Below, one piece after another: positions 1 through 64,000 of a DNA stretch of 64,000 bases. The position numbers and the translations under genes were made by a program. Each line of letters begins with the position of its first letter. Within the stretch, counting starts at the first letter, position 1. The notes beneath the pieces are model-generated. The model did no database searches. It saw only the letters and a list, made by a program, of their open reading frames with translations, and was not told where the DNA came from. This DNA is from Polyangiales bacterium (GTDB lineage: Bacteria > Myxococcota_A > Polyangia > Polyangiales > Ga0077539): contig JAXLYG010000016.1 in NCBI GenBank assembly GCA_046351535.1, positions 128,670-192,669 on the forward strand, read 5' to 3'.

Positions 1-351
1 TCGGTCTGGGAGCTCCAGCATCAGGCGGTGCAATTGCATCGACGGGTCAGCGAGGCTCTTCACTCGGCCCAGGTGTGCTCTTTCGGCTGGTACCAGGAGC
101 CGCCTCCCGCTCCGGATCTCAGCGAGGAGGAGGACGCGGGAGAGGCGCAGCCCTCGGATGCGACGCGAGATGCCGCCGAGGTCGAGCAGATGGAGCGGGA
201 AGACACCTGGATTCGCGCCAGTGTTCTCGGGCTAATCCCCAGTTTCGACAACGTCCACAACGGCGTCCTCGCGCTCGATGTTTCGCTGATGGCCGCGCTG
301 TCTGGAGCTGTGCCGCTACGAGCCGACCTCGCTTCGATCTCGGCGCGCTGA
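1..351 (+). CDS. hypothetical protein, C-terminal fragment entering from the left window edge
   Basis: The frame is open from nt 1 to the stop at 349-351; the listed ORF 28..351 is only its internal GTG part. The centre is acidic and low-complexity (SEEEDAGEAQPSD). No motif recognised. Confidence 0.25.
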   Translation, partial: SVWELQHQAVQLHRRVSEALHSAQVCSFGWYQEPPPAPDLSEEEDAGEAQPSDATRDAAEVEQMEREDTWIRASVLGLIPSFDNVHNGVLALDVSLMAALSGAVPLRADLASISAR

Positions 352-786
352 GTGAGTTCGGTTGGGTGGCTGACTGCTTCCGTCACCCCGCGGGGGAATT
401 CTGCGGCGCCTTCAGATGGCTGTTTGGCCTGAATATGCGCTTCGTGCCCGGCTCACGAGTTGATGGTTTTGCCATCACGGGGAACGGGCTACGCGGCAGT
501 GATCCTGTTCAGCGCTTTCTCAGACGTCACGTCTTCCCACGGCCTCTGGCTGCGCGGAGGGGCGGAATATCGGTTCCAGCGGTGGGGATTCTCCGCGAAT
601 CTGGATCTGACCGTTGGATCGTCGATTTTCGGGGATAGTACGTATTGGCACGGAGGGGTGGTACTTGGGGTGTTTGTGTTAAATCCTTTGTAAATCAAAT
701 CAACGTACGGCACACGTTTGATGAGTTCAGAGAAATTGCTAGAGAATTCTGCGAATCTGATTCTCCGTGCAGTTTAATCGTCAGAA

Positions 787-1153
787 TCAGTTGTGCGATT
801 TTTCGCAGGTAAGTATCACACAGATAAATTGAGACTCTGGAGCAGCAACCAATCGGTACGGTCCCCCATTCGGGTCGGAATCGTACGCATAGAAGCCGCG
901 TTCTGCCATCAACCACCACGCATTTTGCAGTTGAGATGTCATCAGGGGAGCGAATTTCCGCTTTAGTAATTGCTGAGATGCAAGTATCGTATCGATAGCA
1001 ACATCGTAAGACTCCGTTGTATCGCGTAAAAAACGCCGCGAAGGAGCAAACTTCGCCTCCAGCGGTGCTAAGCATCGCCACATTGCCTGCCTCATCACAG
1101 GCAAGCCAGTCAAATCTGAAACCAAGAATATCATCAGGCAACTTGTTCATCAT
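787..1153 (-). pseudogene. candidate immunity protein for the upstream T6SS effector, split over two reading frames
   Basis: ATG-ATG at 1153 starts 2 nt after the effector stop (1156-1158). The N-terminal part reads in the 695..1240 frame (MMNKLPDDILGFRFDWLACDEAGNVAMLSTAGGE). The rest is protein-like only in the 787..1134 frame (LRDTTESYDVAIDTILASQQLLKRKFAPLMTSQLQNAWWLMAERGFYAYDSDPNGGPYRLVAAPES). The span is 367 nt, i.e. 122 codons + 1 nt. An A6 run at 1028-1033 sits at the frame switch. Confidence 0.45.
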
Positions 1154-1155
1154 CT

Positions 1156-2274
1156 TCACGGTGGTGTTGTGTCGGAGCGAAATTGCGTCACAGGATCGGG
1201 AAAGGCATTGCGACCAAAAGTGGACTCGCAATTCACGCAAACGTCAACAGGTTTTAACGTCCTTGGCCTGATTGCTTGGGTGAATTGAATGTCTGTTGGA
1301 TTCCCGAGTGTCTCGGAACAAACTGTCTCTGCATAACCGAGTCCCCGTCCGCGACTCGCAGCGGCGGTGACCCCACCAGTGGACGGAGAGTAAGCACTAA
1401 CGACCGTCGCTGGAGGATGGCGCGACTGCGAGTTCCGATGCCAGAGTATCGCGCGCAACAGTTGCCTGTTCGTAGAGACTTGGTCTGGATTGTGCCGGTT
1501 GGTGGTGCTCGATGCTGCGCGATGCGAAGACGCCCCGCCATCCACGATCGAGAGACGAACCTATACTCCTCCCAGAATTCCACCTAAAATAGCACCACCA
1601 ACAGCCTCACTTACCCCACCTCGATCCAAGTTTGCCACCGAGTCGCGAGCCGACATATCCCCGAACAACGAAAGAGCGATGCGCGTCAGTGTCCATCCAG
1701 CTGCGCGCAGGGTAGCCCCAGGCCAAGAAATCCAAGAGCGAGTACAAGCCACGAGAGCCACCTCGAACTTCACTAGATACGTTCTGCGCATCGAACAGTT
1801 CCTCCGCCAATCCAAACGTCGTTCGATCCGCTCCCAATCGAACTTCCACATGTGTTTGCATCGTCCTGCGGGCCGCAGGCAATTGTGCAATAAAGACATT
1901 TCCGCTTCCATCAGTGATGACTGGAGCGTTGCTGTGCTGATGACAATGCACCAGACTCAGTCACCGTGCGGCCGTGCAAGATGATTAATCCACACGGTCG
2001 GGGCACCGAGAGCAATAGTGCCCTCCATGGTGCTCATGGTCGAACCAGCCAATTGCCCTGGGTAATCCTGCCCGATTGAAGCTCCGGTCGCGACTGCTCC
2101 CACAATCGCCAATATAGGCGCCACGGCGAGCTCCCCGCTAAGAACGTGGTGGCGATAGCGCTGGCAACAAACAACGCCCCCGTACTAACGCACTGAGCAA
2201 CAACCTCTCACCAGTCCGGTGAGGGCGCGAGTGTGTGTTATGTAGTCGCTGACCCGTGCTGCTGGAGGACCCAT
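1156..2274 (-). pseudogene. prePAAR/PAAR-domain T6SS membrane-associated effector with a C-terminal toxin region; reading frame disrupted
   Basis: ATG 2274 gives MGPPAARVSDYITH, matching the prePAAR motif AARxxDxxxH (2233-2262). Downstream, in shifting frames, I read: Gly/Ala-rich TM helices (VVAQCVSTGALFVASAIATTFLAG; LAVAPILAIVGAVATGASIG); PAAR-type motifs GAPTVWINHLARPHGD (1960-2004) and GSGNVFIAQLPAAR (1868-1909); a glycine-zipper helix AVGGAILGGILGGV (1564-1605); and a ~130-codon C-terminal region ending at TGA 1156-1158. The start and the final stop are in the same frame (1119 nt). In-frame stops at 2185-2187, 1957-1959 and 1561-1563, plus several apparent frame switches, interrupt it. 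Confidence 0.55.
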
Positions 2275-2728
2275 TGGTAGTTACCTGTTCGATTACACCT
2301 CGCGAAACACGATCGAATCGAGAAATGTCTGCCAAGTTGCTGCGTAGCGATCGAACGTCTGGACGTACGCTGAGCGTAAAAGCCAAACACAAACCTTGAA
2401 GGCTGACCATCACTTGACGTTGAAGCACGGTTTGTCGATCGGGAGTCTTCCACGTGTAGGCGAACTCGACTCCCCGTTCCCCCCCCACCTCAGACACTCT
2501 CCGTTCGATGAGCCGGTACGATTGTAACTGCTGTGCTGCCTCTACGAGTTTGTGATCGGCAAATGCGTCCAAATTACCGTCAAGAAGGCTTTCCCTCGAA
2601 ACAGTAATCGTCGCAGTCCCTCTCCCATCCCGAGATGGAAAAGAGAAAATATTGATACTCTGGTCCTGGCACTCTTCAGGAATCTCGAGATTCGCCTCGT
2701 GAATGTAATACGTCATCTCATTCCTCAC
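2138..2728 (-). CDS. DUF1795/Eag-family T6SS effector chaperone (adaptor)
   Basis: MTYYIHEANLEIPEECQDQSINIFSF...TVSRESLLDGNLDAFADHKLVEAAQQLQSYRLIERRVSEVGGERGVEFAYTWKTPDRQTVLQRQVMVSLQGLCLAFTLSV fits the DUF1795 pattern as I remember it. The GTG start overlaps the vgrG stop (GTGA, 2725-2728). The last ~50 codons (after ADISRFDR) overlap the effector start and look non-native, so the true 3' end may be near 2297. Confidence 0.7.
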   Translation of the reverse strand: MRNEMTYYIHEANLEIPEECQDQSINIFSFPSRDGRGTATITVSRESLLDGNLDAFADHKLVEAAQQLQSYRLIERRVSEVGGERGVEFAYTWKTPDRQTVLQRQVMVSLQGLCLAFTLSVRPDVRSLRSNLADISRFDRVSRGVIEQVTTNGSSSSTGQRLHNTHSRPHRTGERLLLSALVRGRCLLPALSPPRS

Positions 2729-5157
2729 GTGCAGTTCAGATAGAGACCCGCGAGACCATCGATCGAGATGTGGTTCTTGGCCATGACAGTGATGTCGTCA
2801 TTGGCAGCAACGTGAATTGTACCCCCCGTGAGAATCACTGAAGACAGCGGGGAATTATCTCCTCCGATCTCAACTTTGATCGTGCCATCCCACACAGTGA
2901 TTGAACTCTTGCCGACCACCAGTTTGATCTCCTGTCCCGCGTCGATGAGCACGTTCTTCGCAACTCTCAAAGTATCACTTGACGGTGCAGGATGTTCACC
3001 TCCGCGCGAGCCGACGTCCGTCGTTCGGTTACCCGTGATCGTATTGACTTGCGTGCCACCAACGCTGGCAGTCTCGTTATTCAGAACGACCGAATCCATG
3101 TTGTGCTGCGCGCGAAGGTACAGCCGCTCCCTGCCTGCCTCGTCTTCGAACGTCAGCTCGTTGTGGCCACCGTTTCCGCTCGCACGGGGCGTGCTCTCGG
3201 AGCGGAAGGTCGTGTGAGCCTTTCGGGCCGGAAGGTCGAGGTGCGACCTCGCCGTGCCATTGTAGACGCAGCCTGTGACGAGCGGTCGATCGGGATCGCC
3301 TTCGAGGAAGCTGACGACGACTTCCATTCCAACGCGAGGGAGCGTGAACGCGCCCATCCCGCCGCCCGCCCATGCCTGGGCGACACGCACCCAGCACGAA
3401 GAACGCTCCCGGCGTTGAGACTCGGTTCGCAGCTCGTCCTGGTCCCAGTGGAACCGCACGAGCACCCGACCGTGATGGTCGACGTGAATCTCCTCGTTGG
3501 AGTCTCGCTCGGCCGAGACGATCGCGGTCTGTGAACCGTGGATGACGGGGCGGGGCGTCACCCGTTGCGGTCGGAACACCGTGCTGGTCGGGATACACTC
3601 CGCAATGTTCTGATATCGCTCTTCATCCGTTGCTGGACGTCGTTCGACCTCATGGGCGACCGCCTGAGGATTCAGCGCCCGGTGCACGACGGATGTGATC
3701 AGATAGGTCTGGTCGAGCGAGGGGTCGGCGTGGCCGTCGAGATGAAACCTCAATCCAGGGCGCATCCCAGGCGCATTGGTGCTGACGGTCGCTCTGGCGC
3801 CGTCGACCTGCTCGCTTTGCAGCCGAATGTCCGCGAGACGAGAGCCGTTGCTGTTCGTGTAGCCGCGTTGACCATCGTGGTAGCCGTGAAGCACATGGCG
3901 GCCGGGATATTCGTGAAGTCGACGCCTGGAGCTCGACGAACCCGCCGATTTTCTGTGGGTCATGCCCTGCTCCAGCAGTTGCGGGCGCGTCGCATCCCAG
4001 TCTCGGCTCTGGTACGACGTCGGACGAAGCTCCTCGGCCCAGTCGACGTTGGTTGCATGCTCGGTGTTCGACGTCGCCGCGCCGTGAGTTCCGACCTGCA
4101 ACGTGGAACCGCCGACGATCTGAGCTTCCTCGTAGCTGGTAGCTTCAATCCCGTCGAAGATGACGAGGGTCTCTTCGTCTTCAGCGTGTTCGAAGAAGAA
4201 GGTCAGGCCCTCGTCCTCCAGCAGCCGCATCACGAACGCGAGGTCGGTCTCGTTGTACTGGACGCAACAATCCCGCAGCGGGTGCAACGACTCGTTGGCG
4301 CGCACATCGAGCCGCTCGCCGGGATACATGTTCTCCGCGTCTCGTAGGACTTCGCGCAAGATCCCGATGACGTTGAGGTTCTGAAAGGTCCGGCAATGCG
4401 TGCGCTGGGTGAGGTCCCACAGTTCAGGGACGACCTTCACACGAACCCGCACCTGGTTGTTCAGCGCGGAGAGCCTCTGAATCGATCGAACGACGCCCGT
4501 CGTGAAATGGGGAGTTCCCCCTTCGCGGGAGAGCGTAAGCGTCGCGCGCTCCCCGAGCAGGCTTCTTGGTTGTGGGAACTCCTCGGTGGAGAGGAGATCG
4601 AGCGTGCCTTCGTAGAGCCCCGACATGCGCTCTTCGATCTCGACGCGATGGACGCTCCAGCCAGACAGACTGAACGCGAAGTCGACCTCTGGAATCGGCG
4701 CCCCCGCCTCGGCCAGCGCCGCGGCCGCTTGCGGTGGAACGTTCAGACCAGGTCGATTTTGGAGAAGGGCACGGGCCGACGATCCGGCTGAGATCGCGGT
4801 ATCCAACAGTTCAGCCGCTTGCTGAGCCTGAGGGGGAAGCACGCCCGTCGCGGCGATCGTCGTCGAAGCGATGTTCGCCACCGAGGACGCGGAGATACCT
4901 TGGGTGGCTACCCGGCTCATCCCGGAGATTGCGGCTTCAGCACCGCCGATGGTCGCAGCGATGGTGGGCGCCCCGACCGCTGTCGCCACAGTTTGGAGCG
5001 TGGGACCCTGGAGAAGGCTAGAAGCGGAATCTGCGACCAGACCGCCGATGGGAGGCACACCCGCCGCGGCTGCTTCCGCTGCGATGTCGGGGTGCTGTTC
5101 CGGCCCGGTCACCAGATCACCCGGACGGACAGGAGGTCGGCCGTCAGTGTTCCCCAT
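2725..5157 (-). CDS. vgrG: type VI secretion system spike protein VgrG
   Basis: Conserved VgrG core, including HVDHHGRVLVRFHWDQD...SSCWVRVAQAWAGGGMGAFTLPRVGMEVVVSFLEGDPDRPLVTGCVYNG, followed by a C-terminal beta-helix-like repeat region. The ORF is open to 5457; ATG 5157 (MGNTDG) is the first plausible start. About 170 Ala/Gly/Thr/Ile-rich residues precede the conserved core. Confidence 0.9.
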   Translation of the reverse strand: MGNTDGRPPVRPGDLVTGPEQHPDIAAEAAAAGVPPIGGLVADSASSLLQGPTLQTVATAVGAPTIAATIGGAEAAISGMSRVATQGISASSVANIASTTIAATGVLPPQAQQAAELLDTAISAGSSARALLQNRPGLNVPPQAAAALAEAGAPIPEVDFAFSLSGWSVHRVEIEERMSGLYEGTLDLLSTEEFPQPRSLLGERATLTLSREGGTPHFTTGVVRSIQRLSALNNQVRVRVKVVPELWDLTQRTHCRTFQNLNVIGILREVLRDAENMYPGERLDVRANESLHPLRDCCVQYNETDLAFVMRLLEDEGLTFFFEHAEDEETLVIFDGIEATSYEEAQIVGGSTLQVGTHGAATSNTEHATNVDWAEELRPTSYQSRDWDATRPQLLEQGMTHRKSAGSSSSRRRLHEYPGRHVLHGYHDGQRGYTNSNGSRLADIRLQSEQVDGARATVSTNAPGMRPGLRFHLDGHADPSLDQTYLITSVVHRALNPQAVAHEVERRPATDEERYQNIAECIPTSTVFRPQRVTPRPVIHGSQTAIVSAERDSNEEIHVDHHGRVLVRFHWDQDELRTESQRRERSSCWVRVAQAWAGGGMGAFTLPRVGMEVVVSFLEGDPDRPLVTGCVYNGTARSHLDLPARKAHTTFRSESTPRASGNGGHNELTFEDEAGRERLYLRAQHNMDSVVLNNETASVGGTQVNTITGNRTTDVGSRGGEHPAPSSDTLRVAKNVLIDAGQEIKLVVGKSSITVWDGTIKVEIGGDNSPLSSVILTGGTIHVAANDDITVMAKNHISIDGLAGLYLNCT

Positions 5158-5675
5158 CGAGTCGTGTTCCCCGGCGAAAGGTTGGCAGGGGGAGGTGTTG
5201 ACCGCCCCGCACGTCGGTGATCGGCACGCAGTGTCCGAATCCCGAGTTCCGGTGTCAAGCGGAATTGAATATCGAGCTATCTTCTCGCACGGCTCCGCCT
5301 CTCGGGTGCGCACCGTCGACCATCCCAGGTCGTTAACGGTGGCTCTGAGTGCCGCAGAGAATCGCTGCGATGTCGCCGCTCGTCGCGACGAGCGGGACGC
5401 ATCCAAGCTGCTCGCCGCCGTGCAGCACCCGGCGCTCGGCACTGCGCGGGCAGCCATCCAAGCGTTCTCTCACTGCCCGCGCCACATCCCGCACTGTCCT
5501 CCGCGCATCTCCCTCTGTCCCTCTGCAATCCTCATTTGACCGCACGCAATCTCCATCTGTCTCGCTTCCTACCGCCACTGAATCGCCTCGCTTCCCGCGC
5601 TGTTCGCGCGCTTTCCCCTCGCGCGCTGCTCTCTGCTGGCGCCGCGCGGTGCGTTTCGCGTAGCGTGCGGACGCC

Positions 5676-8315
5676 GTGAGCACCGACGCCAACAACGACT
5701 CGCAGGACCTCCACCCCGGCGACGAGTTACCCGGCGCACACCGCGTCGACGAGGAGCTCGCCAACGGCCGCCTCGGCGCGGCCTACGTCGTCGTCAACAG
5801 CGACGGCGAGCGACGCGTCGGGAGCGTCCTTCACCGCGAGCACGTGGCCGATCTGGGTGAGTGGTTCCTCGCGGCGGCCGTGCTGCGACAGGGGATCGTG
5901 CACCCGCACATGCCCCGCACCTTCGCCACCGGAACGCTCCCCGATGGACGTCCCGTCGAGATCACGGAGCTCCTCGAAGGCGAGAGTCTTCGCGAGGCGG
6001 TCATCAACCGCACGGTGCCGCTCCCGCTCGCCGTCGTGGCGCGGGTGATCCGCGAGGTGGCCGACGCGCTCGACGATCTGCACAAGCGCACGCCGCCCAT
6101 CGTTCACCGCGCGCTCACGCCCGACAACGTGCTGCTGACCGCGCCCGACGGGCTCGTGAAGCTCCTCGGCGTGGGCGAAGCCGACAGGCCGAGAATCGAC
6201 GCGGTTCGCTCGGCCTACCAGTCACCCGAAGCGCTCGCGGACATCGCGTCGCTCACGCCGCGCGCCGACGTGTTCGTGCTCGCGTCGCTCGCGTTCGAAG
6301 CGCTCACCGGACGCCACGCCTTCTCGGGGACCGCCGACGAGGTGCTCGGATCGCTGCACTCCGGCGCGCGTCCGAGCGTGCGCGCGCTGCGCGACGAGGT
6401 CCCCGCGGCGGCCGACGAGGTGCTCCATCGGTGCTGGGAGCTCTCGCCCGAGAAGCGCCCCGCGACGGCTGGAGAGGCCGCGAAGGCGCTCAGCGCGGCG
6501 CTCGGCGTGATCGACACGGGCGAGGTCTCGATCCCCGACGAGCCCACGGGGAGCGTCGCGGCCCCCTTGCGCGTCGTGCGTCGTCGCAACGCGCTCCTCG
6601 GGCCCACGGTCGAGACCACGCGGCCCGACGTGAAAGACCCGCGGAGCTTCCTCGAGAACGTCGAGCGCACGGAGGTCTCGACGCCCGCCGTTCCCGCGCC
6701 TGCGCCGGTGATTCCGCGCGCCGACGCCGCGCCGCGCGTCGAGAACGTCCCGAAGACCGAGGCGTCACCGAAGACCGAAGCGTCACCGAAGACCGAGAGC
6801 GCACCCCGCCCCGAGCCCGCGTCTCGCGCCGAACCCGTGTCTCGCGCGGAGGCAGCCCCGCGCGCCGAGCCCGTGGCGAAGACCACGTCGGAGCGTCCTC
6901 CGCCGAAGGGTGCGGTGCCTCGCTCGGGGGCCGTGCTCCGCGCGTCGAAGGGAGCCGTGAGCGCCGCGCACCCGAGCGCCGCGGAGACCTCGTCGGAGCC
7001 CACCGATCGCAACGTCGACACCTTGACGGCGAAGCCCGCGGCGACGCTCGTGACGCCTCCGCGCGACGAGGCGAAGGGCCCGCGCAGAGAGTCCGCGCGA
7101 ACGCTCCACGACACGCTCGACACCTCGGCGCCCGTCGATGCGCCCGCGCCCGTGGCGTCGCCCGCGTCGCCCTTCTCCGACGATCCGCGCGCGACGCTCC
7201 AAACCACGCTCGAAGGCGTCGGAGCCATCCCCGCACCCGCGCCCGAGGAGCCCGCGCCGAAGCCCGTTCAAGCCGCGCAATCGCCCTTCAGCGCGCCGAC
7301 CATCCCGACGATGCAGGGCCTCGCGGCGCCGCCGCAGAGCGATGCCGACGAGCGCCCCACGCCGGGCTCCTCGACGCTCAAGGGAGTCCCCGCGGCGCAG
7401 CCTCCCGCGGAGGCTCCGTCACCCGTCGCGCCCGCGGCCTCCCACGCGCAGCCGCAGCGCGCCGAGAGCCCCGCGACGCTGCCGCTGCCGCACTCGCCCG
7501 ACACGCTCCGCTCCCCGCGCAGGGCTACGCGCAGGGCGCACCGTTCGCGAGCGCGCCGCAGCCCGCGCAGCACCCGTCGCCCTCACCGAGGCCCGCGCCG
7601 TATCCGCTCCCGCAGAGCGCGCGCTTCGCAGAGCGCACAGGCGCAGTACGCGCCGCAGCCGCAGGCCGCACACGCGCAGCCGCAACAGCCGCAGAGCGCA
7701 CACGCGCAGCCGCAGGTCGCGCAGCCCGCACACGCGCAGCCGCAGGTCGCGCAACCGCAGGTCGCGCAGCCGCAGGTCGCGCAGCCCGCACACGCGAGCG
7801 CCGCCTACGCCCAGGCAGCGCTCGCGCAGCCGCAACACGCGCAGGCGTCGCTCCTCCAGAGCACGCCCGCGCCGGGAGGCATCCCCGAGGCGAGGCCCAT
7901 CACGCGGCGCGTCGCGCACGCGGTGAGGGCGCCGGACGAGGTGGCCTTTCCCGACGAGCCCACGGGGGCCTACGACCTCGAGTCGGCGAAGCCCTCGCCG
8001 TGGCGCTCTCCGTGGGTCATCGCGTCGATCTTTCTCGCCAACGCGATCGTGATCGTGGGCGTCGCGCACGCCATCGCGCTCGCCGCGTCGCGCGAGCCGA
8101 TGATCCGCGTGGTGCAGGGCCCCGCGCCCGTGTGCGCCCCGTGTGCCGCGTGTCCCATCGAGCGCGCCGTCGCGCCGACGCCTCCGCCCGCGCCGCAGCA
8201 GCAGGTGCTCACGCAGCGCGTGGAGGCGCCGTCACGGCCGACGTCCTCGGCGCCGCGACGCGCCGGCGGGATCATCCGTGAGGTGCCCGCGTTTGGCGCG
8301 CCGCGACGTCGGTGA
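5676..8315 (+). CDS. Hanks-type kinase-like protein lacking catalytic residues (predicted pseudokinase), with a Pro/Ala/Gln-rich linker and a C-terminal TM helix
   Basis: The kinase-fold landmarks are present but degenerate. RRVGSVL replaces VAIK. IVHRALTPDN replaces HRDLKPxN (6105-6113 encode H-R-A). LGVGEA replaces DFG (6168-6176). YQSPEAL replaces APE. TM helix WVIASIFLANAIVIVGVAHAIALAA. GTG start. Confidence 0.85.
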   Translation: MSTDANNDSQDLHPGDELPGAHRVDEELANGRLGAAYVVVNSDGERRVGSVLHREHVADLGEWFLAAAVLRQGIVHPHMPRTFATGTLPDGRPVEITELLEGESLREAVINRTVPLPLAVVARVIREVADALDDLHKRTPPIVHRALTPDNVLLTAPDGLVKLLGVGEADRPRIDAVRSAYQSPEALADIASLTPRADVFVLASLAFEALTGRHAFSGTADEVLGSLHSGARPSVRALRDEVPAAADEVLHRCWELSPEKRPATAGEAAKALSAALGVIDTGEVSIPDEPTGSVAAPLRVVRRRNALLGPTVETTRPDVKDPRSFLENVERTEVSTPAVPAPAPVIPRADAAPRVENVPKTEASPKTEASPKTESAPRPEPASRAEPVSRAEAAPRAEPVAKTTSERPPPKGAVPRSGAVLRASKGAVSAAHPSAAETSSEPTDRNVDTLTAKPAATLVTPPRDEAKGPRRESARTLHDTLDTSAPVDAPAPVASPASPFSDDPRATLQTTLEGVGAIPAPAPEEPAPKPVQAAQSPFSAPTIPTMQGLAAPPQSDADERPTPGSSTLKGVPAAQPPAEAPSPVAPAASHAQPQRAESPATLPLPHSPDTLRSPRRATRRAHRSRARRSPRSTRRPHRGPRRIRSRRARASQSAQAQYAPQPQAAHAQPQQPQSAHAQPQVAQPAHAQPQVAQPQVAQPQVAQPAHASAAYAQAALAQPQHAQASLLQSTPAPGGIPEARPITRRVAHAVRAPDEVAFPDEPTGAYDLESAKPSPWRSPWVIASIFLANAIVIVGVAHAIALAASREPMIRVVQGPAPVCAPCAACPIERAVAPTPPPAPQQQVLTQRVEAPSRPTSSAPRRAGGIIREVPAFGAPRRR
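6750..6803 (+). repeat. 18-nt in-frame tandem repeat x3 (PKTEAS PKTEAS PKTESA) inside the pseudokinase linker
   Basis: ccgaagaccgaggcgtca / ccgaagaccgaagcgtca / ccgaagaccgagagcgca, read directly. Confidence 0.9.
7650..7800 (+). repeat. degenerate in-frame tandem repeats encoding (AHA)QPQ(V/S)AQP units
   Basis: Blocks of gcacacgcgcagccgcaggtcgcgcagccc recur at ~7668, 7698 and 7728, plus shorter ccgcaggtcgcgca units. Confidence 0.8.
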
Positions 8316-8327
8316 AGCGCTTCGAGC

Positions 8328-8798
8328 TCAGTCCCTGACCTGCTGCGCGAGGTAGTGCGCGACGCCGAGCTGCTCGATGAGGGTGAGCTGCGACTCGATC
8401 CAGTCGGCGTGCTCCTCTTCGGCCACGAGGATGTGTCGCAGGAGGTCTTCGGTGCCGTTGTCGCCGAGGTCGCGGCAGAGCTTCATGCCGTCGTTGAGCC
8501 GCGCGACGGCCTCGCGCTCGACCTCGAGGTCGAGCTTGAGCTGCTCGGGCACGGTCTCGCCCACGTTGACCTTGTTGAGCCGTTGGAGGTTCGGCACGCC
8601 GTCGAGGTAGAGGATCCGCTCGATGAGCGAATCGGCGTGCTTCATCTCGTCGATCGACTCCTTCTTGATGTAGTTCGCGAGCCGCGCGTAGCCCCAGTTG
8701 CGGCACATCTTCGCGTGCACGAAGTACTGGTTCACGGCGGTGAGCTCCGCGGTGAGCACCTGGTTCAAGACGTCGATGATGGCCTGCTGACCCTTCAT
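8328..8798 (-). CDS. bfr: bacterioferritin
   Basis: 156 aa. [37 protein letters not shown]...[21 protein letters not shown]...[12 protein letters not shown] is the canonical Bfr length with the di-iron ligand pattern. Confidence 0.93.
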
Positions 8799-8895
8799 GG
8801 CGATACGACTCCTCTCCCGATGTTTCGGAGGCGGAACGTAGTACCCGAAGGCGCCGATCGGCAGTAGCGATTTCGACGGGAGAGAGACGCGATCG

Positions 8896-9123
8896 CTAGG
8901 CGGCGGAGCGAGAGACCGAGAGGTGCGTGCGGCCGCGCGCGTCGACGTGCGTCGCCTCGGCCTCGAGGTGCTCCTCGATCATGTCTTCGATCATGCCCCG
9001 GCAGGAGCCGCAGTCGGTCCCGGCGCCGCAGGCCACGCCCACGTCGTCGACCGTCATCGCGCCGCCTCCGATCGCGGCCCGAACCGAGGAACACCGTACG
9101 CCCTGGCAACTGCACACGATCAT
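8896..9123 (-). CDS. bfd: bacterioferritin-associated ferredoxin (BFD-like 2Fe-2S protein)
   Basis: MIVCSCQGV...[14 protein letters not shown] is the C-x-C...C-x2-C BFD pattern. It lies directly upstream of bfr on the same strand. Confidence 0.85.
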
Positions 9124-9185
9124 CGAACGCGCTTTCCTTCGAGGCGCTCGACTCGCCGCAGCGCGACCGTCGCCTCTGGGTGAAA

Positions 9186-9214
9186 GCTATAGTGAGACTG
9201 GTTCTCGATTTCAA
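9186..9214 (-). promoter_or_regulatory. sigma70-like promoter candidate for bfd-bfr (TTGAAA-N17-TATAGC)
   Basis: The minus strand reads cTTGAAAtcgagaaccagtctcacTATAGCt. This is the only AT-rich patch in the 9124-9328 intergenic region. The -10 lies about 60 nt upstream of the bfd ATG (9123). Confidence 0.45.
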
Positions 9215-9328
9215 GTACCCCCCCTCCCCGCGAGGCGTCCCTTTGTCGCGTTCGCGGAATCGATCGGGTAACGTCGCGGCCCGAGCGCCTGTGTTTTCGG
9301 GCGCTCAAGAAGAGAGGATCGCGAGCCG

Positions 9329-11088
<1,760 letters not shown>

Positions 11089-11092
<4 letters not shown>

Positions 11093-14007
11093 AGACCACG
11101 CTCACGCGCCTCGGCGCACTCACGCTCGCGGTGGCCCTCGCGGGAACCGCGCAGGCCGACGACCTCGCCGACGAGGCCGACCTCCAGTTCGAACTCGGCG
11201 CCGACGCCTATCGCGCGCGAGATTTCCGCACGGCCCTCGAGCACTTTCTCACCTCGAACCGCCTCGTGCCGAACCGCAACGTCGTCTACAACATCGCGCG
11301 CGCCTACGAGCAGCTCGCGCGCTACGCCGACGCGCACCGCGCCTACACCACGGCGCTCGAAGGCGAGACCGACGCCTCCGCGCAGTCGAGCATCCGCGCC
11401 GCCCTCGCGCGCATCGCCCCCTACGTCGCGGTGATGCGCGTCACCACGGAGCCGCCCGGCGCGACGATCTACATCGACCGACGCGACCTCGGCCCCCGCG
11501 GGTCTGCGCCGCGCGCGATGGCCTTCCAGCCCGGTCGCTACCGCGTGATCGCCGAGCTCGAAGGCTACGAGCCCGCCACGTCGGAGCCCGTCGAGCTGCG
11601 CGTCGGTCAGGAGGCGCCCGTCACCCTGCGCCTCACGCGCATCCTCGGCACCGTGCGCGTCGAGGGCGACGTCCACGCCGCCGTGCGCGTCGACGACGAA
11701 GCGGGGCCCGTCGTGGGGACGGTCCCGTGCTCCATCGAGCTCCCGCCGGGGCGACACCGCCTGCACCTCACGGCGGAGGGATACCAGCCCTTCACCGACA
11801 CCGTCGACGTGGTCGCGCGCAGCACCGTCACCACGCGCCCCACGGTGGCCCAGGTGACCGGCGCAGTGCTCGTGAGCGCCGACGAGCGCGACGCCCTCGT
11901 CGAGGTCGACGGACGCGCCGTGGGCTTCACGCCCGCGGTGATCAACGTCCAGGTCGGGCAGCGCCGCGTGCGCGTCTCGATGCCGGGCTTTCGCCCCATC
12001 GAGCGCCAGATCACCGTGCGACAGAGCGCGCAGGAGCGCGTCGACGTCTCGCTCACCCGCTACGAGGAGGTCTCCGCCGCGTCGCGCGCCGCAGAGAGCG
12101 TCGAGGACGCGCCGAGCTCCGTCTCGATCGTGTCGTCGCAAGAGCTCCGCGCGATGGCCTACCCCACCATCGCCGAGGCCCTGCGCGGCATCCGCGGCGT
12201 GTACCTCAGCGACGACCGCTCCTACGAGTCGCTCGGCTTCCGCGGCTTCGGACGGCCCGGCGACTACGGCAACCGCGTGCTCGTGCTCCTCGACGGGCAC
12301 CCCACCAACGACGACTGGGTGAACTCGTCGTACGTGGGCTACGACGCGCGCGTCGACCTCGACGACGTCGAGCGCATCGAGGTCGTGCGAGGCCCCGGCT
12401 CGCTCCTCTACGGCACGGGCGCCTTCTCGGGCGTCATCAACATCGTCACCCGCGGACGCGACGCGCCCAACGGCGGCGAGGTCGGCCTCTCGACCAACCA
12501 GTACGGCGTCGCGAGGGCCCGCGCGGGCCTGCGTCTCCGCAGCGGCGCCTTCGGAATGTGGGCCTCCGCCGCGGCCGCGTACGGCTCGGGGCGCGACCTC
12601 TTCATCCCCGAGTACCAGCAGCCCGCGATGGGGATGACACCCGCGAGCGACGGCTACTCGCGCAACGCCGACGGCTTCGTCGCGGCCACGCTCTCGGGGC
12701 GGCTCTGGTACCGCGACCTCACGCTCCAGTGGATGTTCAACACGCGTGACAAGACGATCCCCACGGGCGTCTACGACACGCTGCCGGGCAACCCTCGCAC
12801 CGACTTCGTCGACGCGCGCGGCCTCGCGGAGCTGCGCTACGAGCCCCGCTTCGGCGACACCTTTCAGCTCCTGACGCGCGCCTATCTCAACTACTACCGC
12901 TTCGTCGAGCGCCTCGCCTACGACGCCAACACCCCCAACGACGACGGCTACGACACGTACCGCGGCGTGTGGACCGGCGCCGAGGTCCGCGGCGTGTGGA
13001 CCCCGGGACGAGCCCTGCGGCTCACCGTCGGCGGCGAGGGCGTGGCGCACGTCGTGGTGCACCAGACCGCGGGCACGGTGGCGGCGCCCGAGTCCGACGA
13101 CGCGAGCGATCACCCGTACCAGACCGCGGCGGCGTACCTCTCGGCCGACGGCTCTCCCGTCGACTGGCTGCGCTACTCGGCCGGCGCGCGCCTCGACTGG
13201 TACAGCACCTTCGGCGCCACGGTGAACCCTCGCGTCGCGCTGATCTTCAGGCCCTACGCCGCGGGCAACCTCAAGGTCATGGCGGGCCGCGCGTTCCGCG
13301 CGCCGAGCATCTACGAGATCTTCTATACGACGGCCACGTCGCGGCCCAACGGGTCGCTGCAACCCGAGACCATCCTCTCGGGCGAGGTCGAGTACTCGCA
13401 CCGCATCACCAACACCTGGACCGCGCTGGCGTCGGTCTACGCGAACTACATCCAGAACCTCATCGCGCTCCGCACCACGCGCATCGGGATGTCGGACTTC
13501 GATCAGTACCAGAACACGTCGTCGCCGGTGCTCACGCTCGGCGCCGAGGCCGAGCTCCGACGCGAGTGGCGCCAGGGCTGGATGCTCTCGGCCTCGTACG
13601 CCTTTCAGCGCTCGCGCTACGTGGGCACGACGGACGGGCTCCGCGAGGTGCCCAACGCGCCCGAGCACCTGTTCTCGGTGCGCGGTGCCGCGCCCGTGGT
13701 GCCGCAGCTCTTCATCGCCTCGACGCGCCTCTCCGTCGAGGGCCCGCGGTGGGACCGCAACGACCGCGAGTTCGCGGGCGCTCCCGCGCAGACGCGCACG
13801 GACCCGGCGGTGGTGTGGGACGTGGTGCTCTCGGGCGCCGCGGAGCGCTGGGGATTGCGCTACGCCGTGGGCGTCTACAACGTCACCGACTGGCGCTACT
13901 CGGTGCCCGTGAGCACCGAGTTCGTGCGCGAGGGGATGCGCCCGAGCATCACCAACATCGTGCAGAACGGGCGCACCTTTCTGGCGAACGCGTCGGTCAC
14001 GTTCTGA
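11089..14007 (+). CDS. outer-membrane TonB-dependent receptor with an N-terminal TPR + three PEGA domain extension
   Basis: ATG 11089 overlaps the kinase stop (ATGA). Signal peptide MKTTLTRLGALTLAVALAGTAQA. TPR-like region (ADAYRARDFRTALEHF...YNIARAYEQLARYADAHRAY). Three PEGA modules (VMRVTTEPPGATIYID..., VRVEGDVHAAVRVDD..., VLVSADERDALVEVDG...). Plug motifs (APSSVSIVSSQELR...IAEALRGIRGVY...RIEVVRGPGSLLYGTGAFSGVINIVTR). The C-terminus ends NASVTF. The listed ORF 10024..14007 upstream of 11089 is out-of-frame overlap with the kinase. Confidence 0.85.
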
Positions 14008-14016
14008 CCGCGGGCG

Positions 14017-14895
14017 TCACGCGGGGAGCGTGGTCTTCGTGCGCTCCTCGCTGATCTTCCAGAGCTTCTTGCGCAGGTCGGCGTCGTTCACCGCGGGGTT
14101 GGGCTTCGCCTCCTTGCACGCGTCGTAGTAGCGCCCCGTGACGCCTTCGAGGTCCGGCGAGGCGGCCACGTAGGCGCTCGTGTGCGCGCCCTTCTCGGGC
14201 GTGATGAAGAAGGTCTTCGCGAACCACCGCTGGATCGCGCCCATGTCGCGCGCGAGCGAGGTCGAGACCACGCCGGGGTGGAGGTAGTTCACCGTGATCC
14301 CCTTGGACTTCACGCGCTCCGCGAGCTCGACGGCGAAGAGCGCGTTGGCGAGCTTCGAATCCGCGTAGGGGCCCGACATCATCCCCGAGGCGAAGCCCTT
14401 CTCGTAGTTGATGTCGTCGAGGTTGATCTTGCCGTTGAGGTGCAGCTTCGACGACACCACCACCACGCGCGACCTGCCCGCCGCCGCGAGCAGCGGCACG
14501 AGCTGGAGCGCCAGCGCGAAGTGTCCGAAGTGGTTCACGCCCATGGTCTTCTCGAGGCCGTCGGCGGTGGTCTCGCGCGCGGTCGTCCACACGCCCGCGT
14601 TGAGCACGAGCACGTCGACCTTCGGGTGACGCTCGGCGAGGGCCTTCGAGAAGGCGCGCACGGAGTCGAGGCTGGCGAGGTCCATGGGCATGACCTCGAC
14701 GTTCTGGTTGCCCGTCGAGCGCACGATGTCGTCGCGCACGGCGCCGGCCTTCGCGACGTTGCGCACGGGCATCACCACGGTGGCGCCGAGGTCGGCGAGA
14801 AAGCGCGCGGTCTCGACGCCGATGCCGTCAGACGCTCCGGTGACGACGACGACCTTGTTGTCGAGGCGAGAGAGCTGCTTCGGGTGCTTCATCAT
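14017..14895 (-). CDS. short-chain dehydrogenase/reductase (SDR) family oxidoreductase
   Basis: VVVVTGASDGIGVE (TGxxxGxG) and YADSKLANALF (YxxxK). The start is taken at MMKHPK (ATG 14895); the ORF is open to 15063. Confidence 0.85.
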   Translation of the reverse strand: MMKHPKQLSRLDNKVVVVTGASDGIGVETARFLADLGATVVMPVRNVAKAGAVRDDIVRSTGNQNVEVMPMDLASLDSVRAFSKALAERHPKVDVLVLNAGVWTTARETTADGLEKTMGVNHFGHFALALQLVPLLAAAGRSRVVVVSSKLHLNGKINLDDINYEKGFASGMMSGPYADSKLANALFAVELAERVKSKGITVNYLHPGVVSTSLARDMGAIQRWFAKTFFITPEKGAHTSAYVAASPDLEGVTGRYYDACKEAKPNPAVNDADLRKKLWKISEERTKTTLPA

Positions 14896-15145
14896 GGCCG
14901 CGCGTGATGCCACCGAAGGCCGCGCGTGCGCAAGAGGGGGCGTCGTTGCGGGAGCTTGCAGCTCCTTCGCGCCGTCGTCAGCGGTCGCGGCCCGCAGGAG
15001 GCACATCTGCGCGCGACCCGAGGCCGTCGCGAGCGCGTTGACCGCGTGCCAGCGCACCGCCACGCACCGTTGGCCGCCGCCGTACGGGTTCTTTCAACAC
15101 GCTCTGTGACCCATCGCTGGCGCATTTTGCGGTACACGAACCACG

Positions 15146-16990
15146 ATGATTCGCACGCGCCTATGCCTCGTGATCTCCGCGCTCGCCCTCGCGGCGTGCA
15201 GCGACACCGAGACGGCCACGCCGACCGACGCAGCTTCCAAGAGCGACGCCTGCGTCGGCGCCTCGTGCCCCGACGCGACCGGCGACGTGACGCCCTCCGA
15301 CGGGAGCCCCACCGACACGTCGATCGACGCGCCCGCCGATGCGCCCACGGACGCGCCCTCCCTCGACGCCGCGCTCGACGTCGCCGCAGACAGCGCGCTC
15401 GACGTCGCGGCCGATGTCGCGCCTCCGCCGTGTCCCATCTACCAGACGCGCTGCGCGGGGGCGTGCATCCCCACGCACGTCGACCCGGCCAACTGCGGCG
15501 GGTGCGGCGTGCGATGCGCCGCGGGGCAGGTGTGCTCCGGCGGCGTCTGCGGCTCGACCTGCCTCACGGGGCTGAGCGCGTGCGGCGGTCGATGCGTCGA
15601 CGTCCAGAGCGACAACGCCAACTGCGGCGCGTGCGGAACCGCCTGTCCCACAGGCCAGGGATGCATCGCGGGGATGTGCCGACGGCTCATGATCCTCGAC
15701 CCCGCGGGCGTGACGTGCGGCGCCGACGGCGTCGGTCCGCTCGTCGACCTCGGCGGCGGACGCTGCGCGGGCGGCGTCGCCGAGACGACGTTCCGCTGGG
15801 CGCTGTGCTCGTGTCAGAACGTGTCGCTGAGCGCGCGCTTCACCACCGACGGCTTCGACAGCACGCGCGGCCCCTACGCCCCCGGCGACACCGGCGCGGG
15901 CGTCGGCGCCAACGGGACCTTTCAGAGTTCGAACATCACCGAGGTCGGCGGCGCCCTCTGGATCGGCGCCGCGGCGCCGTGGGGCACCGCGAGCCCGCAC
16001 ACGATCAGCCAGGTGCTCCGCGTCAACGGGAGCTACAGCGGTTCGAACACCCTCACCGCGCGCGACGAGGCGTACTTCAACGGCCCCGTGCGCACGTCGT
16101 CGACGGTGGCCATCACGGGCGCGCTGCACCTCCCCGAAGGCGCCGCGATCGAGGGAGACGTCACCTACCGCCGCGCCGCGCGCGAGGCCGTCACCGTCAC
16201 ACCGCCGTGTGACTGCTCGGCGTCGGCGCGCGTCCCCGTGGCGGCGTTCATCGCCGAGGCCCGCACGCGCAACGACAACGCGCGCCTCGGCCTCGACGCC
16301 GCCTCGCTCACGGGGATCAACACCGCGGCGCGCATCGACCTCCCCTGCGGTCGGTACTACCTCCGCGGCATCACCTCGTCGGCGCCCGTCACCATCGTCG
16401 CCCACGGTCACACGGCCCTCTTCATCGACGGCGACATCTCGATGAGCCAGCCGCTCACGATCACCCTCGACCCCACCGCGGAGCTCGACGTCGTGCTCGG
16501 CGGACGCTTCGGGATCAGCGCCGCCCTCACCCTCGGAAACCCCGCGTACCCCGCCCTCACGCGGCTCTACGTGGGCTCGACCGACGGCCTCTCGCTCACG
16601 AACAACACCGTCCTCGGCGCGAACCTCTACCTCCCCGACGGACGCCTCGGAACCTCGGGCCCCCTCGAGGTCTTCGGCTCGGTCTTCGTCGGCGACTTCT
16701 CGTCGAGCAACGAGATCAGGGTCCACTACGACCGCGCCGTGCTCCGCGTCGGTGATGCGTGTCACCCCACGACTCCCACGACGCCCGCCGACGCTGGGAC
16801 CCCCGCGGACACGGGGACGCCCGCCGATGCGTCGAGGCCCGACGGCGGCGCCACGCCCATGTGCGCGAGCTGCCGCGACTGCGCCAACCAGGCCTGCAAC
16901 GGCGGGACGTGCGGCCCGTGCCGCGTCGACAGCGACTGCTGCGCGCCGCTCCAGTGCTGGATGGGTCGCTGCGTGGTGATCCCGGGCTGA
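15146..16990 (+). CDS. secreted Cys-rich lipoprotein with a central repeat/beta-helix-like region
   Basis: Lipobox MIRTRLCLVISALALAAC. Two CxGxC...NCGxCGxxCxxGxxCxxGxC modules. A long Gly/Ser/Thr/Val-rich middle. C-terminal Cys knot CASCRDCANQACNGGTCGPCRVDSDCCAPLQCWMGRC. Confidence 0.75.
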   Translation: MIRTRLCLVISALALAACSDTETATPTDAASKSDACVGASCPDATGDVTPSDGSPTDTSIDAPADAPTDAPSLDAALDVAADSALDVAADVAPPPCPIYQTRCAGACIPTHVDPANCGGCGVRCAAGQVCSGGVCGSTCLTGLSACGGRCVDVQSDNANCGACGTACPTGQGCIAGMCRRLMILDPAGVTCGADGVGPLVDLGGGRCAGGVAETTFRWALCSCQNVSLSARFTTDGFDSTRGPYAPGDTGAGVGANGTFQSSNITEVGGALWIGAAAPWGTASPHTISQVLRVNGSYSGSNTLTARDEAYFNGPVRTSSTVAITGALHLPEGAAIEGDVTYRRAAREAVTVTPPCDCSASARVPVAAFIAEARTRNDNARLGLDAASLTGINTAARIDLPCGRYYLRGITSSAPVTIVAHGHTALFIDGDISMSQPLTITLDPTAELDVVLGGRFGISAALTLGNPAYPALTRLYVGSTDGLSLTNNTVLGANLYLPDGRLGTSGPLEVFGSVFVGDFSSSNEIRVHYDRAVLRVGDACHPTTPTTPADAGTPADTGTPADASRPDGGATPMCASCRDCANQACNGGTCGPCRVDSDCCAPLQCWMGRCVVIPG

Positions 16991-17281
16991 GCCCTCTCCC
17001 CCGCCCCCGGGCCAGACGCGCTCGACCCGCGCGGTCTTCCTCGAAGCAGCCCTCGCCTCCGGGCAACCACCATCCGAAGCGCGAGAAGTCCCTGATTCCA
17101 TGCGGGTTCGTCGCAAGGGGTCAGGGCCTACCCCGCCCTGAAAGAGGCTGATTTACCGCTGTCGCTTCTTGCTGATTTCGCAACATCGGGTGATGAGGTC
17201 TTTCGCACTTCTGCGCGTCACACGGGTCGCGCGCGGAACCGGATCACCTCCATTTCGTGAGCCTTCGAGCGCGCTCCGCCC

Positions 17282-17920
17282 ATGTCAACGAAGCTCAAAC
17301 TTGCGTCTTCCTCGGTGGGATATCTCCTCGTGTGCTGGCACTGCCTGCGCTTCCACGGAGACGCCGCGCCGCCGAGGCCGGAGCTCCGTCACACCGCCGC
17401 CGCGCTGATCGCCGCGCCGCGCGCGGACGCGCCTCCAACGCCACCACCCGCGCCACCACCCGCGCGGTTGCCAGCCTCGCCAGACGTCTCTGTTGAAGCC
17501 TCCCCGACACCCGCCCCGAGACGCCCTTCGCCCGCCCCGATCGAAACACCCGCCGCGCTCCAGACCGCGCTCGACGACGCCATCGCGGGGCGCACGGTCG
17601 ACTTCGTCACCGGACGCGACGCGCTCACGGCGCAGAGCCTCGCGCTGCTCGACGACGTGGCCGCCGTGCTCAACGCGACGCCCCGGTGGCGCATCGAGGT
17701 GCAGGGCCACACCGACGACGCAGGCACCGCCCTCGCGTGCCGCGAGCGAGGCGCCCGCCGCGCGGCCCTCGTCGCGCAGCTCCTCTCCGACCGCGGCGTG
17801 CCCCTCCGTCGGCTCATCGTGCTCGGCGTCGGCGCGGCGCACCCCATCGCCGACAACGAGACCGAAGAGGGCCGACGGCGCAACCGACGGATTCGCTTCT
17901 TCGTGCGAGCGAGGCCGTGA
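17282..17920 (+). CDS. OmpA/MotB-family peptidoglycan-associated protein
   Basis: C-terminal OmpA-like domain: VDFVTGRDALTAQSLALLDDVAAVLNATPRWRIEVQGHTDD...ERGARRAALVAQLLSDRGV...NRRIRFFV. Confidence 0.8.
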   Translation: MSTKLKLASSSVGYLLVCWHCLRFHGDAAPPRPELRHTAAALIAAPRADAPPTPPPAPPPARLPASPDVSVEASPTPAPRRPSPAPIETPAALQTALDDAIAGRTVDFVTGRDALTAQSLALLDDVAAVLNATPRWRIEVQGHTDDAGTALACRERGARRAALVAQLLSDRGVPLRRLIVLGVGAAHPIADNETEEGRRRNRRIRFFVRARP

Positions 17921-18519
17921 TGCTCTTCTCGCACAGCCTCGCGTGCGCGGCGCTCACCGGGCTCTTCGCGGGCCTCATGGGCTGGTTCGCGCGGCAGCTC
18001 CTCGCCGAGCGCGCGGCCCGAGCGGCCGACGCGCTGCGCGCGAAGCTCGACGCCGCGGCGCGCGCGCACGAGGCCATGACCGCGCGCTACGAGTCGGCTT
18101 CGAAGAGCCTCGCCGCGCTCACGAAGCGCTACGACGACGTGCACGCGGCGGGGATCCGCTCCGCGGCGCACGCGAAGTCGCTCGAGGCCGAGCTCGAACG
18201 CCACGAGGGCCACATCGTCGAGCTCGCGCAGGTCATCGCCGAGCGAGACCGCGTGGTGCAGCGCCTCGAAGAAGCGCTCGCCGCCGTCGCGCGGCGGCAG
18301 CTCGATCGCCCCGACGCCGACGAGATCGCGCTCGACTACGAGTCGAACCGCGAGACGCCGCGGCCGCCGCGCGATTCGAAGCGCCCCGAGGCGCCGCGGT
18401 CTCCGCGCCCGTCGCCGCCGCCGTCGGCCACGCGGTCGCCCGTGCCCGCGACGCGCTCGCCGTCGCCCGCGCCGTCGCCGCTGCCGCCGGGGACGCGGAC
18501 GCCCATCTCACGAGGCTGA
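17920..18519 (+). CDS. membrane-anchored coiled-coil protein with a Pro-rich tail
   Basis: The ATG overlaps the OmpA stop (TGATG). N-terminal TM helix MLFSHSLACAALTGLFAGLMGWFA, then heptad-like Ala/Glu/Arg/Leu-rich sequence, then RSPRPSPPPSATRSPVPATRSPSPAPSP. Confidence 0.6.
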   Translation: MLFSHSLACAALTGLFAGLMGWFARQLLAERAARAADALRAKLDAAARAHEAMTARYESASKSLAALTKRYDDVHAAGIRSAAHAKSLEAELERHEGHIVELAQVIAERDRVVQRLEEALAAVARRQLDRPDADEIALDYESNRETPRPPRDSKRPEAPRSPRPSPPPSATRSPVPATRSPSPAPSPLPPGTRTPISRG

Positions 18520-18545
18520 CGGCGAGACGATCGGCGACGCGCGCG

Positions 18546-19472
18546 TCAGCGCTTCGAAGAGTGCTCGACCACGACGCGGACGAGTTCGAAGACGGGCAGC
18601 GGGACGTACGCGTCGGGCGAGAGGTTGCCCGCGACGGCGTCCTTCTCGACGAGCGCGTCTTCGCACGCGAGCAGGAGCACCGAGCCGTCGTCGCCCTGCA
18701 CGAGCCCGAGCGCGGCCACGGTGACGCCCGCGGCGCTCACGGCGTAGTTCACGGCCTTCACGGTCGCGTCGAGGGTCACCACGCGGCCGCCGAAGCGCAC
18801 CTCGCCGGGGGCGACTTCGAGCGTCGCGCCGCCCTGCGTGGGCTGCGAGATCCACGGCGTGCCCATGTCGAGGCTCGGCGCGAGGTGCGCGAGCAGCGCG
18901 TCGAGGGCGTGGCCCTCGGCGAGCGCGACGACGTTGGGCGACGCGGGCGAGAGCGCGAGGCTCTCGAGGTCGAGCGTCAGGGTCCGCGCGCGCCATGCCT
19001 CGGGGAGCTCACCCGCCGCGGCGCCGAGCTCGAGGAGCACCACGGGGTCGCCGTGCTGGCTCAGCACGAGCATCCGTCGGCCGGGCTTCGCGTCGACGAG
19101 GAGCACCGCGGAGTACGGCGCCACGAGGTCGAGCACGTCGAGGCGCTGCGAGGGGTCGAGCACGTCGAGGCGCCGCTCGCTCGCTTCGAGCTTCACCGTC
19201 GCGCCGCGGCGACGCGCGCGCGCCGCCATCACGCTCCCGAGAAAGACCCCCGCCGTCACGCCGGGGAGGATCCCGAGCGCGGGCGAGAAGCTCGTGCGCG
19301 AGAAGGCCGCCATGAAGACCCCGATCGAGAGCGTGGCCAGGCCGAGCACCGCGGCCGTGAGCCACGGCGGATCGCTCCGCAGCGGAAGGGTCAACGACAC
19401 GGCGCCCGGGACATCTCGCATCACCGTCATGGTCGCGACAGTACCACCGCCGCGCGGAGGTGGCGCTGCCAC
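18546..19472 (-). CDS. hypothetical membrane protein
   Basis: Two predicted N-terminal TM helices (WLTAAVLGLATLSIGVFMAAF; ALGILPGVTAGVFLGSVMAA) followed by a soluble domain. The composition is coding-like. The start could be the internal MTVMRDV. Confidence 0.55.
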   Translation of the reverse strand: MAAPPPRGGGTVATMTVMRDVPGAVSLTLPLRSDPPWLTAAVLGLATLSIGVFMAAFSRTSFSPALGILPGVTAGVFLGSVMAARARRRGATVKLEASERRLDVLDPSQRLDVLDLVAPYSAVLLVDAKPGRRMLVLSQHGDPVVLLELGAAAGELPEAWRARTLTLDLESLALSPASPNVVALAEGHALDALLAHLAPSLDMGTPWISQPTQGGATLEVAPGEVRFGGRVVTLDATVKAVNYAVSAAGVTVAALGLVQGDDGSVLLLACEDALVEKDAVAGNLSPDAYVPLPVFELVRVVVEHSSKR

Positions 19473-19568
19473 GCGCGTTACGCACCCGCATCGCGCGCGA
19501 TCCGCGCGTTTGAGGCGATAGAGCGCGCGGGTGATTTCTGCTACGCGTGGCGCCGAGGAGCGTCACTC

Positions 19569-20552
19569 GTGAGCACCAGCCGATACCTGCGCTACAAGGC
19601 CGACCGTCGCACGCTGAGCATCATCGGCGGGTGGTTCGCGCTCGTCGCGTTCCAGTGGATCGTGGCGCCGCGGAACCCGTGGATCGCCGCGCCGCTCATC
19701 GCGCTCACCTGCGCGGGGGCCTTTCTCGGCGCCGTCGCGACGCACAACGCCGTGCACTGCCCGGTCTTCCATCAGCGGTGGATGAACAACGTGTGGCAGG
19801 TGCTTCTCACGCTCACGTACGGCCACCCCGTGAGCTCGTACCTGCCGGGGCACAACCTCAGCCACCACCGCCACGCCGAGACCGTGCGCGACGTGATGCG
19901 CACCGACAAGGCGCGCTTCCGCGTGAACCTCTTCAACCTCCTGTTCTTCACCGCGTCGATCGGTCCGTCGATCATGGGCGCGGAGATCAAGTACGCGCGC
20001 TTCGCCGCGAAGCGCAGGCCGCGCTTCACGCGGCAGCTCATCGTCGAGACCGTGTGCATGGTGGTCTTCTTCGGCGCGCTCCTCGCGCTCGACTGGAAGA
20101 AGGCCCTGCTCTACGTGCTCCTCCCGTGGCAGTACGCGGCCTGGGGGATCGTCACGATGAACCTCCTCCAGCACGACGGCACCGACGCCACGAGCCCGTG
20201 GAACCACTCGCGCAACTTCATCGGCTCGGTGATCAACTGGTTCGCCTTCAACAACGGCTACCACACGATCCACCACCTCAAGCCCACGCTGCACTGGAGC
20301 CTCGCGCCCGAGGAGCACGCGCGCGTCGTCCGCCCCTCGATGGACCCGCGCCTCGAAGAGCCCTCGATGATCGCCTACCTCGCGCGGACGTACTTCGTCC
20401 CCGGCGGTCGCAAGAACTTCGACGGCACCCCGCGGCTCATCCGTGACCCCGGCCGCGACGAGTCGTGGTTCACCGACGACGGCCCGCTCCCCGCCACGGC
20501 CATCGCCCTCACGGCGGACGTGCTCCCACGACGTAGGGTCGGACGTCGATAA
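19569..20552 (+). CDS. membrane fatty-acid desaturase family protein
   Basis: Three His boxes: HNAVH, HNLSHHRH, HTIHHL. Several TM segments. GTG start at 19569. Only the last 327 codons of the listed ORF 17493..20552 are credible. Confidence 0.8.
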   Translation: MSTSRYLRYKADRRTLSIIGGWFALVAFQWIVAPRNPWIAAPLIALTCAGAFLGAVATHNAVHCPVFHQRWMNNVWQVLLTLTYGHPVSSYLPGHNLSHHRHAETVRDVMRTDKARFRVNLFNLLFFTASIGPSIMGAEIKYARFAAKRRPRFTRQLIVETVCMVVFFGALLALDWKKALLYVLLPWQYAAWGIVTMNLLQHDGTDATSPWNHSRNFIGSVINWFAFNNGYHTIHHLKPTLHWSLAPEEHARVVRPSMDPRLEEPSMIAYLARTYFVPGGRKNFDGTPRLIRDPGRDESWFTDDGPLPATAIALTADVLPRRRVGRR

Positions 20553-22470
20553 CGCCCTCGCCCGGCGCGTTCAGCGCGTCTCGCAACCCCAGAAGTTCCT
20601 GCGCCGCGGGCGCCCGTTCGAGGCCCCGCCGCACCGACCCCGCCGCCTCGGTCCTCGCCCCGCGCCCCGCGAAGAACACCGCGTCGTTGTAGTTGCGCCA
20701 CAGCACGAACTCCGACGACTTCGCGTCGCGTCCGCCGCCGGGCTCCTCGGACATCGCCGCCGTGAGCCCGTCGATCGCCGCGAAGTGCGCCGCCGCGCTC
20801 GCGCGCACCGAGGCCAGCGTCGTGGGCTCTCCGCGCGCCTCCGCGAGGAGCCCTCGCGGCACGATGTACGGCGTCATCGCGAGCACGTTCATGGGGTCGA
20901 TCTCGAGGCGCACGGGGCGCAGGCTCGCGAGGGCCGAGACCTCCTCGACGCGCCCCTCGCCGTGCGCGAGGTAGTCACGCACGAGCGGCAGGAGGTCGGC
21001 GTCGCGCGCGAGCAGCGTGTTGTTCATCCCGGGGTACGGGAGAAAGGCCACGGGCATCACCGTCACGTCGGGCCGCTCGCCCTCGACGCGCTGCGCGTAG
21101 CGCGCGCGAAACGCCGTCTCGGGCGCGTAGGCGAGCACCACCGTGCGAGGCGGCAGCGACGCGAAGAGCGACTCCGCCGCGGCCTCGGGCACGCACGCGC
21201 GGTCGGGCTCCGTCGCGCGCAACCCCTCGCGCGCGAGGTAGAGCGGGATCGCCAGGGGCAGCGCGACGAGCACCGCGACGAGGGCCGCGCGCGCCGCGGG
21301 GGTCGGTCCTTCGGGCGCCGCGGGGGCCGTGCGAATGGCCCTCCAGGCCACGGTGACGAAGCCCGTCGAGAGGCACGCGACGGCGGCGATCGCGGGCATG
21401 AGGTAGCCCGCCGCGTCGGGGTTGCCCGCCACGAAGCCGAGGAGCGCGCGCGCGAGGCACACCGCCGTCGCGAGGCCGAAGAGCCGAAGCACGTCCGCGC
21501 GGATCGCCTCGGATTTCGCCGTACGCAGGAGGAGAAAGGTCCCCGCGAAGGCGGCCACGACGCCGAAGGGCGTGAGCGTCGCGCCGATCCAGTCGAGCAC
21601 GTCGAGGAGGTGCTCGCCGAAGGTGCCCGGCACGCCGCCGCCGGAGTTCTTCTGAAACGCTCGGGCGGAGACGGTCCAGAAGAAGTCTCCCGCGGTGCGG
21701 ACGCGCACGAGGCTCGCCGACGTGCCCGCGCGCAGCACCAGCAGCGCGTAGGGGAGCAGCCCGAAGAACCCGAGCGGCGCCCACGCGAGGAGCGCGCGAC
21801 GCTTCGAAGCCACGTCGCCGTTTCGAAGCCGCTCGATGAGCGTGGCGATGGCGACGGGCGCGCCCGTGAGCGCGATGAAGTGGTGGTTCGCGCCGCCGAG
21901 GGCCACGAGCAGCACCGAGAGCCGCGCGCGCGCCGCGGGGGGGAGCGTCCTCGCGCACGCGAGCCCGAGCGCGCCCACGGCGAGCGAGCCCGCGAGGGCG
22001 TAGACCTCGACGCGCGTGGCCTGGCGCAGCACCGCGGGGCCCCCCGTGGCAGACACGGCCACCGCGAGCGAGGCGATGGGACCGAGCGCGCGGTCGTACT
22101 TCGAAGTGAGCCGCTCGTCGTCGAGGGCCGACGCGGCGAGGTTGCGCGCGACGCCGTAGACCACCCTGCCCACGACGGCGAGGCACAGCCCCGAGAGCAG
22201 CGCCACGCGATACGGCAGCGTCGCCACGGGGAGCATCGACGCGAGCGACGCGAGCACCACCCAGAGCGGATGACCGGGCGGGTGCGTGACGCCGATCCCC
22301 TGCGCGGCCGCGGCGAGCTCGGGGGCGTCGTAGAAGCCCATCGAGGCCCCGGCGCCCCACGCCGACACCGCGAGCGGGAGCGCGAACGAGAGCGTCGCGG
22401 CGAGGCGCTCGATGCGCGCGGTCTTGTCGGGCGGGCGGGCGGCCACCGGCGTTGACCGAACGGGTACCAC
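20509..22470 (-). CDS. polytopic membrane protein, DUF2723/TMEM260-like (GT-C-type glycosyltransferase fold family)
   Basis: N-terminal FYDAPELAAAAQGIGVTHPPGHPLWVVLASL motif, more than 10 hydrophobic segments, and a soluble C-terminal domain. Confidence 0.65.
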   Translation of the reverse strand: MVPVRSTPVAARPPDKTARIERLAATLSFALPLAVSAWGAGASMGFYDAPELAAAAQGIGVTHPPGHPLWVVLASLASMLPVATLPYRVALLSGLCLAVVGRVVYGVARNLAASALDDERLTSKYDRALGPIASLAVAVSATGGPAVLRQATRVEVYALAGSLAVGALGLACARTLPPAARARLSVLLVALGGANHHFIALTGAPVAIATLIERLRNGDVASKRRALLAWAPLGFFGLLPYALLVLRAGTSASLVRVRTAGDFFWTVSARAFQKNSGGGVPGTFGEHLLDVLDWIGATLTPFGVVAAFAGTFLLLRTAKSEAIRADVLRLFGLATAVCLARALLGFVAGNPDAAGYLMPAIAAVACLSTGFVTVAWRAIRTAPAAPEGPTPAARAALVAVLVALPLAIPLYLAREGLRATEPDRACVPEAAAESLFASLPPRTVVLAYAPETAFRARYAQRVEGERPDVTVMPVAFLPYPGMNNTLLARDADLLPLVRDYLAHGEGRVEEVSALASLRPVRLEIDPMNVLAMTPYIVPRGLLAEARGEPTTLASVRASAAAHFAAIDGLTAAMSEEPGGGRDAKSSEFVLWRNYNDAVFFAGRGARTEAAGSVRRGLERAPAAQELLGLRDALNAPGEGVIDVRPYVVGARPP

Positions 22471-22559
22471 GCGAACCCGCCGCGACGGTGCATTTTCGTG
22501 CTCCCCGCGGGGCGCGCGTTTCTCTATGCTCGCGCCCGTCGCAAAGGAGTCTCAGCGTC

Positions 22560-23156
22560 ATGATCCGCTCGACCGCGCTCGCGCTCGTCGCCTTCGCCGC
22601 GTTTGGATGCAGCTCATCGGGCCGCGTCCGTACGAACTACGCGTACAACACCGACGCCGACCCCGCGTCGAACCGCCCGGTTCACATCACGCAGGGCCCC
22701 ATGCCCGACGGAGAGAGCTTCTCGGGGAGCTACCACTCGCAGCAGGTCGGTGACCTCTACCTCGAGCAGATGGGCGACATCGCCACGGGGCAGTACGAGT
22801 ACGACCGCGCCGCGTGCCACGCGACGGGGCGCATCGAGGGCCGCGTCACGGGCAACCTCCTGCGCTTCACGTGGACCGAGAGCCAGGCCGCGTGCGGGCG
22901 CCTCCAGCCCCTCACGGGCCACGGCTACTTTCTCTTCTGGAAGGAGACCACCGACGACGGCGCCGTGAACGAGCGCCTCAACGGCGAGGTGGGCATGGGC
23001 GACGAAGACTCGGGCAGCCCGTGGTCGGCCTTCCGCGACCGCGTGCGCCGTCAGCCCCCGTCGCAGTCGTCGAACTCGTCGGGCGGCAGCGTCTTCGAAG
23101 ACGCCAACGGGTCTCCGTCGAGCGGCTCGACCTCGGGGACGCCCCGCACGCCCTGA
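22560..23156 (+). CDS. hypothetical lipoprotein
   Basis: Lipobox MIRSTALALVAFAAFGC at ATG 22560. Ser/Gly-rich tail. No recognised domain. Confidence 0.6.
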   Translation: MIRSTALALVAFAAFGCSSSGRVRTNYAYNTDADPASNRPVHITQGPMPDGESFSGSYHSQQVGDLYLEQMGDIATGQYEYDRAACHATGRIEGRVTGNLLRFTWTESQAACGRLQPLTGHGYFLFWKETTDDGAVNERLNGEVGMGDEDSGSPWSAFRDRVRRQPPSQSSNSSGGSVFEDANGSPSSGSTSGTPRTP

Positions 23157-23160
23157 GGCG

Positions 23161-24177
23161 TCACTCCTTCGGCGCGCGCGAGTCCGCGAGGTGCTGCCTC
23201 GCGAGGGCGCTCCACGGCCCGCGCGGGTCGAGCTCCAGATACCGCCGCCAGTGCGCGCGGGCGCGCTCCCGCTGATCGAGCTCCGAGAGCGCCATCGCGA
23301 GGTTGAAGTGCGCCTCCGAGAAATCGGGGCGCAGCGCGATGGCCTTCTCGAAGAGCTTCACGGCGGCCTCGCGGTCGCCCTTCTCCACGAGCAGATACGC
23401 GAGGTTGTAGGGCGCCTCGGCCTGCGTCGCGTCGGCGGCCATCGCGCGGCGGTAGAGGGCCTCGGCCTCCTCGCGATCGCCCGCCACGAGCCGCAGGTTG
23501 CCGAGGTTGGTCACCGCCGTGGCGAGGCCCGGGTCGAGCTCGATCGCGCGTCGGTAGGCCTCTTCGGCGCGGGCGCGCGTGGTCTCGTCCTCGTCGAGCC
23601 GCAGGCCTTCGAGGTAGAGCTCGTAGGCCTCCTGCTGGCGGCGCGTGACCTTGGGGCGCAGCACGCGCACGACGTCGTCGCGCAGCGCCTTGACGTCGAA
23701 GTCGAAGACGAGCTGGCCCGTGATGGGGTCGAAGCGCGCCCCCTCGGCGCGGGCCACGAGCTTGTGCCCGTCAGGCGCGACGCGGCCGTCGGTGAGCGGC
23801 TGCGCGAGCTCGGGCATCCGTAGCCGCAGGCCCTCGATGGCCTTGCGGATCTGCGCCGTGGGAAAGCCCGCCTCGACGAGCCCCCGCGCGGTGCGCACGG
23901 CGACGAGGTCGGCGAAGGTGTAGACGGGGTTGTTCTCCTCGCGGCCGCTCGGGACGACGATGCCCGCGCGCTCCCACGAGCGGAGGCGGCGGGCGTCGAC
24001 GTGAAAGAGCTCGGCCACCTCGGCGCGCGAGAGCGTGCGGGTGACCGTGTCGCGCTCGGGCGAGCGGTCGCCGGGCGGCGTGCGCAACACGGCTTCTTCG
24101 GCGCGGCGGCGCGCGTTGAAGTCGACGTGGATCACGTGGCCGCGGTCGTCGCCGGGCGTTGCGTCGCGCTCGCTCAA
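23161..24177 (-). CDS. MerR-family transcriptional regulator fused to TPR repeats
   Basis: MerR helix-turn-helix: LSRAEVAELFHVDARRLRSWERAGIVVPSGR...YTFADLVAVRTARGLVEAGF. The C-terminal half contains 4-5 TPR units (AEEAYRRAIELDP..., AEALYRRAMAADA..., AVKLFEKAIALRP...). Confidence 0.85.
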   Translation of the reverse strand: MSERDATPGDDRGHVIHVDFNARRRAEEAVLRTPPGDRSPERDTVTRTLSRAEVAELFHVDARRLRSWERAGIVVPSGREENNPVYTFADLVAVRTARGLVEAGFPTAQIRKAIEGLRLRMPELAQPLTDGRVAPDGHKLVARAEGARFDPITGQLVFDFDVKALRDDVVRVLRPKVTRRQQEAYELYLEGLRLDEDETTRARAEEAYRRAIELDPGLATAVTNLGNLRLVAGDREEAEALYRRAMAADATQAEAPYNLAYLLVEKGDREAAVKLFEKAIALRPDFSEAHFNLAMALSELDQRERARAHWRRYLELDPRGPWSALARQHLADSRAPKE

Positions 24178-24286
24178 GAGGGAACGGAGCGTACCGCGAC
24201 GAGGCCGCGGGGCGCGAATTTCGGGGCTTCCCGCCGGGGGGCGTGGCCGCTACCATGCGACGCTTCAACAGGGAGGGTCTCGCGTC

Positions 24287-26689
24287 ATGCCAGTGGAGTT
24301 CATCATCCGTGTGACGGCGCCGTCGGGCGCCGTCGATGTTCCTGCAACGCTCGTCGCCGCGGGCGTCGAGGCCGTGAAGGCCTTTCGCGAGTCCGCGAGC
24401 GCCGCGGGAGAGACCCGCGTGCTCCTCGCGGGCGACCGGGATTTCTTCGCCACCGTGGCGGCCACCGTGGCGCCCTCCGCCCTCGACGCGCTCTCCGCCG
24501 CCGAGGGGAAGTACGTCCGCGCGGTCTTCGATCGCCGCTCGCCCGTGCGCCGCATTCTCCGCGCCGTCGCGCGCCCCGAGGCGCCCGCGCCGCGCACGCC
24601 CGTCACCGCGCCCGCCGCGCCCGCGGCCAACGACGTCGACCTCACGGGCGGCGTGTCGGGCATGGCCCCCCTGTGGCTCCTCGCCGACGGGACCTTCTCG
24701 ACGAAGGCCGCCACCGCGCAGCGCGGCATCGCCGCGAGGGAGGCCCTCGTCGCCGCGGCCCGGTGGATCTCGTCGCGCCGCACGACGACCTTCGAACGGC
24801 TCTTTCCCCCGAGCGCGTTTCACCCCGACGTGGCGCCGCGGAACGAGCGCGTGAGCGAACCGCAGGCCCGCGCGATGCTCGACCAGGTGCGCGGCGCGCT
24901 GCGTGAGTCGTCCGTGAGCTCCGCCGACGCGCTGCGCGACCGCGACGCGGCGGCGCAGGTGCGATCGGCCTGCGCGACGGTGCTCTCGCACATCACCGCG
25001 ACGGTGCTCCACGACCCGACGTGGCGCGCGGTCTCCAACGCCGCCGCGGGGGAGCTCTTCGCCCTCATCGACGCCGAGCGCGGCCCGGCCTCGAAGGACT
25101 CGCTCCGGGCCCACGCGATCCTGCTGCTCCAGCTCAGGGCGCCCGCGCTCGGGGCGGGCGACCGGGCGAAGGCCCTCGCGCTCGTGAAGACCCTCACCCG
25201 CGAGGCGCCGCCCTACGACACGCTCTCGGGCCCGTGGAACTTCGCCATGTGCTCCGGGTGGGACTTTCACGAGGGCGAGTGCGAGGTGCTCACGCGCGTC
25301 CACGGGTTCCGCGAGGTGGCGCTGCCCTCCGACGCGCCCGCGTCGGGCGGGGCCGACTACAAGTGCTTCGAAGCGCCCTTCCGCACGCCCGCGGGCGACG
25401 CGGTGCGCGTGCTCGCGAGGCCCGCGACGCCCGGCGACGAGAGCGCCGAGATGGCCTCGCCGTGGTTCATCGGGATGCTCATCAACCGCCACGCGCAGCT
25501 CGGGTCGTTCGACATGCGCGCCACGCGCGCGGCGGTCACGCAGCGCAACTACAAGCTCATGATGAACTCGCAGTGCGCGGGCCTCACCACGCGCTTCGCG
25601 CTCTCGCGGATGTTCCCCGACGCGGACCTCTACTCGTCGTGGGACTCGACGTATTTCCGCACGGGCGCGGGCGGCAAGGTCAGCGCCTCCGAGGGCCTCG
25701 ACTGCTTCGTGGCGGTGCTCTCGGGGATGGCCAAGCGCGAGAGCCACGCGGCCCTCGACGCGCGCATCCGATCGGCGCAGTGGCACCACCCCCAGGCCGA
25801 GGTCGACCCGCGCTTCGTGCAGTTCGTGGGGCCCGCGCACCCGCTCGTGCTCGCGCGCTTCAACGACGTCAACCACGACGCGCGCGGCGACTTCTACGAC
25901 GGCTTCCTCGACTTCAACGTCCGCGCGCTCGCCACCGAGATGGCCGACGCGATCACCCCGAAGGACCCCGGCGTGCGCTGCTCGCAGGTCGGCGGCGACG
26001 CCGCGCGCAGCCTCGGCTGGGCCGTCGGGAGCATGAACCGCGTGACGCAGTACTCCGACCTCTGGGCCGCCCTCCCCGGCCGCTCCGAGCTGTTCTACGC
26101 GTTCGAATCCGCGGGCTACTTCAGCCACCTCGAAGCCCCCGTCGACGTGCCCACGGGGCCCTTCCGCGAAGACCTCTCGAGGCTCCCCGCGGTGTGCCGC
26201 TACACGCTCGACCGCAACGTCGTCGGCGGGCTCCGCGTCGAGGTGATGTTCCACGCGTGGCTATCGCACGCGCCCGAGGAGCTCAAGCGCCTCCTCGTCT
26301 CCGCCGAGGCCATGAACCGCGCGTTCGACCTCGGTCACCTCCCCTCCGAAGGGACCCTCGGCACCCCGCAGGCCCGTCGCGGCGCGCTGCTCCTCACGAT
26401 GGCGGGCCTCCTCGAGTTCCCGTCCGACCAGAACCGCCTCGACGGGCTGTGGGCCACGGCGCTCCGCATGCTCAACCTCCCGCCCATCTCTCGCAGCGTC
26501 GTGCGCGCGTGCATCACCGAGGCCGACCACGACGCTTCGAACTACTACGGCTCCCTCCGCGGCCTCCGTCAGCTCGTGGGCTCAGGCTCCGATCACGGAA
26601 CCCTCGGCACCGCCGACGACCTCGCCTGGTCGCGCCTCGCCTCCGCCGATCCCACCATCGGCCGCGCCGTTCCGCTCGCCGTCGGCTGA
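24287..26689 (+). CDS. large (800 aa) cytoplasmic protein of unknown function
   Basis: ATG 24287 is preceded by GGAGGG. Coding-like composition throughout. No signal peptide, no TM helix and no motif I recognise. Confidence 0.65.
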   Translation: MPVEFIIRVTAPSGAVDVPATLVAAGVEAVKAFRESASAAGETRVLLAGDRDFFATVAATVAPSALDALSAAEGKYVRAVFDRRSPVRRILRAVARPEAPAPRTPVTAPAAPAANDVDLTGGVSGMAPLWLLADGTFSTKAATAQRGIAAREALVAAARWISSRRTTTFERLFPPSAFHPDVAPRNERVSEPQARAMLDQVRGALRESSVSSADALRDRDAAAQVRSACATVLSHITATVLHDPTWRAVSNAAAGELFALIDAERGPASKDSLRAHAILLLQLRAPALGAGDRAKALALVKTLTREAPPYDTLSGPWNFAMCSGWDFHEGECEVLTRVHGFREVALPSDAPASGGADYKCFEAPFRTPAGDAVRVLARPATPGDESAEMASPWFIGMLINRHAQLGSFDMRATRAAVTQRNYKLMMNSQCAGLTTRFALSRMFPDADLYSSWDSTYFRTGAGGKVSASEGLDCFVAVLSGMAKRESHAALDARIRSAQWHHPQAEVDPRFVQFVGPAHPLVLARFNDVNHDARGDFYDGFLDFNVRALATEMADAITPKDPGVRCSQVGGDAARSLGWAVGSMNRVTQYSDLWAALPGRSELFYAFESAGYFSHLEAPVDVPTGPFREDLSRLPAVCRYTLDRNVVGGLRVEVMFHAWLSHAPEELKRLLVSAEAMNRAFDLGHLPSEGTLGTPQARRGALLLTMAGLLEFPSDQNRLDGLWATALRMLNLPPISRSVVRACITEADHDASNYYGSLRGLRQLVGSGSDHGTLGTADDLAWSRLASADPTIGRAVPLAVG

Positions 26690-28440
26690 GCCCGCGTCAC
26701 CTCGACGCCTCGCACCACCCCCGCCCGCCCGAGCGTCACGCGAAGCGCCGCGACGTCGTCGTCGCATCGCGTCGCGCCATCACCGTCGGCGTACTCCGCG
26801 CGCGCGCACCACGCGCCCCGCCACGGCGTCGGAACGGTCACCTCGACGCGCACTTCACCGTCGCGCACCACATCGAGCGCGCCGTCTCCGCGAGGGCGCA
26901 CATGGCCCCGCGATTGGCTCGTCGGAGGCCACAGGCTCGCGCCGCGGAACCACCACCGATCGGTCGGCACGTCAGGGCTCCACGCGACGAGCTCCCCGAC
27001 GCCTCGCGTGACGCGCAGGCGCCACGAGGGAGGCCTCCCGAGGCGCGCGTAGAGCAGCCCGTCGAACGCGTCACCGCGATACCGCGCCACGACGACACCG
27101 CTGCGCACGTCGGCGTCGGGTCGGTGGAGGATCGCGAAGGCGTGATCGTCGTCGACGAAGACGAGCCCGCGCGAGATCCCCGCGCGATCGAGCGCGTGCG
27201 CGCCGTGATCGGGGAGCGAGCGCACCGCGAGGTGACCGCGCGATCCCCAGAGCGCGCCGCACGCCACCGAGGCGACCACGAAGGCCGCCGCGGGACGCCG
27301 CCCGAAGCGCGCGAGCACCACGCCGAGCATCGCGTGCTCCACGGGGAGCGCGTCGACGAACATGCGCGCGCCGCCGCCCTCGATGTTCCCGTCGAAGTAG
27401 AACGGCGCGTACGCGGCGATCTGCGCGAGCACCGCGGCCACGCCGTAGCGCAGCGCCCGCTCGCGACGCGCCGTCACGAGCACGGCGAGGAGCGCGAGCG
27501 AGAGCGCTTCGAAGTTCGCCACGTCGCGCACGTGCGCCCGCAGCCGACGGAGCGTCACCCACAGCGCCTCGCGCGCCCCGTAGCCGCGCGGGAGGTGGCG
27601 CGCGACGAAATCCCCGTGCTCGACGCGGCACCCCACGGACGCGCCGAAGCCATAGCGGAAGCACCCGCGCGGCCCGTCGCTCAGCGCGTAGTACATCGTC
27701 TGCGTCGACGCGCCCCAGGTCCCCGTCACGGCGCGCTGCGCGAGCGCGTGAAGCGCCACGCCGGGCAGCGCGCCCGCGACGCACCACGCGAGCGCGCGCC
27801 ACCGCCCCGAGCGCCACGCGAGCGCCGCCCACACGACCGAGACCGCGAGCGCCGACACCGGACGGATGGTGACCAGCGCGCCCGCCGCGAGCCCGCACGC
27901 GGCCCACCCCCGCGGCCCCGTCGCGCGGAGGCCCGCGAGCAGCGCGCACGAGAACGCGAGCGCCGCAGCGCCGTGCGACATCGTCTCGGCCGTGTGAAAG
28001 CGCAGCGTCGCGCACACGACCGAGAGCCACGTCGCCGTCACAAGCGCGAGAGAGGAGCGTCGCGTGTCGGGCTCCATCGCGGCGGCGAGCGAGCCCGTGA
28101 CCCACGCGAGCGCCGCGGCGAGCGCGCAGCCCGTGAGCCACGGCGCGCCCAGCGCCATCCCCACCGCGAGCAGCGCGGGGGCGCCTTGAGGAAAGATCCC
28201 GCCCACGCGGCCGTGCGCGCCCACGAGGAGAAAGCGCCCCGCGAAGCTCCCCATCGCGCCCGGCGGAGACCACGTGAGATGCCCCTCCGCGAGCGCGCGC
28301 GCCTGGAGCCAGTACGTCGTCGCGTCGATGACCTTCGGCGCCCCGCCGAGCACCACGCGCCACCACCCGTACGAGAGCGCCGCAGCGAGGAGAGAGAGCA
28401 GCGCGCGCGTCACGGATTCACCCTCGCACGCATTGCACAT
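26593..28440 (-). CDS. polytopic membrane protein, ArnT/PMT-like (GT-C family) glycosyltransferase candidate
   Basis: About 12 hydrophobic segments in the N-terminal two-thirds, then a soluble C-terminal domain. Start at ATG 28440 or GTG 28413; the ORF is open to 28578. Confidence 0.55.
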   Translation of the reverse strand: MCNACEGESVTRALLSLLAAALSYGWWRVVLGGAPKVIDATTYWLQARALAEGHLTWSPPGAMGSFAGRFLLVGAHGRVGGIFPQGAPALLAVGMALGAPWLTGCALAAALAWVTGSLAAAMEPDTRRSSLALVTATWLSVVCATLRFHTAETMSHGAAALAFSCALLAGLRATGPRGWAACGLAAGALVTIRPVSALAVSVVWAALAWRSGRWRALAWCVAGALPGVALHALAQRAVTGTWGASTQTMYYALSDGPRGCFRYGFGASVGCRVEHGDFVARHLPRGYGAREALWVTLRRLRAHVRDVANFEALSLALLAVLVTARRERALRYGVAAVLAQIAAYAPFYFDGNIEGGGARMFVDALPVEHAMLGVVLARFGRRPAAAFVVASVACGALWGSRGHLAVRSLPDHGAHALDRAGISRGLVFVDDDHAFAILHRPDADVRSGVVVARYRGDAFDGLLYARLGRPPSWRLRVTRGVGELVAWSPDVPTDRWWFRGASLWPPTSQSRGHVRPRGDGALDVVRDGEVRVEVTVPTPWRGAWCARAEYADGDGATRCDDDVAALRVTLGRAGVVRGVEVTRAQPTASGTARPMVGSAEARRDQARSSAVPRVP

Positions 28441-28661
28441 CGCGCGCCCGTTGCACCGCGGAGGGCGCGCTTCACGCCTCGCGGAAGGGCCCTTCGAGGG
28501 CTTCTCTCGAAGGGGTCTGCGCGGTCGGATGTCAAGCACACACTTCGCGCGCGCCGTCTGGTTCGTGGATTGCTGCACACACGGTCGATGGTTCTCCGGG
28601 GCACGCGTTGCGCGGAGAGCGTCGCATTCAAACCAGACAAGACGCTGTAGCAGGTGCCGTC

Positions 28662-29291
28662 ATGATCACTCGCACGATCCGTTCGCTGATGCTCTTCGGG
28701 GCGCTCGCGCTGGCCGTGCCCGCAGAGGCTGTTCCGCGCGTCCCCGTGACCGCTGCGCCGGTGCGCAGGGCGCCTCCGCGGAGGCCCGTTCGTCACGTCC
28801 CGCCGCCCCCCGCGGCCCCCGTCGCGCCGCCGGAGCCCGAGGTGGTGCCCACGAGCGCGGCGGACCTCCAGAACACGCTGCGTCGCCTTCGGATCTACGT
28901 GATGGCCGCGCCCGACGGCGCGCGCGCGTTCGGCAACCTCGGCGCGGGGACGCAGCTCTGGATCCTCCTCCCGAGCTGCCGCCCGCAGGACCCCAACGAT
29001 CCTCGTGACGCGTGCCCGATCGACCGCCTCGAGGTGACCTCGGTCCGCGGCGGCGGCGTGCGCGCGGGCGTCATGACCACCGTGATGGCGGGCGAGACGC
29101 CGCGTCGCGTGCAGGCCTTCGTCGTCGAAGACGGAACCCCGATGGTCCGCATCCGCCTCATCACCCCGCAGGGCGCGATCAACTACGAGGGCGTGATCGA
29201 GTCGAGTCAGATCCGTTATCTCCCTGCGCCGGTGGGCGTCGATCGCGACGACCGCTTCGTGTTCGACTTCACGGGCTACCCCGCGCGTTGA
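28662..29291 (+). CDS. hypothetical secreted protein
   Basis: Signal peptide MITRTIRSLMLFGALALAVPAEA, then a Pro-rich spacer, then a ~130-aa globular region. Confidence 0.55.
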   Translation: MITRTIRSLMLFGALALAVPAEAVPRVPVTAAPVRRAPPRRPVRHVPPPPAAPVAPPEPEVVPTSAADLQNTLRRLRIYVMAAPDGARAFGNLGAGTQLWILLPSCRPQDPNDPRDACPIDRLEVTSVRGGGVRAGVMTTVMAGETPRRVQAFVVEDGTPMVRIRLITPQGAINYEGVIESSQIRYLPAPVGVDRDDRFVFDFTGYPAR

Positions 29292-29357
29292 CCGTCGCAC
29301 TCGGATGTCCACCCGCGGCGCCTGTGTGATACACGGGTTGTCGGAGAGTATCGCCCC

Positions 29358-29762
29358 ATGACCCGCGGACACGCTCGCTCCCTCATGACCACCCCCGTCA
29401 CCTCGGTCTCGGCGGAGGCAACCCTCACCGAGATCGCGGACCTCTTCGCCACGCAGAGCATCAGCGGCGTGCCCGTCATCGACGGCGAGCAGCACGTCGT
29501 GGGCTTCGTGAGCGACACCGACATCATCAACGCGATGCTCGACTCGCGCGGCGCGCAGACGTCGGCCTTCGACCTCATGTCGGCCCCCGTGGTCACCGTC
29601 GACGAGTTCGACACGGCCGAAGACGTCATGCGCGTGATGCGCGAGAACAACATCCACCACGTCCCCGTGGTGCGAAACCGCAAGCTCGTGGGCATCGTCA
29701 CGCCGACCGACGTGATCCGCTACCTCGTCACCGTGCTCCCGCCGCCGTCGCAGGTGAGCTGA
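29358..29762 (+). CDS. CBS-domain pair protein
   Basis: 134 aa. Two CBS units: MTTPVTSVSAEATLTEIADLFATQSISGVPVID...VGFVSDTDII and MSAPVVTVDEFDTAEDVMRVMRENNIHHVPVV...VGIVTPTDVI. Confidence 0.85.
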   Translation: MTRGHARSLMTTPVTSVSAEATLTEIADLFATQSISGVPVIDGEQHVVGFVSDTDIINAMLDSRGAQTSAFDLMSAPVVTVDEFDTAEDVMRVMRENNIHHVPVVRNRKLVGIVTPTDVIRYLVTVLPPPSQVS

Positions 29763-29862
29763 GCGCCCCCTCCCCGTCCCTCCCCCGCGAAGCGGGGGAG
29801 GGTGCCCGTTGGTAGCTGCCATGCCCTCACCCCGCCCTCTCCCACCAGAGGTGGGAGAGGGA

Positions 29863-29914
29863 GTCCGCGAGCGACGCGCGTAGGTCCGCGAGCGACGCGC
29901 GTAGGTCCGCGACG
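29863..29914. repeat. 21-nt tandem repeat (gtccgcgagcgacgcgcgtag) x2.5 in the left palindrome arm
   Basis: Read directly. The complement of this unit is amplified to ~5 copies in the right arm. Confidence 0.85.
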
Positions 29915-30368
29915 TTGCGAGGGTGGTTGGTGGCGCCGATCGGGCCATCGCATCGCGGCGGGGATCGCCTGGGGTTCGGCCCGCGGCGTTGCGAGGATGA
30001 TTGGTGGCGCCGATAGCGCCATCGCATCGCGGTTGCAGTCGCGCCCTCACCCCAGGCTACAACTTGAGTGACCCCGCCTTCGAGTCTGACCGCCATTCGG
30101 GGGTTGACGGCGCCAGACGCTTCCCGTCGCGCCTGGGGTTCGGCCCGCGTGAGAGGGACGCGCGTGACGCGCCCAGGGCTCGCCCCCCGAGGGATGTACG
30201 CGATCGGGGGGCTCGGCCTGGGCTTCATCAAGGCACGGATCACCGGTCTTCGACCGGTTCAGAAGGCATGGCGAGGCTCTCTCTGCTGAACCCTCGAAGA
30301 GGGTGATCCGTGCCTCGTCATAGCCCAGGCTGAGCCCCCGATCGTGTACATCCCTTGGGGGGCGAACC

Positions 30369-30476
30369 CTGGGCGCGTCACGCGCGTATCTCCCTGGGCG
30401 CGTCACGCGCGTATCTCCCTGCGCGTCGCGCGCGTCACGCGCGTATCTCCCTGGGCGCGTCACGCGCGTCCCTCTC
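30369..30476. repeat. 25-nt tandem repeat (ctgggcgcgtcacgcgcgtatctcc) ~4 copies, right arm only
   Basis: Units at 30369, 30394, 30419 (a 32-nt variant) and 30451. The left arm carries a single copy. Confidence 0.85.
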
Positions 30477-30671
30477 ACGCGGGCCGAACCCCAGGCGCGA
30501 CGGGAAGCGTCTGGCGCCGTCAACTCCCCAATGGCGGTCAGACGCCTTCGCGGGGTCGCATCCCATTGTTGATCGCACGTCACGCGCGATGACGTGACGA
30601 TGCGCCCACCTCAGGAGTCACCGCGATTTTCGCGATCGTGCGACAGCGCGCGACGTCGGATCGATCGAAGA

Positions 30672-32177
30672 CTACGACCCCACGAAGGTGGGGTCACGCC
30701 AGTGTAGCCTGGGGTGAGGGCGCGACTGCAACCGTTGCGCAATGGCCCGATCGGCGCCACAACCATCCTCGCAACGCCGCCCGAACTGCTGCGATCCTGC
30801 CGCGATCGATGGCGTCGGCGAGCACCTCGCGCGCGCTCGCGGACCCGCGACGTCCCACCTACGCGCGTCGCTCGCGGACCTACGCGCGGCTCGCGGACCC
30901 ATGCGCGTCGCTCGCGGACCTACGCGCGTCGCTCGCGGACCCGCGCGTCGCTCGCGGGCGCGTCGCTCGTAGGGTGGGAGAGGGCGGGGTGAGGGCATGG
31001 CAGTCGAAGGGCACCCTCCGCCGCTTCGCGGGGGAGGGACGGGGAGGGGGTCACCGACACGTCCGCCCGCGCAGGTGCGCGTCCCGCGGTCGCACGCGTC
31101 GCTGCGGCACTCGACGTCGCTCGCGCACGCGTCGCCGTCGGCCTTGCGCGCCGCGCAGCGCCCCGTCGCGCAGTAGAGCCCCGCGTTGCACTGAAAGCCC
31201 GCCGGGACGGTCATGTTCCCGCAGGTCGATCCCATCGTCCCGTCGCCGATGGAGGCGCACATCCCCGAGCGGCACACGAGGCGCGCGTAGGGATCACACA
31301 GGGTCATCGTCGCGGTGTTGCACGCCTCGCCCGCGGCGCGTCGCACGGTGATGGCCGTGCAGCGCATCGTCGTGGTGGCCGTGCACGCGGAGCCCTGCGC
31401 GCAGACCGTCGTCGCGCCGCACATCTCGCCCGCCGCCGTGGGGCGCTGACAGGTGCCCGCGAGCGAGCCTTCGGCGACCACGCACCCGAGCCCCGCGGCG
31501 CACTGGATGTCCTGCGCATACGCCGCGCCGATGATGTGCCCGCAGGGTCGTCCCTCGGCGCCCGCCTCGCCCGTCGCCACGCGCACGCACCGCGACGCGC
31601 CGCTCGAATCGGGGAAGCACTCCGCGCGCTGCCCCACGCTCTGCGGCGCGCACTCGTCGTTCACGCTGCACGCCTCGCCGATGCGCTTGCGGGCGCGGCA
31701 CATGCCGGGGCACGCGCTCATCCCCGTGGCCTGTCCGCGGTCGCACCAGCCGCCGCCCGCGCACTCCTCGTGGCGCATGCACGCAGCGCCCGCAGCGACG
31801 GCTCCCGCGAACACGTCGGGGCACAGCGAGCCGAGGTCGTGCTGCACGTCGCAGGTCGCGTTGATGCGCGCGATGCAGCGGTACGCCGCGGCGCCGTCGT
31901 AGCGCACCTTCGACTGACGGTTCGCGGCGAGGAGGTCGTCGAGCGATCCCCACCCGAGGAGCGAAGCGCCCACGCGCAGCGTCGTGCAGCGCGAGGCTTC
32001 GCCGAGGTACGCCCGCTGCGAGGCCACATCGGCGACGGTCACGGGACAGCGAAACAGCGCCGCGCACGCGGCCTGATGGGCCTGCGAGGCGAAGTCCTCG
32101 GGCGTGTCGATGGAGGGGGCGTCGTCACCCGAGCAGGCGACGACCATCGAGGCGAGCACAAACACCACGCGGCGCAT
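30672..32177 (-). CDS. secreted Cys-rich lipoprotein; the last ~125 codons are read-through into the palindromic repeat
   Basis: Lipobox MRRVVFVLASMVVAC at ATG 32177. About 40 Cys arranged in repeated C-x-C modules up to ...DACDRGTRTCAGGRV (~31055). From 31050 down to the stop at 30672 the frame runs through repeat DNA (PLPVPPPRSGGGCPS...RATRVGPRATRMGPRA). Confidence 0.7.
   Translation of the reverse strand: MRRVVFVLASMVVACSGDDAPSIDTPEDFASQAHQAACAALFRCPVTVADVASQRAYLGEASRCTTLRVGASLLGWGSLDDLLAANRQSKVRYDGAAAYRCIARINATCDVQHDLGSLCPDVFAGAVAAGAACMRHEECAGGGWCDRGQATGMSACPGMCRARKRIGEACSVNDECAPQSVGQRAECFPDSSGASRCVRVATGEAGAEGRPCGHIIGAAYAQDIQCAAGLGCVVAEGSLAGTCQRPTAAGEMCGATTVCAQGSACTATTTMRCTAITVRRAAGEACNTATMTLCDPYARLVCRSGMCASIGDGTMGSTCGNMTVPAGFQCNAGLYCATGRCAARKADGDACASDVECRSDACDRGTRTCAGGRVGDPLPVPPPRSGGGCPSTAMPSPRPLPPYERRARERRAGPRATRVGPRATRMGPRAARRSASDARRWDVAGPRARARCSPTPSIAAGSQQFGRRCEDGCGADRAIAQRLQSRPHPRLHWRDPTFVGS
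30860..30972. repeat. ~21-nt tandem repeat (cgcgtcgctcgcggacctacg and variants) ~5 copies in the right palindrome arm
   Basis: Read directly. It is the reverse complement of the 29863-29914 unit. Confidence 0.8.
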
Positions 32178-32466
32178 GGCGACGGAGTGTACGGGAACGC
32201 CCCACAGATCCGCGATCACATTGGAGGCCACTTTCGCTCCCTCGGAGAACGGCCACACGCGCCGACACGCGCTCCCTCGCCAGCGCGGGATGCCATGTCA
32301 CCCGGTGACACGACCTCCCCCGCCGCCTGGGGATGCCATGTCACCCGGTGACACGACCTCCCCCGCCGCCTGGGGATGCCGTGTCGTGCGCTGCGAGGCG
32401 CTCCCCCGGGGGCCCCGGGTGCCGTGAACGCGCGCTGCGACGAGCTCCCCTGCGCGTCGGGCGCCG

Positions 32467-34242
32467 CTACCGCCGCTGACAGATGGGCGCCGTCGGACAC
32501 GACGCGCAGATCCCCTCGTCGAGGGACCAGGTCTCGTGGCAGATGCGCAGCCCCGCGGGCGTGTCTCGCATCCGCAGCAGGTAGCGCCCTTCGAGGCGCG
32601 GGCAGCCGATGTCGGCGTTGCGGTCGTTGCGCAGCTCCACCGCCCACGCGCGGACCTTCAGCACGTCGCCCGTCGCGCCCGCTACGGCGCGGCACGCGCT
32701 CGGGACCGCGTCGGCCCCCGGCTCTTCGTGGCCCCAGTCGCTGCGGGCGCGGTCGATCGAGAAGCTCCCGCCCTCGGCGGCGATGCGCGCGAAGTCGCGG
32801 GTCATCGCGGCGAAGTCGGGCGTGCGCGAGGTGCCGTGATACTTCAGCGTCGTCGCGTAGAGCCGGTCGAGCGGATCAGCCCCGGATTCGGCGCGACGCG
32901 CGCGCTCCCACCGCGAGACGAAGGCCGAGAGGTCGGCGTTCTGCGTGAGCGACTGCGTGGCGACGGGTCGGGGCGGCGTCGAGGGGCGCGACGGTCGCGC
33001 CGTCGACGCGCTGGTCGCGCCCGCCGAGGCCTCGCGCTTGCGGCCGTCGATGCCCACGAGCGCGGCGACGATCGCGAGGGCGGCGACGATGGCCCCCACC
33101 ACGACCACGATCGCGAGCTTCGCCCACGGGGGATCGTCGTGCTCGCGCGCGGCGTCGACGCCCGACGGAGCCCCCTCCTGCGCGGGCTTCGCGGAGAGCG
33201 CCGAGAGCCAGTTGAAGGTCGATCGCGGGAGCGGCGGAGCCTCCCTGGGGTCGGGCGTGAGCACCGGGGTCGGCGCGCGCGCCGGCGGCGTCGAGGTCGT
33301 GGGCGGCGTCGAGGTGCTCCACGCGACCGGCGGAGGGTTCGAGGCGTTGAAGACCCCCGCGGCGGCCTGACGAACCGCGAAGCGCAGCGCACCCGCGTCG
33401 GCGAAGCGCTCCGAGCCCTGCGCGCGGAAGCACCGCGCGACGACGTCCCAGAGGCCCGAGGGGACGTCCGAGCGGCGCCCGTCGAGGGAGGCCCTGAGCG
33501 TCGCGGGACGCTGCAGCGCGACGCCCCACCAGGGCTCATCGGCGGTGGCCTGCGCGCTCGTCGTGAGCATCTCGACGAGGAGCACGCCGAGGGCGAACAC
33601 GTCGGTCCACGGGCCGATGGCCGCGACCTGCCCCATGGCCTGCTCGGGGGCCATGTAGAGCGGCGTGCCCATGAGGGCGCCGGTCTGCGTGCCCTTGCGT
33701 CGACCGAGCTGCGCGATGCCGAAATCGAGCACCTTCACGGTGACCTCGCCGCCCGGCAGCACGCGGAGGATCACGTTGTCGGGCTTGAGGTCGCGGTGAA
33801 CGATGGGCCCCGGCGTGCGCACCGCGTGGGCGGCCTCGATGCCCGCGCAGAGCTGGTCGAAGATCGCGAGCGTCTCGGAGATGCCAGGGAGCTTGTCGTC
33901 GTCGGCGTACTGGTGGATCCACGACGTGAGGGAGCGGCCCTCGACGAACTCCATGACGATGTAGCGCTGCTGCGTGAGCGCGCCGCGGTCGATGACGCCG
34001 ACGATGTTGGGGTGCGACACCTGCGCGAGCGCGTCGGCCTCGGCGTCGAAGCGCGCGATGGCCCCCGCGTGCTCCACGAACTCGGCCTTGAGGAACTTCA
34101 CGGCCACGGGGCGCCCCGCGAGGCGCGTGTCCTTCGCGCGCCACACGCCGCCGAAGGTCCCCTCGCCGAGCATCGAGACGAGCTGGTATCGCCCGTCGAC
34201 GAGGGAGCCCACCGCGGGCGATGTCGAGGCCGTCGAACTCAT
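32467..34242 (-). CDS. Ser/Thr protein kinase with a TM helix and a Cys-containing extracytoplasmic C-terminal domain
   Basis: Start at MSSTASTS (ATG 34242). Motifs: GEGTFGGVW, VAVKFLK, IVHRDLKPDNVIL, VLDFGIAQ, GTPLYMAPEQ. TM helix LAIVVVVGAIVAALAIVAALVGI. The 152 upstream codons of the listed ORF are Arg-rich overlap with the FG-GAP gene. Confidence 0.9.
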   Translation of the reverse strand: MSSTASTSPAVGSLVDGRYQLVSMLGEGTFGGVWRAKDTRLAGRPVAVKFLKAEFVEHAGAIARFDAEADALAQVSHPNIVGVIDRGALTQQRYIVMEFVEGRSLTSWIHQYADDDKLPGISETLAIFDQLCAGIEAAHAVRTPGPIVHRDLKPDNVILRVLPGGEVTVKVLDFGIAQLGRRKGTQTGALMGTPLYMAPEQAMGQVAAIGPWTDVFALGVLLVEMLTTSAQATADEPWWGVALQRPATLRASLDGRRSDVPSGLWDVVARCFRAQGSERFADAGALRFAVRQAAAGVFNASNPPPVAWSTSTPPTTSTPPARAPTPVLTPDPREAPPLPRSTFNWLSALSAKPAQEGAPSGVDAAREHDDPPWAKLAIVVVVGAIVAALAIVAALVGIDGRKREASAGATSASTARPSRPSTPPRPVATQSLTQNADLSAFVSRWERARRAESGADPLDRLYATTLKYHGTSRTPDFAAMTRDFARIAAEGGSFSIDRARSDWGHEEPGADAVPSACRAVAGATGDVLKVRAWAVELRNDRNADIGCPRLEGRYLLRMRDTPAGLRICHETWSLDEGICASCPTAPICQRR

Positions 34243-34345
34243 TGGGCGCGCGGAGGGTATCACCACACGCGCGCGATCGGCACCACCGCGCTCGCGCGAA
34301 CAACGAGCCCCGACGCGCGGTGCCCCTCGAAGGCCGCGCGGAGCG

Positions 34346-36307
34346 CTACCGCCAGCCGTCGACGCCGGTGCCGAAGGCGCCCGCGGTCTCGCCCGCGGAG
34401 TACGGCGTGATGAGCGGATCGACGACGCCCGCGGCGCGTCCGCGGTAGAGCACCACGGAGCCTCGAACGGCGCTCGACCCCGAGGCGCCCACGACGACGT
34501 CTTCGAAGCCGTCGCCGTTGAGGTCTCCGACGCCGCCGACGCTGATCCCGAAGTGCGTCGCCGAGGTCGACGGGATGCACTGCGTGGGCACCACGGCGGG
34601 GCCCGTGGCCGAGCCCGCGTACACGCACATGGCCTCCGTCGAGGTCGCGCCGCCGCTCCCGGCGATGAGGTCGTCGATGCCGTCGCCGTTGAAATCACCC
34701 GCCCCCGCGACGGCGGAGCCGAAGCTCGCGGGCCTCGGAGACGGCGCGTTGAGCAGCGTCGCCGAGAGCGTCCGCGTCGCGGGCGGAACGAGGGGGAACA
34801 CCACGGGCAGCGAGGCCGTGCCGAGGATCACCGTGGCCGAGGCGATCACGTCCGCGACGCCGTCGCCGTTGACGTCGCCCGCGAGCGAGGGGTTGTTGAA
34901 GAGATACCCCGCGGGCGCGTCGAGGGTGTACGTCGCCGCCGCGTCGAAGCCCGCGAGGTTGCCGAGAAAGACCCCCAGCCTCGTCGTCGCGGTCTGCACG
35001 GCGATGTCGTCGTAGCCGTCGCTGTTGATGTCACCGACGGCGACGGCGCTCGTGCCGCCGACCGTTCGCACGGGCGCGCTCGCGGTGCCCCCGGCGCCGC
35101 CGAGGATGAGCCCGACGCGAGCCCCGTCCCACACGAGCACGTCGCCGTAGCCGTCGTGGTTGACGTCGCCCGCGCCCGTCGCCGAGCGCCACACGTCGTA
35201 CGCGCGCGACGGCGCGGTCGAAGGCCCCGAGGCGCCGCCGTGGTGGATCCCGACGCTCGTCGCGGCGTCGACGGCCACGTCGCAGTAGCCGTCGCCGTTC
35301 ACGTCGCCGAGGGGCGTCACATCGCGGCCGTAGGAGCCCGTGCCGACCGAGGTCACGAACGGGGTCGCCGAGGGCGCCGCGTTGAAGCGGTCGGTGGTCC
35401 CGGTGAAGAGGTACACGGCGCCCGTGCGGCCTCCCGTCGCCACCGTGGCGGGCGCGCCGACGAGCAGGTCCGCGCGCCCGTCGCCGTTGACGTCGGGCAT
35501 CGCTCCCCACTGCCTCGGGAGCGGCGTGGTGAAGCCCGCCCTGCGCGGCGGGACATAGAACTCCCACGTCGCCGAAGACGCGGTTCCGGTGGCGCGTCCG
35601 CGGCGCCCGCGCGCGCGCCAGAAGTGATACCCCGGCGCGATGTCGACGCTGGTCGTGAGCGTGTCTCCCGTCACCGTGAAGGTGTTGTCGAGGACCGTGC
35701 ACGCGCGGTCGCGGCACACGTCGATCTCCGCGCCGTCCGCCGTCGGCGCGTTGGCCCAGCCGAAGCGCACGCGACGCAGCACGCGCATCACCGACAGCGG
35801 CTCGATGAGCCTCGGCGCCTCGATCGTCGGATCGACCAGGTCGACGTCGGCGCCCGCGTCGGCGGCGACATCGACGTTCACGTCGGCGCGCGCATCGGCG
35901 GCGACATCGGCGCTCACGTCGGCGCGCGCGTCCGCGACGATGTCGGCGCGCGCGTCGCTCGCGGCGTCGAAGACGTCATCGCTCGCGTCGATGCCCGCGT
36001 CGGTGACGTCGGAGGCCGCGTCGTCACGGACGTCCTCCGCGACATCGACGGCGGCTTCGGCGGGCGCGTCGAAGGCGACATCGGGCGCGACGTCGGAGCC
36101 CACGTCGAGCGCGGCCTCGGGGGCGGCGTCGGCGGGCGCGTCGAGGGTCGCGTCGCTCACGTCGGCGCGATCGCCCGCGACGTCGCGGACGACGTCGGAG
36201 CGGTCGGAGGTCGCGTCACGCGAGGCGTCGGGGGGATCGGGGTGAAGGTCGCCGAAGCAGCCAGAGAGGCAGACGGCGAGCGAGGCCGCGCGTGCGATGC
36301 GTGTCAT
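34346..36307 (-). CDS. FG-GAP/VCBS-repeat lipoprotein with an Asp/Ala/Val-rich repetitive N-terminal region
   Basis: Lipobox MTRIARAASLAVCLSGC at ATG 36307. Repeated GDVNGDGYxD / GDFNGDGIDD / GDLNGDGFED calcium-loop motifs. Low-complexity DVAADARADV repeats over 35830-36200. Confidence 0.85.
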   Translation of the reverse strand: MTRIARAASLAVCLSGCFGDLHPDPPDASRDATSDRSDVVRDVAGDRADVSDATLDAPADAAPEAALDVGSDVAPDVAFDAPAEAAVDVAEDVRDDAASDVTDAGIDASDDVFDAASDARADIVADARADVSADVAADARADVNVDVAADAGADVDLVDPTIEAPRLIEPLSVMRVLRRVRFGWANAPTADGAEIDVCRDRACTVLDNTFTVTGDTLTTSVDIAPGYHFWRARGRRGRATGTASSATWEFYVPPRRAGFTTPLPRQWGAMPDVNGDGRADLLVGAPATVATGGRTGAVYLFTGTTDRFNAAPSATPFVTSVGTGSYGRDVTPLGDVNGDGYCDVAVDAATSVGIHHGGASGPSTAPSRAYDVWRSATGAGDVNHDGYGDVLVWDGARVGLILGGAGGTASAPVRTVGGTSAVAVGDINSDGYDDIAVQTATTRLGVFLGNLAGFDAAATYTLDAPAGYLFNNPSLAGDVNGDGVADVIASATVILGTASLPVVFPLVPPATRTLSATLLNAPSPRPASFGSAVAGAGDFNGDGIDDLIAGSGGATSTEAMCVYAGSATGPAVVPTQCIPSTSATHFGISVGGVGDLNGDGFEDVVVGASGSSAVRGSVVLYRGRAAGVVDPLITPYSAGETAGAFGTGVDGWR

Positions 36308-36391
36308 TGCGGGGGTGTGTTCTCCGTACGGTCCGTCGCGAGCGTAGACTGATCGCGCGACGGCGGGAACCACTCACCCGCTGCGCAGGGT

Positions 36392-37420
36392 TCAGCGCAC
36401 CGGGCAGCGTTCGGACCAGCGGCCGAGGAAGACGCCGCGTCCGTCGGCGCGCTCGATGCCGTCGCCGTAGCGTCCGTGGAGCTCGCCGCGCGAGCCGTCG
36501 CGCAGGCCCCACGCGCCGGTGAAGTGCCCCGCGTCGTAGGTGCCGCCGAGGAGGCCGTTGAAGGTCCCGGCGTTCGAGATGTGCTTGCCGAAGAAGGCGT
36601 GCGCGCCGGCGCGGGTGGTTCCCCAGATGCCGCGCACGGCGCCGCGGGGCGCGCCGACGCTGTCGATCACGTGGCCGCGGAACATGCCGAGGTTCGCCCG
36701 CAGGCGGCCCCAGTGACCGAAGACGAAGCCCTGGCCGCAGTCGGGGCGCTCCTCGTAGGCCGCGTAGTAGACGCCGTTGCGGCCGTCGCCGAGGCGCCGC
36801 ACGTCGCCGTCGGCGTCGGGGAGCGGGAGGTCGAAGTTCCCCGCGGCGGTGTTGAGGTGCAGCACGGGCGTGGCCGTCGGGGCGCGGACGACGAGCGAGA
36901 GGCCGTCGACGAAGGGCTGCGTGTGCGACACGAAGCTCACGCTCGCGGGGTCGGTGCGCGCCGCGACGCTGTCGCCCGATTCGAAGCCGATGGAGCGACG
37001 CACCGAGATGCGCCCCGCGTCGACGGAGGCGCTGCCGGTCCAGTCGATGCGCGTCGCGGGAGGCGTCGGCGCAGCGGGCGCAGACGCATCCGCGGGCCGC
37101 GGGAGGTGCCCCCAGAGGATCATCACGCGGAACACATGGCGCTGCGCGGCGGGCGCCGCGTCGCCCGGGTACGTCCCGTCATCGGCGAGGAGCGTGTCGG
37201 CGCCCGTCGCCGCGAAGGTGGGGAGCGCGACGAAGTTGTTGTCCGCGAAGTCGGGCATCTCGTCGGTGGTCGAGAGGCCGCCGTTGGGCTGCTCGAGCAT
37301 CGCCGCGGCGGTGTCCGCGGAGGGATCGGAGAGCGCATCATCGCCGCCGCCACAGGCGACGAGCGAGAGCGACGCGAGGGCGACGAATGCGACGGAACCT
37401 GCGAAACGAAGGGTGTTCAT
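36392..37420 (-). CDS. hypothetical lipoprotein
   Basis: Lipobox MNTLRFAGSVAFVALASLSLVAC. GGAGG lies 5 nt upstream of ATG 37420. No recognised domain. Confidence 0.65.
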   Translation of the reverse strand: MNTLRFAGSVAFVALASLSLVACGGGDDALSDPSADTAAAMLEQPNGGLSTTDEMPDFADNNFVALPTFAATGADTLLADDGTYPGDAAPAAQRHVFRVMILWGHLPRPADASAPAAPTPPATRIDWTGSASVDAGRISVRRSIGFESGDSVAARTDPASVSFVSHTQPFVDGLSLVVRAPTATPVLHLNTAAGNFDLPLPDADGDVRRLGDGRNGVYYAAYEERPDCGQGFVFGHWGRLRANLGMFRGHVIDSVGAPRGAVRGIWGTTRAGAHAFFGKHISNAGTFNGLLGGTYDAGHFTGAWGLRDGSRGELHGRYGDGIERADGRGVFLGRWSERCPVR

Positions 37421-37576
37421 GGTGGAGCCTCCTCAGCGGGCTGACGCTGCCCGCGCTGTGGAGATCCCCTTCTTCAAGCCCCGCGCCACACGCGGAACGC
37501 CCTGTTTTCACGGACTTTACGGTGATCCGAGGGCGCGGCGCTGTCGACTCGATGCGACAGGTGTCGAGGGGCGTCT

Positions 37577-38551
37577 CTACGCGCCCGCGCGGAGCTTGCC
37601 GACGACGGCGGCGAGGTCTTCGGGGAGCGGAGAGGTGACGCGCGTCTCGGCGCCCGTGACGGGGTGCGAGAACACCACCTCGCTCGCGTGGAGGAAGTGC
37701 CGATCGAGCTTCACGCCGAGGTCTTCGCCGAGGCGCGGACCGCGGTAGAGCACGTCGCCCACGAGGGGGTGACCGATCGTCGCGAGGTGCACGCGCACCT
37801 GATGGCGAAAGGCCGACTCGAGCTCGACCTCGATGAGGGTGTAGTCGCCGAGGGGCCGCACGGGGCGGTAGTGCGTGACCGCGGGGTGCGTCTTCGTCCC
37901 TGCGCGAAGGCGGACGTGCTCGGTCACGGCCTCGACGCGCTTGGGGTCTTTGCGGTGCGGGACGAGCGGGATCTCGACGATGCCCTCGGCCGCGATGCGC
38001 CCCTCGACGAGCGCGAGGTAGCGCTTGCTGGTCTTGCCCGCGCGCATCGACTCGCGGAGCGCGTCGAAGGCCGCGACGTTGCGCGCCACGATGACGAGGC
38101 CGCTGGTGTCCGTGTCGAGGCGGTGAAGAATCCCCGGCTCGCGCTTGCGGTAACCCACCTCGCGCGTCTCGGGGAAGCGCGCCACGAGGCCGTTCGCGAG
38201 GGTGCCCATCTCGTCGGGGCGGAGCGGGTGCGTGGGGACGCCCGCGGGCTTGTCGACCACCACCACGGCGGCGTCCTCGTAGCGCACTTCGAAGCGCACC
38301 GACGGGTCCGCGAGGGGCGAGAAATCCTGCGGGGGGAGGGCTCCCTGGATGACCACCGCGTCACCCGCGGCGACGACGTCTCCCTTGCGCATGCGTCGGC
38401 CGTTCACGCGCACCTGGCCCTCGTCGAGGAGGGCGCGGGCGCGGGCGCGAGAGAGCTCGGGCAGCGCGTCGACGAGAAAGCGGTCGAGTCGCTTGCCGAC
38501 GTGCGCGTCGGAAACCGTGAGCGTGATGGGAGCGTTCTCTTCGGTAGTCAT
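37577..38551 (-). CDS. RluA-family 23S rRNA pseudouridine synthase (RluD-like, with an S4 domain)
   Basis: Start at MTTEEN (ATG 38551). S4-like region: KRLDRFLVDALPELSRARARALLDEGQVRVNGR. Catalytic HRLDTDTSGLVIVAR motif. HPLVGDVLY near the C-terminus. Confidence 0.88.
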   Translation of the reverse strand: MTTEENAPITLTVSDAHVGKRLDRFLVDALPELSRARARALLDEGQVRVNGRRMRKGDVVAAGDAVVIQGALPPQDFSPLADPSVRFEVRYEDAAVVVVDKPAGVPTHPLRPDEMGTLANGLVARFPETREVGYRKREPGILHRLDTDTSGLVIVARNVAAFDALRESMRAGKTSKRYLALVEGRIAAEGIVEIPLVPHRKDPKRVEAVTEHVRLRAGTKTHPAVTHYRPVRPLGDYTLIEVELESAFRHQVRVHLATIGHPLVGDVLYRGPRLGEDLGVKLDRHFLHASEVVFSHPVTGAETRVTSPLPEDLAAVVGKLRAGA

Positions 38552-38595
38552 CGGAAGGGGCGCGTTGATAGCACGGTTGCCGCGCCCCGCGGTAC

Positions 38596-39564
38596 TCAGC
38601 CCACGATCCAGCGCCCCACGTCGAGGCCCGCCACGTTGCGCACGCGCACGAACTCCCACGCGTCGGGCTCGACCCACGCGCCCGGCGCGGCCTGCGAGAG
38701 CGCCCACGCGACGAGCGCCGGGAGCGCCTCCGACACGCCCGAGTGGACCTTCACCGCGAGCGACATCCGCCGCGCCGGGAGCGCGATGCAGAAGAGCCCC
38801 ATCGCGCCGATCTTCACGGCCATGGGCTCCTTCGCGGCGCGCACCACGTCGAGGTCGAGGCGCCCGGTGCCCGAGGTGAGCTCGGGGTGCTGCGCCATGG
38901 CCCAGCCCACGCGCCCGAGGCGCTCCTCCCACGCGTCGCCCGGGGCGCGCGTCGAGACGTTGTCCATCGCGACGGCGACGCGCTCCCACGCGCGGGCCAC
39001 GACCGAGAGGGGTTGCGCGAAGGTGGGCACGCCGCACCCGTCGGTCGCCAGCGACGGCGTGTGCTGCATCCACGCCGAGAGGCGCTCATAGATGCGCTGC
39101 TGGAGCGGGTGCGAGGGCGCGCGGTAGTCGGTCTCCCAGCCGTTCTTCATGGCCGCCGAGAGCATGAAGGCGTGCTTGCCCGAGCAGTTGTTGTGGAGGT
39201 CGGTGTACCGCCCGCCCGCGCGGATCACGGCCTCGGCGCTCGGCACGTGGACGGGCGCGTGGGCGCCGCAGCGGAGGTCCGCGGCGGCGGCGCCGAAGCG
39301 GGCGAGCACCGACTCGACGAGGGCGACGTGCACGGGCTCGGCGCTGTGCGAGGCCGCGCCGACGGCCATCTGCTCGACGGTGACGTCGGGGTCGCCGAGG
39401 GCCTCGAGCGAGCACGAGAGCTGAAAGGGCTTCGACGCCGAGCGGAACGTGGTCTCGAGGTCGAAGCCCGCGCGCCACGCGACGGCGCCGTCTCGCAGCG
39501 CGACGGCGGAGACGGGGTGCTCCGACTCGACGCAGGCGCCGCGGTATTGCAGGACGACGGGCAC
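38596..39564 (-). CDS. asparaginase-II-family protein (Rhizobium AnsA type)
   Basis: 322 aa with ESEHPVSAV..., FRSASKPFQ and the HNNCSGKHAFML motif characteristic of that family. Confidence 0.75.
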   Translation of the reverse strand: MPVVLQYRGACVESEHPVSAVALRDGAVAWRAGFDLETTFRSASKPFQLSCSLEALGDPDVTVEQMAVGAASHSAEPVHVALVESVLARFGAAAADLRCGAHAPVHVPSAEAVIRAGGRYTDLHNNCSGKHAFMLSAAMKNGWETDYRAPSHPLQQRIYERLSAWMQHTPSLATDGCGVPTFAQPLSVVARAWERVAVAMDNVSTRAPGDAWEERLGRVGWAMAQHPELTSGTGRLDLDVVRAAKEPMAVKIGAMGLFCIALPARRMSLAVKVHSGVSEALPALVAWALSQAAPGAWVEPDAWEFVRVRNVAGLDVGRWIVG

Positions 39565-39565
39565 C

Positions 39566-41710
<2,145 letters not shown>

Positions 41711-41865
41711 GGGGGACCGTCACCGTTCGCGCGGATCGCCCCCGCCGTCAATGGGGAGCGAGGGCGCGCGCGACGACTCCGCGCGCCTTACGGGAAACGC
41801 CGCATGCGCTCGGACCTTGACGCCGCGCGCGCCGCGGTGCCCTCATCGCGCCCCCCGACGACGCA

Positions 41866-43770
<1,905 letters not shown>

Positions 43771-43849
43771 GGCCGCCGCGCTTCGGGTGCGGCACGCGCA
43801 TCCATCTGGCGCTCCCGTGCGGTTCGCGCTACCAGTCGCCCCCCCTCCG

Positions 43850-45094
43850 ATGGCCCCACCTCCCGAGAAGCCCTCCGCGCACCGCCCGCTCCTCACGCGG
43901 AAGTTCGCGAAGCGCGCGCTCGTGAACGTCGGCGGCGCCGTCGAGACCGAGGGCGATGAAACGCTCTCGCAGCGCATCTCCGAAGCGCTCACGGTGAGCC
44001 CCGGCGAGCGCGACGCGACGCTCACCCATCCCTTTCACGCGTACCCCGCGCGGCTGCACCCCGCCGTCGCGCGCGCGCTCGTCGAGGCCCTCGCGCCGCC
44101 CGGATCGACGGTGCTCGACCCCTTCTGCGGCTCGGGCACGGTGCTCATCGAGGCGCTCGTCGCGGGGCACCGCGCGATCGGCCGCGACCTCTCTCCCCTC
44201 GCGGTGGAGCTCGCGACGCTCAAGACCCGCGTGACCACTTCGAACGCGCGCAAGGCCACGGTCAACGCGGCGGGCGCCATCGCGGCGCGCGCGGGCGCGG
44301 TGGCGCGATCGAGGACGGAGCTCTTCGTCCCGCCCGGCGAAGAACGGTGGTTCTGGCCTCACACGCTGCGCGAGGTGGCCGCCCTCGCCCGCGAGATCGG
44401 CCGCGCGGAGCCGTGGGTGCGCCCGGCCCTTCGGATGCTCCTCTCGTCGGTGCTCGTGAAGGTCTCGCTGCAAGCGTCGGACAGCGACGCGCGCGTCGTT
44501 CAGAAGGACATCGCCCCCGGCGCCGCGCTGCGGCTCTTCGCGTACAAAGCGCGCGAGCTCGGCCCCTGCCTCGCGGCCCTCGCCGCCGCGGTGCCGAAGG
44601 GAGCAGCCCCCGCCGACGTGGCCGTCGACGACGCTTCGAAGCTCGCGACGGTGGGCGACGCGACGGTGAACGCGATCGTGACGTCGCCGCCCTACGCGAA
44701 CACGTACGACTACCTGCACCACCACGCGCGGCGCTACGCGTGGCTCGGCATCGACGACGCCGCGATGGCCGCGGGAGAGATCGGCGCGGCGCGCTGGTTC
44801 GGCGTCCCCGGTGACGGCGCGGAGCGCTTTCGGCGCGAGCTCGCGGCGATGTGCGGGGCCTTCGCGCGGGTGATGGCGCCCGGCGCGCGCGCCGCCGTGG
44901 TGATCGCCGACGGCGCCGCGGGCGACGCGCCGCTCTACGCCGACGAGATGCTCCGCGAGGCCGCGGCGAGCGCGGGTCTGCGCGTCGTCGCGCGCGCCTC
45001 TCAAGAGCGCAGGACCTTCGACCGCGAGAGCGCGCTGGCCTTCACGAAGCGCCCCAAGCGCGAGCACGTCATCGCGCTCGGCAGAGACCCCTGA
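43850..45094 (+). CDS. SAM-dependent N4/N6 amino-methyltransferase (DNA methylase-like), orphan
   Basis: The SAM motif HAYPARLHPAVARALVEALAPPGSTVLDPFCGSGTVLIEA precedes the catalytic motif VTSPPYANTYDY by ~190 aa. No nuclease gene is adjacent. Confidence 0.7.
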   Translation: MAPPPEKPSAHRPLLTRKFAKRALVNVGGAVETEGDETLSQRISEALTVSPGERDATLTHPFHAYPARLHPAVARALVEALAPPGSTVLDPFCGSGTVLIEALVAGHRAIGRDLSPLAVELATLKTRVTTSNARKATVNAAGAIAARAGAVARSRTELFVPPGEERWFWPHTLREVAALAREIGRAEPWVRPALRMLLSSVLVKVSLQASDSDARVVQKDIAPGAALRLFAYKARELGPCLAALAAAVPKGAAPADVAVDDASKLATVGDATVNAIVTSPPYANTYDYLHHHARRYAWLGIDDAAMAAGEIGAARWFGVPGDGAERFRRELAAMCGAFARVMAPGARAAVVIADGAAGDAPLYADEMLREAAASAGLRVVARASQERRTFDRESALAFTKRPKREHVIALGRDP

Positions 45095-45160
45095 GACAGC
45101 GAATCATTTCTTGCGCGCCCCGGCGCGCGTCGACCACAGAGACACTGGAGAGCAGCACCG

Positions 45161-45472
45161 ATGCGTCAGAAGGAAATCGTCGATCTCGCCATGCAGACCA
45201 TGGGCGTTCCCCGCGACCAGGCCACCCGGGCCCTCGAAGGGGTCTTCGCCACGCTCGCCCGCGCCGTGAAAGAGGGCGACGGAAAGGTGCCCGTCGAGGG
45301 CGTCGGGACGTTCCGCATCAAGATCACCAAGGCCCGCAAGGCCCGCAATCCGCAGACCGGCGCCGAGATCGACATCCCGTCGCGCAAGAAGGTCACCTTC
45401 AAGGCCTCGACCGACATGATGACGTCGCTCAACGGCTCGCCCGACGACGACGAAGAGGAAGAAGAGAAGTAG
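45161..45472 (+). CDS. hup: HU/IHF-family DNA-binding protein with an acidic C-terminal tail
   Basis: GVGTFRIKITKARKARNPQTGAEIDIPSRKKVTFKAS is the HU arm. The tail is DDDEEEEEK. Confidence 0.88.
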   Translation: MRQKEIVDLAMQTMGVPRDQATRALEGVFATLARAVKEGDGKVPVEGVGTFRIKITKARKARNPQTGAEIDIPSRKKVTFKASTDMMTSLNGSPDDDEEEEEK

Positions 45473-45500
45473 TCGCTCCCCCTCCACTCCTCCCCGCCGC

Positions 45501-46613
45501 TCAGCGCGCGGTCGATCGACGACGGATCTCGTCGGCCACCGCGCGGTGCCCCTCCGCTTCGAGCACACCACCGAGCGCCTCGTCCGTCGCCACCGGCGTC
45601 GCGGGACACGACCGCCGCATCCGGGTCACGCGCGCGGCCGCGTCGCGCAGCCGCTCCGCGAAGCGCGCGTCACCGCGGGCCTTCGCGACGAGGGCCTCGC
45701 GCGCGCGCTCCTGCGAGTCGGGGTCGGTGCAGATGAGCAGCCCGTCACAGCCCGCGTCGATGGCGCGCACGGCGGAGTCTTCGACGCCGTAGCGATCGGC
45801 GACGGCCTTCATGTGCAGGTCGTCGGAGAAGATCACCGCGTCGCTCCCCGCGGCCACGTCGTCGCGCAGGAGCCCCGTCATCACGGCGCGCGAGAGCGTC
45901 GCGGGGGTCTCCGCGTCGAGGGCGTCGAAGAGCACGTGCGCGCTCATGATCGACGCCACGCCCGCGGTCACCGCCGCGCGGAACGGCGGGAGCTCGACGG
46001 CGTCGAGCCGCGCCCGATCGTGACGGATGCGCGGAAGCTCGAGGTGGCTGTCGGTCTCCGTGTCTCCGTGCCCGGGAAAGTGCTTCGCGCAGCCCATCAC
46101 GCGGGCCTCGCGCATGCCCTCGATCCACGCGGTGACGTGGCGGCTCACGGTGTCCGCGTCGCGACCGAAGGCGCGGTCGCCGATGATGGGGTTCGCGGGG
46201 TTGCTGTCGACGTCGCACACGGGCGCGAAGTCGAGGTTCACGCCGAGCGCGCTGAGCTCCGTCGCGACGACGCGGGCCGCGCGGCGCGTGAGGTCGACGT
46301 CGTCGATGGCGCCGAGCACGCGCATCGCGGGCATGCACGTCACGCCCTCGCGCAGCCGCGCGACGCGGCCTCCCTCCTGATCGATCGAGATGATCGGAGA
46401 GAGCGCCGACGCGCCTACGAGGGATGCGCACAGGGCGCGCACCTGCCGCACGTCCGTGATGTTTCTTCGAAAGAGCGTGACCCCCGCGAGGTGGCCCTTC
46501 GCGAGCCTCTCCGCGATGGCCGCCGGGAGCTCCACGCCGTCGAACCCGCCGACGATCACGGAGCCTGCGATCACGTCGAGCGATTCACCGTCTTCTCGTG
46601 CCTCAAAGGTCAT
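45501..46613 (-). CDS. nagZ: beta-N-acetylhexosaminidase (glycoside hydrolase family 3)
   Basis: IDQEGGRVARL, KHFPGHGDTETDSH, and a typical NagZ length (370 aa). Confidence 0.9.
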   Translation of the reverse strand: MTFEAREDGESLDVIAGSVIVGGFDGVELPAAIAERLAKGHLAGVTLFRRNITDVRQVRALCASLVGASALSPIISIDQEGGRVARLREGVTCMPAMRVLGAIDDVDLTRRAARVVATELSALGVNLDFAPVCDVDSNPANPIIGDRAFGRDADTVSRHVTAWIEGMREARVMGCAKHFPGHGDTETDSHLELPRIRHDRARLDAVELPPFRAAVTAGVASIMSAHVLFDALDAETPATLSRAVMTGLLRDDVAAGSDAVIFSDDLHMKAVADRYGVEDSAVRAIDAGCDGLLICTDPDSQERAREALVAKARGDARFAERLRDAAARVTRMRRSCPATPVATDEALGGVLEAEGHRAVADEIRRRSTAR

Positions 46614-46729
46614 GGCACGGAATGACTAACCCGCCTCGCGCGCTCTTGAAACGTTCCGACACGATCGACGGGCACGTTGCGCTCCGCCGCGGAGGGTCTC
46701 TATACTCCCCGCTCAACACGGAGCGTTCT

Positions 46730-47587
46730 GTGCGGCCATTGGCGTTGACGATTCTCGGAGTGATGACGGCGGCGGCGTGCACCGGCTCGGGCTACGAGCC
46801 GCAGGCCGAGGGCGACGCTCCTGCGCGCGCCACGGGCATGCTCTTCGTCGAGCGCGTCGAGGGCGGAGGCTCACCGGGCGTGCAGGTCGGCGCGCGCTTC
46901 CTGCGGATGGTGGGCGTCTCCGACGAGGCCCTCCCCGACCTCGTGGGCACGCCCGTGGTTCCCCCCGCGGGGCGCTGCGTCGAGCGCGGCACCGCGGGTG
47001 ACGCCGCGCCCGATCCGCTCCGCGCCGAAGTGCGCCTCCTCGACGTGGGCACCATCCGCGTCCAGGCCGAAGGCGCGCAGCTCTCGATGGCCCCGCGCCG
47101 CTTCCCCGACCTCTGGAACGTCGTCTCGGGCGTGCTCTACGGCGCCGAGGCCGACCTCCCCCTCGGCACCTGGCGCTTCACCGCGCAGGGCGCGCAGGGC
47201 CTCGGCATCGGCGCCTTCGACATCTCCGCGCAGGCCCCCGAGACGCTCGCGCAGGTCCGCGTGGGCGAGGCCTCGCTTCCCACGACGAGCAACCTCGCGC
47301 TCACCCTCGGCCGCCGCGGCGTGCTCCCGATCCGCTGGCTCCGCGCGGCCTCCGACGACCGCATCTCGGTGGTCTTCGAAGGCAACGGGATGATGGCCTG
47401 CGGCGCGCGCGACGAGGGCTCCCTCGACCTCGACGGCGCGATGGCCGAGCGCGCGCGAGAGATCATCGGCACGGGCGGCACGATCTCGGTTCACCGCATG
47501 CGCTCGCGTCCCTTCACGACGCAGGGCCTCGACGCCGCCACGCTCGTGTTCGACCTCTCGGTGCGCGCCCGCGCCCGCGTCGAATAA
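46730..47587 (+). CDS. hypothetical lipoprotein
   Basis: GTG 46730 gives VRPLALTILGVMTAAAC (lipobox). No recognised domain. Confidence 0.55.
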   Translation: MRPLALTILGVMTAAACTGSGYEPQAEGDAPARATGMLFVERVEGGGSPGVQVGARFLRMVGVSDEALPDLVGTPVVPPAGRCVERGTAGDAAPDPLRAEVRLLDVGTIRVQAEGAQLSMAPRRFPDLWNVVSGVLYGAEADLPLGTWRFTAQGAQGLGIGAFDISAQAPETLAQVRVGEASLPTTSNLALTLGRRGVLPIRWLRAASDDRISVVFEGNGMMACGARDEGSLDLDGAMAERAREIIGTGGTISVHRMRSRPFTTQGLDAATLVFDLSVRARARVE

Positions 47588-47597
47588 CCCGCTCGCC

Positions 47598-48815
47598 CTA
47601 CGCCCCACGCACCGCGAAGCGCGCGCGCAGCGCAGCGCGCCACGGCGGATCGTCGCCGAACACATCGCCCGCGAGCACGGCCGCGAGCGGCTGCCGCGCG
47701 GACCGCGTGCGGCCTTCGAAGATCGCCTCGGTGAGATCGCCCGCGTGGAGCGCCTGCGTGAGCCCCTGGTAGAGATCCATCGCGAGGCCCATGCGCGTCG
47801 CGTAGCGGTCGAAGTAGAGGGGCTCCTCGTCGGGGTGCGCGAGGGCCTGCATGAGCGTCGCTGCGGCCTCCGAGGCGCCCGCGATGGCGAGGTGCGTCCC
47901 CGCGCAGAAGAGCGGATCGAAGAAGCCCGCGGCGTCGCCCACGAGGAGCCATCCCGGCCCCGTGCGCTTCGAAGATCGCTGCGCGAAGTCGGCCACCGCG
48001 CGCACCGGCGTGAGCCGCGTGGCGGGCGAGAGCATCGCGCGCGCGACGGGCGCGTCGTCGAGGGTGCGCGCGAAGAACGCGTCGAGCGATTCGCCGCGCG
48101 CGCGGGCGCGCATCCACGTGGCGCTGCACACGGCGCCCACGGAGTTCACCTCGCCGAGGAAGGGGATGTTCCACACCCAGCCGTGGGGAAAGAGCACCGC
48201 GTCGAGGTCGCCCTCGGTGTCGTCGGTGTTGCGCGTGACGTGCTGGTAGTGGGCGACGAGCGCCGTGCGATCGAGGCCCTGCACCCTCTCGCGGTGCCCG
48301 AGGCGCGTCGCGAGGATGCCCTCGTGGCCCGTCGCGTCGACGATGATGCTCCCCGTGAAGCCCTGCGCGTCGCCGTCGTCGCGTCGCACACGGACGCCTG
48401 TCGCGCGGCCGTTTTCGAAGAGCACGTCCTCGACGGTGTGCCCCTCCCGCGCGTCGGCGCCGAGCTCTCTTGCGCGCGCGAGGAGCCTCGCGTCGAAGTC
48501 CGCGCGCGGCGCCTGCCACGCGTAGAGGCCGTCGCCCGCGGCGGCGTCGGTGTAGTCGTAGCGCTGCTGGCGACCGGTGCGGCAGTCGACGAAGCGCACG
48601 CCGTACTTGCGCACGTAGCGCTCGTCGAGGTCGTCGCGGAGGCCGAGCGAGTCGAGCACCGGCAGCGACATCGGCGCGAGCGACTCGCCGATGTGGTACC
48701 GCGGGAAGCGCTGTTTTTCGAGCAGCACCACGTCGGCGCCCGCGCGCGCGAGGAGCGCCGCCGTGACGGCCCCCGCGGGTCCTCCGCCGAGGATCACGAC
48801 GTCGTGCGTGGTCAC
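47598..48815 (-). CDS. flavin-dependent halogenase-family FAD protein
   Basis: HDVVILGGGPAGAVTAALLARAG (GxGxxG) plus WVWNIP (48162-48179), which matches the WxWxIP halogenase signature. GTG 48815 overlaps the stop of the upstream gene (GTGA). Confidence 0.7.
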   Translation of the reverse strand: MTTHDVVILGGGPAGAVTAALLARAGADVVLLEKQRFPRYHIGESLAPMSLPVLDSLGLRDDLDERYVRKYGVRFVDCRTGRQQRYDYTDAAAGDGLYAWQAPRADFDARLLARARELGADAREGHTVEDVLFENGRATGVRVRRDDGDAQGFTGSIIVDATGHEGILATRLGHRERVQGLDRTALVAHYQHVTRNTDDTEGDLDAVLFPHGWVWNIPFLGEVNSVGAVCSATWMRARARGESLDAFFARTLDDAPVARAMLSPATRLTPVRAVADFAQRSSKRTGPGWLLVGDAAGFFDPLFCAGTHLAIAGASEAAATLMQALAHPDEEPLYFDRYATRMGLAMDLYQGLTQALHAGDLTEAIFEGRTRSARQPLAAVLAGDVFGDDPPWRAALRARFAVRGA

Positions 48816-49891
48816 CTCCACGCGGTCTCTCCGGGGGGCGTCTCCGAGGCGATTCCCCCGACGCCCGCGACGGCGAGGCGATGCCCGGGGAGCCATCCGA
48901 GCACGGGCCTCGCGAGGGTGATCCCCGCTTCGTTCGAGGGCAGCGAGAGCACGGTATCGAAGCGCGCGCCGCGGTCGTTCGAGAGCTCGACGGAGGTGTC
49001 TCGCACGGCGACGAAGCGCGTGAGGTCGACGCGCATCACGGCCTCGGCGGGAGGCCCCGGGGGGCGGCGCCCCTCGACGCGCGTGAAGGGGCCGCTCGCC
49101 GACTCGGAGTACACGATGAGCCGGTGACCGTCGGGGTCATCGCGCCACGCGACGATGCCCGCGGCGGTGCGCGTGAGCCCGTCGAAGCGATCGGATTGCC
49201 CTGCGATCACGGCCCCCGCGACGGTGTTCACGCGGTCGACGAAGACGAGGTGATCGCCCTCGGCGAGCGTGAGGAACGAGTCGCTCGCGTCGAGCACCGC
49301 CGCGTGCGTCGAGGCATCGAGGCCCGTGATCGCGTACCAGCCCGTGTCGCCCGCGACGGCGCGAGAGAGCATGAGCGTGGGCTCCACCGCGCCGCTGCGG
49401 TGGCTCACGAACGACCATCCGCCGGCCGCGCGGCGAGACCACGGCGCGCCCTTCACGTCGGAGCAGAGCGGCGTCACCGAGAAGCCCGCGCGCTCCGTCG
49501 GACGCACGTAGAAGCGGCCGTCGGCCACGAGGTACGCGGCGCCGTCGCGCGCGAACTCCATCGACCAGAAGCCCCGCGCCACGCAGGGGATCTCGTCGGG
49601 CAGCGTGGTGGTCACCGCGTGCGTCTCGTCGGTGAGGCGCGCGCCGCGGACCGACCACACCGCGCCGTGCGTGTCGATCGCGCGCACGTCGGCGCGGTCC
49701 ATCGCGCGCCAGCTCCAGGGCGCAGCGGGCGCGGGCGGAGGCGTCGGTTCCGCGACGCGCGCGTCTCCCGCGGCGGGGTGATCCGCGGCGGGAGAGGCGT
49801 TCGAAGCGTCGGTGGCGGGGGTGTTGGTTCGCCGTGAGCGGCAGGCCGCGAGGGCGAGCGCGAGGGCGAGGATCGTCGACGCGCGAGCCAC
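48812..49891 (-). CDS. hypothetical lipoprotein (repeat/beta-rich)
   Basis: Lipobox MARASTILALALALAAC. Pro/Ala spacer, then a ~300-aa beta-rich region. No motif recognised. Confidence 0.6.
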   Translation of the reverse strand: MARASTILALALALAACRSRRTNTPATDASNASPAADHPAAGDARVAEPTPPPAPAAPWSWRAMDRADVRAIDTHGAVWSVRGARLTDETHAVTTTLPDEIPCVARGFWSMEFARDGAAYLVADGRFYVRPTERAGFSVTPLCSDVKGAPWSRRAAGGWSFVSHRSGAVEPTLMLSRAVAGDTGWYAITGLDASTHAAVLDASDSFLTLAEGDHLVFVDRVNTVAGAVIAGQSDRFDGLTRTAAGIVAWRDDPDGHRLIVYSESASGPFTRVEGRRPPGPPAEAVMRVDLTRFVAVRDTSVELSNDRGARFDTVLSLPSNEAGITLARPVLGWLPGHRLAVAGVGGIASETPPGETAWR

Positions 49892-49899
49892 GCGCGAGA

Positions 49900-51924
49900 T
49901 CAGCCGCGGGTCGAGAGGTTGAGCTTGCGGAGCTTGTCCGCGAGGCTCACGCCGACGCTCGTCGCGTTGGCCTGCTGCTGGTAGGCGCGATAGGCCTGAC
50001 GCTCCTCGTCCTGCACGGCGGCGCGGATCGAGAGCTTGAGGCGACCGCGCTCCATCTCGACGATCTTGACCTTCACGTCGGTGCCCACGGGGAGCGACTT
50101 CTTGAGGTCGGCGCCGCGGGGCAGGCCGCTGTCGGGCGGGGCGATGAAGCCGCGGCCGACCTTGCCGAAGGTGCCCTCGATCTGGGCGTAGACGCCGAAG
50201 TTGTCGTGGTCGGCGATCTTGGCCATGACGATCATCCCGAGCTTCGGGTTGACCGACTTCTTGAGCTGCTCCTCGGTGACGCCCTCGGGGAGCATGGCGA
50301 GGGCGATGCGGCGCTGACCCTTGTCGACGCGCGCCACGCGGACGGTGACCTCCTGCGCCTCCTTGAGCACCTCGTTGGGGTGCTGCACGCGGCGACCGTC
50401 GAGGTCGATCTCGCTGACGTGAAGGAGCCCGTCGACGCCCTTCTCGAGCTCGATGAAGGCCCCGAAGGGCTGCATGCGCGCGACGCGGCCCTTGTGAACG
50501 CTGCCCGGGGGATAGCGCTTGTGCACGTCGGCCCAGGGGTCGACCTCGATGGCCCTGCGCGACAGCTCGACGCGGGGCGTTCCTTCGGGCAGACGCGAGA
50601 AGCGCTGGGGCTTCTTCTTGTCGCCCTTGTGCTTGTCGCCCTTGTCGCCCTCGGCGTGCGCGCCCTCGGCGGAAGCTCCCTCGGCGGGCGCTCCCTCGGC
50701 GTGCTCGGTGACCTCGGCGTGCGCTTCGGCGGCGGGCGCCTCGGCAGCGTGCGCCTCGGCGTCGGCCTTCGGGGCCTCGCCCTGCGCGGGCGCCGGGTGC
50801 GCCTGCGGAACGTCGATGCGGAGCACCAGCGCTTCGATCTCCTCGCCCACCCTGGCCACGTCCTGAGGACGCGTCCCGCGGTCGTGCGAGATCTCCGAGA
50901 GCTGGATGCGCCCCTCGACGCCGCCGAGGTCGACGAAGATGCCGTGATCGCGCACGGCCACCACGCGGCCCTTCACGCGCTCGCCGACCTTGATCGCCGC
51001 GACGGCCTGCTCGGCGCGCTCGCGAATGTCGGTCTCACGGAGCGCGCGGCGCGACACCACGGCCTCGCGGTCGCTCAGCGACGTGACCTTGAAGATCTCG
51101 CGGCGGAGCACCATCGCGGCGAGTTCCTGCTGCGAGGGCACGCGCACGTCGATCTGCGAGCTCGGGCAGAAGCCGCGGACGCCGCCGATGTCGACCTCGA
51201 GGCCGCCGCGGTTGAGGCCCGTGATGAGCCCCTCGATGGCGTCGCCGGCGTTGAACGCCTGCACGACCATCTCGCGGTTGCGCTCGGCGCGGTTGGGATC
51301 GCGCGTCACGACGAGGTTGCCGCCGCCGCGCGTGCCGTCCTGAAGAACGATCACGTCGACGGAGTCGCCCACCTGCGGCGCGGCGCCTTCGGGCGTCGCG
51401 AGCTCGCGGAGGTCGAGGACGCCCTTCTCCTTGCCCCAGAGGTCGCAGAGCGCGCCGCCAGGACCGAGCTGGAGCACCTTCGCGCGCACCTTGTCGCCGA
51501 CCTTGAAGGCCCTGTGCTGCTCGGCGGCCTTGTTGGGGTTCGGGCCCCTGCGCTCGCCGCCGCCGCCACCGGGCTGCCCTTCGGGGCGCTGCCCTTCGGG
51601 GCCGCGGGGCTTCTTGCTGCGGTCGCCGCGATCGCGGTCGCGACGCGGGCGATCGGGGCGCGCCTCAGCGACGACCGCGGGCCTGTTGGCGCCGATCGTG
51701 TTGCCGATGTTGTCCCCGGGCTCCTCGGGCACGGCCTCTTCGTCGCTGTGCGCCGCGGGCGCTGCCGCAGCGGGGGCGATGAGGTTGCCGATGTTGTCCT
51801 CGGGGTCATCAACGGGATGCTGGGCGGCCGTCTCCGCCGCCGCGGGCGCCTGGTTGCCCGTGATCGGGGCGCCCGTGCCCTGCGTGGGAGTCGTGCTCTC
51901 GCCGTTGCTCTCGCCGTTGCTCAT
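49900..51924 (-). CDS. multi-S1-domain RNA-binding protein (RpsA-like, atypical extensions)
   Basis: At least four S1 modules (FKVGDKVRAKV..., GDAIEGLITGL..., IKVGERVKGRVVAV..., HKGRVARMQPFGAFIEL..., MIVMAKIADHDNFGVYAQI...). An N-terminal ~150-aa disordered region (NGESNGES, RDRDRGDR). An internal ~90-aa His/Ala/Glu/Lys-rich insert. Confidence 0.8.
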   Translation of the reverse strand: MSNGESNGESTTPTQGTGAPITGNQAPAAAETAAQHPVDDPEDNIGNLIAPAAAAPAAHSDEEAVPEEPGDNIGNTIGANRPAVVAEARPDRPRRDRDRGDRSKKPRGPEGQRPEGQPGGGGGERRGPNPNKAAEQHRAFKVGDKVRAKVLQLGPGGALCDLWGKEKGVLDLRELATPEGAAPQVGDSVDVIVLQDGTRGGGNLVVTRDPNRAERNREMVVQAFNAGDAIEGLITGLNRGGLEVDIGGVRGFCPSSQIDVRVPSQQELAAMVLRREIFKVTSLSDREAVVSRRALRETDIRERAEQAVAAIKVGERVKGRVVAVRDHGIFVDLGGVEGRIQLSEISHDRGTRPQDVARVGEEIEALVLRIDVPQAHPAPAQGEAPKADAEAHAAEAPAAEAHAEVTEHAEGAPAEGASAEGAHAEGDKGDKHKGDKKKPQRFSRLPEGTPRVELSRRAIEVDPWADVHKRYPPGSVHKGRVARMQPFGAFIELEKGVDGLLHVSEIDLDGRRVQHPNEVLKEAQEVTVRVARVDKGQRRIALAMLPEGVTEEQLKKSVNPKLGMIVMAKIADHDNFGVYAQIEGTFGKVGRGFIAPPDSGLPRGADLKKSLPVGTDVKVKIVEMERGRLKLSIRAAVQDEERQAYRAYQQQANATSVGVSLADKLRKLNLSTRG

Positions 51925-52137
51925 TGCGTGATCTCCGTACGTGTCGCGAAGTGGTCGTCCGAAAGGGAGGCGCGCTTATGCCACAAGTCACTTTGAAAAG
52001 CGACGCCTCGGGTTGCGTCGTCACACGCAGCGTGCTGAGCGCGCTCGCGGCCCTCGCACGGCGCCGCTTCTTCGACGCGCGGCACGCGAGGTTCGAGGCG
52101 CGCAGAGACGAAGCGTCGAGGGGCGATCACGAAAGTG

Positions 52138-52165
52138 TTGACAGACGGATCTCGCTGAGTAGGAT
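52138..52165 (+). promoter_or_regulatory. sigma70-type promoter of tRNA-Asn (TTGACA-N16-TAGGAT)
   Basis: TTGACA at 52138-52143 and TAGGAT at 52160-52165. The tRNA 5' end lies 11 nt downstream. Confidence 0.6.
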
Positions 52166-52176
52166 CCGCGTCCCAT

Positions 52177-52249
52177 TCCGACTTAGCTCAGTCGGTAGAG
52201 CAGGCGGCTGTTAACCGCCGGGTCGCTGGTTCGAGTCCAGCAGTCGGAG
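52177..52249 (+). tRNA. tRNA-Asn (anticodon GTT)
   Basis: The cloverleaf folds by hand: acceptor TCCGACT/AGTCGGA, D stem GCTC/GAGC, anticodon stem GGCGG/CCGCC with loop CTGTTAA, T stem GCTGG/CCAGC with loop TTCGAGT, discriminator G. CCA is not encoded. Confidence 0.95.
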
Positions 52250-52260
52250 CAAGGAATCCT

Positions 52261-52310
52261 AGAAGGGTCGCGATCGAGAGGTCGCGGCCCTTCTGGGTTT
52301 TTGGGTTTTC
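52261..52310 (+). terminator. intrinsic terminator after tRNA-Asn
   Basis: Stem agaagggtcgcga / tcgcggcccttct (12 Watson-Crick pairs + 1 G-U), an 8-nt loop, followed by gggtttttgggtttt. Confidence 0.75.
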
Positions 52311-52587
52311 GATCGGGGCGCGACGGGGGTGTGCGTCGCCTCCCCGGCGACCTCAATCCGTCCGCTCGACACATCGAGCAACGCGAGCGCAGGGGGAGAC
52401 CCCGGCACGCCGCAGACGCCGATCGAGCCGAAGCAGGCCGAGCGGCCCAGAGAGCCTCCTCGCCGGCTCCCTGTCTGGTGCCATGAATTGCGCGCTAGAA
52501 AGGCGTTTCGAGTAGCGAAGGCTACGGTGAAGTTGAAGGCGCCGCAGGGGGCGGTGCGGTGGGCCGCGGCAGTCTCTCCTTGTCGGC

Positions 52588-52722
52588 TCAGGACCGCGCG
52601 TCGGCAGTCTTCTGGCCGATGCGGAACACGAAGGCCGTCGTGCTCGTGCTCACCCCCTCGATCGACTTCGACCGGAAGCTCGTCTCTTCGACATACACAC
52701 CAGGCGCGAGAGATTCGGGCAT
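52588..52722 (-). pseudogene. 5' stub (44 codons) of a contractile-tail sheath gene
   Basis: MPESLAPGVYVEETSFRSKSIEGVSTSTTAFV matches the conserved N-terminus of phage/eCIS tail sheath proteins (xxAPGVYVEE...I.GVSTS.AAFVG), then diverges (FRIGQKTADARS) and stops. A strong RBS, gAAGGAGGggctcATG, is retained. Confidence 0.65.
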
Positions 52723-53037
52723 GAGCCCCTCCTTCTCGTGGGGGTCACCAGGGGCCGAACACCGGCGAAGGCTTCGCGCGCACCCATCGCCCACGCGGGC
52801 TGGAGGGCCTCGTCTTGCGCGTTGCGGCCCCACGGAAACTCCCGGCCGAGGCGCGCAATCAGCGCTGCCGACAGCATGAATCGCTCGAACATCGGCCACA
52901 GGCCACCCGGGTGAGCCCTGTTGGTTTCGACGCCCTGATGTCAAGGCTGATCGCGACGGCGCGCGTGGCGCGAGCAGCGAACGCGCAGCGCGCGGCCCAT
53001 TGACCTGTGCAACCCGATCACCGGAGAGTTGCACCGA

Positions 53038-54027
53038 ATGGAAGCCACCGACCTCGGGCTCCTGGTCTCGCTCGACGCGCTCCTCCAAGAGGGCAGCGTC
53101 ACGGGCGCGGCGCGCCGCGTAGGACTCTCGACCCCGGCGATGAGCCACGCGCTCGCGCGCATCCGAGAGCGCCTGGGAGATCCCATCCTCGTCCGCTCGG
53201 GGCGCGGCATGCTCCTGACGCCGCGCGCGACGGCCCTCAAGCCGCGGGTGCACGAAGCCGTCAGCGCCGCGAGGCGCGCGCTCGAGCCCGAGCGCCCCTT
53301 CGTCGCGCGCGAGCTCTCGCAGACCTTCGTCGTCCACGCGACCGACTACGTCCTCACGATCCTCGGCGGCGCCGTCGACCGCATCCTCCGCGAGGAGGCG
53401 CCGCTCGTGAGCCTGCGCTTCGTCCCCAACACGCTCGACGACGCCGCGGCGCTGCGCGACCAGGGGTCTGACCTGGCCGTGGGGATCTACGGCGACCTCC
53501 CGCAGGAGATGCGCAACCGTCAGCTCCTCACGGACCGCTTCGTCTGCGTGGTGCGCCAGGGTCACCCCGCCGCCGCGTCGAAGCGCTTCACCCTGGAGCA
53601 GTTCGTGAGCCTCGCGCACGTCCAGGTGGCGCCGCGAGGCCGCCCCGGCGGCTACCTCGACGACGTGCTCCGCGCGCGGGGGCTCTCGCGCCGCGTCGCG
53701 CGCGCCGTGCCCTACTTCGTCACGGCGCTCCAGCTCGTCGCCGAGACCGACTACGTGCTCACCATCTCCGAGCGCATCGCCCTGCGCTTCGCGAGCGCCC
53801 TCCCGCTCCACGTGATGGAGGTCCCCGTGAAGCTGCGCCCCTACGCGCTCAGCCTCGTGTGGCACCCGCGGCTCGACGGCGACGCGGGGCACCGCTTTCT
53901 GCGCGAGGTGTTCCTGCGCGCGTCGCGCGAGGCGGCGGCCGAGCGCCACGAGGCCCCGCGCACGCGCCTCGACACCAGCGACCCCACCTCAGGCCAGTCG
54001 CGGCGGCGCCCCCGGCGGAAAGCTTAG
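53038..54027 (+). CDS. LysR-family transcriptional regulator
   Basis: The HTH DLGLLVSLDALLQEGSVTGAARRVGLSTPAMSHALARIRERLGDPILVR plus a LysR substrate-binding domain. Start taken at ATG 53038 (MEATDL). Confidence 0.9.
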   Translation: MEATDLGLLVSLDALLQEGSVTGAARRVGLSTPAMSHALARIRERLGDPILVRSGRGMLLTPRATALKPRVHEAVSAARRALEPERPFVARELSQTFVVHATDYVLTILGGAVDRILREEAPLVSLRFVPNTLDDAAALRDQGSDLAVGIYGDLPQEMRNRQLLTDRFVCVVRQGHPAAASKRFTLEQFVSLAHVQVAPRGRPGGYLDDVLRARGLSRRVARAVPYFVTALQLVAETDYVLTISERIALRFASALPLHVMEVPVKLRPYALSLVWHPRLDGDAGHRFLREVFLRASREAAAERHEAPRTRLDTSDPTSGQSRRRPRRKA

Positions 54028-54042
54028 TTGCACGTCATGCAA
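54028..54042. promoter_or_regulatory. candidate LysR operator (TTGCAcgtcaTGCAA dyad) upstream of the DJ-1-family gene
   Basis: Perfect 5+5 dyad. The same half-site occurs as GTGCAA (53007-53012) and TTGCAC (53029-53034) just upstream of the LysR start. Confidence 0.4.
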
Positions 54043-54136
54043 CATTGACTTCGCTTCTGTTGCGTTGCCTGCATGACTCCCCGCTTCGATAGTTGCTCCC
54101 GAGAGGACCCGACGTCCTCGACGAGGAGCGAACGAC

Positions 54137-54907
54137 ATGAGCCTCAGAGACGCGAACCCGACGAACAAGAACAACCCCCGACGCGTCGCGATCGTCATCG
54201 CGAACCCCGCGACGTCGAGCACCACCGGCTGGCCCGTGGGCTTCTGGTGGTCCGAGCTGACGCATCCCTACTACGCCTTTCACGAAGCGGGCTACGGGGT
54301 CGAGGTCTTCAGCCCCGCGGGCGGCCGGTGCGAGGCCGACGGCATGAGCGACCCGCGCGACGCGAGCGGCTACTCCGCGTCGGATCTCATCAGCATGGGG
54401 TTCATCCACACCCCGAGCCTCGCGGCGCTCGTCGAGAAGACCCGTCCCGTCTCGGAGATCAGCCTCGCGCGCTTCGACGCGATCGTCGTCGCGGGCGGCC
54501 AGGCACCGATGTTCAGCTTCGAGGGCGCGACGGACCTGCACAAGAAGTTCGTGGAGTTCTACGAGGCGGGCAAGGTCGCCGCCGCGCTCTGCCACGGCGT
54601 CGCGCTGCTCCGGTACGCGCGGCTGTCGAACGGAGAGATTCTCGCGAAGGGCAAGACCGTGACGGGCTTCGCCAACGTCGAGGAGGACTTCGCCGACAAC
54701 GCGGTCTGGGGCATGGGCGCGCTGCCGAGGGACAAGCACCTCATGCCCTGGCGCATCGAAGACGAGCTCAAGCGCCTCGGCGCCAACTTCGTGCAGGGGG
54801 GCATGTGGCGCGGCTTCGCGGTGCGCGACGGCAACCTCATCACGGGCCAGCAGAACTTCTCCGGCGCCGAGACGGCGGCGCTGGTCATCGAAGCCCTCGG
54901 GCGCTGA
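54137..54907 (+). CDS. DJ-1/PfpI-family (type 1 glutamine amidotransferase-like) protein
   Basis: RVAIVIANP..., FDAIVVAGGQAP and the nucleophile elbow AALCHGVALL. Confidence 0.85.
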   Translation: MSLRDANPTNKNNPRRVAIVIANPATSSTTGWPVGFWWSELTHPYYAFHEAGYGVEVFSPAGGRCEADGMSDPRDASGYSASDLISMGFIHTPSLAALVEKTRPVSEISLARFDAIVVAGGQAPMFSFEGATDLHKKFVEFYEAGKVAAALCHGVALLRYARLSNGEILAKGKTVTGFANVEEDFADNAVWGMGALPRDKHLMPWRIEDELKRLGANFVQGGMWRGFAVRDGNLITGQQNFSGAETAALVIEALGR

Positions 54908-54923
54908 CGAGGGGACTCGACCC

Positions 54924-55820
54924 ATGCGCACGACGACACCGACGGGCGAGGCGCTCCACGGCGCCTGCCACTGCGGCAGCGTGAAGGTGACGATGCCCGG
55001 CGACAGCGTCGGCGTCGTCGCGTGCCACTGCGCCGACTGCCTGAAGCTGCACGGGAACTTCTTCGCCCTCCTCGCGGCGGAGCGCGCCGCGGTGCGCTGG
55101 GAGGGCGAGGAGCACATCACCTGGTATCGCTCGTCGCCCGCGAACGAGCGGAGTTTCTGCGCGCGCTGCGGCAGTCGACTCGCGAAGCGCCCCGTCGAGG
55201 GGACGCGGATCATGGTGTCCGCGGGGCTCTTCGACCGCGCGCTCCCGCGTGAGATCGTGAAGAACCTCTGGGTCGAGCAGAAGCCCGACTGGTACGAGGC
55301 TCCGCGCGTGGGCCCCATGACCCCCGAAGACTTCGTGGCGCTCGCGCTCGCCGCGCCGATCGAGTCGCAGACCGCGCAGTACGGCTACTCGCTCCGCGCG
55401 GCGTCGGGCAACCCGCGTCCGCCGGGGGTCATCGCGCTCACGTGGATCACGGCCAGCGACGCGAGCGAGCGCGCGCGCATCCGCGCGCACTCGCGCGACA
55501 ACGTGAAGGACTTTCTCGCCGAGCCGGGCTTCATCTCGATCGTGACGGGCTTCACCGGCCTTCGGGGCTTCACGGTCACCGCGTGGGACGACGAGGCCGC
55601 GATGAAGCGCGCGCTCTCGAAGCACCACGCCGTCGCGATGAAGGAGCTCTTCAGCGAGCGCTTCGTCGCGTCGGTGTGGACCAGCGTGTGGACGCCCACG
55701 CGCGTCAACCGCATCTGGGTCCGCTGCCCGTCGTGCGGCTCCCTCGAGGACGTCAATGACGACCACAGGGCCTGCGGCAAGTGCCACGCGCCGCTCCCCG
55801 AGCGCCCGGCCTTCTGGTGA
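54924..55820 (+). CDS. GFA (CENP-V/glutathione-dependent formaldehyde-activating) domain fused to an ABM-like domain and a C-terminal zinc ribbon
   Basis: GFA Cys pattern: GACHCGSVKV...VACHCADCLKLHG...SFCARCGSRL. C-terminal ABM-like region: TAWDDEAAMKRALSKHHAVAMKELF. Ends with CPSCGS...CGKCH. Confidence 0.7.
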   Translation: MRTTTPTGEALHGACHCGSVKVTMPGDSVGVVACHCADCLKLHGNFFALLAAERAAVRWEGEEHITWYRSSPANERSFCARCGSRLAKRPVEGTRIMVSAGLFDRALPREIVKNLWVEQKPDWYEAPRVGPMTPEDFVALALAAPIESQTAQYGYSLRAASGNPRPPGVIALTWITASDASERARIRAHSRDNVKDFLAEPGFISIVTGFTGLRGFTVTAWDDEAAMKRALSKHHAVAMKELFSERFVASVWTSVWTPTRVNRIWVRCPSCGSLEDVNDDHRACGKCHAPLPERPAFW

Positions 55821-55823
55821 CCC

Positions 55824-56405
55824 ATGTCGAGCGCGCCCACGTCCGGTCCTGACAAAGAGCCCGTCACGGTCGTCGTCACGCGGCGCGTGCGCGCCGGCTC
55901 GGAGGCCGCCTACGAGGCCTGGCTCGCGCGCCTGACCGAGGGCGCAAAGGGGTTGCCGGGGTATCTCGGCGCCAGGGTGCAGCGCCCGGGTGCGGGAGAG
56001 CCTCCCGTCTACACGAGCATCTTCCGCTTCGACAGCGTGGAGCGCCTGCGGGACTTCGAGGTCAGCGAGCTGCGCCGGCGGGCGCTCGCGGAGGTGGCCG
56101 ACCTCGTCGAGGCAGACGCCGTGTGGAGCCGCCTCACGGGCCTCGAGCTGTGGTTCACGCCGCCGGCAGGGACCGTCGTCCCGCAGCCGTCGCGGCTGCG
56201 CATGGCGCTCGTGATGATCGCCGTGGTCTACGGGCTCGTGCTGTCGCTCGGGCAGCTCGTCGGGCTGGTGTTGGCCGGGGCACCGGCTCCGCTTCGGCTG
56301 CTCGTCACCATCATCATCGAGGTGTTCTTGATGACCTACGTGCTCATGCCTCGGCTCACGCGGTGGCTGGCCCGCTGGATCTACCCGAGGAACGAGGTCA
56401 CATGA
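55824..56405 (+). CDS. ABM (antibiotic biosynthesis monooxygenase-like) domain protein with a C-terminal membrane anchor
   Basis: VTVVVTRRVRAGSEAAYEAWLARL...YTSIFRFDSVERLRDFEVSE, then two TM helices (MALVMIAVVYGLVLSLGQLVGLVLA; LLVTIIIEVFLMTYVLM). Confidence 0.65.
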   Translation: MSSAPTSGPDKEPVTVVVTRRVRAGSEAAYEAWLARLTEGAKGLPGYLGARVQRPGAGEPPVYTSIFRFDSVERLRDFEVSELRRRALAEVADLVEADAVWSRLTGLELWFTPPAGTVVPQPSRLRMALVMIAVVYGLVLSLGQLVGLVLAGAPAPLRLLVTIIIEVFLMTYVLMPRLTRWLARWIYPRNEVT

Positions 56406-56491
56406 AGCCCGCGTTCGTCGGCGCCGGCCTCGCGCGCGCCTGGCGCCTCGGCACGCGGCGCATCGCCTTCAACATCGTGCGGAGGTAACGC

Positions 56492-57328
56492 GTGCCTGCA
56501 ACCGTCGCCCAGATCGAGCGAGATGTGATGCTGCGCGGAGGGGTTCGCCTTCCGCGGATCGGCCTCGGGGTGTTTCGCGCTCCGCGAGGCGAGGCGACGC
56601 GCAGCGCCGTCGCAGAGGCCCTTCGGCTCGGCTACCGCCACGTCGACACCGCGCGGGTGTACGGGAACGAGCACGACGTCGGAGCCGCGATTCGGGAGAG
56701 CGACGTCCCTCGCGATGAGGTCTTCGTCACGACCAAGCTCTGGAACGACGACCAGGGCTACGACGCGGCGCTGAGGGCGTTCGACGGCGCGCTCGCGCGG
56801 CTCGGGCTCACCCACGTCGATCTCTTCCTCTTGCATTGGCCGGTTCCCGGGAAGCGCCTCGACGCATGGCGCGCCCTCGAGCGGATCCGCGGCGAAGGAC
56901 GCGCGCGCGCCATCGGCGTCAGCAACTTCATGGTTCATCACCTCGAGGAGCTCCTCGCGCACGCGCACGAGCCCCCGAGCGTCAACCAGATCGAGGTGAG
57001 CCCGTTCCTGCAGCAGGAGGACGTGCGTTCGCACTGCGCGCGTCACGGCATCGTGGTCGAAGCGTACAGCCCGCTCACCAAGGGGACCCGGCTCTCGCAC
57101 CCCGTCGTGGCGCGCATCGCGGCGTCTACGGGCCACACGCCTGCGCAGGTTCTGCTTCGCTGGGGGCTCCAGCGCGACCTGGTCGTGCTCCCGAAGTCGA
57201 CGAATCCGGCGCGCCTCGCGGAGAACCTCGCGGCGCTGGACCTCGCGCTCGATGCTGCAGACATGGCCGCGCTCGACGGACTCGAAGAAGGGCTCGTGAC
57301 GGGCTGGAACCCGCGCGTCGCGCCCTGA
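56492..57328 (+). CDS. aldo/keto reductase (DkgA-like)
   Basis: LGYRHVDTARVYGNE, LWNDD, VDLFLLHWP, IGVSNF, LPKS. GTG start with GGAGG 6 nt upstream. Confidence 0.9.
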   Translation: MPATVAQIERDVMLRGGVRLPRIGLGVFRAPRGEATRSAVAEALRLGYRHVDTARVYGNEHDVGAAIRESDVPRDEVFVTTKLWNDDQGYDAALRAFDGALARLGLTHVDLFLLHWPVPGKRLDAWRALERIRGEGRARAIGVSNFMVHHLEELLAHAHEPPSVNQIEVSPFLQQEDVRSHCARHGIVVEAYSPLTKGTRLSHPVVARIAASTGHTPAQVLLRWGLQRDLVVLPKSTNPARLAENLAALDLALDAADMAALDGLEEGLVTGWNPRVAP

Positions 57329-57425
57329 GGGGCTCAGCGCTGCGGGTGGGCGCGGGTGCGGGGAGAGCCGCAAAGCGCGGCAGGGGAGGGCCGCGGCGCA
57401 ACCCTGTTGGCCCTCGGAGCGGACC

Positions 57426-57671
57426 TCAGCGCCGGAGCGCACCGAAGCGCGCGACCGCGTTGGCGACGCCGTCCTCCGCGCGCACCTTCTCGCCGAGCGC
57501 GCGCGCCCTCGCGGCCATCGCGTCGTCCGTCACCGTGCTTCGAAGCGCCGCTGCGAGGTCTGACGGCGCGACCGCGCGGACCTCGTGCCCCGCGGCCTTC
57601 AGACCGAGCGAGAGCGCGACGTAGGGCTGAATCCCTCCGCGCGTGTCCATCGCGACCACGGTGATCTTCAT
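57426..57671 (-). pseudogene. remnant of a GT1/GT28-type (MGT/sterol-glucosyltransferase-like) glycosyltransferase with an in-frame internal deletion
   Basis: 81 codons. MKITVVAMDTRGGIQPYVALSLGLKAAGHEVRAVAP matches the N-terminal start of this family. ...DDAMAARARALGEKVRAEDGVANAVARFGAL matches its extreme C-terminus. The ~330 residues normally in between are absent. Confidence 0.6.
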
Positions 57672-57719
57672 CTCAGCGCCTCCGCAACGCCCGAGGGCTC
57701 CGCGTGCCTTCCCGATCGA

Positions 57720-58535
57720 CTACCAGACCACCTCGTCGCCGTCGCGGGCCACGCGGAACGCGCCCTCGTAGCCGCTCGCGCGCGCGTCGTCGCACATCGC
57801 CTCGGCGCCGTCGTGGCCGCTGTAGTGCGTGAGCCAGAGCGCCCGCGCGCCCGCCTCCCGCGCGACCGCGCCCGCCTGCTTCGGGTTGCAGTGCCCGTAG
57901 CGCGCCGTGAGGTCGACGCCCACGCGCGACGCGGCCTCGCACACGAACACGTCGGCCCCCGTCGCAGCCCGCACGAGGCCGTCACACGGCGCGGCGTCGC
58001 CCGAATACGCGAAGACCTTCCCGTGCGCCTCGACGCGAAAGGCCACCGCGGGAGAGCGCCCGTGCGCGACCTTCCACGCGCGCAGCACCACGCCGGGGAG
58101 CACCTCGCGCGACCACCCGTCGTGCGTCGCCGCGACGCGCAAGCCCACGCGTGAGGAGGGAGCGCCGCCGTCCTCGGGCTGATGCCACGACCAGAGCGAC
58201 GACAGCGTCGCGGCCGGGAGCGGCGGGAGGTACACCGTCAACGACTTCGCGCGGGGCCCCTCACCGAAGATGGCTTCGCACGCGCGCGACTGCACGAACT
58301 GAGGGAGCGCGGCGTGGTCGGGGTGCGGGTGCGACACGGCGACGTGGGCGATCGCGTGGGGGTCGATGCCCTTGTCCGAGAGCCTCCATCGCGCGCCCTC
58401 GCTGCATTCGAAGAGCAGCCACGCGGGGGCGTCACCCGAAGGCCCCACGTCGAGCGCGAAGAGCGGCGGCATGCGCGCGCGCTGACCGGGAGGCGCGTTG
58501 AGGCACGTCCCCGTTCCGAGCGCGACGAGCTTCAC
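57720..58535 (-). CDS. MBL-fold metallo-hydrolase
   Basis: HVAVSHPHPDHAALPQF (HxHxDH) plus downstream His/Asp ligands. The GTG start overlaps the upstream stop (GTGA). Confidence 0.85.
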   Translation of the reverse strand: MKLVALGTGTCLNAPPGQRARMPPLFALDVGPSGDAPAWLLFECSEGARWRLSDKGIDPHAIAHVAVSHPHPDHAALPQFVQSRACEAIFGEGPRAKSLTVYLPPLPAATLSSLWSWHQPEDGGAPSSRVGLRVAATHDGWSREVLPGVVLRAWKVAHGRSPAVAFRVEAHGKVFAYSGDAAPCDGLVRAATGADVFVCEAASRVGVDLTARYGHCNPKQAGAVAREAGARALWLTHYSGHDGAEAMCDDARASGYEGAFRVARDGDEVVW

Positions 58536-59710
58536 AGGTCGTCACCCGCGGGGTCCGCGAGACCCAGAGAGATCGCGCGTACGCGCTCCGCGGCGCGCTC
58601 CCACGAGAAGCTCCGCGCCCACGCGCGGCCCTGCGCGCCGAGGGTCTTTCGCCGCTCGGGGTCGCGCAGGAGCGAGTCGATGGCGCCGGTCACGTCGTCG
58701 ACCGAGGTCCCGTCGACGAGCAGCCCGCTCACGCCCTCGGAGACCGCGTCGGGCACGCCGCCGGAGCGTCCGCCGATGACCGCCACGCCCGCCGCGCTCG
58801 CTTCGAGAAAGACCATCCCGAAGCCCTCGACGTCGTCGTCGTCGAGCGTGCGGTTGGGCATCACGAAGAGGTCCGCGCAGGCGTAGTAGGGCCCGAGCTC
58901 GTCGCGCCGCACGGGCCCCACCCAGCGCACCACGTCGTCGAGTCCGAACGCGGAGCACTGCTCCTTGAGGTCGGTCTCGATCTCGCCGTCGGAGAGCACG
59001 AGCCACGCGACGTCGCCGAGCGCGCCCTTCTCGCGCAAGCGGGCCAGCGCGCGGAGCACCATGTCGTGACCCTTGCGACGCGTGAGGCGCCCCACCGTGA
59101 GGAGCACCGTGCGGCCCTGGAGGTTCCACCGCTCGACGAGCGCGCGCGTGTCGAAGGGGCCCGCGAAGGCGTCGGCGTCGACGGCGGGGTTGACCACGTA
59201 GGTGTGCTCCACGGGCGCGCCCGCGATGGTCGCGCGGCCGAGCGTGAACGACGAGTTCGCGAAGACCGCGCGCGCGCCGTTGAACACCCTCGGCATGAGG
59301 CGCTTCTTCACCGCGTAGCGCATGTAGATCGACACCTCCTCGCCGTGGACCCACACGGTGTACGGGGTGCCGAGCGCGCGGTGCACGGCCATCGCCACGA
59401 GGCCCTCGGGGATCACCCGCGCGCAGTGCAGCACCTCGATGCGCTCCCTCGCGCAGACGTGGAGCGTGTGCGCGAGCATGCTGGCGTACTCGACCGCGGA
59501 CTCGGGCTTGAGCCACGCGTAGCGGTTCGCGTTGAAGCGCGTGACGGGCCGCGGATACGCGGCGTCGAGGGCGCGCTGACCGGGCCCGCTCCCCGCGATG
59601 ACGTGCAGGTGATCGCCCGCCGGGAGGTGCCGCGCGTAGAGCGCGTCGAAGAGCTGAATCGAGCCGCCGATGCCCGGGAACCACTGCTCCGTGAGAAGTG
59701 CGTGGCGCAT
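58532..59710 (-). CDS. glycosyltransferase family 4 (GT-B, GT1-type) protein
   Basis: N-terminal FPGIGGSIQLFDALYARH. C-terminal EGFGMVFLEASAAGVAVIGGRSGGVPDAV (E-x7-E region). Confidence 0.85.
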   Translation of the reverse strand: MRHALLTEQWFPGIGGSIQLFDALYARHLPAGDHLHVIAGSGPGQRALDAAYPRPVTRFNANRYAWLKPESAVEYASMLAHTLHVCARERIEVLHCARVIPEGLVAMAVHRALGTPYTVWVHGEEVSIYMRYAVKKRLMPRVFNGARAVFANSSFTLGRATIAGAPVEHTYVVNPAVDADAFAGPFDTRALVERWNLQGRTVLLTVGRLTRRKGHDMVLRALARLREKGALGDVAWLVLSDGEIETDLKEQCSAFGLDDVVRWVGPVRRDELGPYYACADLFVMPNRTLDDDDVEGFGMVFLEASAAGVAVIGGRSGGVPDAVSEGVSGLLVDGTSVDDVTGAIDSLLRDPERRKTLGAQGRAWARSFSWERAAERVRAISLGLADPAGDDL

Positions 59711-59737
59711 GAGCGCGGGTTATACAGCACCGCCCCG

Positions 59738-60736
59738 ATGAGAACCGAAGTGATCCGCGTCGACCCCCTGCGCCCCGCGCCGAGCGCGATCGCGCGCGCC
59801 GCCGAGGTGCTCGCCCGCGGAGGGCTCGTCGTGTTCCCCACCGAGACGGTCTACGGCCTCGGCGCGCTCGCCGACGACGCCACCGCCGCCGCGCGGATCT
59901 TCGAGGCCAAGGGGCGCCCCGCGTACAACCCCCTCATCGTCCACGTCGCCGACGTCGACGGCGCCCGCGCGCTCGCGTCGTCGTGGCCCGAGTCGGCCGG
60001 GCGACTCACGCGCCGCTGCTGGCCGGGTCCGCTCACCGTCGTCGTCCCGCGCGACCGCGCGAAGGTCCCCGACGTCATCACCGCGGGAGGCCCCACCGTC
60101 GCGATCAGGATGCCCGCGCACCCCGTCGCGCTCGCCATCCTCCGCGCCCTCAAGAGACCCGTCGCGGCGCCGAGCGCGAACCGCTTTCAACAGCTCTCGC
60201 CCACCACCGCGGCGCACGCGCTCAAGGGCCTCGACGGGCGCGTCGACCTCGTGCTCGACGCGGGCCCCTGCGACCACGGCATCGAGTCGACCGTCGTCGA
60301 TTGCTCGGGCGACGCGCCCACGGTGCTCCGCCACGGCGCGCTGCCGCTCGCGGTCCTGCGCGAGGTCGCGCCCGACCTGCGCGTCCGCGACGAGCGCGCC
60401 GACGAGCCCGCCGAGGCCCTCCCCTCGCCGGGGATGATCCGCAAGCACTACGCCCCGCGCGCGAGGCTCGTCGTGGCGCGCCCCGACGCCGTCGACGACG
60501 CGCTGCGAGAGCTCGGCGACCGCGTCGGCCTCGTCACCGCGCGCCCCCGCGCGCACAGCCCCGAACCGGCAGCGGTGTGCGCGCTCCCCGACGACGCCGC
60601 GGGCTACGGGGCAGGGCTCTACGCGGCGCTCCACCACCTCGACGACGCGGGCTGCGCGGCCATCGTGGTCGAGGCGGTGCCCGACGACGAGGCGTGGTCC
60701 GCGGTGCGCGATCGGCTCTCTCGCGCGGAGGCCTGA
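59738..60736 (+). CDS. tsaC: L-threonylcarbamoyladenylate synthase (Sua5/YwlC type)
   Basis: GGLVVFPTETVYGLGA, KGRPAYNPLIVHV, SANRFQQLSPT, plus a C-terminal Sua5 domain. ATG 59738 lies within the longer listed ORF. Confidence 0.9.
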   Translation: MRTEVIRVDPLRPAPSAIARAAEVLARGGLVVFPTETVYGLGALADDATAAARIFEAKGRPAYNPLIVHVADVDGARALASSWPESAGRLTRRCWPGPLTVVVPRDRAKVPDVITAGGPTVAIRMPAHPVALAILRALKRPVAAPSANRFQQLSPTTAAHALKGLDGRVDLVLDAGPCDHGIESTVVDCSGDAPTVLRHGALPLAVLREVAPDLRVRDERADEPAEALPSPGMIRKHYAPRARLVVARPDAVDDALRELGDRVGLVTARPRAHSPEPAAVCALPDDAAGYGAGLYAALHHLDDAGCAAIVVEAVPDDEAWSAVRDRLSRAEA

Positions 60737-60770
60737 CCGCACCGGCACAGCGCGTGCGACGGTCGCCCCG

Positions 60771-63023
<2,253 letters not shown>

Positions 63024-63073
63024 CCGCGGGAGCGTTCACGGGGCCGCGCAACCGTGCTACGTCTCGGCGCGAG

Positions 63074-63421
63074 ATGCGCTCGCTCGCCGTCGTGGTGCTG
63101 CTGTTGGCCTCGTCGTTCGGGTGCGCCGCGTCGCGCCCGCAGCTCTCGCCCGCGGGGCCGCCCGTGTCGACCGAGGCGCCCGTGATCGTGTACGGCGCCC
63201 GCTGGTGCCAGCACACGCGCGCGGCGCTCGACTACCTGCGCGGGCGCAGCATCCCGGTGCGCTTCCGCGACGTCGAGCAGGACCCCGACGCGTGGGACGA
63301 GATGATGAGCCGCGCGCGCGCCGCGCACGTCGAAGCGCGCGGGATTCCGGTCCTCTCGGTGCGCGACCGCGTGCTCGTCGGGTATCACCAGGACGAGGTC
63401 GATCGCGCCCTTCAGGACTGA
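63074..63421 (+). CDS. glutaredoxin/thioredoxin-fold lipoprotein with a CxxT motif
   Basis: Lipobox MRSLAVVVLLLASSFGC. VIVYGARWCQHTRAALDYL...GIPVLSV... is a glutaredoxin-like layout with a single active-site Cys. Confidence 0.65.
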   Translation: MRSLAVVVLLLASSFGCAASRPQLSPAGPPVSTEAPVIVYGARWCQHTRAALDYLRGRSIPVRFRDVEQDPDAWDEMMSRARAAHVEARGIPVLSVRDRVLVGYHQDEVDRALQD

Positions 63422-63443
63422 GCGCGGGGCCCGGCGCGACCGC

Positions 63444-64000
63444 TCAGGACGAGCAGTTGGTGAAGACGAACTCCCCGAGGTCGGGGTTCGAAGCCGCGAC
63501 GCCGCCGCGGATGATGCGGACGCGCGGGGGCGTGCTGTCGTCGTTGACCATGGGGCACGCGATGGTGCCGCTGAAGCCGCCCGACGCGATGCGCGTGATG
63601 ACGACGTGGCACTGACCCGTGGCGCCGAGGGTGGCGCGCGAGACGCTCCACCCGAGGCCGCGGATGCTGGCGTACGCGTCGGAGCCGTTGGAGCGAAGCT
63701 CCTGGCCGATGGCGGGGAGCCACCCGGCGACGGAGAGGCCCTCGCTCGACTCGTCGAAGTTGCCGCCGGGCGAGATCGTCGCGATGCGGAAGAAGATGTT
63801 GTACCCGCCGCTGGCCCCCGAGATCGAGCAGTCGACGTCGACGACGGGCGAGCCCGCGGCGCCGCGGGGAGAGTGAACGCCGGGCGAGCCGCAGGGCTGC
63901 GCGGGCGGACACGTGTCGCCCCACGAGGCCTGCCCCGTGAGCGGCAGCGGGTCGTCGCCGCAGCCCACCGCGCACACCGTGAAGACAGCCAACCAACGCA
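63444..64000 (-). CDS. hypothetical Cys-containing lipoprotein, N-terminus at or beyond the right window edge
   Basis: The frame is open to nt 64000. (RW)LAVFTVCAVGCGDD looks like the end of a lipoprotein signal peptide. No domain recognised. Confidence 0.5.
   Translation of the reverse strand, partial: RWLAVFTVCAVGCGDDPLPLTGQASWGDTCPPAQPCGSPGVHSPRGAAGSPVVDVDCSISGASGGYNIFFRIATISPGGNFDESSEGLSVAGWLPAIGQELRSNGSDAYASIRGLGWSVSRATLGATGQCHVVITRIASGGFSGTIACPMVNDDSTPPRVRIIRGGVAASNPDLGEFVFTNCSS

What the first reader, a model, noticed from the sequence alone, without database searches (positions are those of the whole stretch)
1156..2274. Eag-dependent prePAAR effector that appears to be decaying (or is mis-assembled)
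MGPPAARVSDYITH fits the prePAAR motif AARxxDxxxH, which defines T6SS effectors that need DUF1795/Eag chaperones (Tse6-type architecture: prePAAR, TM helices, PAAR, second TM region, toxin). All of these parts can be read here in the right order, directly downstream of vgrG and an Eag gene. They can only be read by hopping between frames, and three in-frame stops (2185-2187, 1957-1959, 1561-1563) interrupt the frame that joins the start and the stop. No ORF caller would report this gene, so it is invisible in the ORF track. Either the cargo of an intact vgrG-eag pair is a fresh pseudogene, or this low-GC stretch carries assembly indels.
Basis: partly seen in the sequence, partly recalled or inferred. 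Interest (0 to 1): 0.7.

Follow-up and report, generated by a model that had tools for sequence, protein, structure and literature searches.

The report
Frame-broken T6SS deaminase effector cassette
Downstream of an intact vgrG spike gene lies a type VI secretion cargo set (chaperone, small prePAAR/PAAR effector with a deaminase-like toxin tip, immunity gene) whose three genes are all broken by many one- or two-base frame slips, so it is either a dead relic or a badly called stretch of the assembly, and ordinary either way.

Summary
On the minus strand, ATG 2274 to TGA 1156 spans 373 codons with in-frame stops at 2187-2185, 1959-1957 and 1563-1561. The parts of a small, two-TMD prePAAR effector are spread over all three frames: AARVSDYITH, a hydrophobic region, PAAR, a second hydrophobic region, and a toxin. 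This is the Tse6 type, called class II by Ahmad et al. 2020.

Joining the frames raises the Pfam PAAR score from 18 to 48 bits (cut-off 27). At least 6 frame switches are needed, and about 11 by homology.

The C-terminal 107 aa belong to a polymorphic-toxin tip family of 380 clusters with no Pfam, NCBIfam or PDB sequence match. The family's predicted fold resembles cytidine and blasticidin-S deaminases (CAE...PVCxxCE). The window copy has Tyr in place of the zinc-ligand Cys.

The eag gene is also frame-broken near 2372, and the immunity gene (1153-695) is broken 2-3 times. vgrG and the 5.6 kb beyond it are clean.

No independent copy of the cassette exists in any collection I could search, so real decay and consensus error cannot be separated. 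The lesions are small slips in both directions, outside the long homopolymers, with no large deletions and little substitution load. That pattern leans slightly towards consensus error. The confinement to cargo genes and the Cys-to-Tyr change lean towards real decay.

The parts
2725..5457 (-). vgrG spike gene, an uninterrupted 910-codon ORF. The canonical VgrG part begins near codon 250. The upstream Ala/Gly-rich part has no family match, so the true start is uncertain.
   Evidence: Pfam Phage_GPD 1-302/305 (236 bits), Phage_base_V and Gp5_trimer_C. No frame switch is needed. 31% identical to the VgrG of locus L018.
2293..2716 (-). eag chaperone gene (DcrB/DUF1795 family), frame-broken near 2372. 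The last ~25 aa (YVQTFDRYAATWQTFLDSIVFREV*, stop 2295-2293) are in the next frame. As written, the ORF runs on to 2138, over the effector start.
   Evidence: As written: PF08786 72.9 bits, profile 1-112/127. With one base skipped: 77.8 bits, 1-127/127, 141 aa. The intact 141-aa Eag of L018 ends ...EWDRAFATIVESFRLRE*.
1156..2274 (-). Class II (Tse6-type) prePAAR effector, 373 codons from ATG to TGA, broken by at least 6 and probably about 11 frame switches.
2233..2262 (-). prePAAR motif AARVSDYITH (residues 5-14).
   Evidence: PF25799 scores 24.0 bits on the raw N-terminus.
2068..2226 (-). Hydrophobic TMD region 1 (ALTGLV...LAVAPILAIVGAVATGASIGQ), read across 2-3 frame switches. It contains TAG 2187-2185 and a G5 run at 2181-2177.
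   Evidence: Kyte-Doolittle mean above 2 over 19 aa, matching the position of the first hydrophobic region of P0002. Frame path.
1790..2022 (-). PAAR domain split over frames 1, (2), 0 and 2. Two TGAs lie 4 nt apart (1963-1961 in frame 0, 1959-1957 in frame 1). There is a one-base gap between PAAR (..cgc) and QDD (ag gac gat) at about 1865.
   Evidence: PAAR_motif 47.6 bits when joined, 18.4 bits for the best single frame. 69% identical to the PAAR fragment P0153 from Massilia and 34% to P0002.
1567..1796 (-). Linker and TMD region 2. NVSSEV is in frame 0 (1796-1765) and matches VNGEV / VADEV of relatives. RWLSWLVLALGFLGLGL is in frame 2, VGSRLGGKLGSRWG in frame 0, and GGAILGGILGG in frame 1 (1599-1567).
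1159..1484 (-). C-terminal toxin domain with a predicted cytidine-deaminase-like fold. Helix 1 is in frame 0 (1484-1427) and the core is in frame 1 (1425-1159). The family motifs are CAE and PVCxxCE.
   Evidence: 75% identical to P0001. The family has 380 clusters. AlphaFold2 pLDDT 93.2. The listed Foldseek PDB hits were almost all cytidine or blasticidin-S deaminases, with a few other deaminases in the tail of the list. 174 bits against a subfamily HMM built without the window.
1333..1335 (-). TAT (Tyr) where the family has the Cys of the CAE motif, the presumed zinc ligand. TGT to TAT is one transition.
   Evidence: Column composition is 129 Cys, 5 Ala, 1 His and no Tyr among 135 relatives. 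This is the only mismatch of the window in 35 columns that are at least 80% conserved.
695..1153 (-). Immunity gene. Homologues of 141-148 aa lie directly after the toxin in eight metagenome loci. The window copy is frame-broken near 1055 and 835, and possibly near 763.
   Evidence: tblastn and frameshift-aware alignments, 50-55% identity in the central part. No Pfam or NCBIfam match.

Best explanation
What it is (shown): the cargo module of a vgrG island. An Eag (DUF1795) chaperone gene is followed by a small class II prePAAR effector and its cognate immunity gene. The effector consists of a prePAAR motif, TMD region 1, a PAAR domain, TMD region 2 and a ~107-aa C-terminal toxin with a cytidine-deaminase-like fold.

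How an intact version would work (inferred from the Tse6/Tne2 paradigm, PMC7773334): Eag shields the hydrophobic helices in the producer. prePAAR plus PAAR cap the VgrG trimer. The T6SS fires the spike into a neighbouring cell. The TMDs take the toxin across the target's inner membrane, where it deaminates a nucleic acid or a nucleotide. The immunity protein protects sister cells.

State in this sequence (shown): none of the three cargo genes can be translated as written.

Cause (inferred, a slight lean only): most of the frame slips are errors of the consensus sequence in a low-GC, strain-variable island that lies within 2.4 kb of the window's first base. They are probably not mutations accumulated in the cell. 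On this reading the real locus is much less broken and possibly intact apart from the Cys-to-Tyr change.
For: Identity: (motif, PAAR, TMDs, Eag). L018 is an intact relative with the same vgrG-eag-effector-next gene order. Toxin and immunity families.

For the error reading, the lesion spectrum does not look like natural decay.
- About 15 slips of one or two bases, in both directions (7 skips of one base and 4 of two in the effector), at about 1% density.
- No deletion large enough to shorten any domain. The effector has 373 codons against 381 in P0002, Eag is 141 aa against 141, the immunity gene is full length, and the PAAR and toxin profiles are covered end to end.
- The long homopolymers G8 2486-2479, T6 1033-1028 and G5 867-863 are supported as in frame (A5 803-799 only weakly), although they should be the first to slip in vivo.
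- There is little substitution load. The toxin matches the family consensus at 34 of 35 conserved columns (the median relative misses 3) and scores mid-range among real subfamily members.
- The frameshift-aware path needs no nonsense codon.
Against: - The breaks are confined to the three cargo genes. There are none in the 2.7 kb of vgrG, including its low-GC 3' end, and none in the first 340 nt of eag.
- The adjoining 5.6 kb agrees with three independent short contigs (L001, L002, L003) without any frameshift-type difference.
- Pfam domains elsewhere in the window are full length.
- Homopolymer-driven long-read error, the commonest kind, is not what is seen.
- The single conserved-site substitution hits the presumed catalytic zinc ligand and is unique among 136 sequences. 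That looks like a real inactivating mutation.
- I do not know the sequencing technology. If the assembly is from short reads only, indel noise at this density is not credible.
- I do not know whether window position 1 is a contig end.
Confidence: 0.5

Rival explanations
1. A genuine, fairly old pseudogene cassette. The effector lost function, perhaps first through the Cys-to-Tyr change in the toxin's zinc site. After that the effector, its chaperone and its immunity gene drifted and collected small indels. vgrG stayed under selection as a spike for other cargo.
For: - Lesions occur only in cargo genes, and vgrG and the flanks are clean.
- A catalytic-site substitution is unique in the family. 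The immunity gene also differs at an invariant position, NTW to NAW.
- The island is accessory. It is absent from a 97%-identical relative, whose homology ends at 5476, and it has a foreign composition of 47-57% GC against about 71%.
- The long homopolymers are correct, which argues against typical long-read noise.
- Most public assemblies are short-read based (my own knowledge).
Against: - About 15 indels should come with roughly 50-150 substitutions, given bacterial indel-to-substitution ratios of about 0.1-0.3 (my own knowledge of mutation-accumulation studies). Yet conserved positions are almost untouched and no unavoidable nonsense codon is seen.
- There are no larger deletions despite the deletional bias of bacteria.
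- The slips avoid the homopolymer runs where natural slippage concentrates.
- The breaks are denser in the effector's N-terminal 850 nt than elsewhere (about 11-13 against 0 in the 270-nt toxin core). My rough hand calculation, using the upper counts, puts the chi-square p at about 0.03. Neutral decay does not predict this. The excess may partly be over-calling in the glycine- and alanine-rich TMD stretches.
Confidence: 0.4
2. The slips are real but were produced by an unusual, local, indel-biased process rather than slow neutral decay. Candidates are repeated error-prone repair of breaks in this island, or recombination among diverged paralogous carrier regions.
For: This would reconcile many small slips with few substitutions, and with their concentration in the prePAAR-PAAR-TMD carrier part.
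Against: I know of no such mechanism that acts on T6SS cargo. There is no second copy of the cassette and no repeat in the window. Recombination between intact alleles does not create frame slips.
Confidence: 0.05
3. There is no gene here. The motifs are chance matches in GC-rich DNA, or the breaks are programmed recoding sites of a functional gene.
For: Ala-, Gly- and Arg-rich peptides arise easily in alternative frames of GC-rich DNA. The TMD stretches are ambiguous as to frame.
Against: - The joined PAAR scores 47.6 bits, E 2e-12.
- The toxin is 71-75% identical to relatives and scores 174 bits.
- The immunity gene is 50-55% identical to genes that follow the toxin in eight loci.
- The gene order is the same as in L018.
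- Six to thirteen recoding events in one gene have no precedent. The intact relatives P0002 and L004-L010 need none.
Confidence: 0.02

Closest known systems
Class II prePAAR effectors: Tse6 of Pseudomonas aeruginosa and Tne2 of P. protegens, with chaperones EagT6 and EagT2 (Ahmad et al. 2020, PMC7773334)
   Same: An AARxxDxxxH motif in the first 15 residues. Hydrophobic regions on both sides of a PAAR domain. Small size (373 codons) with no Rhs cage. A DcrB/DUF1795 eag gene immediately upstream and vgrG before that. A toxin at the C-terminus followed by an immunity gene.
   Different: The toxin is a deaminase-fold domain. Tse6 and Tne2 are NAD(P)+ glycohydrolases (my own knowledge). The host looks myxobacterial from its gene content (inference), which is outside the mainly proteobacterial range described. 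Above all, it is not an open reading frame.
P0002 and its locus L018 (NCBI GCA_043753975.1): an intact vgrG, 141-aa Eag, 381-aa prePAAR/PAAR effector and 191-aa next gene
   Same: The same gene order and the same effector architecture. About 34% identity over the prePAAR-TMD-PAAR-TMD part. The Eag length is the same.
   Different: It has a different C-terminal toxin and a different downstream gene. All its frames are open.
Interbacterial deaminase toxins DddA (BaDTF1), SsdA (BaDTF2) and BaDTF3 (PMC7901873, PMC12494967, PMC13346905)
   Same: Deaminase-fold toxin tips delivered between bacteria, with cognate immunity. DddA is itself listed among prePAAR effectors (PMC7773334).
   Different: No sequence match to any Pfam, NCBIfam or PDB entry. 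The best structural matches are the small three-cysteine cytidine and blasticidin-S deaminases, not these toxins, and they are weak (Foldseek E 0.04, TM 0.55-0.59). The substrate is unknown.
Polymorphic-toxin tips on Rhs/YD-repeat and PT-HINT proteins
   Same: In relatives the same ~107-aa domain is the extreme C-terminus of RHS-repeat, teneurin-like YD-shell and PT-HINT proteins of up to 4962 aa. It is followed by the same immunity family.
   Different: Here it is carried by a PAAR-type class II carrier instead of an Rhs cage.

Membership tests
Class II prePAAR effector (Ahmad et al. 2020) | AARxxDxxxH motif near the N-terminus, just before the first TMD | tested here: met
   AARVSDYITH is at residues 5-14 and is followed by ALTGLV....
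Class II prePAAR effector (Ahmad et al. 2020) | Profile match of the N-terminal ~60 residues. The paper used its own Tse6-derived HMM with a 40-bit threshold. Pfam PF25799 is used here as a stand-in. | tested here: inconclusive
   24.0 bits on the raw 29 aa and 18.5-19.5 bits on frame-joined readings. The curated cut-off is 25. The intact relative P0002 scores 28.9.
Class II prePAAR effector (Ahmad et al. 2020) | PAAR domain (PF05488) | tested here: met
   47.6 bits against a cut-off of 27, but only after joining three frames. The best single frame scores 18.4 bits.
Class II prePAAR effector (Ahmad et al. 2020) | TMD regions both N- and C-terminal to PAAR, small size, no Rhs repeats | tested here: met
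   Hydropathy peaks at residues 17-71 and 171-197 of the joined reading, as in P0002. 373 codons. No RHS hits. The frame assignment inside the TMDs is uncertain.
Class II prePAAR effector (Ahmad et al. 2020) | [quoted passage not shown] | tested here: inconclusive
   GGAILGGILGG (GxxxxGxxLxG) at 1599-1567 fits. The Asp follows five residues later, not three, and only after a frame switch.
Class II prePAAR effector (Ahmad et al. 2020) | Co-occurring Eag chaperone gene (Pfam DcrB PF08786) | tested here: met
   Directly upstream. 72.9 bits as written and 77.8 bits with full profile coverage after one base is skipped.
Class II prePAAR effector (Ahmad et al. 2020) | An open reading frame able to give the protein | tested here: not met
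   Three stops in the start-to-stop frame. At least 6 frame switches are needed to avoid stops, and about 11 to follow the homology.
Class II prePAAR effector (Ahmad et al. 2020) | Eag-dependent stability and T6SS-dependent export | not testable with these tools
   Needs co-purification and competition assays.
Cytidine-deaminase-fold (CDA superfamily) toxin | Deaminase fold with a [CH]AE helix and a PCxxC zinc site | tested here: met
   For the family: E of CAE is nearly invariant (128 of 135), both Cys of CxxC are present in 134 of 135, and Cys of CAE in 129 of 135. AF2 pLDDT 93. The listed Foldseek PDB hits were almost all cytidine or blasticidin-S deaminases, probability up to 0.97, E 0.04, TM 0.55-0.59. 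These are weak scores, so the fold assignment is probable, not certain.
Cytidine-deaminase-fold (CDA superfamily) toxin | Complete zinc-ligand set in this copy | tested here: not met
   The window has YAE instead of CAE (TAT 1335-1333). No relative has Tyr there.
Cytidine-deaminase-fold (CDA superfamily) toxin | Deaminase activity and its substrate | not testable with these tools
   Needs an enzyme assay on an intact family member.
Eag / DUF1795 chaperone (PF08786) | Full-length match to the family profile in one frame | tested here: not met
   As written, the match stops at profile position 112 of 127. The last 15 positions are in the next frame.

The most novel reading that the evidence does not exclude
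The slips are real and come from a local, indel-biased scrambling of a self-toxic deaminase effector cassette after its catalytic cysteine was lost. That would be a mode of toxin-gene silencing or decay not described for T6SS cargo. A separate, more modest point: the toxin and immunity families are uncurated. They have 380 clusters and no Pfam or NCBIfam model. They may represent an uncharacterised clade of small three-cysteine deaminase toxins.
Probability: 0.05. Interest if true: 0.65.

Novelty: new member of a known kind. Interest (0 to 1): 0.3.

Why it matters
For this genome the practical point is annotation. An ORF caller would report a chaperone with a false C-terminus, several meaningless short ORFs, and no effector or immunity gene. 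The locus should be marked as a disrupted eag / class II prePAAR effector / immunity cassette, and checked against reads before it is counted as a pseudogene.

If the breaks are consensus errors, the organism carries a working deaminase-type T6SS effector in a lineage that looks myxobacterial. prePAAR effectors have hardly been described there. If the breaks are real, this is an ordinary example of accessory weapon cargo decaying behind a retained spike gene.

The by-product of wider use is the toxin-immunity pair itself. It is a compact (~107 aa) deaminase-fold tip found on Rhs, PT-HINT and PAAR carriers. It has a conserved partner protein and no curated family model. Small bacterial deaminase toxins have been a source of base-editing enzymes.

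Tried and rejected
1. Looking for an independent copy of the locus, which would have settled error against decay.
- Exact look-ups of the Eag ORF (two starts), vgrG (three starts), five cassette ORFs and the neighbouring kinase-like gene found nothing on record.
- A protein search with the repaired Eag gave no hit at all.
- Searches with the joined effector found only distant relatives: P0001, P0002 and P0153.
- The metagenome scan with the toxin alignment gave 75% identity at best.
- The genome scan with effector peptides found nothing.
- The genome scan with the adjacent kinase-like gene found only hits of 30% identity or less, so neither the source organism nor a close relative could be named.
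- Samples that hold 97-99.7%-identical flanking DNA (L001-L003) gave no cassette sequence, and L001 lacks the island.

2. Homopolymer-type sequencing error as the cause. Rejected as the main mode, because the G8, T6 and G5 runs are in frame (A5 probably) and the run census is as expected from composition.

3. Window-wide indel noise. Rejected.

4. A second copy of the cassette in the window that could confuse assembly or polishing. None found.

5. Excess substitutions at conserved toxin positions as a test for relaxed selection. The only mismatch is the Cys-to-Tyr change, and the score is mid-range. This gives no positive evidence of decay and has limited power.

6. Assigning the toxin or the immunity protein to a curated family. 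No Pfam, NCBIfam or PDB sequence match.

7. Identifying the ORF pieces at 1-713 on both strands. No Pfam match.

Full report
**Observation.** On the minus strand an ATG at 2274-2272 and a TGA at 1158-1156 are in the same frame, 373 codons apart. The reading begins MGPPAARVSDYITH, and AARVSDYITH fits the prePAAR pattern AARxxDxxxH. The definition is from Ahmad et al. 2020, PMC7773334. The three-frame translation shows the other expected parts in other frames.

**Is it more than chance?** Yes.
- The raw 29-residue N-terminus scores 24.0 bits (E 4.7e-5) on Pfam prePAAR_I, just under the cut-off of 25.
- The best single raw frame scores 18.4 bits on PAAR_motif.
- A reading that joins the frames scores 47.6 bits (E 2e-12, profile 7-68 of 70, cut-off 27).
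- A frameshift-aware alignment that I wrote follows two intact relatives through the three frames. The 381-aa relative P0002 (PF25799 + PF05488) covers prePAAR to the second hydrophobic region. The Rhs tip P0001 covers the toxin.
- A partial PAAR protein from Massilia (P0153) is 69% identical over the PAAR middle and end. It confirms a short frame-0 excursion, NVSSEV, which matches VADEV and VNGEV in the relatives.
- Hydropathy of the joined reading gives hydrophobic regions on both sides of PAAR (residues 17-71 and 171-197), as in P0002.

**Extent of the damage.**
- Without any homology, at least six frame switches are needed to read from start to stop while avoiding stop codons. vgrG needs none.
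- Following the homology takes about 11 switches: 7 skips of one base and 4 of two. My reading of the hydrophobic stretches would add up to two more.
- Two TGAs lie four bases apart (1963-1961 in frame 0, 1959-1957 in frame 1). Only frame 2 is open there.

**The damage is not limited to the effector.**
- The upstream DcrB/DUF1795 gene (eag, ATG 2716) matches its Pfam profile only to position 112 of 127 as written.
- Skipping one base near 2372 brings in YVQTFDRYAATWQTFLDSIVFREV* (stop 2295-2293). That gives a 141-aa protein with full profile coverage. Its end resembles the end of the intact 141-aa Eag in locus L018.
- Downstream, the gene at 1153-695 is the homologue of a 141-148-aa gene that directly follows the toxin in eight metagenome loci. 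The window copy needs frame skips near 1055 and 835, and perhaps near 763.

**Surroundings.**
- vgrG (2725-5457) is an unbroken 910-codon ORF with full-length Phage_GPD, Phage_base_V and Gp5_trimer_C matches.
- The cassette and the 3' end of vgrG have 47-57% GC. The whole window is 71% GC, and this is its only low-GC stretch.
- An activated-sludge contig (L001) is 97% identical to window 11101-5476 and then continues with unrelated genes. So the vgrG island is accessory.
- Over those 5.6 kb, and in two further short contigs (L002, L003) that are 98.7% and 99.7% identical, no frameshift-type difference occurs. The only indels are in a repeat tract and sum to a multiple of three.
- Ten other large ORFs give full-length domain matches or none. 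Window-wide indel noise is therefore excluded.

**The toxin.**
- The last ~107 residues match no Pfam, NCBIfam or PDB sequence.
- A profile search of 1.84 billion representative proteins found 380 clusters. The matched domain is almost always at the extreme C-terminus. The carriers are RHS-repeat, YD-shell and PT-HINT proteins. This is the signature of a polymorphic-toxin tip.
- The family conserves CAE and PVCxxCE.
- An AlphaFold2 model of the relative P0001 tip, built with a 48-sequence family alignment, has mean pLDDT 93. The listed Foldseek matches in the PDB were almost all blasticidin-S and cytidine deaminases. The scores are weak: E 0.04, probability up to 0.97, TM 0.55-0.59.
- I therefore call it deaminase-like. 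Its substrate is unknown.
- The window copy has TAT (Tyr) at 1335-1333 in place of the CAE cysteine. Among 135 relatives that column is Cys 129, Ala 5, His 1.
- This is the window's only mismatch in the 35 columns that are at least 80% conserved. The median relative has 3 mismatches.
- The frame-joined domain scores 174 bits against a subfamily model built without it. That is in the middle of the genuine members.

**Mechanism of an intact version.** This is inferred from the Tse6/EagT6 and Tne2/EagT2 work summarised in PMC7773334. Eag holds the hydrophobic helices in the cytoplasm. prePAAR completes the PAAR fold, which caps VgrG. The TMDs help the toxin cross the target's inner membrane. The immunity protein neutralises the toxin in kin. 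Locus L018 shows the same vgrG-eag-effector-next gene order with open frames. None of this is testable here, and this copy cannot be translated as written.

**Real decay or consensus error?** I found no second copy of the cassette anywhere, so only internal evidence is available.

Points towards error:
- About 15 slips of one or two bases, in both directions, at about 1% density.
- No deletion that shortens a domain.
- The long runs G8, T6 and G5 in frame (A5 probably), although both natural slippage and most sequencing chemistries fail there first.
- Very little substitution load.
- A position within 2.4 kb of the window's first base, which may be a contig end.

Points towards real decay:
- Strict confinement to the three cargo genes next to a clean vgrG and verified flanks.
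- The one conserved-site substitution removes the presumed zinc ligand.
- Homopolymer-type long-read error is not what is seen.
- Most assemblies are short-read based (my own knowledge).

My rough likelihood estimates swing either way depending on assumed indel-to-substitution ratios and on the unknown technology. I put consensus error at about 0.5, genuine decay at about 0.4 and something odder at about 0.05-0.1.

**Comparison with what is known.** In all testable respects but one, this is a class II prePAAR effector in the sense of Ahmad et al. It has the motif, PAAR, two TMD regions, small size and an adjacent Eag. It fails the requirement of an open frame. Two softer features are inconclusive: the N-terminal profile score and the r4 glycine motif. 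The toxin differs from the NADase of Tse6 and Tne2. It has no sequence match to the characterised deaminase toxins DddA, SsdA and BaDTF3. The gene content of the window suggests a myxobacterium (several Ser/Thr kinases, STIG1-like cysteine repeats, a TPR-MerR protein, 71% GC). That is an inference only.

**Verdict.** The finding is real and correctly identified, but ordinary in kind: a disrupted T6SS cargo cassette, or a poorly called stretch of one. Interest is low to moderate. The most useful follow-up is a read-level check. The most reusable by-product is the uncurated deaminase-like toxin and immunity pair.

Noticed in passing
window 2293-2716 (-): The eag chaperone gene is itself frame-broken near 2372. 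Its conserved C-terminal ~25 residues are in the next frame. As written, the ORF reads through to 2138, over the effector start.
   Followed up: yes
window 695-1153 (-); L004 6267-6710, L005 1365-1811, L007 1314-1739, L008 403-846, L009 5317-5754, L010 216-641: A conserved immunity-like family of 141-148 aa (motifs DWL..D..G.V..FSTAG, NTW..AERG.FA.DSD..GGPYRL) with no Pfam or NCBIfam model always follows the toxin. The window copy is broken 2-3 times and has NAW in place of the invariant NTW.
   Followed up: partly
window 1159-1484 (-); proteins P0001, P0003-P0152: The toxin belongs to an uncurated ~107-aa deaminase-fold family (CAE...PVCxxCE) of 380 clusters. The family sits at the tips of RHS, YD-shell and PT-HINT proteins of up to 4962 aa.
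   Followed up: partly
window 5476 (boundary); L001 5552 onward: The vgrG island is absent from a 97%-identical activated-sludge contig. Homology stops at 5476, and L001 continues with LysR and PNPOx genes that are not in the window. The other island boundary lies beyond the window start.
   Followed up: partly
window 4700-5457 (-): The vgrG ORF has an Ala/Gly-rich N-terminal extension of about 250 codons with no family match and irregular codon-position GC. The true start may be further downstream.
   Followed up: partly
window 1-693 (+): ORF pieces in frames 1, 3 and 1 (28-351, 75-638, 460-693) have a beta-strand-like C-terminal part and no Pfam match. This may be another frame-broken gene convergent with the immunity gene, or two small genes. 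If it is broken, the bad stretch extends beyond the cassette.
   Followed up: partly
window 7509-7768 (+), inside the gene at 5676-8315: The kinase-like gene carries a Pro/Gln/Ala repeat tract (AQPQVAQPAH...) that is 75 nt longer than in L001. This is in-frame length variation between close strains.
   Followed up: no
window 1957-1963 (-): Two TGA codons lie four bases apart in two different frames (ggTGAcTGAgt), just after the first PAAR-like AAR. Only the third frame is open. This means either two slips or one slip plus a nonsense change.
   Followed up: partly
window 9272-34827: The neighbourhood has several Ser/Thr protein kinases, a STIG1-like Cys-repeat/DUF7305 protein, a MerR-TPR protein, and no T6SS core genes. 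This looks like an orphan vgrG island in what appears to be a myxobacterial genome.
   Followed up: partly

Follow-up and report, generated by a model that had tools for sequence, protein, structure and literature searches.

Positions 29766-31050 of the window, the stretch of 64,000 nucleotides from a Polyangiales bacterium analysed here, form an imperfect foldback of 1,285 bp, which lies between the stop codon of a CBS-domain gene and the native stop codon of a convergent gene for a Cys-rich protein. It is likely that this foldback consists of three palindromic mobile elements, each of them non-coding and non-autonomous, that lie one inside the other; they are called here T1 (the outermost), M, and the core. 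The locus displays insertion polymorphism, modular composition, direct repeats, and empty sites. Bacterial chromosomes seldom contain long palindromes that are nearly perfect, and such palindromes are expected to be unstable.

Geometry of the foldback and its flanking genes

In a gapped alignment of the foldback with its own reverse complement, 896 of the 958 aligned columns are identical, and as single-stranded DNA it is predicted to fold into one continuous hairpin (minimum free energy -669 kcal/mol). A preliminary description, made from the letters of the same DNA, had captured most of this geometry. The outermost 30 nt pair perfectly (29766-29795 with 31021-31050), with a mismatch at position 31; the alignment places the apex at ~30266-30285, in agreement with the earlier ~30270-30285; and the inner block reported there as 73 nt is indeed perfectly paired, though slightly longer, at 76 nt (30103-30178 with 30449-30524). 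Twenty shuffles of the window, examined at a span of 1,500 nt, gave longest perfect inverted repeats of 15-22 nt, so the foldback, with its 76 nt, is far beyond chance. Across the 64 kb, no other local inverted repeat rises above chance-level complementarity of 70-80%, and a blast comparison of the element with the rest of the window found no second copy, i.e., there is one site in 64 kb.

The arms differ in the number of tandem units, as had also been noticed: the 21-nt unit is present 2.4 times on the left (29863-29912) and 5.0 times on the right, and the 25/32-nt unit 3.2 times on the right and once on the left. In the right arm, ~139 nt (30544-30682) lack a counterpart in the left arm, and the identity between arms varies by layer from 0.90 to 1.00. 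A 13-bp palindrome, GCGCGTSACGCGC, occurs five times in the window, compared to 0.31 expected, and is confined to the element. Coordinates of all features are collected in Table 1.

Table 1. Features of the foldback and of the two adjoining genes, in window coordinates
Feature	Position	Strand	Remarks
CBS-domain gene, 134 aa	29358-29762	+	Pfam PF00571, E=5e-33; translation; stop TGA 29760-29762
Spacer GCG between CBS stop and element	29763-29765		GCCC in empty alleles, GCGCGCT in outgroup
T1 left arm	29766-29861		99% identical to L006 left arm
T1 left outer stem	29766-29777
T1 left terminal hairpin CCCTCCCCCGC-GAA-GCGGGGGAGGG	29778-29802
T1 left-arm signature GTTGGTAG	29808-29815
T1 left apex hairpin	29835-29861
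12-nt direct repeat GGTGGGAGAGGG, copy 1, flanking M	29850-29861
M left arm	29862-30075		paralogous copies L018 (86%), L045 (80.5%)
~74-nt tandem duplication in M left arm	29904-30032
Hairpin A, left half	begins 30070, within M left arm
Target-site duplication GCCTTCG, 7 bp, copy 1	30076-30082
Core	30083-30543		apex ~30266-30285
Core TIRs GTCTGACCGCCATT...	30084-30110 vs reverse complement of 30517-30543		25/27 match
25/32-nt array in core, carrying 13-bp palindrome GCGCGTCACGCGC x4	30373-30470
Target-site duplication GCCTTCG, 7 bp, copy 2	30544-30550
M centre	30551-30695		hairpin A right half (30550-30557, overlaps repeat copy), ~115 nt unique, hairpin B
Hairpin B GACCCCAC-GAAG-GTGGGGTC	30676-30695
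M right arm	30696-30972		includes 21-nt array 30857-30957 (x5)
12-nt direct repeat GGTGGGAGAGGG, copy 2, flanking M	30973-30984
T1 right arm	30985-31050		right-arm signature TCGAA; right junction independently in L062
T1 right terminal hairpin, loop TTC	31014-31038
T1 right outer stem	31039-31050
Cys-rich secreted or lipoprotein-like gene	31051-32177	-	native stop TCA 31051-31053 adjoins element

The element fills the gap between the two genes much as had been described, starting 3 nt after the CBS stop and abutting the native Cys-rich stop, but the assembled Cys-rich reading frame overruns this boundary. One G is absent between 31066 and 31067, 16 nt from the element; the resulting frameshift, private to the window's assembly, lets the frame run on to 30672, and the 501-aa call includes a 126-aa tail translated from repeat DNA. 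The Cys-rich protein has no Pfam match. The neighbourhood is ordinary chromosome, there are no mobility genes near the element in the window, and no matches were found in viral contigs or in plasmids.

Insertion polymorphism of the site

Comparison of the orthologous intergenic regions, proposed as a check in the preliminary description, finds the foldback to be strain-variable, with the site empty in MAG_1, clade B and the outgroup. The insertion is thus specific to a lineage: in close relatives and in the outgroup, the two stops are 4-7 nt apart, with nothing else between them. At the ~95%-identical locus of MAG_1, window position 29764 is joined to 31051 with 2 nt in between. The empty state is seen in 13 clade-B contigs, at least 4 outgroup contigs (CBS gene 85% identical), and 2 clade-A contigs; the filled state is seen in the window and 9 contigs, and is found in both clade A and clade A', with 2% divergence between the two. 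Empty alleles read TGA-GCCC-TCA, and filled ones TGA-GCG(element)TCA in clade A or ...(element)C-TTA in clade A'. Even strains that are 98-99% identical over the flanks may lack the element, and filled and empty alleles lie side by side in one activated-sludge sample; DRR046817 and DRR350542 are examples of samples with both alleles. The suspicion that contig L022 is a k=31 chimera was rejected: the k=127 contig L060, which comes from the sample that also yielded the filled contig L002, ties clade-A diagnostic sites to the empty junction, so that clade-A empty alleles are real. The other element-bearing contigs of MAG_1 have no synteny with the window and hence offer no reciprocal empty sites.

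The left junction is present in 9 independent contigs, every one of which breaks 8-45 nt into the element, and the right junction is found independently in L062 and L063; exact look-up of the window's kinase, as another route to the right junction, returned no record. Of the short-read contigs, 11 extend to the filled site, and each of them stops no more than 56 nt from an end of the element; because of this, the window's assembly is the only one in which T1, M and the core are seen to be continuous.

The outer element T1 and its family

T1 is a compact foldback of ~162 nt, whose 25-nt terminal hairpin sits within a 49-nt hairpin; its termini, of 37 nt, contain this hairpin. Hairpin-containing termini of 37-42 nt characterise the family as a whole, in which the TIRs measure 37-55 nt. 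The T1 terminal 24-mer was found at 7 genome loci and 12 metagenome loci, 19 altogether, in MAGs of Myxococcota and Acidobacteriota and in metagenomes. Complete family copies elsewhere are also foldbacks, of 82-371 nt (234 nt in L006). The arm signatures, GTTGGTAG on the left and TCTTCGA on the right, are common to the window, L006 and L011, and the interiors differ completely among family members. As in MITEs and REPs, there are TIRs, no coding capacity, dispersed copies, and a G+C-rich palindrome that is found single (L008 and clade A') or as inverted doublets (L006, L010, and L033-L043). In MAG_1, the T1 terminus is found in 4 contigs; copy counts are lower bounds, because short-read assemblies break at these elements and MAG_1 is fragmented.

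The left end of the element is located 1-3 nt past the stop of a long ORF in 8 of the ~16 family copies, and the copies in L010 and in the window are wedged between convergent stops. One Acidobacteriota copy has a hairpin with a T-run in the loop. No direct repeat that would represent a target-site duplication was seen at any of the ~16 copies, and the flanks have no common motif. The locus L036/L044, where the terminus is followed by coding sequence, was considered as a transposase-carrying autonomous copy and rejected as a half-element with no partner end; the sequence that this terminus abuts was judged by eye to be adenylation-domain-like. A literature search for the sequence of the T1 repeat retrieved no papers. 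Judging by sequence comparison, the T1 termini appear to define an undescribed repeat family, i.e., one not found in the searched literature, spanning Myxococcota and Acidobacteriota.

The middle element M and the core

M is a 643-nt foldback at the apex of T1, flanked by a 12-nt direct repeat. Excision of M together with one copy of this repeat leaves a 162-nt perfect hairpin (-111 kcal/mol, z=-22.7), and M itself, with the core taken out, is self-complementary at 470 of 507 aligned positions. M-type modules are found in two contigs of MAG_1, L018 and L045, the latter a single-arm tandem; because the 21-nt tandem unit has no exact matches in GTDB representative genomes, it is these two copies that argue for M as a discrete mobile unit. 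The 12-nt repeat is long for a target duplication, and could instead reflect deletion in an L006-like ancestor with two apex hairpins. A GACCCC...GGGGTC hairpin was considered as an independent REP family and rejected, as it occurs only inside M-type modules.

The core is a 461-nt MITE-like foldback inside the loop of hairpin A of M, and the RNA fold of the segment that contains it (30072-30555) has z=-32.7. Excision of the core restores the hairpin GACCCCGC-CTTC-GCGGGGTC. In L018, this target hairpin is uninterrupted, with both sides colinear and a compensatory change in the stem, which confirms that the core was inserted into the loop of an M hairpin. A second copy of the core, 97% identical, is found in another MAG (L017) in a different flank context; its left arm, apex and first ~40 nt of the right arm were recovered, and a group II intron is located 10 nt 3' of the apex stem. 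The two mismatches between the core arms are private to the left arm of the window copy. There is no credible ORF in the core, and the 178-aa ORF that runs across it had no match among 5.8 billion proteins. For none of the layers was a transposase found, or an autonomous parent that shares its ends.

Alternative explanations

The palindrome might have arisen in one step, by a recent inverted duplication (snap-back or template switch) of a ~640-nt mosaic arm, followed by slippage and one 139-nt indel, and the overall arm complementarity of 94%, with perfect blocks of 76, 31 and 30 nt, speaks for such an origin; so do the tandem copy-number differences, which would be expected afterwards, and the two private mismatches in the core. 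The left- and right-specific signatures of the outer arms, however, are common to L006 and L011, and since the window and L006 copies have them in common, the pair of arms predates both. Furthermore, arm identity is heterogeneous by layer, the 7- and 12-nt direct repeats break the mirror symmetry at layer boundaries, and the layers exist separately elsewhere (L006, L018, L045, L017), L018 being an uninterrupted core target. The recent inverted duplication entertained in the preliminary description is thus unsupported; we consider it largely refuted and very unlikely. That the structure is an artefact of the source assembly, for instance through a chimeric foldback read or the collapse or expansion of a repeat, appears extremely improbable. 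This explanation draws on the observation of the complete T1-M-core arrangement in a single assembly, which moreover carries a private deletion close to the element, and is at odds with the two junctions being base-for-base identical in independent samples, with inserted DNA that is not copied from the flanks, and with the presence of the core and its apex, T1 arms, and M modules in other assemblies. The arms also differ by indels and substitutions, unlike the perfect arms of artefactual foldbacks.

The structure may also be kept mainly for a host function, as a bidirectional transcription block or insulator separating the closely abutting convergent genes, as a stabiliser of mRNA 3' ends, or as an array of protein-binding sites made of the five 13-bp palindromes, its mobile ancestry being incidental. 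The placement of T1-family copies just past stop codons and between convergent stops, the Acidobacteriota copy with the T-run, the confinement of the 13-bp palindrome to the element, and the persistence of the filled state in clades A and A' all agree with this. Nevertheless, the structure is dispensable, because strains nearly identical across the flanks do without it, as do clade B and the outgroup, and interiors that change completely from clade A to clade A' and from one family member to the next argue against selection on a particular inner structure. An intrinsic terminator scan found no T-run after either terminal hairpin and no terminator-like site at the element ends. A search of the region against Rfam at permissive thresholds gave a best score of 26 bits, compared to the gathering threshold of 55, and at gathering thresholds the whole window yielded tRNA only. 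A selected structure, which the preliminary description had allowed for, is therefore unlikely. Retron, CRISPR, integron attC, and hairpin-telomere interpretations were considered and rejected, as there are no RT, cas or integrase genes nearby and the architecture does not fit.

Proposed stepwise nesting of palindromic elements

The three-element reading, which we prefer, would involve gain of the elements by a single sublineage within a population of Sandaracinaceae-like Myxococcota, at a site where the convergent stops are otherwise 4 nt apart. T1 would be the first layer; M, with ends built from the 21-nt tandem unit, would have entered at the T1 apex hairpin; the core would have landed in the loop of one of the two internal hairpins of M; and later slippage would have made the tandem copy numbers unequal between the arms. 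Because each guest was itself palindromic and landed at or near the apex of the host hairpin, the product would be one imperfect palindrome of 1.29 kb. The right-arm insert of ~140 nt, as it was called in the preliminary description, is real as an unpaired stretch, but is better seen as the centre of M, pushed sideways because the core was inserted off-centre. Of the origins suggested there, the foldback-type non-autonomous element comes closest and holds in modified form: the insertion is precise, strain-variable, and has dispersed modules, but consists of three nested elements, not one. The opposite idea, of dispersed REP copies without mirrored order, is correct about the dispersal and fails on the order, as mirrored copies exist in L006, L010 and 12 metagenome copies.

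At the same site in the sister clade A', a 49-nt hairpin is split at the loop by a different TIR element (X), with the loop region duplicated, and the interiors of clade A and clade A' elements are completely different. We infer that insertion favours hairpin loops where the DNA is extruded or single-stranded, and that palindromes attract palindromic elements; the sample that bears on this preference is small, because few copies were recovered (in MAG_1, 4 contigs with T1 and 2 with M; elsewhere, one core). A DDE-type cut-and-paste transposase, acting in trans, presumably moved the core, and T1 presumably moves in a way that creates no target duplication. Should the neighbouring genes be affected, for instance by a block to transcription from either side or by protection of their 3' ends, this would be a by-product.

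A bolder and rather doubtful reading would join these observations into one: hairpin loops may be self-reinforcing traps, at or beside which T1, M, the core, element X and the group II intron would all land, producing kilobase foldbacks by accretion, and T1 may be a cross-phylum inserter that leaves no target-site duplication and settles 1-3 nt after stop codons. If this is true, the T1 targeting mechanism would be one undescribed for MITEs and REPINs, e.g., a HUH/ssDNA transposase or a gene-end-recognising enzyme.

The locus offers a concrete origin for a giant bacterial palindrome, by stepwise nesting of small palindromic elements into hairpin loops; this is backed by orthologous and paralogous empty sites and by live polymorphism in wastewater communities. 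Since all of the short-read contigs break near the ends of the element, such structures would be systematically missing from MAGs. Nested palindromes can also yield spurious gene extensions, here the repeat-derived tail of the Cys-rich call.

Comparison with known systems

The locus is a variant of REP/MITE-type elements and not a new kind of system. It resembles MITEs in being non-coding, with TIRs, a long hairpin fold, dispersed copies, and presence/absence polymorphism, and the 7-bp target duplication of the core is a classic MITE signature (PMC3184786). T1, in contrast, has no target duplication, and an IS parent sharing the TIRs was not found. MITEs are usually <200 bp and at most ~400 bp long (PMC3184786), so that the 1,285-bp composite and the 461-nt core, which has one further copy (L017, 97%), are at or beyond the usual size.

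REP, BIME and REPIN sequences are G+C-rich extragenic hairpins, found as single units, as inverted doublets that form one larger hairpin, or as mosaics with further motifs, biased to gene 3' ends and convergent gene pairs, and serving as landing sites for mobile elements (PMC3733652, PMC3184786, PMC3337134). REP units are G+C-rich palindromes of 20-40 bp, and the 25-nt T1-type hairpin units are similar, both in their single and inverted-doublet arrangement and in their location near gene 3' ends. In REPs, an unpaired GTAG or CGTC tag borders one end of the hairpin. Here, GTAG is not adjacent to the T1 terminal hairpin; it occurs within each 21-nt unit, at the right end of M, and at 29812-29815, and CTAC lies on the 5' side of hairpin B, which mirrors the canonical REP layout. 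REPs reach tens to hundreds of copies per genome, and here at least a handful was recovered per MAG; the T1 terminus spans two phyla, in contrast to the vertical inheritance described for REPINs; and the nest is concentric, whereas BIMEs alternate in tandem. RAYT, the HUH Y1 transposase that mobilises REP doublets as REPINs, has no gene in the window's neighbourhood.

TIRtrons are families of TIRs with TIRYT tyrosine transposases (Di Nocera et al. 2013, PMC3733652). Long TIRs, some of them self-complementary, moderate abundance as singles, dimers and clusters, and an Acidobacteria group are points of likeness, and HUH-type transposition would explain the absent target duplication of T1. In the fetched loci, no TIRYT gene was found beside any T1 copy, and the TIRtron motif GGGGWSAS is seen only as GGGGTGAG within the Myxococcota-type arm, which is too short to serve as evidence. 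Eukaryotic Foldback (FB) elements also have long arms partly made of sub-repeats in unequal copy number and little or no coding capacity. This is only an analogy from another domain of life, as the arms here come from separate nested elements and not from one TIR pair, and a literature search for FB-type elements gave eukaryotic descriptions only.

Finally, the insertion sites of group IIC introns lie 3' of terminators or of other inverted repeats (PMC1702495), and REPs are known targets of IS (Tobes and Pareja 2006, cited in PMC3184786). No group II intron was detected in the window, either by ribozyme domains or by an RT/maturase ORF; the group II intron 10 nt 3' of the core's apex stem in L017, possibly a IIC intron, recalls this stem-loop targeting, and by analogy, the use of hairpins as targets by IIC introns and IS might well explain the nesting seen here.

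Architecture of the foldback

The foldback that fills the gap between the CBS gene and the Cys-rich gene is real and by now largely explained; the repeat family that underlies it occurs in two phyla and is missing from the literature searched. In a genome of 71% G+C, alignment of the element with its own reverse complement gives 896 identities in 958 columns; as single-stranded DNA it folds into one continuous hairpin (-669 kcal/mol), and the RNA fold of 30072-30555, core included, has z = -32.7. The preliminary description was right that the outermost 30 nt of both arms pair perfectly, that the element fills the convergent gap (its start lies 3 nt past the CBS stop, its end abuts TCA at 31051-31053), and that tandem copy numbers differ between the arms (x2.4 vs x5.0 for the 21-nt unit, x1 vs x3.2 for the 25/32-nt unit). 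The inner perfect block is likewise present but is longer than the 73 nt claimed for it; in shuffled windows the longest perfect inverted repeat is 15-22 nt. For about 139 nt, the right arm has no left-arm partner. This unpaired stretch, earlier called an insert, is genuine, and is better read as the centre of the middle palindromic element, M, displaced by the off-centre insertion of the inner one, the core. No second element of similar kind was found within the 64-kb window.

Features of the foldback and its surroundings
Feature	Coordinates	Length	Description
Whole element	29766-31050	1,285 nt	imperfect foldback
M	29862-30972	643 nt without core	foldback, 470/507 aligned positions complementary
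Core	30083-30543	461 nt	TIR-bounded unit
Inner perfect block	30103-30178 with 30449-30524	76 nt	inverted repeat
Hairpin B	30676-30695		internal hairpin of M
13-bp palindrome, left arm	30160-30172	13 bp	one copy
13-bp palindromes, right arm	30373-30467	13 bp each	four copies, spacing 25-32 nt
Site of the intron in L017	30324/30325		group II intron in an independent core copy
Missing G	31066/31067	1 nt	within the minus-strand Cys-rich gene
Upstream insertion	32287-32330	43 nt	intergenic, upstream of the Cys-rich gene

Nested insertions

The element is modular in composition. At the edges of the core a direct repeat breaks the mirror symmetry (...GTGACCCC GCCTTCG a[GTCTGACCGCC...GGCGGTCAGAC] GCCTTCG CGGGGTC...), and in silico deletion of the core with one GCCTTCG copy leaves a perfect hairpin, GACCCCGC-CTTC-GCGGGGTC, the twin of hairpin B. 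A paralogue of the block around the core (L018, in MAG_1, a ~95%-identical Myxococcota MAG) carries the same hairpin uninterrupted within sequence that is colinear to left and right, and the hairpin stem shows a compensatory change from A.T to G.C. The core thus has both a target duplication and an empty site, and the direct repeats, the restored hairpin and the uninterrupted paralogue together identify it as a MITE-type element inserted in the loop of a hairpin. A copy with different flanks, independent of this one, occurs in an uncultured Sandaracinaceae MAG (L017, CAZEAA010000713.1), 97% identical overall and 100% identical to the right arm of the window over 95 nt.

M is in turn flanked on both sides by a 12-nt direct repeat, GGTGGGAGAGGG; removal of M and one of these copies leaves a 162-nt perfect foldback (-111 kcal/mol, z = -22.7), the size of ordinary copies of the outer element, T1. 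The layer lengths add up exactly: 162 + 12 + 643 + 7 + 461 = 1,285. A single-arm, non-palindromic intergenic form of the M module is found in MAG_1 contig 998 (L045:2286-2439), where it is 80.5% identical to window 29909-30055 and includes a tandem duplication of ~74 nt. No GTDB representative genome contains an exact match to the 21-nt unit of the ends of M; the unit was therefore probably amplified locally.

The T1 family

The terminal 24-mer of T1 occurs at seven loci in GTDB representative genomes, four on contigs of MAG_1 and the remainder in Thermoanaerobaculia and Holophagales MAGs, and at 12 JGI metagenome loci, where every copy is of the Acidobacteriota-type variant. A complete copy forms a compact foldback, 82-371 nt long, with TIRs of 37-55 nt; the centres vary. 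In one of them (L006, 234 nt) the arms are 99% and 94% identical to the outer arms of the window, and the two copies share arm-specific signatures, GTTGGTAG on the left and TCTTCGA on the right, so that the arm pair is older than either. Across the two phyla, the first 37 nt of the terminus differ at only 1-2 positions: MAGs and metagenome contigs of Acidobacteriota (Holophagales, Thermoanaerobaculia; L005, L007, L009 and L033-L044) were compared with the window, L006 and L010 on the Myxococcota side. This indicates horizontal spread of the family, with the proviso of an ascertainment bias, since an exact 24-mer served to collect the copies. Rfam gave no match.

Neither a target-site duplication at any T1 copy examined nor a common flank motif among the copies was found. 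The left end lies 1-3 nt past the stop of a long ORF in 8 of ~16 distinct copies (L005, L008, L010, L011, L037, L040, L043 and window 29766), even where the right end adjoins no gene, which suggests a directional bias towards the ends of genes; L010 resembles the element in the window in lying tightly between two convergent stops. The interior of this 371-nt copy, from MAG_1, is non-palindromic, with three tandem copies of a 22-nt unit, GCGGCGCTCACGACCGCTGCCC (L010:3215-3290); T1 termini are thus able to enclose unrelated cargo, which itself forms tandem arrays. A half-element that has a single terminus and lacks the partner end (L036:~6040-6105 and L044; JGI Ga0062379 / Ga0209682) abuts sequence resembling, by eye, the conserved core of an adenylation (AMP-binding) domain.

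Insertion polymorphism at the CBS/Cys-rich site

Contigs of relatives were retrieved via homologues of the CBS protein. In MAG_1 (L001/L026) the flanks abut as TGA-GCCC-TCA, with convergent stops 4 nt apart; the site is also empty in 13 clade-B contigs and in the outgroup (CBS identity 85%, spacer GCGCGCT), so the empty state is ancestral. The filled left junction, TGA GCG/CCCCCTCCCC, appears in nine independent short-read contigs, all from clade A, to which the window belongs, or clade A', 0-2% from the window, and every one ends 8-45 nt inside the element. The right junction, ...cggTGA/ccccctccc, was recovered in L062, from the same run as the filled L020. Clade A also holds genuine empty alleles: L060 (k=127, same activated-sludge sample as the filled L002) combines clade-A diagnostic bases and the empty junction within 124 nt, and L022 is a second example. 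The insertion is precise and lineage-specific. The surrounding genes are those of ordinary chromosome (UvrB, asparaginase II, Ser/Thr kinases, an FG-GAP protein and a MerR/TPR protein) and include no mobility genes.

Short-read assemblies (MEGAHIT k127, Logan k31) all break within 56 nt of the element ends (L002-L004, L019-L021, L023-L025, L062, L063), and kilobase foldbacks like this one are therefore systematically lost from MAGs. The 43-nt upstream insertion relative to the near-identical L060 lies between copies of a 12-nt direct repeat, GGGATGCCATGT, and includes a small hairpin, GTCACCCGGTGAC.

Between the CBS and Cys-rich stops, clade A' (2% from the window) has a simple 49-nt T1 hairpin, the GAA loop of which is split by a different TIR element, X (L019:4379-4423, L023, L063:1267-1323; SRR33769815, SRR33769816). 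X is seen at its ends, (GCG)CTCGCCATTCGTC... or CTCGCCATTCGTCAGATCTGTCGCGCA..., since the contigs break inside it; the loop region is directly duplicated around it by 3-9 bp, according to the chosen TIR start, and X and the core have the 9-mer CGCCATTCG in common in their TIRs. One site thus undergoes structural turnover among strains at most 2% apart. In clade A' the Cys-rich stop is TAA, not TGA, with one additional C between element and stop.

The window lacks one G of the Cys-rich gene (GTCCGC-CCGCG) that L062 and every other allele, clade A included, possess (GTCCGCGCCGCG). The native protein ends in ...CDRGTRTCAARTCR*; the deletion shifts the frame 5 codons upstream of this stop, and the ORF continues through 126 codons of element sequence, which yields the 501-aa NCBI annotation P0046, private to the source assembly. 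The missing G is either a strain mutation or an assembly error. The other indels that separate the window from L060 lie between genes.

Alternative explanations

A recent inverted duplication, as proposed in the preliminary description, would make the palindrome in a single event. This is contradicted by the arm signatures common to other copies, by direct repeats that break the symmetry, and by inter-arm identity that is uneven from layer to layer (0.91, 1.00, 0.90, 0.98, 0.92). The independently seen junctions and the independent copies of every layer contradict an assembly artefact, although full T1-M-core continuity comes from one assembly.

That the foldback is primarily a functional structure is improbable: near-identical strains do without the element, and its interior shows no conservation, despite the striking association with gene ends and a 13-bp palindrome, GCGCGT(C/G)ACGCGC (GCGCGTSACGCGC), present five times in the window (0.31 expected) and in the core only. 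These copies may be a protein-binding array or simply a repeat unit.

Proposed mechanism and relation to known systems

Hairpin loops are inferred to be preferred landing sites, which would let palindromic elements build up concentrically by stepwise nesting. The core, and probably X likewise, would be moved in trans by a transposase making staggered cuts, and later slippage would alter tandem copy numbers in each arm independently. Mismatches, bulges and off-centre nesting may lessen SbcCD-sensitive hairpin extrusion. T1 would use a transposition route that leaves no duplication; a candidate enzyme is of the HUH/ssDNA type, such as RAYT or TIRYT (PMC3733652).

The core copy in L017 has itself been invaded. 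In the stretch L017:427-2146, a group II intron (Rfam group-II-D1D4-3, 108 bits; Pfam RVT_1; RT/maturase TIGR04416, 360 bits), within which the contig ends, starts at 680 with GTGCG, 10 nt beyond the 3' end of the core's apex stem. This placement is typical of class C introns, whose known insertion sites lie 3' of terminators or other inverted repeats (PMC1702495). Within the REP/MITE world, the foldback itself stands out as a triple-nested member of unusually large size.
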